A DNA stretch of 64,000 bases, taken from NCBI GenBank assembly GCA_009103225.1, contig RHPI01001737.1, positions 607,131 through 671,130 on the forward strand, in the 5' to 3' direction. Source of the stretch: Chlorokybus atmophyticus. Lineage: Eukaryota > Plantae > Mesostigma and Chlorokybus algae. Shown here in pieces: positions 1 to 64,000 of this stretch. A program made the translations under genes and the position numbers. Positions within the stretch are counted from its first letter, which is position 1. Each line of letters starts with the position of its first letter. The notes below the pieces were generated by a model. The model was not told the origin of the DNA, did no database searches, and was given only the letters and a program-made list of their open reading frames with translations.

Positions 1-101
1 ATATATGCGTGTGCACAGCACGGTCGGGCACGTGCACAGCATGATATAGTGACGGCATCCTCATATTGTTGCAAACCATCCTCCCGCCGTGGTTATATCA
101 G

Positions 102-1412
102 GGCGTTCCTGACTTCAAGCGAGGGGCGAGGAGCAGGTTGCGGTTTGTGCAGGAGGAGCCACTGGAAAGGTCACAGCGCAAGCAATTCACAGATCCTGAT
201 GATGTCGAGTTGCAGATTCTGGCAGCCAAGATCTTGGGCCAGACAGGTGTTGCTGCATACACTCCACTGGTGCTCATGGACTCTGATGGAAGGGTACGCC
301 TATGTCTAGGGAGGCTCATCAAGTATTTGCAGCCAGTCTAGAACTACCGTGCGCTTATCACTGCATGGTATCTCTCTCAGGTCCCCATGCAAGTTGCAAA
401 GACTTTGCTAGACGCTGGAGCACAACGCGTGTACAGAATATCCGGTGGCTTTGAATCGGTGAGTGAGCACTGCAGCATGCCCTCATGCAAAAGAGCACTT
501 GGCATGCTCTTATGTGGCAAAGCTACCTATGCCCATCTGAGCAAGGAACAATCTGTTGAAGTTAAAATGTCTAAGCACTGATGGGTTCCCAATGGTATCT
601 CTCACTGCAAAAATGTGTGTCACTCACTCGTTTCGTGAAACTCGTCAGGGCTGGGTGCCAAGTGGGCTTCCCATCAGGCCAGATGAGGATTTGCCGGCAC
701 TCAAGGTTTTGACAGAGGACGCACAGGAGATTGTGCAGGAAACTGTCCAAGCCGTTAAGGAAAGCCCAGAGAAGGTGCGTTCAGCCTGTCTACGTGTTTG
801 CCCTGGACTGGTTCTGTTAACTGTCAGGATTAATGCCTTTGTTGGTACAGGTGTTCCTCCCTCTGCTGGGTGTAACAGGCTCCGTATATACAGTCTTCAA
901 CTATGAGTATGTCCTGGAAATGATCGGCGTGTTGGCCATACTGCAGGTATTGGCTTTGTTGGTTGCTTCCTATTGACAGTCACTGCGAACATTCTTCACA
1001 TCCGAACATTGACAGTCACTGCGGACATTCTTCACATCCGTCGTACAACATGCAACGAGAATCACCTCCCATGATACTGCTTTATGCTGCATGTGAATGC
1101 TGTGAAAGGCATTAAAGCATTGTTGGTGTTGCATATGGTAATGATGCCGCTCCTTTGCAGCTGGTGTACAAGAAGGTGTCGTCATATGACAGCCTGGATG
1201 ACTTCTACCGAGACATTGTGAGGTTGATACTGTCGGTGCAGTCGTTCCCGAGCCGCGTGACCAAGTCCACTTCCAAGGCGGCAAAGGCCCTGCAGGAGTA
1301 CCAAAAGTTGCCTGAGCAGCTACCTGCCGGGGCGCCGACGCCACAGAAGACAGAGTTTGAGGTCGCCAGCGAGGCGCCCGCTGCGCCAAAAGCAGAGTCC
1401 AATGCTAGCTAG
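102..1412 (+). CDS. Rhodanese-domain, CAS-related plastid protein (At3g59780-like); 3' exons only, 5' part lies outside the window
   Basis: GT-AG exons join as GVPDFKRGARSRL...TPLVLMDSDGRVPMQVAKTLLDAGAQRVYRISGGFE..WVPSGLPIR...VFLPLLGVTGSVYTVFNYEYVLEMIGVLAILQ-LVYKKVSSYDSLDDFYRDIV. This matches from memory the rhodanese + TM + SYxxxxDF layout of that family. Stop at 1410-1412. Confidence 0.75.
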
Positions 1413-2989
1413 TTAGGTGTATCGTTGATGTAGCAGGGTCGCGCACCGCACTCAGAGTTGCCTTGCACGTATAGATACACATACAATAGGTGGTTGCTTG
1501 ACGGCACGCACGAATTTTGGAGGCACCTGAGCCTTGTATATAATCAAACACTACTAGTTTGAAGCGACCTTGGTCTACCTACAAGTTTTTAGTACACACC
1601 GGCTGTGATTGCCGTTATCCTTTTGTGCATGTGTGCTGCAGTTATATTGATGGCAATTATACATGTAGTGCTAGCTTGCCTACCGCCTTTGTCCACCTCA
1701 CTCGCTATGATGTGCAATCAGCACATGCTGCAGGGTTGCAGTTGCTTTTCAGTTGCTGGTTATAGGTGCTTTACATTCATGACGGTGTGTTGATTATTAC
1801 TGTTTGCACACAACAGATAGTGGTGCAAGTGAGGGGATGGTTACAAGATGGCATCTGCAGGCAAGGACCTCAGATACCGAGCAAGAGAATGGCTGCCATG
1901 TGGTGCACAGCTGGTGCTGAGCCGCAGTGGACGACGGAAACGCAAGGCATTGTCATGTGCACACCCGCGTGCATATGTAACAGGTGCATTATTATGCAAC
2001 CTCTTTATGTCATGTGCACCATTCTGATGCCTATACTACTATTCTGTACTACGACAAGCGTCCAATGCTGTTCAGATGCATTGGGACTTTACACTCCCTT
2101 GGCCCCTGTCAAAGCAGCGACGATAAGCCAACACGAGTGGCAAACATATCAGAAAGGAAGGGTTGCTTGTTGCAGCTACATGCTGCATCGGCTTGTGTGC
2201 GCTAGTGCTGTTGGTGTTGTCTTGTGTGCAGACCATAGGGTATAACACAGGGGCCACAAGCAAAGATGCAAACAAGCAAGCACAAAGCCAATATAACCCA
2301 CGGCAACAACTAGATAGCTAGCTAGCTATGGGGCTGGACCTATTTGCGTGCAAGGCAGTGAGGCACCATGTGTCTAGGTGTGTACTAGGTAGGCAGCTGC
2401 ACATGCTGCACGTACTAGTTCTTGTGCTTGTGGTGTGCGCGCATGTAATGCTTGTGGTTGAAAAGCCTATGCTAGTATACTGTGTTGGCATATATGAATG
2501 GGGTTGTAACCCAAGGCTGTTGTGTGCCCGTGGTATGATGAAGGCATACTCAGTATGTACAAGACAACAATTGTGTAGTTAGGCATGCACTCTTCGGATA
2601 CTCCTGCGGATGCCACAGGCGGTGCTACTGACGTGAGCTCAATGGGTGACTTTACCAGTTGCACAAGCCGGCCATGCCACTGCATCACAAGCACGATAAC
2701 AATCTCATGCGACAAGACACCACCACGTGCTATGAAGCTCATGTAGTATTGATGGCAGCAAGGCTACACGCTAGTTGTAATCACTGCAGTCTACTTGGAT
2801 AAAATCCCTCGTGGTGGACATGTTCCTTCATATGTACAATTTCAATCTGACAATGACCAGCACTACTGAAAAGTGCAGGGTTGCAAGACGACTACAACAC
2901 GAAGTCAACTAAATTATTGCATACGAACTGATGGCTGAACAATCACCACCCAACGAAGGCACCGATCAGCATAATGCGAGACATGTAAC

Positions 2990-5300
2990 CACTAGCGCTT
3001 CCCTTGCAAATATCGCGGATCCGACGTGGCCGCCTGATACGTCGGCGGCGGGTGCACTCCCTGCAATGGGACAGCTTGCGTTGGCATCACCGGCGGTGGC
3101 GGGAAGTTGCTTGGGAACTGGAAGCCAGCAGAGGATGATACTTGAGGAGAAGGTGCCTGCGCTGGATACTGTGGTACACCAGCAGATGAAGTTGCCGCGG
3201 AGCTCGAACTCGCCAGTCTTGCCTGTAAGACACTACCTGAGTGAGCCACAAGTCCAACTCGCACAGATGAAGTTGGACAGGGTAGAACATGTGCAAGACA
3301 CTGTTGTAGTACACAAAAAGCTTGCCTGCTGCATTTGCATGACGCGCTCTGCATCAGCCACAGCCTTCATGTGGGTCTCTTGCTCTTTGGCTCCCCTTTT
3401 CTGAAACGCGTAGCCCAACGCATAGAAGCTCTCTGCAATCACTTGCGTGCTACCACCAAGCTGCAAATAACATGACAGCAATTACATCAATTACCCACAC
3501 AGCAACATTCAACACAAGGTGAACACCAGGTCTGTGGTCAGAATGTCTGACCTGCGGAGATGCGTAGACCAGCTGCACCGCTTGGCGTAGAGTTTGCTCA
3601 ACCGCTCCCGTGCTCACAAGATGCACGAAGGTGTACACAGCGTCGTCGACCAGCTTGTTGCGGTCTGGATTGGACTTGTCACTGCCGCTCAGCTTCTTCC
3701 ACATGTTGTCCATGGCAGCAGTTATGGAACTCCTGTTGTGCAACACAGGTACATACTACACTGTCAATACTGCTGCTTGCATGGCAACTGCGTGCAACAA
3801 GCAATTCCACAAAGCACTGTGGTTGTAATAGACGCAAAGCACTCAACGGCTCACACATACATATTATGCGACAATAACAAGTGTTACGTATGTGACTACC
3901 AGCTGAGTACATCTGTAACAAGGACCTTGCACGCACGCACAGTACACAACTTTCAGTGTGATCGGTGCATACCTGCCGAAGTCCCCATATCGCGAGGCTT
4001 CTTCGGTGAGAATGCGACCAACGAGGATGGCGTCATCGTAGGTGACGTGTTTCGACTGCAAGAGGAACTTCTTTGCGGCCGCCTTGGCCGCAGCAGAGTG
4101 CTCGTCCTTGTAACCTGCCAGCAGCAGGTGCGCAAACTTTACGCACACGGCCACCAGGTGGTCCACAGCACTGCCCGTCGACGCCTTCTTCTGCAGCATC
4201 GACTTGTCCTGAACATACGCAATCACGCTTCCTCAGCATCCAAGTGAATTGGACTGCCTCATTCAGTGCACAGCTCATTACTACATGGACAGCAAATATA
4301 CTGTAACAAGTGTCTCTAAACAGCACGCACTGCCTTGGCAGTGTACCACAGTGGAACATAAGAGTACAAAGCCAAGAGAGATTGAAATTGAAAGCATATG
4401 CATACTGCAGTGGCACAGCAACAGGCTATGGGTTATGCAACCTCACAAGATGGCTGTGAAACATGATTGCTAATCAAAGCAATCGCATGCTAACTGTGTG
4501 CCGCCTTACTGAATGCAACCGAGTAGTAGTACAGTATACTGACTAACTCTATGGTATAAGCTTCAAGTCAAGTGAGTATGAGCATCACTGTCCGTCACAG
4601 AGCAGCAACATACGAGCACCTTTCGTTCGTCGAGCGCGGTGTCAGCACTCTTCACAGCGTCTTTGATGGCAGAAAACCCCTGCTTGGACAGGCTGAAGGC
4701 AAACCCCATGCCTTTGCCAGCGATTGAGGCCGCCTTGCCAGCTGTAGTGTGGAACCAGCATCAAAGAAACGATATCAACTACAGTACCATTTTGCAACAA
4801 CAAAGGTGCATGATATCTATGGTAACAATCACAAAGACCACACTCACGGCACCACAACCACCATGTCAATCCAACAGCACCAACTACGAAATCATTGACA
4901 GAACTTACCCATGATTACTTGCAGCAGTCAATTAGGGCTTGGCAGTTCAAAGGAAATCTATTGGCCACCCAACTCGAAACGTACACCTATTGACACCTGA
5001 TGCTCGTCTTGCTCTGCATGAAGGGAACGGCCTTGAGCCAGCTAACAACCTCGCACACACCCTGTTGCAACTGCGCTCGCGTCTGATCAGACAGCAAAAG
5101 CAGCAGCGGAGGCAAAGGCGGCGGTGCAAACAGTCAACAACCTTCACGTACACAGACAAATAGACCTTGTACCGCTCTTTTCTCACCAGCGTGATGGTCA
5201 ACCGTACGCAACGCCACTGAGCTAAGGAGGACCGTTACCGGCGAAGACCTCCACCAGCACCAGCAGCTTGCTGCGCTCGACAACTGTGACGACCACTACG
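2990..5300 (-). CDS. Probable multi-exon gene of unknown function
   Basis: Several coding-like minus-strand segments with plausible splice sites: ~4620-4745 AGKAASIAGKGMGFAFSLSKQGFSAIKDAVK; ~3950-4230 VIAYVQDKSMLQKK...; ~3560-3715 DNMWKKLSGSDKSNPDRNKLVDDAVYTF; ~3290-3465; and a Pro/Gln-rich segment at ~3000-3200. No domain recognised; ends uncertain. Confidence 0.45.
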
Positions 5301-6228
5301 ACGCCAACACCCACTGCGCTTGCAACACACTGTGGAGGTGATTGTATGCTGCCAGGCACGTCGACGTTTCAAAGCGCCACGCGTCGACTCCACCGTTTTC
5401 GCCGACTGCTCGAACATAACAGGCTTCGAGTGTCAGAGCAGGTGTTGAATGGGTGCCTGCATCAACGACAGCACCGAGCCGCACATCAACTATGCTGAGG
5501 TGTAGACGTTGTATATGTTGCATATTGTATGCACTTATAAGTTTCCATAGCATTTGCACACATGTCATACGTAGCAAGCATTAGAGTTGCAAACGTATTA
5601 TCTCAGCTACGCGTGTTACACGTGAGGTTACCATCTTTGTATTGCATGTACATACCAGTAACGTGGTAAATCGCATAACGCAATGCATATCACAACTTAT
5701 TTAAGCGCGAGCCATCACATCACAAAATGCGTTCTCAAAGCCTACATACTGTGTCCTCGACGTGAGCAAATACATGGGGCTGCATCGGCGAGTCATGATA
5801 GTTACAAGATCTTAAATGTGACAGTCTAATGCTGGTACATCATAATTATCCATCCATTTCCATTGCAAGTATAACATATTATATGTTGTATATCATACGA
5901 CATAAATGTTTTATACTAGTAGTATATAACATCTTCCATATTGACTTGCGTAATTTTTTATCATTGCTAGAAATACAAGCTACGTCGACATAACCTTTAT
6001 AGGGTGCCTATTTTGCCACATGAGGCTTGCACAAGTAACTTGTCAGCTCCGGCTTCTGGCTGTAGACAGCGTCACATTTAAGATAAAACAAGTCAGTGCC
6101 TCCAATGTTCAATCCCTGCACCATATGCTGAAACACAACGCATGTACACGTATAATGAAAGCGCAATGCTACTTGCGACGCACTTGTATACTTAGTGCGG
6201 AAGGTAGGTGTCCTTGCAGTGGGATTTT

Positions 6229-6640
6229 GTCGCAAACTGTTTCCCCTGCCGACCGATTAAATACTGGTAACGGCCGTGCACCTGAGGATACTCATTTGGA
6301 CTGTCGTGGCTCAGTCCACCTGTAATCTCGATACAGAGACTTGAGTATAACGGCCGTCCTCGGCCGTTTACACAAAGCGACTAACCTAGACGGACATGTA
6401 CCTGTCAGGTACTTATTAGTTGAGCAGAAGGGATTTGATCTAACTAACCAGTACCTGTAAGATACCTATCAGTTAAGCAAAGGTGACATAGCCTAACTAA
6501 CAGGTATCTCACCTATACTTATAAGTTAGGTTCCGGCAACTTTGTGGTAACTGTCCAAAACTGCTAGGTACCTAATTATGACTAACGGTACCTTATAGTA
6601 CCGTCAGTGATGAGTAGGTACCGCGTTTGTGTGACATCGA
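6229..6640. repeat. Dispersed repeat: 112-bp head shared with 40399-40510, followed by a degenerate ACCTG/TAACT motif array
   Basis: Ungapped alignment of 6229-6340 with 40399-40510 gives about 13 mismatches by eye. Both copies are followed by similar short-motif arrays. Confidence 0.75.
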
Positions 6641-7367
6641 CTGTGCAAGACGGCAATCATATCATATGATTGTAATCAAGTTGTGATGATTACAACTTGA
6701 TTACATCACAGTCATATACATGTCACCTACACAGTACAAGCCCCACTACTAACATACTACAGTATACTACTACACTACTACGGTAGTAGTACTACCTACT
6801 ACACTACAGTCTGCCGCCGCTAAGTCTTGTGCTGCCGCTTGCCTGCTGCTTCCGCCCTCTTAGCCTGGCCGTCCTGAGGAAAGAGGGGCGGTCAGCTAGG
6901 GCGGCGCAACACATTATATACACACCACCACCACCACCACCACCACCACAACCACCACAACAGCAACAACAGCGCATCTGCTGGCGGCCGCCGCCGCCGC
7001 CGCCGCGCCTAGCCTGGTGGTCGCCCTACAACGCGAAGGGTGGAAGGGCGGTCAGGCTGCGCTGCTGCGCACTACACGACAAAACATGCACAAGCACACA
7101 AGCACATACCTGCCGCCGCCGCCGCCACAGCAGCAGCATAACGCTCAACTGCGCAAGTCAAGTTGAGCGTTGTGTTGCGACTTAGCATCTGCATTCACAA
7201 GGGGGCCGTTGAGTTTAAAAACGCAACGGCTTCCCTTATGACACCATCGTACTATTACGATGGTACTTTTGTACCATCATAATGTTACAAAAGTACCAAT
7301 ACAATGGTACCATCGTAATGGTACAAAAGTACCAATACCATAGTACCAATGTAATGGTACTGCTGTA

Positions 7368-8543
7368 CAGTCTACCCCCGCCAAGAGAATTCGTTTCAAG
7401 AGAATAACCCCGTTAGTATCATAAAAAATGAGATTACCAAACGTTCTACAGGCAATTTACGCGCCTCAAGAGAATATGACCAACTGCGAAGAGCATATCT
7501 CTTTCCCTTGACAAAATCGTAAGTTTAAGTGAGGATATGCTTGTATCGGGGGGTGCAAGTGTGATGCATACGGCGCACAGCGTGATGAGCATGATGGGCG
7601 TGATGCATGTAATTCACTGTATCTTAATGTAACTTAGCGTTGCAAAGCATCATCGCCGCCACTTCGGACGGCAGCGACGGCGGTGAGGAGACGCAGGCTG
7701 GGGGCAGCGACGGCGGTGAGGAGACGCAGGCTGGGGCAGCGGTGGCGGGCGGGGTATAGTTGATGGGCACGCCGCTCAACTTGTAGGGCGGCTAGCTGGT
7801 CACGGCTGTTGCAGCGCCGCTGCTGGCGGCGCACAACAAGTAAGGGTTTGCAACGCACATGCAGTGCATGCACGTACATGCAGTGTGTGATTGTGTATGC
7901 ACAAACAGTAATGTAGTGTGTGATTGTTGTTATAGGTCAGCATGGCCGCACAAATCAAGCGTGATAACCTTCCTCTAAAAGACAAGCAGCGCATCCTTGA
8001 GTTGTGACGCTAATGAAGGTCTTAAGCAAGCGGACTTGATTGCTATTATTAGAACTGAGTTGAAGTTCACTATCAAGCAGAGTTCGCTCTCCAAACTTCT
8101 CAATAAACAGCGACAGCAAATAGCCGATGCGTTGGCTGTGGGTGGCAAGCATGCGGCCAAAAACAAAAGGATGCGGATTGGGGCTCATCCCAAATTAGAA
8201 GATGGATTGTATGAGTGGTTTGCACAGGCCAGAGCACGCAATGCGTTGATCACTGATGCATTGTGAATGGAGACACAAATGGCAAGAATGTTGTTTGGAT
8301 TCATCTGACTATAGCAACGCAATTGTATGGTATTCAAGCAAGAATGTAGCAACATGGGCATTGTTGAGCTTCATTGCTCACCATACTAAAGCGAAAAAGT
8401 ATTATACACAAGACCCCGCTAATAGCATATTTATGCTCTTGGCAGTCAATAGCATATTATGCTCTTAAACGCTTAGAGACTAACCCCGCCAAGAGCATAA
8501 GATGGCTGAGGATAAACAGTATGCTCTTAGCGAGGGTAGACTG
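7368..8543 (+). mobile_element. pogo/Tigger-like (Tc1-mariner) internally deleted DNA transposon
   Basis: TIRs CAGTCTACCCCCGCCAAGAG ... CTCTTAGCGAGGGTAGACTG, with TA on both sides (7366-67, 8544-45). Internal CENP-B-type HTH remnant. Confidence 0.9.
7942..8266 (+). pseudogene. pogo transposase N-terminal HTH-psq/CENP-B HTH remnant
   Basis: MAAQIKRDNLPLKDKQRILE, then a frameshift, then ANEGLKQADLI...KRMRIGAHPKLEDGLYEWFAQARARNALITDAL. No DDE domain follows. Confidence 0.8.
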
Positions 8544-8759
8544 TACCATATCGATGGTACCAAAGTACAATTGTCTTGAGGCAAAACTTCCATCGTATCA
8601 TATATTGGTACTTGTCCCAACTCACCGCCACCGCTCGTCCCTAAGCTGGGACTGATAAGTCACTTGCTTGCCATTTTGATACATCACCCTCGCAAAATGC
8701 TATATGATCGGTGGTCGGTCGTATTAATCGAGTGGAGTCATGCACATCAATGAGTGTGT

Positions 8760-9847
8760 AGGTGTTTCCTTGTGTGCACAGGCGTGTGACAGTGTGTGCG
8801 CGTGCGCGTGCGCATGGTGTGCAGTGTACATGCGCGTGCATATGCGTGTGTTTGTCTCACTTTGGCAAGAGATGTAAAGGCTGCCTTTCCCCGGGAATCT
8901 AAGTATTTACTGAAAAACCTGGGATACTGCTCATCTGCAGAGTGCGTGCTCAGAAGCTGCAGCATTACATAGCTTGCAAAACTGTCACAAGATTACTTGG
9001 TCATTATCTCAAATGGCAGCGACACAGCCGGCCGGTGTGTGGTGTGCGACCAGTGCAAGCAACCGATAATAGCAGCGTGAATATTAGGATGGCATGCCTA
9101 AATTGCGGGAGGAGAAGCCAGAGGAGGGGGTGAGCACCCGACAGCTGGCAACGGAGGGCGATAAGGTATGCCTTGCATGACGCATGCGTGTAGGTGAATT
9201 GGCTCTACGCATGGAAGACGTGTATGTATCCATCTCTACAACATATGCCTGCGCGCTAAGACACACATCACTACCAGTGCTGTAAATTGTAGGGACAAAC
9301 GAGGCCAATTCATTTGGTCCAGTTTTTGACATTAAGTCCAGTTTTTGACATTCACTGACAAAGCAGCTTGGCAAACCGTTGCAAAAGCTCTTTTACCAAA
9401 CATTGCGAAGCGTTTGGAAGACAATGCAGCCGCCCGGTAATTAAATTTTTTAACCTACTGCAGTATACACGACTCACACGCAAGAGCATGCATTGGCGAG
9501 CATGGCATGGGTGTAAGTGCATTATGCACTGTGCATGTAACCGCATGCATTGCGCAACCGAGTTGTTTATCACATGGAAGGGCAGAGTACTCAATACTTG
9601 GGTTTTACAACACGCATGAGCATTACCTGTTCTCTTAATACCATTAAAACCCATACGCGCACGTCAACAATGTGAGAGGCTAGCGCATGCACTGGCCGCA
9701 CGGCAGCGAACGCAGCCACTAGATGAGAGTGGCCAGCGACACTCAGACTTCCCCTGGTCGCACCTCATACTTGACTTTGTTCACAAAGCCGACACATGTA
9801 GGTAGCTTGGAGGACAGGGCACCTCCCCCGCCGCCATCGCCGCTCAT
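8760..9847 (-). pseudogene. Degenerate paralogue of the C-terminal-half LOX gene (32633-35160)
   Basis: Homologous exons: ALSSKLPTCVGFV (exon 1), KRAFATVCQAALSVNVKNWT (exon 2), AYVVEMDTYTSS (exon 3), LLSTHSADEQYP (exon 11). Lesions: a duplicated AATGTCAAAAACTGGAC creates TAA after NWT, the His motif is decayed, exons 4-10 are deleted and the last exon is absent. Confidence 0.9.
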
Positions 9848-11101
9848 GAGGAAATTGCTGCACCAGCACTGCCTAGCCCGGCGGTTATATATAGAAAAGT
9901 TATGTCTGCAATGCGTCGTCTTGATGGAGGACAAAATAGAGGGATGCAAAACCACTGGTCGCGTTACTCATGCAGGTGGCGTCATCTCATTTTTGTGTGT
10001 GTGTGTCCTCGCGGACAAGAGAACTTTTCCTCCAACCGAGAATTGTCCGGCCCACCAGGTGGGCCGCGTCGCAGGGCGGTGGGTCGCCATTAGCAACAAT
10101 CATTACAAAAAAGCATCCACTTTTTGACACGTGCAGTACCTTCAAGGTACTACCTTGCAGTCTTGAAAAGAGCATAACAGGCGCATGAGCTGCAGTGCTG
10201 CACTGCCAGTGCAGCTGCTAAGCATGTTGCCTTTTGCATGAAGCTATCAGCGCGTGCAACACCTACCGGTATGTGACGTGGCAATGTGCATATGATATCG
10301 CAGTGGTCAACTACCTTAGCGCCATTACATGGCGGCTCGCGCGCGCGCACATCACGCCGTTAGCTCCCAGGTCAATGTGCTGCCGGCGTGATGGGGGAAT
10401 CCATCAAGGGAGTTAGTCAATGCCAAAGTGAGCGCATTCACGTTTGCATTGGGTTTATGCGTACAGCAGGGTACAAGTTAACGGCTCTGAATTCCTATCA
10501 GCAGCCAGCGCTGGGAGTTGGCCAGCAAGTCGCTGGCAAGCTTAGCATTGCTGACTAGTCGTACAGCAAGCCTCAGCTGTCAGGTGTACAATTCTTCTGG
10601 AACGGTGTGAACGGTAATACATGACATTCGTTTCAATGTAAACAAGTCGTCGTATACCCGTGGCGAGGTATATACATATCATACTTAATAAGGCCTGTGA
10701 AACAAGGGGAATGCACGCAGCATTTGCCAGTCCATCGCAAAATGGAAATGACGGACGGGACATGCTAACCGATGAATTCTATCAGGCCCGACATCGGTAT
10801 TTGTAGGGCACACATCCAGGCTGACTCGGGTGGCGAAACAGTCTGACAGCCGATGACAAAGCCTGAGTTACGTCTCCGAGAGAGAACAAAAACACGCGCA
10901 AGTGAAACCGCGTGTTTGTCCCTCCTCCCCAACACCGATGGCGCGGTCGCAACTCAATGATCATATGCTTATAAGCAAGACGGGGCGTGCTGCAGGGCAA
11001 GCTATTTCTTGTTTCCCTGCATGTAGACGTTCGCATTGGCGTGGGCGTCCGGGGCGGCGGTGGGTGGTACAGCGGTGGGCGGGTGGGCGTGCGGGGCGGC
11101 G

Positions 11102-16891
<5,790 letters not shown>

Positions 16892-18394
16892 AGTGCTTCT
16901 GTGTCAAGTTCTGTATATAGCAGTTTTTTGACAAATAAAAACTGCCTGATGACAAATAGACTATCGACATGGCGGACTAGAGCAGTGAGGACTCAGAACC
17001 GTGTTCCGGCATGCACATAGTGCGGAGCGCTATCTGCCATGTCCCTGTTCTTGACGTTAGCAAGGCATAGTTTTCGGTAGCACAGCAGCGCAAGGCATTG
17101 CCTGTGTTTACAAGTCGATTAGCATAGCGTGACATGTTTTGACCAATGTCTATACAAATATGATATTGTGCTGTTTGATGCCTATGACATGCGTGCACAA
17201 ATCTGTCCTGCATGACAAACAGCTCTATTGCTGTGGCTACCACCGCTGCATCCATCCACAAGAGCGCCCAAGTCCACAAACTCCTGACCTGCTTGCTGAG
17301 CATGTGCACAATGCATCAGCAATGTTGCTGGTGAGTGCTTTGAACTAGTGCAGCGAGACAAGCTGGTGCACGTACAACATACGGGCCACTGGTTTATGCA
17401 ACCAGCCGTGACACAAATCGACGAACGTCATCATGCCGACAAACGAGGCGTAATGCTGGCTGTACTTATGAACTATGAAGCTGCAGTCCAGCTGGACAGT
17501 TGTTGGCGGTCGGCTTGACAGCAGCCCTGCTCGCAAGTGAATGTTGCAGCTCCATGCATGCGACTGAAATCGAGCAGAGAGAGAGAGAGAGAGAGAGGGG
17601 CTGTTTTCTGGCCTCATACACTTGTATAAATTTCATTAACTACAAACAAGGGTTGCTAAGTTATGTACGGATATATATCCATATACACTTACCTATATGC
17701 ATCAAATTCAAGCAATTATCGGTGTATGCGTCTTTTCAACGTTCACACATAGCAGCATGTAAGTTAATGTGTCTGCCGGGTCTGCTGCTCATGTCGTCTA
17801 TCATGGCAGTGCTTTGCCTCTGTTCCAGAACATGCCCGACGTCGTCACGCGTCACGAAATCATCACGGCCAAAGAAAATCAGCGCACGCACCGCCTGCGT
17901 TTGTTCCGTGCTGCTTTATCGGCAGGGGATGCTGCAAATGCACTCAGTGCTGCAATGGTGTTGACTTATACCATTGGTCTGCTCTTAGTGCAGGCCTATC
18001 ATTGCATCAGTCAGTAGCACCACTTGTTGCAGTGCATGCCTTTCACGCTGGTGGGAGAGAGCGTCTTTAAGCCCATTGAACCATCAGCATAGCAGGCTGA
18101 TGAAACAGGAATTGAGTATATAGGCCTACTACTGGCAGTCCGACATGCATGCGTGACAAGACATACCGGTACTGCATGTCATTTTTCCACTGACAATGCA
18201 ACCGCTTGTCAAGAGATAGAAAGGTAAAGGTAAATTCCAGCAAGTGTCCGTCCACACTTCAGCGTTTGTCTCTTGTGCAGCGGCAGGCCATCACCANCCC
18301 CCCCCCCCCCCCCTCCCCCCAAAAAACCCTGCCCCTTCTCAGCAGAGGACTCCATACAATCCACCCTCATCAACAGCATACCATATATCCTGCA

Positions 18395-18787
18395 CTATGT
18401 TATGCTCTTCGCGGGGTTATGCACGTCACGCCTAAGAGCATAGTATGCTCTTTGACGTCAAGTGCATACGCTATTGACGAGGGTTGCTCATCACATCACG
18501 CATAACACGTCACATTCATCACGCCACACACATCACGCCATCACGTCCATCATGCCTACCAGCTTACCCATCACGCCCCATGCGTCATGGTCACACCCAT
18601 CACCCTGCCCATCATGCGTCACACCCCCTTTACTAGCATATCCCTCATTTAAATTTATGACATGACATGAAAATATACTATGCTCTTGAGGTGCAATATT
18701 TGCTAAAGTTATCTCGTAATCTCATATCTATGCTATAAGCGGGATCATCACTCTCTTATAACGAAGTTTAATGGCGCAAGTAGACTA
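18395..18787. mobile_element. Decayed non-autonomous member of the pogo-like family
   Basis: Shares the AAGAGCATA..TATGCTCTT and CATCACGCCC motifs and the TATGCTATA.GCGGG...GTAGACT end with 21995-22436. Left TIR not seen. Confidence 0.6.
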
Positions 18788-19569
18788 AGGTGCCCGCTGG
18801 GTACCATCGCGCCGAGTTTTTGTCCCCCCTCCCCCGCCCCATTCACGACTTGAGTTAAAGAATAATATCTTTTAAGATTGTGCAGATTTTGGGCATCCAC
18901 TACGCCGACAACCAGGAGACGCCGTGCAGACGCGCATGCGCGCGTGCGTGTGTGTCTGTTGCGGCATGTGTGCGCACGGCTTGTGCGTGCACGTGGTTGC
19001 ATGGTTACCCACACTCATCACCCGGCGGGTAACACCCGCACAACGACAACAGGAACCTGGCCGGAGTGGGTGGGGCTAGGTGCAACGACTGCAGCTCTCA
19101 TGCGCTCATGAGGGTGCTGCTGCACGCCACTAAACTGGACTTTCTTGTTTAGTGCCAACATCGTGCACGGGAGGAGCAGAAAGGACCCTGCGTCACGGCC
19201 ACCGTTTTGTGTGTAGTAGTGGGGGCCGAGGATCGGGGTGGAGACATACCGGTAGTACCGTTGTTGTAACATAAATGGAAAGGGGCATGTCGGACATGTG
19301 GCTCCCTCTGTAGCAGCGACTTTTGCTGCCATAGCCTAGTGGTTAAGGCGTCGATGTTACAGCTATATGCCAAACCATGCCAACGCACAGTGGCCGCCGC
19401 ATGGGCCATGTGGGAGGTGTGCAAGCCAATTGAGAAAAAGGGGATAACTTTGACGCTTATCGTTGGCATCGCGCCCTCGACTGAAAGTAATATATGTAGG
19501 TCAAACCCCCCACGTATATGTAGATACACGCACATGCAGGGACGCAAACACACTTAAACCACCTACATA

Positions 19570-19968
<399 letters not shown>

Positions 19969-21105
19969 NTCCCCCAACCCCTTAACACCTTACCAGCCAC
20001 CCACCGTCTCTCTCTTTTCCCCCAACATGCTGTCAAGGCAGTTGCCCCATTTCCTCGCCGAACCGGCCTCGAGTGGTTGCTGTCCTTAATGGGCAGGATC
20101 GGCACACAATTATGCGTATAGGGTGCGCCGCGGCAATGGGATCAACGATTGTGTGTAGCTTCTATACTTCACGTACAGGAAGTTAAATTGGGGGTCATGA
20201 TGTAGATTATGAGGAGTACTCTACAAATGCTATTGCATTGACATGCAAGCGTACAGCTGTTAGCGCAGCTACCATGCCTATGAGGTACGCATCACATACA
20301 TCTCACGCATGGGCACCACCCTACTCTACGCTAGTGCCGCCGCGGCACTGCCGCGTCCGCCTTTGTCGTCGAGGGTCCTGGCGCCATAGATGTCCACCCC
20401 TGCATCACCGCCACAGCCGCCGCTCCTCGGAGGAGCGGCGCTCCACAAGTGCCATGGCATGTGCACGCTGCAACTTGCAGCGTGTATCGGCGAGGGGTTC
20501 GTGCATTTGCCCCGCCGCGAGCAAATCGCCTGTGCATTGATTGAACGCACAGGCGACTCGCAGGGCAAATACACGAACCTCTCGAAGTATCGCTGCTCCG
20601 CCCCTCGCACCAGCATGATATGACGTGCGCATAGGCCGCGCTGAAAGTCCTCCCCGAGCGTACCGTGCGTTATGCATGGCACGCTGAAGACAATCTCCGT
20701 CGCCAGCGGGTAGAAGTTGTCGTTGGGTGGGTAGTCACCATTGGCCGCCTCAGCTGCTCGTTTACTGTCATGCCTGCTTGCTGCACGCCGTGACAGTGAC
20801 ATGTAACAGCATATTCGTGTTGCGGCCGGCTTTGGATGCCATCAGGTCGAGGCGTCTGCCGTGTGACTCCTATGCACAGATGGGCATAAAACTTGGATGC
20901 TTGCAGCTCACAATAAAGCCAGCCTCCGTCATCAAGGTGAACACCTCGTCGCAAACTGCATTGTGGGTGGCTGTGCTCGCGCGACCCAGCCCGCAGCGCA
21001 ACAAGTGCGCACTCTTTAGCTGCAGCGATGCCCCGCACGCGTAGTGCCTCACCCCCGCTAGCAATAGATGTGGCAAGCCCAAGCGTGTTCGCAGTGCCAT
21101 TGCAG

Positions 21106-21677
21106 CACCGGTAGAATTGGTTTTCGGCAAGTTAGGCTAGATCCCTAACTTTATTAGAGCTTTGGTGCAAAGTTTGGTAGGGATTCGCAAGATCCCTAAT
21201 TTATTCATAGGTAGATCCCCATAAGTTGGAACCTGTCACAAGCGGCCATCGGTTGGTCGTATAATTTGTATAAGATCTTCAACAACGTTCAGGACCGGGC
21301 GTTGCGATTATCAGCAAGCACGGTTGTGACAAAGACCTGTACAATGTCTATAAAGATATTAACCATTTCCCTGACGTTGGGGACACGGTGGTTACATTAC
21401 AACGCATACAAGTAAAGACAATTGCCGGTATAAATCCTTGTTGCGACCGTCATTGCTTGGATCTAGCAGTCATAAAGTTGTCACGTCGGTCGGTACACCG
21501 CACTAACTAACTACCTAAATTACTTGCCACCTGATCATCAGTATATCGCCGGTCCAAGCTTGCCTACAGGTAGAAACCAGTACCTCGGTTGCCATTGGAT
21601 ATCTTATCAAGTTATGGCTAGATTTCTAACCGAGTTGTGGTCAAAGCCAATCTGTTGAGGGGCCATATCTACCGGTG
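21106..21677. mobile_element. Non-autonomous CACTA-type element with CACCGGTAG termini
   Basis: CACCGGTAGA ... TCTACCGGTG. Flanks are CAG and TAG, read as a 3-bp TSD with one transition. Removing it rejoins the CRE reading ..FRPAL/AMALRTRLG. Confidence 0.85.
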
Positions 21678-21994
21678 TAGTGCCGGCCGAAAGACGTCAC
21701 TTGATAGCCTTGTCGCTAGGGTGAGGGGAAGTTCGCTCAGCCAAGCGCCCGCGCCCAAGGTTGCTGCCGACTATTTGCGCGCCTTGTCTTGCGGTGGTGC
21801 CTCTCGCTCGTAGACATCAACCTCAGCATCTACCAGCTCGCTCAAGTTCTACTGCAACGATTGTGCCGCGACGTGCGCCAATGCCAAGAACAACAGTATC
21901 AAGCGGCGCGACGCAGGCGGCAAGGAAGTCATCGCCGCTCGCAAGTTTTGATATAGAGGCAGTGTGCCCGTGTCTGCACCGTCGATGGCCGCTA

Positions 21995-22436
21995 CAGTCT
22001 GCCCTTGTTAAGAGCATACTGTTTATCTTCCGCTATTTTATGCTCGCATTGAAGAGCATAATATGCTCTTACATGTGAAGAGCATAAATATGCTATAAAC
22101 GCAGTTTCATCACGCCCATCACGCCCATTACGTCACATGCATCACGTCATGCCTGTTGCGCCGTCACGCCCATCACGCTGGTTGCGCGTCATATCTTGCC
22201 CTAATCGTCACGCTCATCACGCCTTATGCCAAACCCGTCACGTCTCCTCCCTCGATGTTGGGAATATGCACACTCAAACTTGCTTGCAGAATATTCACGA
22301 AAAAATCTATGCTCTTCGCATTAGTCATATACTCTTAAACACAAACATTTGCCTGTAAAACCATTGATAATTTTACACTCTATGCTATAGGCGGGGTTAT
22401 TTTGTTGGAACGATGTCTCTTAGCGGGGGTAGACTG
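21995..22436. mobile_element. pogo-family MITE, opposite orientation to 7368-8543
   Basis: Both ends align to the two ends of 7368-8543 for about 50 bp. Flanks are TA and TG. Confidence 0.85.
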
Positions 22437-23789
22437 TGTCATGTCAGCATCAACAGGCAGGAATCGACGATGTAACTTTGCCGCCACAGCCCCCCAGCCG
22501 CCTACAAAAGCAGCAGAAGCGTGAGCTTTGACGCTCCGCAAACCCACCCCTCCCGTTGCGACCGGCACCGGGAGCTCTGCGTCACAAAGCGAGTCTGCAT
22601 GGCCTCCGATCCCGGCAGCTGTAGCTGATGAAGAGGCGGTGCAGTGTGTCGTGAAGTGCGTAGTTGAAGGCCTTCAGCTCGTCGCAGACCTCTGGCGTGG
22701 GCGCGACCGTATGCCATACGGTCTCACAATGCGTCAAGTAGGAGGGGCGGGCTGCTACACAACGCGTCAACAGCAACACCGCCACCTACGCATCGCTGAC
22801 TTCCGCCAATGCCGGCACCGTCATGTAGTCGCGCACACTGGCGGCGTAGTACTGATGCATAAATGTGGCCGACGCCAGTTATCACCACGCCGTCCGCTGT
22901 GCAGCGTACTTCTGCCGGTAGCGTCATCTAGTAATTGACGATCACAGCCCCAAATGAAAAACTTGTGTAACGCCACCCGCAAGCCTACTACCGCCATGAC
23001 ATGTGCAAGCGCTGTCATCGCTGTAGCCACACCGCCGGGCGGCATTAGCGAAAAGGTGTCGTCCGCAAACACCACCGTCACACCTGGGAATGCTGGCAGC
23101 ACTGACGCCTCTATGCAGGTGTGTACTAGCGCATACAGAAAGCCAGCCATCGAGTCGCCCTGCCCTGTGGCAGATGTGACGGGCACCATGGTGGCCACGC
23201 ACGGTCTGCATCTGTACCATAGTGTGGATAGCACCCCGTAGAACTTCTACGGGGTGTTGACCAGGTGCACAAAAGGGATGTAGTGCGCGAACAGTGAAGC
23301 GCGAAGGTTCTCAAAGATGGCAGCACGGTCCACTGAATTGAAGGCATTGGCAATGTCGAGGCGCGCTAGCACATGCCCCAGATGCGACTGCGTCCACACA
23401 CGCCGCGTTGGCAACCTGTGCGCCACCATCTCAGCCCCGGAACGCATTGCCACAACGTACTGCCACGGCTCGAAGTGCGCGCCCAGCTGACTCCGGTCCT
23501 GCGCCATGAGAGTTCTGACCACCAATCGCTGCAGCACATTGCTCACGGCTATTGACCGCATGCCTCCCGCGCGAGCTTCCGGATCCTTCGACAGTGCAGA
23601 CGACGAGGACATCGATACCAGCGCTGCAATAGGGGCCGGTACTGCACCCACTGCTAATACAGCACCCACTTGAAGCAGCAGTCCCTGCGCTGAGCCATGC
23701 TGCACGCCGTCCACAACACCTCTCGCATGGGAGGAGTATGCGTATGTTAAGACTGGTGAGTAAACAAGAGAGGCTGAGCATGTGCACAA

Positions 23790-24036
23790 NNNNNNNNNNN
23801 NNNNNNNNNNNNNNNNNNNNNNNNNNNNNNNNNNNNNNNNNNNNNNNNNNNNNNNNNNNNNNNNNNNNNNNNNNNNNNNNNNNNNNNNNNNNNNNNNNNN
23901 NNNNNNNNNNNNNNNNNNNNNNNNNNNNNNNNNNNNNNNNNNNNNNNNNNNNNNNNNNNNNNNNNNNNNNNNNNNNNNNNNNNNNNNNNNNNNNNNNNNN
24001 NNNNNNNNNNNNNNNNNNNNNNNNNNNNNNNNNNNN
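23790..24036. other. Assembly gap (N run)
   Basis: Contiguous Ns. Confidence 0.99.
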
Positions 24037-24886
24037 GGGGGGGGGGGAGGTGGAGAAGAATGTTAGGATGCGTGCGTGCGTGCGTGCGGTTGTTTGCATG
24101 TGCATAATGTCAGAATAGTGTTATCAGCTGGGGATGCGAGCACACAAATCTGTATTCTAAGGCACTACTTGCTTGTACTCACCACCCCGTCAGTCTTGTA
24201 CACACTCCTAATCACAGGTGTCAGCATAGGTAGGCATGTACTGCGCATGGCAGGTCACTCTGACCGTAGTCCCACCGTTTGTATCAACGTACTTGGCCGC
24301 AGCACTCACCAGCAACATTGATAAACAAATTGTTCACATATGGAGCAAGCATGTGAAGCTTGAAGAGTTGACTGTTCCCGCAATGGGTCGACAGCAGCGG
24401 CAGCCACAGCAGTAGAGCCTGCAGCTGTGTGTCATGCAGGCCCTGTCCGGGACAGGATTGTGCGCGCATTTCATAGGCACCATCAGACAGCACAACAGCA
24501 TATCTGCACACCGACAACCGTCAACGCATCACGCACGATATGCTATTCCAGATGTAAATACATACAGACAACGCCATGTGCTGTTCCATGAGAATACTCA
24601 GACTGCCCTGTCAACGTCAAGATCATGGACATGCAAAATAGCGCTAAGTGAAGTGATATGCATGCTGGAACAGGGTTTAAGTCCTCACTGCTATCACCAT
24701 GCGCCCATGTAATACGTTCAGCAGGTGCTTTATTACAAAGAAGCTGCTATGTACAGAACTCAACACAGAAAGAGTTCAGCGAAAAATGCGCTTCTGCTTC
24801 GTCTCCGAGTAAGTGGCACTCACTACGCTCCGCATCCCGTTACCACCGCTGTGGTCGAGGACAGCAAACTTCTCCTCCTCTGCCAC

Positions 24887-31020
<6,134 letters not shown>

Positions 31021-32632
31021 TGCAGCCCCGCACGCCCACCCACCAACCGCGGTCCCACCCACCGCCGCCCCGGACGCCCACACCAATGCGGACAACAACA
31101 CGCAAGGTAGCTTGCCCTGCAGCAAGCCCTGTCTTGCTTATAAGCATGACATTTGAGTTGCGACCGCTCCATCGTCATGTGGGGAGCAAGCACACGGTTT
31201 CATGCACGCGTTTTTGTCTTCTCCCTCCGGAGTGCTGCAATGACGCAGCTCAGGATTCGTCGGTTGTCAGACTGTTTCGCCACCTGAGTATGCTGCGAAT
31301 TATAATACTTAGCGCTAGAAAAGCTGATCTAATAGAGGCGTGCCTTCCAAATGTAGTATAAGGGTCCTAATACTGAAATGTAGTATCAGTGATTTGCTGA
31401 ACAGCAATTGCTGCATGAAATTGCGTTGGTCACGCCGTGACAAACCAGTATTGAAGGCAGCCCCTGATAACGCAAGCGTTCCTGCAGTACTATCAAGAAT
31501 GTAGGTCTACATCTGACAACTGAGGCTGCCCATGACTAGTCAGCACTGCTCAGCAATGGGCAACAAGTTGCTGACAGCGTCACGTGCTTGAGGCTTGCTG
31601 GCCGGCTCCAGCTGCTGACAGCGTCACGGATAGCACAACTCAGCCTCTAATGTTGTGCCCGCATAGATTGCTATAAACATAACCCATAAGACCATTGCAA
31701 ACATGACTGCGCTCATTTTGACGAATCCGCTCCACGCCGGCAGCACACTGACGGTTAAGCATGAGAGCCGCCGCCGTGTTGTGCACGTGAGTGCACATTA
31801 CGCGCAAGTGAGCAGCCATTATGGTGTTGTCATGCACCACGGCGACATTATCATGCACATTACGCGTTGCACACTGCATTGCGCTAGTACCGTAATGACC
31901 AAAATTCTACGTATCAAGAATAATAGTAATACAACGCTCTTATTACGTAAATTCTATTGGAACGCACTATTAGTTTAATGTACAACGAATTGCCGGCAAC
32001 CGGGCCGCGCGCCTCGCGCGCCTATCAATCAGTGCATTGATTTGCAGACAGTATACATAAACAGTCGCGCGCTTCTTATGTTATCTCTGAAACAGACTGT
32101 ACGACGGCATACGAAGTGAAAACTAATACGAAGAAGTATTTGACAAGTTGGTCACTAGTCGAATGACTCACTACGGTACTCAGCAAATAGCCTTATGCAG
32201 AAGGCATCATGCTTACAGCAGTTGCACTGCTTCTCATGCAACGGTTACCATGGTCGTATGCTCTTTTCAATACCGCACCCTGTATCTCTCACAAGCAGTC
32301 TGCACGTGTCAAATCTTGTAAGATACTTTCTTGTAAGAAAATTGTGTATTGTATTTCATTGCTGCCACTAAGCTTTACAAGCTTAGTGGCGACCTGCCAC
32401 CCTGCTGAGCGGGACCACCTGGTAGGGGCCTACCATATGACAAGGAACTCACTGTTTCCAACTAGAGTATGGTACCTGCCTTCTTTTCCGAAGCAACAAA
32501 TGAGATGACGCCACCTGCAAGAGCAACGCGGTTTTGTCGTCTTATATCAGAGACACATTTTAAACATGTTATATTCATCAGACTGTCTGCCCGGGCAGTG
32601 CAAGTCAGCAGCAGTTTTCCTCATAGGCGGCG

Positions 32633-35160
32633 ATGGCGGCGGCGGCAGCAGCGGCGGCGGCGGCGGGAGCTGCCCTGTCCTCCAAGCAGCCTACACGTGT
32701 CAGCTTTGTGAGCGACGTCAAGCTCAAGGTGAGACTAGAGGAAATGTGACTGTCGCCGGCCGCTTTCACCTGATGGCTGAGCCCGCTGCCCTCTGGCCAG
32801 TACATGCGTTGGCCTTCTGGGTTGTTAACGTGCGCGTGTTTACAAGAGTAGCAAGGAAACAAGTGGAGCTCATGCAGGCTGTTGATTGCCCGCTCCCAAA
32901 GCCCTGACCTCGCGTGTCATGAAGAGTTCTCAGACGCGCAATGCATGGTTGTCTACCCATGCCGCCTGCTCGCCACCACAGACATGCTCCTGCAATGGCG
33001 TGTGTATTCGTATTCATAAGTCGTGTGCACTCGCAGCACGTCAGCAGCAATGTTAGTCTCCGGGAAGCTGCACTCCTCCCGAAACGCTCCACAGGATGCG
33101 GCAAAAGAGCTCCAGTGGTCTGCCAGGCTGCTACGCCGGTGAATGTCAAAAACTGGACCTGGCAGCTGGCGAAGGTGAGAGAGACTGGCTTGCCTTGTAA
33201 CTTCTTACAGCACTGGTAATGATACACCTACCTTTTCACGCAGGCATATGTTGTGGAGATGGACACACACGTCCACCAGGCGTACAGCCATTTCACCTGC
33301 ACGCATGCGGCGTGCGAGGCATACCTCATCGCCCTCCGTCGCCAGTTATCAGGCGCTCACCCCCTCCTCCGTCTCCTCCTCCCACACTTCAGGCATGCTT
33401 CCATCCTTCAAATCACGCTGCTCTCATCAGTTGCTTGCACTGGTCGCACCACACACCTCTCTCTCGCTCACTCCATGCATGCACAGGTATACACTTGCAA
33501 TCAATGCAGCAGCGAGGGGACAGCTTATCAACGCAGGCGGCATCATTGAGAAGACGTTTGCTGCGGGAAAATATGCTCTCCCACTTTCCGCAGAGCTCTA
33601 CAAGTACGGTGTTGGTCTTTGAAGTTGTTGTCAATGGCTTGTTGCTGACAAACGAAGTATCGTGCTCATCTGTGTCTGCTGATGCAGAGGTTGGCGCTTC
33701 TGCGACCAGGCACTACCTCAAGACCTGGAGAACAGAAGCTTGACTCTGCCAGGTAGGTCATCAATAAGCAGTAGATTTGCAAGTAGACATGCAAATTGCT
33801 TAAACCAACCCATTGCTTAACCACTTACACACTTGATCACTCACTCATGTGCTGTGTGTGCACAGACAATCTTGTTGACGAATTGGACTTGAAGAAGCGA
33901 GCTGAAAGCGGTGTTCTCCCCTATTTTCCTTACCGCGACTTTGGACTCATCATATGGAAGGTGAGTGCATGCGGGTGCTTCAGACTATCTTCTCCTGCTC
34001 TAGCTGTTTAGCCCAACCTCGCACCATCTCTCCTGTTGGCAGTGCATTGAAGACTATGTGCGCGACTATGTGAGCAAATATTACAGTTCCGATGAAGACG
34101 TACTTGTGAGTAACCAGCTCACGGCAGATATTGTGGCTTTCTTTCGCACTTGTTCTACTAGTAGCCGTGTGATGAACGCAGACATGCTTGACAGGGTGAT
34201 GAAGAGCTGCTGAACTTCTGGACTGAAGTCAAGGATGTGGCACATGAAGGTAAGTCACCTGTAGCACTCTCCATGCAGCATTATTGAAGGCATTACATCT
34301 GTATAATTCCAAGTGTCATTGGGGCTTGTAGAGGCCGATCCTTCGGGGTGGCCTCCACTGGCATCAACATCTGATCTTGTGCGCATCCTCACGATCATGA
34401 TCTGGTCCGGAAGCGGCCTGCACTCCGCCATCAACTTTGGCCAATATGACTATTCGGTGAGAGGCCACTGCATGCATGTAAACGTCTGGATTTGACATAG
34501 GGTGATCTCTGAGCACGCTCTCACACTGCACCCTTCAGAGTTTTCCCGGGGTGCAGCCCGCGACAATGCACGCTGCCATGCCTGAGGTAGGAGACAACAA
34601 TGAAGATGGTGACAATGTTGTGGTGGATGAAGAGTTCTACATCTCCTCCCTTCCGAATGTCACCGATTCTGGCCGTGTCGCTGCCACTGTTGAGGTGATT
34701 GCTTGTACTCATGCGCAACCAAATATGTGCACAATTACTCACGCAATCTGGTGCTGCAGCTTCTCAGCACGCACTCTCCAGACGAGCAGTACCTGGGCTT
34801 TTCTAGTGTTTACTTGGATACTCAGGGAAAGGAAGCCTTTGCAAATTTTACTCAGGTGAGACAAACACATGCGTATGCAGTCATGTAGACTGTACACCAT
34901 GCGCACGCGCATACAAGTCACATGCCGTCGCACAAGCAAACACCTACGAGATGCACACGCATCAATGAAACTTGGCATGAACATGCCTCCACTCCCTTAT
35001 ATTTGTGCAGGCAATTGTTGATGCTCAGAAGACAATCAAGCGACTCAACAGCTACTGGTCGGACAGTGACAAACGCCTGGTGCCATACACATACCTGACC
35101 CCACGCTATGACGCCGGTGCCGATGTCGTCCGCGGCATCCCCAACAGTGTGTCCATATAA
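32633..35160 (+). CDS. LOX: C-terminal-half lipoxygenase with its own plastid transit peptide (434 aa, 12 exons)
   Basis: Exons 32633-32728, 33037-33174, 33244-33392, 33487-33603, 33688-33752, 33866-33960, 34043-34105, 34195-34249, 34332-34456, 34539-34694, 34760-34855, 35011-35160 sum to 1305 nt, open. Motifs WQLAKAYV..HQAYSHFTCTH, PHFRYTLAINAAARGQLINAGGIIE, LHSAINFGQY and C-terminal GIPNSVSI. Confidence 0.92.
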
Positions 35161-35914
35161 ATGTCATTGCACGAGTGCTAAGAGAACTTAAGGCCGTGAA
35201 CTGTTTTGTTATATAGACGTCTCACCTTGCAAGACATACATGTTAGGATCTTGAGCGTTTGCATGTGCTTGTTGCAATAGACTCCAACTCTCATCTTGTC
35301 TGAAACGCCGCTATTCATATAGTATACATCATGATGGCACATTCACACACTAACTCAGCAGATTCTGCTTTGATAGCGATGACGGAGTTGCACCGCGTGT
35401 TGCGTATGCTAACAGGCATGGCTGGTGTTACTTGCTTTTCACCTGCGCGCACAGTGATGTAACACTAGGTAACACTAGCTAGTACAGCTGCCGACAACAG
35501 TGATGTGACACTAGGTGACACCTAGTGTCACATCACTGTTGTCGGCAGCAGTACTAGCTATACTGGCAGCACTCTCGAGTCGCAATGTAAGCAAATGTGC
35601 GTTACGTATACCCTGTAACTTACAGGCAGCATTCCGCCTTCAGCATAAGTGCCCTGCAATAGAGCAGATGGTGCAGGGTATGAACGTCAAAGGCATTGAC
35701 TGAATATAGCCGTGACGCTGGCAGCAGCCAGCAGCTAGGAGGCTAGACGGCAAGTCGCTTGCAAGCTCAGATGGCAAAACAGTCAGCCCATGCATGACGT
35801 GATTCAGAGCTGCGTCTCCCAGACTCAGAGACCAACGCGAGTACATATGTGCTTGAATTTCGTGGCTGAGAGCTGCGTATACGGGTAACACCTCTCTTCC
35901 CTGATGACGATGTC

Positions 35915-36070
35915 GGTTGCATGCTTATAGGCTTAGACAACGGGTTTGCTGCAGGCAAGCCATGTTTGACCTGCATGTTGCCCCCGCCTTGGCGTGGGCG
36001 TCGGGGAGGGGGTGGCCGGGGCGGCGGTGGGTGGGAGAGTGGTGGGTGGGTGGGTGGGCGTGCGGGAGCA
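35915..36070 (+). promoter_or_regulatory. Third, orphan copy of the 5' leader region of the fusion genes
   Basis: ATGCTTATA..GCTGCAGG.CAAGC..GGCGTGGGCGTC..GGGGCGGCGGTGGGTGG..GGGCGTGCGGG matches 10965-11100 and the reverse complement of 31025-31147, but the ATG exon does not follow. Confidence 0.65.
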
Positions 36071-36139
36071 GGTGTCACTCCTCGTACTCCTCCTTTGCCT
36101 CCTTGCTACTTCAGACCCCGGCCCTGTCAGAGGGTGGGA

Positions 36140-37200
36140 CGGCTCCGCTGACTCTCCAGCAGTTCCTGCATGGAGACAGAGCGCAGGTGGTGGACGCCCT
36201 GCTCAAGGTTTGCGCAAGATACAAACTAGTGCTAGGTATAAGGCTGGCTTACTCTAGTTTAGAGTATGCTGGTCACAAGAAAGCTCTGTCTACGGTGAAC
36301 AGGTCTAGGCGGGTAAAAGGAGTTCACGGGAAATGTCCTGCGAAGGGTAAGCCTGCGAAGGGTGAGCTGTGGGGTAGTAGGATGAAGCGGGAGGGGGTGG
36401 GGGGAGGCTGTGCCAGGTTGTGCTATGGTGTAAAAGGCGCCATGAGGGAGTGCAGAAAACGTTGTTGTGCCCCCAGCCGGACTTAAAGAGAAGAAGGAGC
36501 GGAGTTTCTTGTCTGCGGAGAAGATTGTAGACATCATGCATTGCCAATCTCCCTTTGCTGGGAGGAGGATGGAGTGAGACAGGGGTGGACGTAATCTGAA
36601 GGAAAAAGGACGACATTGTCGAAGAGGGAGCGGTTGCGGCTCAACCACAGGTGCCAGAGGACCAGTGGAATCAGCTGCGGGAGAGAGGTTAAGGTGGGGG
36701 GAGTTGCAGGAGGAAGGAGAAGAAGGCGACGGAGAGAGAGAGGGAGAGAGGGGGTCCCGCCAGACCAGCCCAGACCTTGGCGAACCACTGCCATACTGCA
36801 ATGCTGAAGGGGCACTCGATAAAAGGTGGGAGGGGGTCTCCACCGCGTCCAGGGTACACAGCACGAACTTGCCCGCCGACATGTGGAAGTGGAAGAGGCG
36901 GTCCCCGGTGTAAAGGGCTTTGTGGACAAGCAGCTAATTGAAGGAGCGAATGGAGCCCTTCAGAAGAGCGGAATGAATCCTTGTCCACATTGAGGACCAG
37001 TGAATTCCTTGCTTGTCTTCTGCAGTCCACCGCTTTAGAGCTGGGATGTCTTGGAGTGTCGTGCTGCAATGCAATGGCGGAGTAGCCCAGCTTGGACCCA
37101 TAGTCCCAAAGTGAGGTGGTGGAAGGAGAAGGAGGGTAAAGAGTCGTCTATTATGACATCGATGGGTCAAGATGTAGAATGCTCAGAGGGGCGATGCGTG
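36140..37200 (-). mobile_element. L1-type LINE 3' fragment (zf-RVT region)
   Basis: WSSMWTRIHSALL..HKALYTGDRL..C..ETPSHLFIECPFSIAVW..WHLWLSRNRSLF, with stops and frameshifts. Confidence 0.8.
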
Positions 37201-40200
37201 CCACACGCCAGCAAAAGAAGCGGATGCCTGGTGGGGAGTCAGCAGCTTGTCATGTTGAAGCCTGTGTGAGAGACAACAAGGAGCTCCGACGGCGAGGGAG
37301 TGGAAGAACCTGAACTCGAACCCATGCTGCTCACAGGCAACGACAATAATGAAGGGGAGGATAAAGTGTCCTGCTCTTCTCCTGTCAGGTTGAAGGTTGT
37401 GCCACTGCAGCGGTTGTGATACGGCGACACTCGCTAACGGGAGCTTTAAAGTCAAGTCTACACTGGAGCACGTTGTCTTGATGGTGGAGACGCTTATTGA
37501 CCAAGTCGTAAACACGATCTCCAGCAAAAAGGATTCGCGTATCGCATCAAAGCAAGGCAAGTATAAGGTCATCGCTGAAGAGCTCGCTGACATGAGAAAA
37601 GTGCTGTAGCAACACTTTGCTAGCAAGGCCCTCACAGTCACCGCCGTCATCTTCGCTAGCCCCCAAGTGGGCAATGTCCAATGCGCTGGTGCTTTTGAAC
37701 CGGAGAAAGTCTTTGCTTCATGCTGTCACGTGCAATCATTTGTTGGCAAGGTCTTATTTAACTCCGCCTCCTTGCAACGTGTTTACTCGTTACTCCGCCT
37801 GGCAAAGACATGTGCTGAACCATGTAGATATCCAATCCCTTGGGCATTATGCCATGCTCACACATTTGCCTGCGTCATGTTGAGTATCTTGCTATTCCAA
37901 TGATGTATGGTTATATTGTGTGCAAGCTCAAGCGTGCCCACCCACGCATTGTGCGGTCAACTCCTTTTTTCATGTTCGAGATGCACCCCCCTTGCAACGG
38001 CATAAGAGGCATGGAACTTGCTGGCTCTGGCAGACAAGTTTATCAATTGCATATTATACGACGCCTTTGGCAAGCAGGCCAACATTATGCCTTGGACGTT
38101 ATAATCCGTTGCCATTGTCTTGAGCGCTGCAGCTACAGGAAACCAATTCCATATGTTATGAACCGATCTGCATGTATCGATTCGACTCACCGACGTTCTG
38201 TTGTATGCTTGTCAGATTGTCATCTCTCCTTGGCTTTTTATGGCAAGGTTTAATGTCTGCAAAGAAACTACTTCTCACGCTGTCACAGAGTTACACAGAC
38301 AAATAGGTAACTATTGAGTGCGCACTCTTGTGCTATGTGCATGCAAGTATAGTGCAACTCAGATTGCCATGTGCGGATGTGAGCTCAACGTACTGCGCAG
38401 TAGTCTAACGACTTGAGGTTGCTGCGCATTGTCAACTCCACAGATGTCGCTGCCAAGGTGCTGCATTGACCACTAGCATTGGATACTACTTGCTTCACAT
38501 CGTGGATTGCCTACTTAATTGCAGCGCCCTCCTCAATGCCTTGTGCCACTGATGCACGTAAGCTGTAAAATGCTGGCTTTATGTACTTGTTGCTCTTGCA
38601 GCAGCTCACTTAAAGTCAGCATGCAAGTGCTTGATTACAGACTGATTGATGGGTGTGTGATGAATCGGATTGGCTGGGACTGGCTTCATGCACTTGTTGC
38701 TCTTTCAGCAGCTCACTTAAAGTCAGCAAGTGCTTAGTAACAGATTGATGAGTGTGTGACCAATGGGATCTAAAAGATGTGTTGCAACAGGTATCGTCAC
38801 GGAGGTTATAAAATGCTGATGAACGCGAGGTACAAGTACAGCAGAGGTAAAAGTTTAGCAAACAGTGTTTGGCTGGGCAAGCTTGTGCGCATCGGCGCCT
38901 ACCATCATGTGGAGGTAAGTTAGACACCAATGTGAATGCACTCGCTTGTGCACAGCAGCATGTGGTGCACAAAATCGTGCATGGTTAAAAGTAGACATCA
39001 GTGTGACATACGCGGTAGTATTGATTGCATCACAAGCACATTGCATACTTGCTATTAGCGCTATGGTGGAGGTGTAGGTAGTGCATGGAGTGTGTACACC
39101 ATAGCAGTAGCAATACAGCATTGCAAGGCTGTGTCGCAGCTATAGCTGTAGTAGTAGCAGCCATGATAACGATAGACACCAATTCCAACGCTGCAAGCAA
39201 CATAGTTGCAGCTGCTACTACTGTGATGCGTAGTATGATGGTGGCCTTGAGCTCCTGCTGATGGCATTATTGCTCCCTATCATGTTGTCTTGAGAGCCGT
39301 TGCATCAATCGCGGTCTCGTCAGGTGTACATGTATATGTATATATCGATCCAAGTCGAGAGCCGCGCTGATGAACAAGAGCGATGATGTGCCGATCTCTG
39401 CAGTGAGCATCCCTGCGTGTTGGTCTGTCCCAGCGCCCTTTAAGGTAGGCTAACAGTGTTCTCGTACCGCAGCAACTTTTTTATTGCTAATCATACATGA
39501 AGCAAGCAAAGGGGCCTCAAAGCAACCCTTTTGCAGGGCCTTGAGTATACTATAAGCGATGACCGGTGGGTAAGAAACGCGGACAACTGATGACAGAGCT
39601 GATGGTGTTGGTCGCAACTCACGGAGTATTGCGCGTGCAATCGCATGTTTTAGTGCAGCTAGATATATTGCATGTGTGCAGGAATATTCATAACAATACT
39701 ATCATTGTAGTAATCAATGCCAGCTTGTGTGGCAATTATGTTACACAGTGTAGAGGACCCAACAGTAAATCAGCGGGGGGTGGAGGGTGGGGGGGGCGGA
39801 TTTAGCATACAGTCCTACCATTCCTTTAGTATCCTCCTCAAGGGCGATTGTATTATATGTCGAGGCTATATGTATATGTATTGTCAGTATACATGTATCA
39901 TATATTGGTTGGTTTGTGCCATATCAACTGTTTGCCTGCCTCTAGGCCTTCTACTTGCTCGTTGCTGCGCGCTACGTTTCGTGCTTGCGTGTATGTGTTT
40001 CGTGCTTGGCGCGGATCTCATTGGACCAGGTTTTTGGCGCGGCCTCCCGGGCGCGGTCGGTCATACCAGGCCTGATTTGGTTTCGTGAAACCCTAGTTGC
40101 GAATTACTCTCCGCTGTGAATTCGCCAAGCTCATTTGTGAGATAGTGTTGTAAGCCAAAGTGCAAATTTTGTAAGTGGTTTAATATGTGATGAGCATATG

Positions 40201-40398
40201 CTGCATGAGTTGAAACCGGCTCATTTCAAATAAGTCGTGACATGGTGTTGTTAGCAATTTGCACTCTCCAAGTGGTTTAACTCGTGATGAGCACATGATG
40301 CATTGTTTGTAAACCTGCTCGTTCGGTTGATGTATAGCCCCATGGCCAAACGAAATTGGTTAAGGTAACATAAGATCTCGGGTGTAATGGACAGGTTC

Positions 40399-40880
40399 GT
40401 CGCAATATGTTTTCCCTGCCGGCCGACTAAATATTGGCAACGGCCGTGCACCTGAGGACACTAATTTAGACTGTCGTGGCTCAGGCCACCTGTAATCTTG
40501 ATACAGGGACCTAATAATAACTTTCGTTACTGTAAGGCCCTTTTTACTACAATTTAGTCTTTAACAGTTGACTATGCCTAACTAACAGGCGCCTGTTAGT
40601 TACCTATCAGGCCTTAACAGGTGACTTTATATAATTAACAGGCACCTGTTAGTCACACACCAGGCCTTAACAAATGACTTTGTGTAATTTACAGGCAACT
40701 GTTAGTTACACATCAGGCCTTATTAGGTGACTACAACTAATCAACGGGCACCTGTAAGTTACACATCAGTCTTACTTAGGTAACTCAGCCTATGTGACAG
40801 GCACCTGCAGGTTACACACCAGTCCAGCGCAGGCGACTAAGCCTAATTCGCAAGCACCAACTAGGTAATTATCGACAAAA
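40399..40880. repeat. 112-bp head (copy of 6229-6340) followed by a ~52-bp-period degenerate tandem array; likely transposon subterminal region
   Basis: TAACAGGC(A)CCTGTTAGTTAC..CAGGCCTTA recurs about every 52-53 bp in 40570-40870. Confidence 0.75.
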
Positions 40881-43180
40881 TAAGGCATTCTTTAACAGCT
40901 GAAGGTGATTAATGCCTAACTGTCGTCATATGTATTTGCATAGCTTGACTACACGCGACTGTCACTGACTTCCAGCATTGTTATGTGCCTGTGCTGTGTA
41001 CATGTACCTGAAATGTGTACAGTGTCTCTCAGTCACTTGCCAAGTCTTGATATTCAATTATGTGACTCGAATGCAGTTCTGTTGTATATCATAGGGATGC
41101 AAGTATATATGTGCATGAGCATAATGACGATTGACTGAGCTGGTTTAAGATGCACAACACTCAGTCACAAGAGCCTTGTAGCTATGTACACTACCAGCTA
41201 AACGGACTACCAACTGCGCTACAGCTCCTCTCCATCATCGCTTTGCTCGTCATTACGGAACAAAGCACCACGCGCTGGGGCCTGTGGAGGAGACGCCGGA
41301 GCTTGCTCTTCCTCCTCAAACGGTTGTGCCAGTCAATTAAATGCCGCTTCTGCCTCAGCGAGCGGGTCACGAGCTGCTGTCTCTTGCGGCCGGTGCCGAT
41401 TGGGATCTTTCAAGTATGCGACACAAGATGCAGTGTGGCGTTTCACAAGGGTGAATGGCTGGAGGGCTGCGTACCGTTGCCTCATCTCCCGCTTCATTGA
41501 CATGATCATGGTGTTGATTTCGCTGAGGTACTCTTCATGTGTGTCTATGCTGGCAGCTAGCAGAGGGTCTCCATCCTTGCCCTTTAGGATGCGCTCCACC
41601 TGCGTAGTTTACAGGCATGTCTTAGTGGCATCGAAAGCCACTATTCACTGCAACGCGTCTGCAAGCCTGTAGTTTGGGGCTACAGCATTCCTGAATTGCT
41701 AATGCTGGAGTTCAGAGTGCTCACCGTAAGCAACAGGTATGCGAGGTGGTTGACTGTCAGCAGCAGGCGACAAGGTGTAGTGACGGCGTAAGACCAGCAT
41801 TGCACGATCATTTGCCAGATTATGGGATTGCCCCATTCATGGATGTATCTCCTCCGCTCCGGGTCTGCAGTGTCGGTCACCTCAAATCTCCGCCATGACT
41901 TGTCTGCGACAGTCATACCGACAAGGCATTAGTCACGAAATAGATAGTTCAAGTTGAGCCTGCACCAGGCTAGAATAGTGCCTGTGACTTACTTTGAAGC
42001 GCGTTGCGCATCTGGGCTTTTTGGGTCTCGGGGTCCATTAGGGCGACCATGTGCCTGATCGAATCGGTTACAATAGGCCAGATGAGTACGTGTGTATGGA
42101 GGCTGAGTAAGAAGGCAGTGTTGCATAGCAGACATGGTGGTGAGGGACCCAACTTACTTGCGCTTCACCGGTAATTCTGGACCCCCCAAATTTCTGAAAA
42201 TTCAGCGCATTTGCCCTGAATACTCATCTGTTTTATGTGTGAACTCGCCACTTGCGTGGCTGCAGAGGTCGCTGTTACGGTTGCTGATTATTCAGGCCAA
42301 ATGCCCTGAATACAAGCAATGGATATTCACACGTTTTGGGCATGAATAATAATTGTAATTGTCCATCTCGCACACAACCTCCTACATGTGAGTAGTTATT
42401 CACTCGCAACAGAACTGCATATTCAGTCTTCTTAGGTATACATGGTCCTAGACTTGTACCATGGCACCAAGTGATTATTCATACTTTGTGTGCGTGAATA
42501 TTTACAGCGCCTGCTCTCACACTAGGTCCTCCTTATTAGTAATTATTCACACGCATATTGGCTTAATGTTCACACATACTAAAGCTGTTTCAACAGCACA
42601 TGTACCATACTAGCAAGTGATTATTCATATGATTTATGATTGAATAATACAGCATATCTGCTCTCACACATAGTCCTATATATTAGTGGTTATTCACCCA
42701 TAGTATGGTTGAACAATCACTGCTGCCTTTGGTCGATTTTTCACGCGAATGATAATTAAATCATACAACACTTCTGCTCACACACATAGTCCTACATATA
42801 AGTGGTTATTCACTCACAGTTTGGTTGAATAATCACTGCATCTTGCTATCGTCAACAGCTGTGACATAGCATAGCTGTGACATAGCACATAGCAATCAGT
42901 CCAGCCGGTGAATTTGGACAGCAATGTCAGCTGAATGGCAGCTGACTCGAACAACAAATTCACTGATGTCTACAATGTATCTCTGCTACCTACTTCTTGC
43001 TGCCTCGACCACGCCCACCGCGCCCACCCCGCCCACCCCGGCTGCCCTTCCCACGGCGCCTCCCGCGCTGTGTGGTTGTGCCTTCCTTTGCTGGCTCCCT
43101 CACCTTGATACTCTTCAGCAACCCAACAGGCCAAAGTAGCAACAAACCCGGCTCGCACTCTGCGCATACATCAACCACAC

Positions 43181-45500
43181 ATGAACTCAGCTGACTTGCA
43201 CAATGTTGAAACTGTTCATGCAATCGCATGCACACAAACGCGTTCACCTTTCAAGTGGGTCACTTGCACTCCAACCCCATCACGCTTGAAGCTGATTGGC
43301 AGAGGCACAACCTCTTCTTCCCCTGGTCCGGGACGTCTGGTCCTAGTGATGGGAAGACTGCGGCTGAACTGGACCACCATGTTGCCCTCTCCAATCTTCT
43401 TGCCATGAAACTTGTTGACAGGATTGATGTCGCTTACGTGCGCCTCCCCTACTGGTTCTTTGCGCCCGTTAATGAACAGTTGGACTTCACTGCCAACCTT
43501 CATCGTCGGTGCGGTGTCGTCCTTGTCGCTCAGCTCTTCCTGCGCATGCAAGTGACAAACACATCAAGAGGTACACACATACACAGATGTGATCTCTCAT
43601 ACAGCGCTTGCGAAGCGACCTGCCTTCTGCGAGTCGTTGTCGCTGTTGTTGGGGCTGTCCCCCTCGCTGTCCGGGGCGCTGTCCTTGGCGCCATCTTCAC
43701 CGCTGTTCTCGCTTCTATCTGTCTCAGGCATTTCTGAATACGTTGGCTCATCCTGCGCGACAAGGTGACACGACGTGTTAACAAGCTTACAACCGTCACG
43801 CAACGAATGCGTGCCTGCCGCAGGTGACAGTTTGTGTGCAGCCAGAAGAACGCAAGAAGCCCATAAGATCAAGTACATGGTGCTTTCATACCTCCTTTTG
43901 CTTGCCGCTCTTCTTCTCCAACACCGTCTCCTGCTTGCCAGTCGAGTGGCCTGCCTCCTGAGACTTGTAGGGAGCCGGTATCGAGCGAACAGTTTTGTTT
44001 GTTTTCTTTTTGGGGGGGCTTGACACCTCATCCTCCTGCCAACAGCATGAAGTCAGATGGTGAGCCACAACTCAGTGCATTGCCGCTCTATCAAGTCCAA
44101 TGCTGCGTACCTCACCAGACACTTTGCGCTTCCCTGAGCTGCTGTCACGCACATCAGCACCCTGCTTGGCACGTGCCTGAACACAACAGTCATGAACGAT
44201 CATGAACACATGTTTAGCAAAGTACAAGCAGGAGCGGCATCTGACCTGTGAACCAGTAGCAGGAGAACTTGAGGGTTGTGGTGCAGTGCCTTCCTTGTTA
44301 CCTATCGCATACACAAGGCACCGATCACAAAAGCCTGCATATACACACAGTACTCCAGCAGCTGCCTGCGCGCGCAAGACGCGGCTCACGCTGCGAGGTG
44401 CCATTTCTGTCGTCGCTGGCGTCGCTGGCGGGATGTGAACGCGTGGGCGCCGTGCAATTACAAGGGGTCATCATACACACCACACAACCTGCATACATAA
44501 GGCACCATCAAATACAAAGCATCGTTCTCAACACGACATTGACAAAGCCAACTTTGTGCAAACTGTAGGTCACCCTCTGAGGTGGCATCCTCGTCGTCGC
44601 TGGCAGATTGCACTTCTTTTGACTTCTTGGGCTTCTTCTTGTTGGCTTTCTATCAAGCACATGGCAAAGGCACTCAAGACATGCACATCGCACGAACACC
44701 TTAGTCACTACATGACACACACCTTGTTGTTCTTGTCGCTAGGCCCTCCCCTGCGCCTTGGCACAAAGCCCCCCGCGAAAGCCTTCTCCATCATCTCCTT
44801 GTAACGATTCCGACTCTTTTCTTTCTGCTTCTCTTTGTGCTTGGGGTTGCTGTATCCCTTTTTGTTGCCCAGATACTGTTGAATCTTCAAACGCGCCTAC
44901 CCACCAATGAAGAAGTTGTGAAGGCCAACACATGCAAAGCAAACTCCTCCCAGCTCAGACAATGCTGCCATATTGCATGACAGCTCATGTAACTGTGGGA
45001 ATTTGCCAACCATTTGATAGGAGAGCTCTGGATTCAGCAGATGCCAGCATTTGGTTGCAAGAGCGAACTTGAATGGGTCCTGCTTCGTTTGAGTCTTCCC
45101 CGGCATCATGCGACAGTACTCGTAGCAAATCCGGCCTTTGTCGGCCAGCTTGGTGACCTTGCGACGATCACGGGCATGATGCTTCCCACGCCAATGTAGG
45201 ACCTTCAGTGCCTGCATGGTTTACATTGGTGCACTAGTACAACATGGGACAAAACAGACTTCGGCAGCAAGGTCTGACATTGATTGCGGATGCTTGATGC
45301 ATAAGCTCACTTTTAAGGAGACCATTGCTGTGGTCTCAAGATCACGCAGGTGAACAGTCGCCTCACTGGTTTCCCACTCATGCTGCAGCTGCTCATCAGA
45401 AGGACCACCAGCATTCTTCCCCCATATCTCTTCGTCCAAATTCTCCCATCCTTCGCTGCAGTTGCTGGACCGCCCACCCGACGTGGTGCCTGACATGATG
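43181..45500 (-). CDS. CACTA accessory gene (TnpA/Tnp1-like C-terminal domain), spliced
   Basis: KVGSEVQLFINGRKEPVGEAHVSDINPVNKFHGKKIGEGNMVVQF resembles the Tnp1/En/Spm C-terminal domain. Further exons at ~43590-43770, ~44730-44890, ~44930-45215 and ~45350-45500. Intactness not verified. Confidence 0.55.
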
Positions 45501-46199
45501 ATGCCCTCCTGTAGATAGATCAAGCTTGCTTTACAAGTCAGTTGCAACCGCAACCCTAATCAACCTCAAGTCTTGGTTGACTCAAGTGACTGCAGGTTGT
45601 AAGCCATGTGGACTTGCTTGTTGACTTGTCACAGCAAGCAAACCATGTACCTTGCAAAAGAAGTGTCTCTAAGCTGCTTGCACAAAGGCGTGCTTGTGAA
45701 CTTGTCAAACAGGCACACTGCAAGCCAAACACCCAGTACCTTGTAGAGTAGAAGCTGCTTCAGCTTCTTGCCAGCTGAACACGACAAAGGTAAGCCTAAC
45801 AGCAAGCTAGCAGGCAAATGGCAGTCCAGAATGCTAGCGGCACAACACCATGCTGTATTTGCTAATTGCAACGAAGTGACCCAGCATGCAACCACTAGAA
45901 AAGCAGTGCGACAAGACAGCTGACAACGCTCGCTCACCTCGCCACAGCACCGCCGCCGCCAACACAACCAGCAAGTACGCCGGTGCTGTGGGACAATCAG
46001 TGCAATTCCCGGTGCGGAAATCCCTGCAATCAATGGAATGCAGTGATCGTTCGGAAAATCCACATCAGCAATTGTGCTGGTCGGACACCAGTCGCGTCTC
46101 CGCTTGCTCCGACCGCAATAGGCCGCACGAGCAATTGCCGTGGAAATTGCCTTTTGTCGAAACTTTGATTGCCAAAATGAACTCTATGTTTATTGGTCC

Positions 46200-47270
46200 A
46201 TACAAACCAAGCGAAATTACATTCTCTATTTCCGATGAAATCTTCCATGTCCGAGGACGGTGTCTGTGTGGCTTACCCCAAACTATAAGTAACCCTAACC
46301 CAAACATCCAATGCATGCTGGTAGTTGTATAGGATATGTGAAGTGCTGTGTGCTGCAACAATGGACCCCCCTGTACCCATGCGCACCATGAATGAGGCTC
46401 TAACGCAGGCGCTCCTCGCAGTCGGGCGGCGATTAGTGGGACTAGGTCAGGTCTTGACACAACCGTGGAACGGCTATGTGGACTCTGGCGATGCTCGCTA
46501 TCATCAGGTATCTTTCTCGCTATTCATGGTGTGAGTTGCGTGCGCTATGTCACTCTGCATGCTGCTGACTATGCATGCCACTATGCATGTGCCATACTGT
46601 TGCGCATTGTTTGTACATGCGTATGCCTTGTGTGCGATTTGGGTTGAGTTTGCCTGTGTAGTGTGCATATGTTTGTCCTGCTATGATAGGAACGCCTATA
46701 TATATGCACAGCTCTGATTGCTACCATGCAACACCCTTGCGCGTTACATGCCGTGCATGTCATGCCATGCTACTGCCTGAATGCGTGTCCAGTTCATGTC
46801 CATAACAATAGAGGCGCTGTCTATGCATTTGCATCAACTTCTGGCGCACGTTTATGAATGAATGCGATGCAACATGCGAGTTAACCTGTAAACTTGTTTG
46901 TCAGGTCCAATTATGCAATTGGGAGCTTTCAACTCGTGGAATTGTTCATCAGGCACCCATTGCGATTGCAGCTACTGTACAAACCGGTGTGTATGTGGCA
47001 GTCTCCGTGCATGAGAACACTCCCTCGCCTCCTGATGCGCCTCTTCCTGCTCGCACTATCATTGACTCGGGCACCTATGGCGCTGCTGGCCTGCGCGTTG
47101 TGATCGAGTGCGACAACAATATTGCTGCACGCTGGAGTGTGTTTACTGGCTCCGAGGTCCCTGCACCTGGTGCAACGCCCGGTACCAATCTCACACCAAC
47201 TTGTAATGGAATTTTCCCCACTCGCGACCCTCCTAGTGAACCTAGTGACTCTAGTGACTCATCGCAATGA
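46200..47270 (+). CDS. Unknown passenger gene inside the CACTA
   Basis: Spliceable segments ..SISDEIFHVR / ICEVLCAATMDPPVPMRTMNEALTQALL..YHQ / VQLCNWELSTRGIVHQAPIA..RWSVFTG..SDSSQ*. Confidence 0.45.
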
Positions 47271-47464
47271 CCATTGCTCTACACACTTTGTTTGCCCTTT
47301 ACACTATGGTTACCGCTGAGCTGCTCTGCTGGTAATTCTCCAAGTGTGGCTGTTGCATGTGCAATTACTGATAACAGTGGGGTGTGTGCCTTTGTGCAAG
47401 TTGGAGATCTAGCAGCAGATCAGCTCAGGCACAACCGCCACAATTGTGTTCACAACAACTAGTG

Positions 47465-48250
47465 ACTAGCAGATTAGTTACATTACAACTATACTACACA
47501 ACAACTACCAAACTACCACCAAACTATACAACTACACAACAACAACAACTACACAACAACTATACAACTACCAAAACTACCACCAAACTATAGGCCTTGT
47601 GCAAGGATGACGCAAAGATCTGACCTTGTACTTTGTATTACCTCATGGCCGTAGCACAGCCTGCAAGGCAAAGCGGGTTGCGCTCAAAACTGTTGGACAC
47701 AAATCAGGCATGCAAGCGCCTAACACTGGCAGTAGAATTGCCCAAACATGCTGTTGGAAAAACCCCTCACAACTGCACTCACATATGCACAAATACAAGG
47801 TATGTTTGCGCCGCAGAAGAAGTGAACACGGACTTTTGCGACACACGCGCGCGTACACACATTAGTTACATAACAACTATACTACACAACAACTACCAAA
47901 CTACCACTAAACTATACAACTACACAACAACAACAACTACACAACAACTATACAACTACCAAACTACCACAAAATCATAGGCCTTGTGCAAGGATGACGC
48001 AAAAATCTGACCTTGTACTTTGTATTACCTCATGGCCGTAGCACAGCCTGCAAGGCAAAGCGGGTTGCGCTCAAAACTGCTGGACACAAATCAGCCATGC
48101 AAGCGCCTAACACTGGCAGTAGAATTGCCCAAACATGCTGTTGGAAAAACCCCTCACAACTGCACTCACATATGCACAAATACAAGGTATGTTTGCGCAG
48201 CAGAAGAAGTGAACACGGACTTTTGCGACACACGCGCGCGTACACACACA
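47465..48250. repeat. Two tandem ~388-bp units, each headed by an (ACA/ACTA)n low-complexity tract
   Basis: TAGGCCTTGTGCAAGGATGACGCAAA at ~47591 and ~47978, each followed by near-identical sequence. Confidence 0.92.
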
Positions 48251-49154
48251 TGAGGGCTTACAATCAACTGCCCCAGCTGACTGGACACCATACACACACA
48301 TGCACATTCATGTGATACGCATGCAAGAATGCATTTATCTGTCCCTGTCGTCGCTGGAGCTCTTGCCAACTTTTTGAGCACCGTGACTGGCGGTGTCCTG
48401 CAAACATGCTGCAGGCAATGCTCAACCTGTTGATAGCAGCTGTAAGAATGCCAAGACACCCAAAGCACAGAGCCAATACTCTGATCTGAGTCTCATCCAC
48501 AAACACACCATGCCTGGCATGCGAGCTCTGGTTTACCTGCTGTCTTGGAAGCAGCCGGCTGGATCATCATACCCTCTGTTGAATGCATGCAAGCATCTGA
48601 GTCAAGACCAAATACCTACCTCATGTTCGACGAGATCAACTACACTGGACCTAAAGCGACCGGCCATCGCTGAATGGTAGCTGTTTACCTGTAGATCACA
48701 CACCGTAGTTAACCAACAGTAGAGTCAGAAATGGAGCAGGGAAATGACTCTTGAGAGACACAATGCTAGCGCAAGCACACACAGAAAGAACACCTTTTTG
48801 CCGCAGCCTAGGCAAGGCCACTGAGGGGTTATGCCCAAGGCTGCCCCAGCGGCTTGCAGCAAACAGCTTTTGTGCCAACTAACCAAGTATGCTTTGCAGA
48901 AGCTACACACTTTGACGCCGCGCATGCTGGCGCCACGCTACCTGGCACACAAACCCTAGAAGCTAATGCACTGGACGGAAGAAGAAAAGGAGCATGTACG
49001 CAAATTGTGGAGCATATCCGAATTGACTTTCTGGTTTGTTTTGAATCGGGATTGGATGTGTCCTAAGCCCTTAATTTACGGTAGGCAGTCATGACGGTGG
49101 CGACGGCGGCGGTGTCAGCGGCGGCAGCGTGCCTGCAGGTCTTTGCTTTGGCTG

Positions 49155-52100
49155 TATGGAAGTTGATTGGAAGTTGCTTGCAGTATGTTGGCTGACTGCT
49201 TTTGATGTTTGTAGCATGAGCTACATTCGCAGGTGTTTTTGCCGCGACTGCAAAGGGAGCAAAGTGTTCACACACAACCACATTAGAAGGGCTGAATATC
49301 ATGAAAACTTTGGCAAAAACATGTGGTGTGGCACTCCAGAAGCTGTTGCTCCTGAATACCGTGATCGACTACAACCCCATGAACTTGAAGAAGCTGATGC
49401 TGCTGTTGCTGCTGCATCCTTACACATGTCGTCAGGTACGAGAGCAACTTCTCTACAGCTGTGAATCTATACAACAGGCTGTCTGATCATTGATCTGGCT
49501 TGCCCCAGGTGAAGCTCTCCATGACACCGAACAATTGCTAGTTGGGAACGACGCTACTGAACATGTTGACACAGGCACGCCGTTGCAACCGAGTGTTGAA
49601 TCTCCTTTCAATGTTGCAGCCAACTTGCAACCAGCAGGTACGACCTGACTTGCGTGGCATGTTGACATTGCGGATGCTGTGCCTCTCATTGTTCATGTGC
49701 CACTAGACTCATTGCCGCTGGCAGATTGTGATCCGTGTGCTCATGAAGGACAATGTGCTTATGGAGAACAACGCGGATCTCACCCAGCATTTTGTGGAAT
49801 TGAGAATGCTACATTGCCAGAGCATCAAGGTGCCAGAACCAAATCCACAAATGGACAAGTAGAGCCTGAGACGCCAGTGCACTGCACCTCCACTGCTGAG
49901 CAAGTCGATGCGGAGCAAGGTGATGCGGAGCAAGGTGATGTTGCCGGCGAAGACCAAGACTATGAAACCGATGTGGAATCGCAGCCGGACGAGGCTAAAT
50001 GCATTGATGATGCCATGCTATTTGACAAGGTGAATGCTGCGTTGCTGGATAATGCAAGCAACCCTGTTGTTTTCGGCTCTCGTACAACCCCTCTAGGCAT
50101 TTCCATGCTGCTATTGGTTCTGGCGCAGCTACATCGAATACCCTTCAATTTCATGAATAAACTGCTCAGGTTGGTGGGTAAATTACACTGCTGACTGCTC
50201 AGCCTGTTCAGAACTGATGTGTTTCTGTGTGCCAGGTTGTTGCGTGGCATCCTCTTGCCTAAGGAGAATAAGATGCCAGGCAGCATGCACGAGCTATTGA
50301 AATGCCTTGAAGGCCTCAACATGGGCTTCCACACATATGATGCCTGTCGCTGTGATCACATGTTGTATTGTGGCCGACATGCCAACAGGATACTTTGCAA
50401 AGGTGAGCAATTGTTGCAAATGTTCACTACAATGGGATTTGATTAGCATGTCCCATCAGCATACGACTTGCTTATGCAGTCTGCAAGGCCCCTCGCTACC
50501 GCAACATAGGAGGTAGACAAGTTGCATGGAAGATTGGGCGTTACTTTGACGTGCCTGCTGCGCTGAGGGCTCTGTACCTAAAACCTAGTGTTGCTGCGGA
50601 GATGATGGCGCACACAAATCGAAGTCAGGATGGGATTATGCGATCTATACACGGTAACATTGCCAAGTTCAGTGGTAAATGAGGCACGACTGTGTGCATG
50701 ATTGTGTTGGTGAGCGGCTGGGGCAGTCCAATGCAAGCCCTCAGTGTCCGTGCCTTGTGCTTTTGTGTGCGTGGCGCTGAGGCGGCATGTAAGACCTCGG
50801 TGTCCTTGCCTGTGTTTGTTTGTGTGTCGGCGTGGCGCTGAGGCGGCATGTAAGACCTCGGTGTCCTTGCCTGTGTTTGTTTGTGTGTCGGCGAGGTGCT
50901 GGGGCGGTATGTAAGACCTCAGTATCCAGCCTTGCGATTGTATGCATGTTTGAATGTGTTGTGGGGCTGGGGCAGTTGGTCGTAAGCCCTTGGTGTACTT
51001 GCTGCTGTCAGACTCGCCAATGTTCAAGGACACTGAACAACGCTACAGCCGGTTTGCCAAAGAACCACGCAATGTGCGCCTAGCGATGTTCATCGACGGG
51101 ATGAGCCCGTTCAAAGATCCGCACAAAGGTATAAAAGAGCATTTTTCTTCCTGTATGCTCGTTGCAGTGTAACTGTACGAATGGCAGCAAAGGGTTTGTT
51201 GAGTTGCAGGGAACTATGAGTTTTGGGTTGTCACAATCTCAGTGTTGAACCTGCCCATTGCCAAGATGCACAAGACAGACACTACATTCCTAGCTGCTGT
51301 TATCCCTGGACCCAAACAACCAGAGAATCTACAAGCTTATCTCAAGCCAATTATTGACCAGTTGGGAGATGTCTGGGAAGGTATGGTTTCAACGCAGCTA
51401 GGATAAGCAGCTTCCATTACTGCAGTCATGCCTGACAAATGCGCATGACTGAGGCATGTAATCTGCTGGCATTTGTTGTAGGTATAGACATATATGACAG
51501 CCACCGCGACGCAGTTTTTCGTTGCAGATCTATTTTGGAGATTGTAATCCATGATTACCCAGGTACTCAAGCAGCAGCAGTGTTTGCACTTACTGTTATC
51601 AGTGTCTGACTGTATCTGTATATTGGACTGTCCTTACAACCATGGTTGTGGCTACTGAAGTACATCATGTTGGTTGCGCAGCTCTGGCAAAAGCTGCCTT
51701 GCAGATGGCGCATGGAGCCATCTTTGGCTGTTCAAAGTGCGAGTGCAGTGGAGAACATGTGGAACTTCTCAAAAAGGTGATCTATCAAGGCCACCGCCGG
51801 TACCTACCGGATGACCATCCTTACAGAGTTGATGAGCGTTGGCCGCAACCAGAACACAGACCTCCACCACCCATGCGGACTGTCGAGAGCGTGTACAGGT
51901 GAGCAATCTCAGTTGATTGCGCATTCGGTTTCAGAACATAGGTATGTCAGCAATGGATGCCATGTGATCAGGTATGCTATGACATCTCGCAACAGCAAGC
52001 GTCCACTGCACTCCAAGAGACATCCTTCAAAGACCTCCGGCATCCTTGGACTGAGCTGTTTTCACGACCTTCCATATTGGCTACCGTTACAAAAATCTGT

Positions 52101-53050
52101 CAAAGGTCATGTGGTTGGCCCTATGCACATTTTTGCCAACCTGGCAACCAACTTTGCAAATCTCCTAGCTGGCTTGCGCGACAGCATCGAATCACGAGAA
52201 GATCTGCAGCAGCAAGGCCGCATGCCTGAACTCTGGCTAGAGGTACGTATGTAGTCGGCCTCGTTGACATGTGCCATAGTTGGATTTAACCAAGGACTTG
52301 AACCTATGTGCTGCAGACAGAGATGAAGATGAAGGATGGAAAGGAAGTCGCAGTCAAGGTAAAACCCCAGGCTCCATGGACAATCACAGATGTAGGACTG
52401 GTTGAGCAATTGCTCTCCGGCGTGAGGGTTTCAAGCACTTTCGGCTCGAAACTGCAGTCTTTCACAAAGCATTTAGGTGAGATAGCCGTTATATGTTTTG
52501 TGTTTACGCTAAAGCAATGATTCTCCATGNNNNNNNAGCACGCTACAAGGACATCGGTCAGTTCAGAGCAGAGGAAATGGAGAAGAAACTCCGCACCATG
52601 GACTGTGGCGTGTTTACCGTTGGGCGTGACTCAGATGACCCAACCAAGAAGATCCATTGGTATGGCAGGGTGCAATCTTTTGATGTTGTGGTGATAGCTG
52701 GTCGGGAGCACCAGCTGCTCAGAGCTAGGTGGTACATGAGCAACCAAGTCCAGCACAGTGGAGGATTTGCAATCCTAAGAAAAGACAAGCCCCGCTTTGC
52801 AGAACAAACCTACCTTGATTGCAACCTGGTAAGTGGCTGTGTTGCAATCGTTTTGGCGTGTGCTTGGTGTGATGATAGTAAATTGAAATAGTAGTATGAA
52901 AATGGCTGATGAATATCCCTTCTTGCTGGCAGGTCAAGGGCCAGTGGTTTGAGGGAATTGATCCCCATGACAACAAAGTAATAGTAGCGTGTGTTAAAGA
53001 CAGGCGCAGTCTCATGCGTCGAGGCATGCACCGGGACACTCTGGTAAGAG
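49155..53050 (+). CDS. CACTA TnpD-like transposase (Transpos_assoc, Transposase_21, DUF4216-like), spliced and possibly defective
   Basis: IRRCFCRDCKG; SDSPMFK..FAKEPRNVRLAMFIDGMSPF; VLNLP..AAVIPGPKQPENLQAYLKPIIDQL; IHDYPG; CSKC..YQGHRRYLPDDHPYR; GPMH in place of the usual DxMH; WYGRVQ..RARWY. An N gap at 52530-52536 lies where DUF4218 would be expected. Confidence 0.88.
50769..50920. repeat. 61-bp tandem repeat (2 full + 1 partial) in a transposase intron
   Basis: CGTGGCGCTGAGGCGGCATGTAAGACCTCGGTGTCCTTGCCTGTGTTTGTTTGTGTGTCGG repeated. Confidence 0.9.
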
Positions 53051-53139
53051 GAGAGTTAACAACGTTGTCCATTAGAATCTGGATGTCCTCATATATCCTG
53101 GGTTTTGGCATCGCATACAACCATCTTGTGTACTTGGTG

Positions 53140-55173
53140 CAGGGTGCTCAAAGCGAAACCAATAGCGCCTCGAGCGCGGTGTCATGGACCACACGCCGCG
53201 ACTGGCATTTTGAGTACAAGAGGTACTGTTTGCGATTGTGATGCCTCGTATCCCTACTGTGAGACTGTAAACCTGGCCACTGAACCTTTGTTCACAGGAT
53301 GAGACCGAGACTGGTGCTGGATGCGTTGGAACATCGGGAACATGAAGACTACTGCTTTGTCTGCAAGGATGGGGGCACCATATCTGGCTGCGATGTGGAA
53401 GGTTGCTGGAAAAGCTACCACGCGCACTGTGTCTCTATGCCACCTGTGGAGGATGAATATTGGGAGTGCCCAAGGCATGAGTAAGTGGACTTCATTGCAG
53501 CAAATGCTTGGCATCTTGTTGTGAGGAACTTCACTCCTAGAACCATCATCACTTGTACTGAACCAAAACACAGGTGCCATGTGAAGAACTGCAACGAAGC
53601 AGCTTTTCAAGTCTGCGCGACGTGTGCAAACAGCCTCTGTCGACGGCACGCTGTGGGTAGCATGGTTGAGGTTACGTGTTCGCGATGCGCTGCGTACGAA
53701 GAAGGTGGTGCTCCAGCGCAGCTCCCAAGGGAGAGCCTTGCTCGTCGTTCTCTGCCGGGCAGTTGCGGTAGGGTTTCACAACCTGTGCAGAGTGGGGTTC
53801 AACACGTTGAAGAGAGTGGGGATGAGGCTAACAATGGTAAGCTGCTGTGTGCTTGAGCTTGTTGATTTGCGTTGTGGTTCTTGCCCAATTGAACCATTTA
53901 TGGCTGCAGAGGCAGTCACGATGGAAGTTGACGATGAAGACGAAGAGGGCTGTAATCAGCAACCCACGACGGCTGCGGCAGTTGTGGACCTCGTGGGCAG
54001 CGATGATGATATCATGGTGCTGGACGATCCAGTCAGCAACCCGCAGCCGTCAACACCGCAGCCACTGTTCATTTACCCTAGTGCAAGTGCACGTGATGCG
54101 GTGCCAGTGCTTGAAACGGACAGGAGGTTGCTGGATGGCAGACAAGAGCTCAATGACACCATCCTCCACTTCTTTTGCAGGTATGTGATTTGTTGCGTCT
54201 GTGTTATTCGTGTATCTCATATGTACGTGGGATGCACATGCAGATACAAGGAAGAGGAAATCTTAGGCAGAGCAGATGGCATTCAGGTGAAGCTGTTCCA
54301 CCCGCATTTCTACACCAAGATCGTGCGCTGCCATAGACAAAATGACTGGCACACGAGCAATCACAGGATAGACAGGTGGGAGAGTGATCCGTTTGCCAAG
54401 GACTTGCTGGGAGTGATTGTCAACCCAGACACGCGGTGAGAATAAGCGCCAAGAATATCTTGCTGAATTGCTGCTGTATTTGCAAACTGGAATTATTTTG
54501 ATTGTCCACAGGACTCACTGGAGTCTGCTGCTTGTGTGCAATCCTGGAGGCCAACTTGGAAGTGACACGCCGCCTTTACTCGTCCATCTCGACTCCCTTG
54601 GCCTGCATCGCAACGTTGATGGACCTATGCGCGCTTACCTTGACTACATGTGGGGCAGAAAGCATGGAAGTGACTCACAACGACGCTTCTCTCCCGAAAA
54701 CGTACAGCTTCTTGTACCACAGGTAGCACACGTTGCATTGCACTAGTGATGAGTTTGCATGCATTCTGTCACAAGCACTGATTGGATGCATGCACATGCA
54801 TTTGGTTTGCAAGCATTGACACATGTTTGTGCAGGTCCCTCAGCAGAAGGATGGAGTTGCGTGCGGGTTGTTTGTCATGCTTTATCTTGACAAGTTTATA
54901 GATGGGGTACAAGCTGGTCCAATTGACCCAAACGCACGGATATTTCAACAGGTACAGTTCATGCATGTGCACTGCAATGTTTACAAGTGGAAGGTGCTTC
55001 AATGGCACTGTCGTGTAGGCCGACACGTGCTTAGTAACCACATGTTATTGCTGTGTGGTTGTGTGCAGATGCAAAGGAGTTGGTTTCATCCTCAAGTGGC
55101 AGACAGGTTGAGAAGACGATTGCGAACACTCATGGACAGTATGTTAGCACAGCAAAGACATGAGTTGAGCTAG
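53140..55173 (+). CDS. PHD + C5HCH-like zinc fingers and Ulp1/SENP (C48) protease, inside the CACTA
   Basis: EDYCFVCKDGG..GCDVEGCWKSYHAHC..WECPRH-CHVKNC..CATCANSLCRRH..CSRC; ELNDTILHFF..FHPHFYTK..HWSLLLVCNP..LDSL..VPQQKDGVACGLFV (His, Asp, Gln-Cys). Confidence 0.85.
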
Positions 55174-57462
55174 TAGTAGCAGGTGGTGTGTAGCATAGCA
55201 ATGCTGTAGTCCATATCAGAGCTGTCCCCCACCATCAACTCAAACCAGCTGTGTAGAATTGCTGAGCAACTCTGGCTGTGACATATACTAGACTGTATAT
55301 TAGAATTAGCAGTGCAATCTACTTGGTTTTCAATCACATTCGAGACTTGACCAAAATGAGAGTATATGTTTATTCGTGTGGGGTTGAATATTCACTCACC
55401 GCTAGGAGTTAGTGCAAAACGTATTGGTTGGTTTTGGAATGGTGTAGAAAATTCACTCAAAGCTAGGACTTAGTGTGAATCGTATTGCGTAGTTTTAGAT
55501 TGGTGTTGAATGTTCACTCACATCTGTGGCATGAAACTGATGAAGGTTATGAATATACATGTGTGACAAGCTGATCAACTGATTATTCACGGGTAGTTGG
55601 GACTTGGTGAGTTTAAGCTGTTTGTTATAGCCACAAGTCTATGCCCCTTCATGAATGTTCAGGCAATGTATAGCTGAATATTTAGCAGAGCACATGCTGT
55701 GTCCATTCACAATTGCATGCCCTTGAACATTTAACCGATTTCAACTGAATATACGAGGTATATGGGTTTTGAAAGGTGGCATTGATTTATCATGTGGATT
55801 CACGCGATTTATAGTTGAATGTCGCGATTTCGTTGTGGCAGGGATTGCACAGAATGTACGAAAACACTTGAATATTCACTCGATAAAAAGCTGAAACGGT
55901 AAATCAAACGAATATTCAGTGCGTTTGCCGTGAATTTTCATAAATTCGGGGGTCTCATAACTACCGGTGCTTGTTGCTGTTAAACAGTGTCCACTTGTAC
56001 TCCTTCTCAAGGACATGCTTGATCTTGGTGACGTTCTCAGACCGGACATGCGTAGCTTTCTTCAGGGCGACACTCCAGTGGAAGGGGCACTTCTTGGGAG
56101 TCCAGTACACCTCATAAAACTTGGCCGCATCAGTCTCGTCGTCATGGTCGAAGCCAACTACCTGTCACGGGCAGGTTGGTCAGTGTCACGGTGCAGTGCG
56201 GTTATGAAGCATTCACAGCACCTGACACATGACGTTACGAATAGTGTCCTCCTTGGGATAAACGTGGCTCTCTACCAAGTGGCCGTTTATGATTTCAACG
56301 ACGGCATCTCGCAAATGCTGTCCACAGAAGAACAATCCGTCACACACATACACACAGTGTCACAGTGTCACACAGTGCTTACCTCGTTGCCAATCTTCCA
56401 CTTGCTCGGAGAAGGGTTGCTGACGGCCGAGGTTGCCACGTCACGGCCAAATGCGTTTGGGTTGGGGGTTCCAATCGACCCTCTGCAAGCACAACCACAC
56501 GAGTCATGCTGCCAGCCATGAAAGATGCAACCCTCACAATTGCAAAAGAAGAACAACGTGCACAGTGTATCCAGAACGCATGCAGTGAGTCACTGTGCTA
56601 GTCATGAAAGAAGCAAGCATCCAAGTATAAGGTTGAGCAAGAAGCAACGTGCACAGTGCATCAAGAACGCATGCAGTCTAGCTTGCCCTTGCGACTGCGG
56701 TGTCAGGTAGAGTTGTTGTGATGTGTTGGGCGTTAGCGCGGGGTCTTGCTGCGATTGGTTGGCGACGGTTGCCTGACTGAACACTGGGGGCAATGTGGAC
56801 AACTTGCGCTGACCTCCACGACGAGGTGCACTTACGGATGGACCACGAGGCATCTCTCCAACTGATAGTCGGGTGCCGCCTGTTTAGCTGTAAGTGGCGC
56901 TGCCGCCTCCAACGCTGCCGCCGCCGGTTGGCCCGCCCGAATGTATGAGGCGCGAAAACGAAAATGAGGCGGTTTTGAACGTCTAGAGTCCCGCACTAGA
57001 GTCGCACTTGTAGTGCGTCCTTGCTCCTATGGTTGATGGTACGACTTATGCATTCGTGCCATGCATGCTTCGTACAACCATTGTTACCAATGGTTGTGTC
57101 GTAACATTTATGGTACGGCAGAGGCATCTCTCGTCCAACCTCAGCGATTGCCGTACAATGGCTCTATCGTACCATCCATGGTACGACAGAGGCATTGCTC
57201 GATCAGCCCAAATGGGAGTTAGCATGCACTCACCCAAACACGCTTCATTGATGGCCGGATGATGGCACGCAGGGGCACCAGGTCGATGACGGGTCGAATG
57301 TCAGGCTTGATGGGCCTGGGTTCGACTAGGAGGCGGAGGACCAGGAGTCGGAGGAGGCGGCGGCGGCGGCGGCGGCGGCGTGGCACATCTTGCGAGAAGT
57401 TGTGGTCGTAAGAGTTCAAGCAGCGAAGCCCGCTACTACCGGTCGCCACGTCATGGATCATG

Positions 57463-60400
57463 GCAGGCGTCAGCAATGGGGCTGTCCAACATGCATCACC
57501 AACATTAAACAAACCAGCAGGCAAGCCATAAAAGACCATCTTCACACAGAGAGCTGCTTGATGGCTCGTTTTCTGCAACAGGGAGTGGATCAGGAGCTGC
57601 AGTCCTTGGAGCCCCTTGTCAGAACCATGCGGGACCAATTGCGGCTGTGGGAACAAGCACAAAGGAATGCAGAGGTACGCTCAACAGACACATGCATTTC
57701 CTTGCAAGAGCAATTTGTTTTTTAGCGCAGTCCATGTGATATATGTAGCGTGGCTGCAGGCCTCCACTATTCACCCATACCCACCCTACAGTCAAGCCGA
57801 CATTGCGAAAGCAAGAGCAGATAGACAGAGCTGGGCGGCGGTATGTTGTTGCCAATCTCGCTGTGCATGTTAACTGCAATGTCGGCTCCAATGCGTGCCT
57901 ACCTTTGCATGCTAGGATGTACGTGAGCGTGCGAAGTCGCGCGCGCGTGCCGAACGAAGTAGGCTGGGTTTGAGCAGAGGAGCGCGTGGCCATTCGTCCG
58001 GCATTTAAACAATAGTGCATCAACCAGCAATGACGCAGTCCATGCAATCATTCGTGCATCAACCAGCAATGCCGCAGGTGACTGTTCGAAGCAACCAACT
58101 GATGACGGTGTGACGCAGTTGACTATTGCAATTGCAGTGTCGCAAGCATGCAGCTAATCCACATGTGATTGGTTGACAGCACCACAGTGCACTAAGTCTT
58201 GTTAGAGCTCCTATGCAAGCCTGGATTCAATCCCATCAACTGGTCCTTCAATCCCACTTGCTGATGGGCGCGGCGGCAATGCGGCATCAGTTTAACATGT
58301 ATGTTGGCCTGTTGAATCCCGACATGTCCATTGGGGCAGTGGCGCATGATGTGTCCATGGCTCACGAGCTCCGTGACGAGTCTGCCATCGAGGGTGGCGG
58401 GGAGAGTGCAGCCAATACCACCTTGTCAGCCCCCATGGCTTCCCCTGCTCCATGCAGCCCACGGGCCATTGAGGTAAGTCGCTGTCTTTTATGCTCGTGC
58501 CTTGGTAACAATGCGTCAGGCACTGCATAAGCTTATATTCGTCCTTTGCAACATTGTGAGCCATCTTCCTGGGTCCTGTATACAGCCCCCCTTGCTGCAT
58601 GCACAAGTGGTCTCATCTGCAGCTCCTGCTCCCCTCCCAGCCAGAGCGCAACCACCTTCCGCGGCACCAGTCCTTCGTGCACTGCCATCTCCGCCACGAG
58701 CAGCACCGGTGATTGCGGGGCAACAATCCTTCTTGCTGCCACCGGCGAGACCACAGCACAATGCAACAACTGATGTGGCTTCTGCACCTACCTTACCCCA
58801 CCCGCTGCAAGTTGAAGCCGGCAGTCTGCCCCAAACTCAGGTACTTTATCAGTCACTGTGACTCTTGCCGTCCACAGTTGGACACACCATGTGAGTGCTG
58901 TATGCGCATGCAGCAGGGGTCACCACCTGCCAGCGAGTCATCAGAGGAGCTGGCCGCAACCCGCATACGGCCATCAGTCATGCTAGGTGGCCAGCTCGCC
59001 TCATGGGACCACTTCAATGCGCCAACGGATGGTAATTGCTTCTACCATTGTGTATTTCGCGCCAGGCCATCCATAGCGCAAAGTGTCCTGGATGAGCACA
59101 AGTGCCCCAGCTCGAGCAGATTTTGGGCCATGCTGGACACCATGGACGACGGCAGGGGGCACACTCTCCGCAAAATTACTGCCAAGGCTGTTGATGCAGG
59201 CGTGGCGAGCAGAATCCTAGACTTCTGCAGAGCCACTTGTGCCGCGAGAGAGATGGCGCAGTATTACGACAAACTGCCTGCGACCATGTTGGCTGATATC
59301 AACTGCAACATTGACCTAGCCATGGCCAAGGTGCGACAGATCGTGCGGAGAAAAGATGTGTACGTCGAGCACCTGCAGATGACCATGTTTGCCAACAAGC
59401 TGGGCTTGTTGATTGGCTGCGTGACCGTCCAGCGCGAGCATGGGGAGTGGGTACCACGGCCCGGCAGCGCAGTTTGGGTTGGAAATAAAGAAGCCCCCAA
59501 CTCAGTCCTGGTGGTGGGCAACATTGCTCCTGATGAGTTCGAGGCACACTTTTGGCTCCTCAAGCCTGCAAGCACCGAACAGTGGTCGTGGCCTATGCAT
59601 GAAGTGCCACCGGAGGTAACACACCTGATCGGAGAGTTGCGGAATGGCGATGCCAATTCCCCGCTACCACCGGCTGTGACCCAGTGTGCTGCGCCCACGC
59701 CTCAGGCCTCGCCTTCGTGTGTTAGGCAAGAAGTAGCCGAGTGTTCTGCACATCCTGCCTCCCCTCAACCACAGCCACATGCTCGCAATCCCAATTCAGC
59801 ACCCTCCCTTCCTGCCGCGGAGACTCACTTGCCACCGCACTCTGACCATCCGGAGGCATCTCCATCAAGAAGCAGCTGTAGCTCGCCCTCTCCTTCTAAG
59901 CTTGCCACATTGATCCCAGCTTGTCTTGTTGGTAAAGAGATTGATCGAGGTGTCCTGAAAGCTGCGCTAAAAGACAAAGGCTTCATGCTCGACCTCATGA
60001 AGCAACATGAGGTCGTGGAGGAACGGGAGGCAACCAACAAGCGCAAGGCTGTGGAGCAAGAAGATAACGCCTTGCCTCCTCTGAGTGACAGTGCCACGGA
60101 GAGCGCCTGCCAGGATGTGCAGGGTGACAAAAACAAAAAACAGAAGGTTGTTGGAACAAAGGACGCTGACTGGACCAAAAAAGGAAAGGTGAGGCATCGT
60201 TACAACATTAGAAGAAGCACAGCGCCTTGAAGCCTCACTGGGGCTGATTGTGTGTCCTGAGTAGGCACATGCGGGTTTACAGCGTCAAGTGGTTGCTCAG
60301 CATCGTCCAGAGAGACAGCCGGTGCGGCACGAGCTGCCTAAGCTCAAAGCACCGACGCGCAGACGCTTTTGGGGGCTGACTCGTAGTGCAAAGGAGTTGA

Positions 60401-61191
60401 TCACCCTACAGTACGCCCAAGACGCGCGGCATCACGGCATACGGCATGCCTCGAGGTGGGTGACGAAAGTTTGCAACAAGTGGGAGCAAACGCGGAGAAT
60501 GCGGTCTAAATAGACCTCTGGGGATTGGCCGTGGTTGGAACCCATACACGATATGGCCATCCGTAGTACGTTGTTGCCCCTCGCCGTCCTCGATATGATG
60601 GTGTTGTTGCTGCCGCAGCACCCCGGCAATGTGCAAGAGCTATCTGCGGAGCAGAACTTCGACCTGCTGCAGCAGATGTACCTGTCGATGTCGACTAATG
60701 CGGGTCGAGATGTGTGCCACTACCTGAGCAAACATACTGGGTGGCAAGTAAAACCATTCGAGCTGTACTTGGCGTGCTTTGGCTGGCAGTGGCTGTATGT
60801 CATACGGCACGTCGAGCTGATTTTGTGGAAGCTTGAAAAAAATGACGATGGGGGGGAATACACGAGTGACGACAGCCATGTCGAGGGCCTGGATGAACGC
60901 ATGCTGGACGAGACCACCAAGACCAGCAGGTGGTGTATGGTGGCAGATGGGCGTCAGGTGATCCAGCAGGCAGTGGAGCGTTATGCTGCGCCATTCAGAT
61001 GGGAGTCGCTACGCCTGCAACGCAATAACAGAATTTGGTGGCAGAGGCAGCTTGCACACCCGCGTGCACCATGTGTGCTGATTTGTCGCATTGAAGAGCC
61101 ACCCCCCGCAAGCGGATGGGGAGACGCCCTGTTGCAAGAAAGCGATGTGCCATGTCTGCATCATAGCACATTAGAAGACTGTGGCAAATAA
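57463..61191 (+). CDS. Large spliced TE-associated gene with an OTU-like cysteine protease domain; one in-frame TAG
   Basis: APTDGNCFYHCVF ... EAHFWLL in 58982-59570. An intron at 60190-60280 joins it in frame to 60281-61191, with TAG at 60511-60513. Upstream exons and start are uncertain. Confidence 0.6.
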
Positions 61192-61783
61192 ATCAAAGAT
61201 TCCACAAGGGTGTCCATTCTGCAAGCAACCTCACCCGTTTTGGTCGCCACGCCTGATGCAAGACGCCAACGTGTCGGCGGTGATTTGGCCCCCGCCTTGA
61301 TGCCAATTGTGCATGTATTGTAGTTTTGTGTTGGCTTCCTGTGAACCATGTAGGTACATGTATAGTTGCAGCATGGTGCATGGTGCACCAGAGATCTGCT
61401 GTTGTTAGAAGCATTGGCTGTACATGTGTATGATGACTGCCCGGCGCATGAGTCAGTGCATGGCTTGCATACCTCGCTGGTTTAGAGCATGGTTGACAGC
61501 AACAAACTCGGACAGCGCTCTGGGTTCCATGGCATGACAGCACAGTATAACTCTACGATCGTGGTAGTCAGCGAGTATCCTTGTAATGTAGTACCATTCA
61601 CAGATGGAGTACCATTCATGTTGATGCAGTACCATGCATGGTACTGCAATAGCGTATAAGGTACAGTCGTGCTTCACTTGAAGTTTGACCCATTTAGGGT
61701 TCGTAAGATGGCAACCCTAAATTGATGCCCATACCCTAAAGTCTCGCTCAGTTTGTGGGCAGCCGTGCCGATTCCTATTTTGC

Positions 61784-63509
61784 ATGATGTCGGCGGCAGC
61801 AGTTGAATCACCCTCACCTAGGAGACCATGCTTGGTGTGCCCACAATGCAATGCGTACGTATGTGCCAATGGCCGTAGGCAGCAAATGCGAGCACACTTG
61901 ACCGAATGCCAGCGAGTGCAGACAGTGTGCCACGGTTTTAGTGCTGCTTGTTGGCATCACACCACACACAATGTCGACGTGTTTGGCTGCCGCCTCGGCC
62001 AAGTGCTGTGCAAGAAACCCGAGTTTTTCCATTGCGTGCAGTGCGTGTGCGAATCGTGCTCGCGCTCATGCTTCGAGTGGCGAGGGGAACCCATGCGCTT
62101 CTTCACATGGACAACACCGGGACATGTGGTTAGTGGACAGGTGGTGGATGCTGTGGAGGTAATCCACGAGAGTGGACCGCGACGTATCACTGCATGTTAT
62201 GTTGGGCGTATGCTTATTTCATGCATGTTGAAGCTGTTGTCGCATTTAGAGCAGTCTTGCACGGTGTGGGCGTGGGCAGTTCCATCCCCTGGCCGCTGTA
62301 GAGGAGGCAGACCATCGACCATTGGACAGCGCACTGCATCGGCTGCGAAACGCAGTTAAGTTGGGATGCGAGCAGCTGATCGGTATGAGTGTCATGGTGC
62401 ATTGGCCGCTGGATGGGGAATGGTATGCGGGCGTTGTGGAATCATTCAAGCAAGCGTCAGGTCAGCATCGCTTCGTGGCGTGCGAGATTGAGGACGCATC
62501 ATATATGCATGGTGCAATGGAAAATGTCTTTGCAGGGCACCGTATAGTATTCGATGACGGTGATCGACCACAAACCATCAACTTCAACGGGCACAACGTA
62601 TTCGCGTACACATCAGTTGACGGGGCACGCCATGTTCTGCGCGCCGGAGGGGAGACCGTCAGTTGCAAAGTAAGCCCGGACGGCATCATTGTTAGTCCCT
62701 GGCCAGCACCACGGCCAGCCTTGACCACATACACGCCATTTGACAACAAGCTGGGACGCACACGCAGACCAAGGGCACTCGACCTATTCTGCGGCGGTGG
62801 CGGTGCCAGTGTCGGTCTATACCACGCAGGCTTTGACGTGACCGGGATGGACATAAGTCCCTCCTCTGAGTACCCGCTGCCCTTCATACACCGCGATGTA
62901 TGCACCCTGAGTGCAGGAGAGCTGAGCGAGTACGAGCTCATCTGGGCCAGTCCACCATGCCAGGCCTATTCAGGTGCTATCTCGGCACCTCAACGGGCGG
63001 CACATGGCACATTCTGAAGACACCATGATATGATACCGCTCGTCCGACGTCTGCTGCTTTCAAGCCAGGTCAAGTTTGTGATTGAGAATGTGCCAGGAGC
63101 AGCTTCCTCATTCAGACCCAATCTGTCCCTTTGTGGCACGATGTTTGGCCTATCAACTTTCCGACACCGTCTGCTTGAGACACAGCCAGTGGTAGCTACC
63201 CCACCAGCACGCTGCTCGCACGCGGGCAAGGCAGTTGGACTGCCATCGCCGCACCTGTCCGCTAGCGCGAAGAAGACAATCGTGACATCAAACGCGCCAC
63301 AGCAGATGTACCCGGTCTATGGCCTTCCAAGCACCAGGGGCGGCATTGCTGCGTGGCAAACAGCGCTGGGAGTGCCATGGATGACCTCGGCCGTTTCCAT
63401 AGCGAATGCAGTTCCTCCCGCAATGGCGGAGTGCATAGGGCGTCTCATGCTTGAAACAATGGATATGCGCTGTGACTACCCTCCTGTGTCATGGAACTAT
63501 GAGGCTTGA
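61784..63509 (+). CDS. Cys-rich domain + Tudor + C5 cytosine DNA methyltransferase; one in-frame TGA (63015-63017)
   Basis: Tudor: LIGMSVMVHWPLDGEWYAGVVESF..HRIVFDDGD. MTase motifs: I ALDLFCGGGGAS, II GMDI, IV WASPPCQAYS, VI FVIENV, VIII RHRL, X IANAVPPAMAECIG. Confidence 0.88.
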
Positions 63510-64000
63510 GTGTGGTGCACTGTATTGATGCTTAATGCCACACGGCGGACTGATTGTTGAATGTTGCATGGATCATTCGATTGTGGTGACAGTTGTGCAG
63601 TGACAGCTGCCCGGTATTGTACACGTCCACATGCAAAAGTCTTAGCATACGATTAGCAATGCCTAACTGACTGATATGCTCTAAACTCAGAGTAGTGAGA
63701 CAAGTACATGTGTCATGTGGAAGTGCAGTGAACGTTCACCCAATACTTGCCCTCTTGTACACGGGCGCTGTCCTTGTCAAACATGGGGAGCAGCTGGACA
63801 ATGCCTTTTATGTTGAAAGACTAGCATGCACATGTAGTTGAGGCAAGCATGGACACACAGAGACAGAGCTACCGCCACCAGAGCATACACAAGTCACATC
63901 ACATTCATCTATTACAAGTTGTCCGCTGGTTCTTATACCAGCCAGTTACACACACGTCTACATTTGCAAGCACTGCGTAAGCTATACTCAGCCTTTTGAC

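Follow-up and report, generated by a model that had tools for sequence, protein, structure and literature searches.

Lipoxygenases (LOXs) are, to our knowledge, treated as single-chain enzymes with an indivisible catalytic domain, and the smallest active LOXs that we know to have been described retain sequence before the helix that binds the iron. The locus analysed here, part of a 64,000-nucleotide window of the Chlorokybus atmophyticus genome (assembly GCA_009103225.1, contig RHPI01001737.1; all positions below are counted in this window), holds a gene for the iron-binding half only, which we call half-LOX. Such a gene raises the question of whether about 370 residues can suffice alone, or whether the LOX fold is rebuilt here from two chains.

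The half-LOX gene runs from 32633 to 35160 on the forward strand in 12 exons and encodes a product of 434 residues. Exon 1 (32633-32728) begins with the start codon and covers residues 1-32 of a leader, an Ala run followed by SSKQPTRVSFVSDVKLK, and exon 2 (33037-33174) carries the remainder of the leader (H33-Q62), the candidate cleavage site VVCQA↓A (A63/A64 at 33127-33132) and then WTWQLAK, with W72 at 33154. Exon 3 (33244-33392) encodes the helix with H94 and H99 and is followed by a GC-AG intron with the GC donor. Exons 4-8 (33487-33603, 33688-33752, 33866-33960, 34043-34105 and 34195-34249) include A137 and L141, exon 9 (34332-34456) encodes LHSAINF with H290 and N294, and exons 10-12 (34539-34694, 34760-34855 and 35011-35160) lead to the C-terminal GIPNSVSI, I434 and the stop codon. 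A 3' UTR with a poly(A) site follows at 35161-35305. Spliced public transcriptome contigs from two independent studies, X1 (2013) and X2 (2021), contain all the splice junctions between exons 2 and 12, and an X2 contig additionally joins 32728 to 33037 and ends with 22 A at 35305. This confirms half-LOX as a real and highly expressed nuclear gene, spliced and polyadenylated, whose product is the iron-binding C-terminal half of a streptophyte-type LOX.

The 5' end is covered less completely. The X2 contig starts at about 32637, inside a GCG repeat, and no contig spans the ATG or the 5' UTR; an in-frame TAG lies 9 nt upstream of the exon 1 ATG, and directly upstream of this ATG lies an acceptor-like TTTTCCTCATAG/G, at which splicing would keep the frame. 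In X1, an alternative first exon (32763-32947, joined at 32947 to 33037) ends with an in-frame ATG (32945-32947) that would add a single Met to exon 2 and give 403 aa. Because five ATGs precede it, this isoform would be a poor template for translation. The sequence-only reading had seen no N-terminal LOX exons between 31.1 and 33.0 kb, and this was borne out: tblastn with three full-length streptophyte LOXs found no LOX-like stretch there on either strand, there was no RNA over 31122-32617 in any run, and no RNA contig of X1 or X2 joins front-half LOX exons to the half-LOX transcript.

Demonstrable LOX homology begins at W72 (WTWQLAKAYV), 8 residues past VCQA↓A, and covers the equivalent of soybean LOX-1 from about residue 477 of 839, or Pfam LOX positions 335-673 of 673. 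Exon 3 corresponds to soybean LOX-1 residues 484-532 (PDB sequence match, E 6.5e-8) and to PF00305 positions 335-383 of 673. Matches to PF00305 above the gathering score come from exons 3, 4 and 9 (E 5.9e-14, 7e-11 and 1.2e-11) and span profile positions 335-553 only, with exon 9 at 515-553; the blastp alignment with more than 60 LOXs extends over half-LOX residues 60-434. Over this last segment the identity to the Chara braunii LOX (GBG92868.1) is 41.7%. The W72 start aligns with Chara residues 529-536, where, in an AlphaFold model of that protein (pTM 0.79), the long helix with two of the iron histidines (529-570) makes its first turn. Before position ~327 of the PF00305 profile nothing in the gene matches: the front catalytic half (positions 1-334) is absent, as is the PLAT/beta-barrel domain.

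The metal ligands of LOXs are three His, one Asn, His or Ser, and the carboxylate of a C-terminal Ile or Val (PMC13059375, PMC11765052). All five, as previously claimed, are present in half-LOX, at codons for H94 (33289-91), H99 (33304-06), H290 (34421-23), N294 (34433-35) and I434 (35155-57); each stands in a conserved column, and I434 is at the true C-terminus. Of the family-conserved positions (at least 88% conserved), half-LOX keeps 44 of 48, where bona fide LOXs keep 41-48; the four changes are Y209F, D214F, W249F and G257A. A137 aligns by fixed offset to soybean A542, a column that we take to be the Ala/Gly stereocontrol position, and L141 falls in a family-conserved Leu column. Half-LOX therefore combines the profile match and the five ligands of a LOX with the loss of the complete catalytic domain and the PLAT barrel, which supports the conclusion that nothing of a LOX but the iron-binding C-terminal half is encoded, behind a leader that is not LOX.

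This leader reads MAAAAAAAAAAGAALSSKQPTRVSFVSDVKLK / HVSSNVSLREAALLPKRSTGCGKRAPVVCQA↓ATPVNVKN, and continues into WTWQLAK/AYVVEMDTHVHQAYSHFTCTH. Its 62 residues comprise 15 Ala, 10 Ser+Thr, 9 Lys+Arg and 2 Asp+Glu, a composition with much Ala/Ser/Thr and Lys/Arg and little Asp/Glu, as in transit peptides, and its pI is 10.6, against 4.9 for the mature part. An Ala/Ser/Arg-rich leader in exons 1-2, followed by LOX, had been proposed from the sequence. Upstream of W72 there is no significant LOX-profile signal (-1.6 bits, equalled by 228 of 300 shuffles). The possibility that the leader derives from LOX sequence, raised by a resemblance of PVVCQAATP to xVYTPxxP, was rejected on the same score, which is no better than that of shuffled sequence. 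The predicted mature chain has 371 aa from A64, close to the ~370 aa put forward earlier, or 372 aa (41.6 kDa) from A63. The same reading had placed the start of LOX a few residues after a typical plastid cleavage motif. The spacing holds, but the motif is inexact: the stromal motif is (I/V)-x-(A/C)↓A, the Val residues of VVCQA↓A stand at -4 and -5 and not at -3, and VVC↓Q matches the stromal processing motif on its left side only. The leader is, by its composition, consistent with a plastid targeting sequence, and may alternatively be a mitochondrial presequence.

Where, then, is the missing front half? A divergently oriented neighbour (24887-31054, reverse strand, with spliced contigs reaching 31054) encodes a presequence-like N-terminus (87 aa, 14 Lys+Arg, 3 Asp+Glu), a PLAT domain (a weak match, E 6e-4), the first LOX catalytic half and a P450-like module. 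Its LOX part stops at WTPAR (to 26904), and the same exon runs on into the P450-like module. This module contains ExxR, FNPYR and a GRQCPG Cys pocket; Pfam p450 is its top match, yet below the gathering score (E 0.11 and 0.0017), and a PDB phmmer search with this part gave no match. From these motifs and the weak Pfam hits, this module appears to be P450-like. The front half keeps 15 of the 17 positions at which 18 full-length LOXs do not vary; of the other two, one is a K to R change and one is unaligned or lies in intron-derived translation. Between the front-half genes, which end at WTPAR, and half-LOX, which starts at WTWQLAK, the overlap is confined to this motif of 5-7 residues. Beyond the WTPAR junction no profile match to the LOX helix was found in the front-half genes, and a degenerate histidine helix hinted at there by MAFFT and tblastn was rejected on that ground. 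The neighbour is expressed in the same runs (X1 and X2) as half-LOX. The two genes thus encode complementary, non-redundant parts of one fold, and are expressed together with the fold-defining residues kept.

The arrangement exists twice in the window. A pseudogene copy of half-LOX lies at 8758-9844 on the reverse strand (exons 1-3 at 9844-9034, exon 11 at 8964-8758; located by blastn, alignment and segment identities), head-to-head with a second front-half/P450-like gene. It keeps the ATG, the leader, VCQAA..VNVKNWT and exon 3, and carries a stop after VNVKNWT, frameshifts and a deletion of exons 4-10. The two genes of the head-to-head pair were thus duplicated together. Because the pseudogene keeps the same junction between leader and LOX, the truncation predates the duplication, just as the sequence-only reading had argued from the shared VCQAA..VNVKNW. 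Exon 3 is 85% identical between the copies and the introns 63%, so exon 3 was constrained after the duplication. The leader part is, like the introns, 63% identical, and the stretch from VVCQA to NWT is 81% identical; this step at VVCQA rests on small numbers (Fisher p = 0.06 in comparison with the leader part and 0.03 in comparison with the introns).

The history of the locus can thus be stated. A LOX gene was broken by an old rearrangement, and the break lies where the long helix with the two iron histidines makes its first turn. The back half gained a new 5' end, exon 1 and the first 39 codons of exon 2, which supply a basic, Ala/Ser-rich and acid-poor presequence, and the LOX front half (presequence, PLAT barrel and first catalytic half) is now fused in one exon to the P450-like module of the head-to-head neighbour.

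Based upon this arrangement, we propose that half-LOX is the catalytic chain of a two-chain LOX and pairs with the front-half/P450-like fusion of its neighbour, a reading that we hold with a little less than even confidence. Both products would be imported into one organelle, most likely the plastid, where the ~41.5-kDa half-LOX, processed near VVCQA↓A, would dock non-covalently on the front half of its partner and so rebuild the complete LOX catalytic domain. In this complex, the iron site and the greater part of the substrate channel would belong to half-LOX, and the partner would contribute the entrance to the channel, the barrel for membrane binding and, tethered to them, a haem enzyme that takes the fatty-acid hydroperoxide directly. 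Both front-half/P450-like paralogues would rely on the one active half-LOX gene. In the coral 8R-LOX, Arg182 lies close to the carboxylate of the substrate (PMC13059375) and about 200 residues ahead of the part that matches exon 3 (residues 378-419, chain 3fg1). The front half therefore contributes to the channel entrance, and a partner is likely needed. Two chains are favoured because a matching front half has been kept next door, fused to a haem enzyme. More tentatively still, the Chlorokybus LOX may be a natural heterodimer, of an iron half and an iron-free front half fused to a P450-like haem enzyme, whose assembly builds a LOX-to-P450 channelling complex.

Physical coupling of a LOX to a haem enzyme that uses its product is known from the catalase-related AOS-LOX fusions of corals and cyanobacteria (PMC3925239, PMC5617202), and the same coupling is proposed here for a two-chain complex. 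In those fusions a complete LOX lies C-terminal to a catalase-type AOS in one chain, whereas in Chlorokybus the LOX is cut in two, and its iron-free front half carries the haem module, which is P450-like. In Arabidopsis, LOX2, AOS and AOC form a plastid assembly in which a 13-LOX works with a CYP74 P450 by channelling (PMC6627107). That assembly is built from complete, separately folded enzymes, while the Chlorokybus proposal joins complementary fragments of one fold.

Two other functional readings have to be weighed against a two-chain enzyme. Half-LOX could be an expressed relic, or could have a new role other than dioxygenation (iron or lipid binding, for example) or be en route to decay: the rearrangement would have destroyed LOX activity, and transcription would perhaps come from a shared bidirectional promoter. 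The sister copy did decay, the changes Y209F, D214F, W249F and G257A fall at conserved positions, one assembled isoform carries the five upstream ATGs, and no orthologue was found in which purifying selection could be shown. Yet the split is older than a duplication whose introns are now only 63% identical, and through this time the 12-exon frame and all ligands have stayed intact, exon 3 has remained constrained, and half-LOX has kept as many conserved positions as genuine LOXs do. We thus consider a relic or a new role unlikely.

Alternatively, the mature chain of ~371 aa could fold and oxygenate fatty acids alone, as an ultra-short LOX with a functionally independent neighbour. The five ligands and the conserved C-half positions, A137 and L141 included, are intact; both helices with side-chain ligands and the C-terminus fall in this half (PMC11765052; Chara model); and the half-LOX transcript is abundant, with a contig depth in each run above that of the neighbour's contigs, although contig depth cannot rank genes. 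Bacterial mini-LOXs also dispense with the barrel and with some further N-terminal sequence, and resemble half-LOX in being shortened, with the iron site kept and the N-terminal barrel gone (PMC10177866, PMC13319228). Those of Anabaena and Nostoc have 49-52 kDa, the characterised range is 45-52 kDa and the Nostoc sphaeroides NsLOX has 455 aa, as cited in PMC10177866; the soybean mini-LOX is a 60-kDa tryptic fragment of LOX-1 (PMC13319228). All characterised mini-LOXs that we found cited thus have at least 45 kDa, and a chain of ~41.5 kDa falls outside a class of barrel-less, self-sufficient catalytic domains of at least that size. Mini-LOXs moreover keep sequence before the histidine helix: CspLOX2 of Cyanothece (569 aa; PDB 5med) has about 246 residues ahead of the segment that matches exon 3, and a chain of the size of the 455-aa NsLOX would by arithmetic have roughly 90-125 residues there, against about 8 in mature half-LOX. 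The channel entrance comes in part from the front half (Arg182 of 8R-LOX), a front half with invariant residues kept in the neighbour is hard to explain if there is nothing for it to complete, and the database relatives of 330-450 aa all proved to be fragments of full-length LOXs. Activity of a LOX piece this short was not reported anywhere in the literature searched. Self-sufficiency is thus quite unlikely, and the context argues for half of a split enzyme rather than a very short stand-alone LOX.

Finally, a mis-modelled 5' end or an assembly artefact, in which the mRNA takes front-half exons from elsewhere or two genes are wrongly joined, is very improbable: although the ATG and 5' UTR lie outside every contig and the acceptor-like site before the ATG would keep the frame, the junction of leader and LOX lies inside exon 2 in the RNA of two studies and in the pseudogene copy, in-frame stops stand upstream of the ATG of the X1 isoform, the interval 31122-32617 is empty of RNA and of LOX-like sequence, the only front-half exons in the vicinity belong to the opposite strand or lie 16 kb upstream, where they run on into a P450-like exon of their own, and an upstream exon would make the Ala-rich leader of 62 aa interrupt the fold midway.

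Half-LOX also stands apart in databases. With plant and streptophyte-algal LOXs (the closest found being the 885-aa Chara protein, with LOXs of Spirogloea and Klebsormidium) it shares the ligands, the WxLAK...HQxxSHxxxTH helix, LHSAINF and GIPNSVSI; it differs from them in lacking the PLAT barrel and Pfam positions 1-334, its LOX part beginning at the helix of the first two His behind a presequence. The 434-aa product is absent from a library of 1.84 billion representative proteins, where an exon 3 query gave 71 matches, the best with 41.7% identity over the C-half, and also from a word-indexed protein collection queried with the Chara C-half. Protein database searches found no orthologue in another species. 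Matches of 330-520 aa, examined as candidates for other natural half-LOXs (including P0006, P0053, P0007, P0039, P0076, P0083 and P0087), were rejected: they are fragments limited by their contigs, truncated isoforms, or gene models falling into clusters with full-length LOXs, and in none of them is a leader joined at WxLAK. The mature chain, which had been said to be much shorter than plant LOXs and mini-LOXs, is indeed so, and is the shortest LOX among the databases and papers searched; no description of a Chlorokybus lipoxygenase, a split or truncated LOX or a LOX-P450 fusion was found in the literature searched. If the two-chain proposal is true, this would be the first natural split lipoxygenase, as far as these searches reach, and would show which part of the fold is its minimal metal-binding module. 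It would bear on LOX engineering, in minimal and split designs, on the control of substrate entry by the front half, and on the wiring of oxylipin pathways in a streptophyte lineage among the most distant from land plants.

Some observations concern the origin and the later history of the pair. As to an ancestral LOX/P450 pair, the LOX gene of Chara lacks introns and has no other called gene within 10 kb, and the Klebsormidium LOX has no P450 neighbour; these neighbourhoods neither support nor refute an origin by inversion. The front-half paralogues show an omega of 0.67 with a dS of 0.09 in the LOX part, where dN/dS is uninformative since dS is very uneven (0.09 against 0.57); the low dS of the LOX part probably comes from gene conversion. 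In the 1.6-kb intergenic region shared by half-LOX and its neighbour, blastn detected an island of 33 nt (32498-32530) that is 94% identical to the region upstream of the pseudogene, and which is a candidate promoter element.

The window is eukaryotic and has short GT-AG introns; the closest proteins found, those of Chara, Spirogloea and Klebsormidium, fit a streptophyte alga as its source. The plus-strand gene half-LOX, which encodes the C-terminal iron-binding half of a lipoxygenase (LOX), was modelled as 12 exons at 32633-35160, with an uninterrupted translation of 434 residues. For 30000-35600, spliced contigs were examined from RNA runs of two studies, dated 2013 and 2021. All junctions from exon 2 to exon 12 were seen in both the 2013 and the 2021 run, and intron 3 (33393-33486), a GC-AG intron, has its RNA joint in two runs; the joint between exons 1 and 2 (32728/33037) was also present in the 2021 run. 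Because a 2021 contig stops at 35305 and continues as 22 A, half-LOX mRNAs are polyadenylated, with a 3' UTR of 145 nt. The sole mismatch in the 2021 run, C>T at 33078, is synonymous. We conclude that half-LOX is a real, spliced, polyadenylated gene encoding the LOX iron half behind a non-LOX leader. About 170 nt downstream of the poly(A) site lies a near-perfect palindrome of 85 nt (35476-35560; 96% self-complementary).

Exon 3 aligned to residues 484-532 of soybean LOX-1 (839 residues) and to positions 335-383 of Pfam PF00305 (673 positions), where exons 4 and 9 extend the match to 553. The closest full-length relative is an 885-residue LOX of Chara braunii, whose residues 518-885 are 41.7% identical to half-LOX residues 60-434; its gene (L001 10001-12658) is intronless, whereas half-LOX has 11 introns, and has no called neighbour within 10 kb. 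In a multiple alignment, WTWQLAK (W72-K78) corresponds to the family motif WxLAK. Against a profile of the 70 residues preceding this motif, built from 47 LOXs, the half-LOX leader scored -1.6 bits and 228 of 300 shuffles did equally well, while the front-half tail of the neighbouring gene scored 18.4 bits. Since WxLAK aligns and the leader gives no LOX-profile signal, demonstrable LOX sequence starts at W72. This is eight residues past the candidate processing site VVCQA^A (A63/A64), just where the sequence-only reading had put the onset of homology. For the Chara LOX, AlphaFold predicts (pTM 0.79) a beta-hairpin followed by a single 42-residue helix (529-570) bearing the first two iron histidines, and the cut point of half-LOX is in the first turn of that helix.

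A decayed duplicate of half-LOX lies on the minus strand, at 9844-9034 (70% identity to 32647-33457) and 8964-8758 (matching exon 11). It retains the ATG, the leader and VCQAA..VNVKNWT, followed by a stop; exon 3 is frameshifted and exons 4-10 are absent. As this copy carries the same leader-LOX junction, the junction is older than the duplication, as had been proposed for the truncation. Between the copies, exon 1 is 84% identical and exon 3 is 85% identical; introns 1 and 2 and the leader portion of exon 2 each stand at 63%, and the stretch from VVCQA to NWT at 81%. That the increase sets in exactly at VVCQA (42 nt; p ~0.03-0.06) lends weak support to a constrained mature protein beginning there.

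When full-length LOXs were used as tblastn queries, only two genes besides half-LOX contained front-half LOX exons, at ~13.3-15.0 kb on the plus strand and ~29.5-26.9 kb on the minus strand; none lay at 31.1-33.0 kb, where the earlier reading had also seen none. Both front-half genes run through ...(V/T)PS...WTPAR and then, within the same exon, into non-LOX sequence, to which the LOX helix profile does not match. Both keep 15 of the 17 front-half positions invariant in 18 LOXs. Their downstream module carries ExxR, FNPYR and a GRQCPG Cys pocket, and its top Pfam match, below threshold, is p450. The minus-strand neighbour (24887-31054) is expressed in the same runs as half-LOX, and its N-terminus looks like a presequence. 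Front half and half-LOX have only the W-x-x-A-K/R motif in common, an overlap of 5-7 residues. They are complementary LOX parts; the adjacent gene has retained the front half and is expressed. Each front-half gene stands head-to-head with one half-LOX copy (gaps of 1.6 kb and 1.3 kb), so the two genes of the pair were duplicated together. Between the front-half paralogues (14445-14990 and 27353-26790), dS is 0.09 over the LOX part but 0.57 (omega 0.06) in the sequence directly following the junction; this pattern points to a recent gene conversion limited to the LOX part. A (GA)n microsatellite of ~1.2 kb (27930-29110), with one N, sits in an intron of the minus-strand gene and may mark an assembly gap.

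To a reading in which the two chains reassemble we give somewhat under even chances: half-LOX and the front-half/P450-like chain would be imported into the same organelle, and would there rejoin as a LOX tethered to the P450-like enzyme. The 62-residue leader (15 Ala, 10 Ser+Thr, 9 Lys+Arg, 2 Asp+Glu) has a pI of 10.6, against 4.9 for the mature part; this composition is transit-peptide-like but not diagnostic. It agrees with the plastid targeting previously read from the cleavage motif, although VVCQA^A does not fit the (I/V)-x-(A/C)^A pattern exactly. By analogy with plastid LOXs of the green lineage, such as LiLOX (PMC6587457), the destination may be the plastid.

Half-LOX could instead be an expressed relic or have acquired a new role, which we consider unlikely. 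In a set of 24 LOX C-halves, 48 columns reach a conservation of 88% or more; half-LOX keeps 44 of them, the four changes being Y209F, D214F, W249F and G257A, and genuine LOXs keep 41-48. Half-LOX has remained intact while its duplicate decayed. L141 falls in a family-conserved Leu column. By fixed offset from the exon-3 match, A137 lies opposite soybean A542, the Ala/Gly stereocontrol site, at which Ala is associated with S-specificity.

Slightly less likely still is a stand-alone, ultra-short LOX. H94, H99, H290, N294 and the C-terminal I434 do occupy the ligand columns (defined as in PMC13059375 and PMC11765052), so the five iron ligands recognised earlier are all present. The front half is likely needed because it forms part of the channel entrance; the substrate carboxylate of 8R-LOX lies near Arg182 (PMC13059375), a long way N-terminal to the stretch that matches exon 3 (378-419). 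The half-LOX product was absent from both protein collections searched. LOX relatives of 330-520 residues, considered as other half-LOXs, all proved to derive from full-length LOXs, as fragments or as truncated models. The literature searched described mini-LOXs (45-60 kDa) and fusions of a LOX with a catalase-type AOS, and no split LOX or LOX-P450 fusion.

A mis-modelled 5' end is highly improbable. The 2021 contig begins at ~32637, within a GCG repeat, leaving the ATG and 5' UTR outside it. An in-frame TAG stands 9 nt upstream of the ATG, and 31122-32617 has zero RNA coverage in every run examined. Exons to the left of this gap have CT..AC introns and belong to the minus-strand gene extending to 31054. 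The ATG is directly preceded by TTTTCCTCATAG/G, which may act as a splice acceptor or as a promoter of the pyrimidine-patch type. In the 2013 run, a different first exon (32763-32947) is spliced to the same exon 2; an in-frame ATG at its end gives M+HVSSN... and a 403-residue product, and stop codons lie in frame ahead of this ATG. With its five upstream ATGs, this isoform is a poor translation template; the exon may reflect an additional promoter within intron 1, or else the isoform may be unproductive.

An inverted copy (~71% identity) of the G-rich sequence at the 5' end of the minus-strand front-half gene (31027-31148) is present at 35920-36066, just downstream of half-LOX, so that a weak inverted repeat brackets half-LOX; the sequence being low-complexity, this may be chance. 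Upstream of half-LOX and of its pseudogene, a 33-nt island, AAATGAGATGACGCCACCTGCAAGAGCAACGCG (32498-32530 and 9960-9992), is 94% kept, while the intergenic DNA outside it is no longer alignable; the island is put forward as a candidate promoter element for the divergent gene pair.
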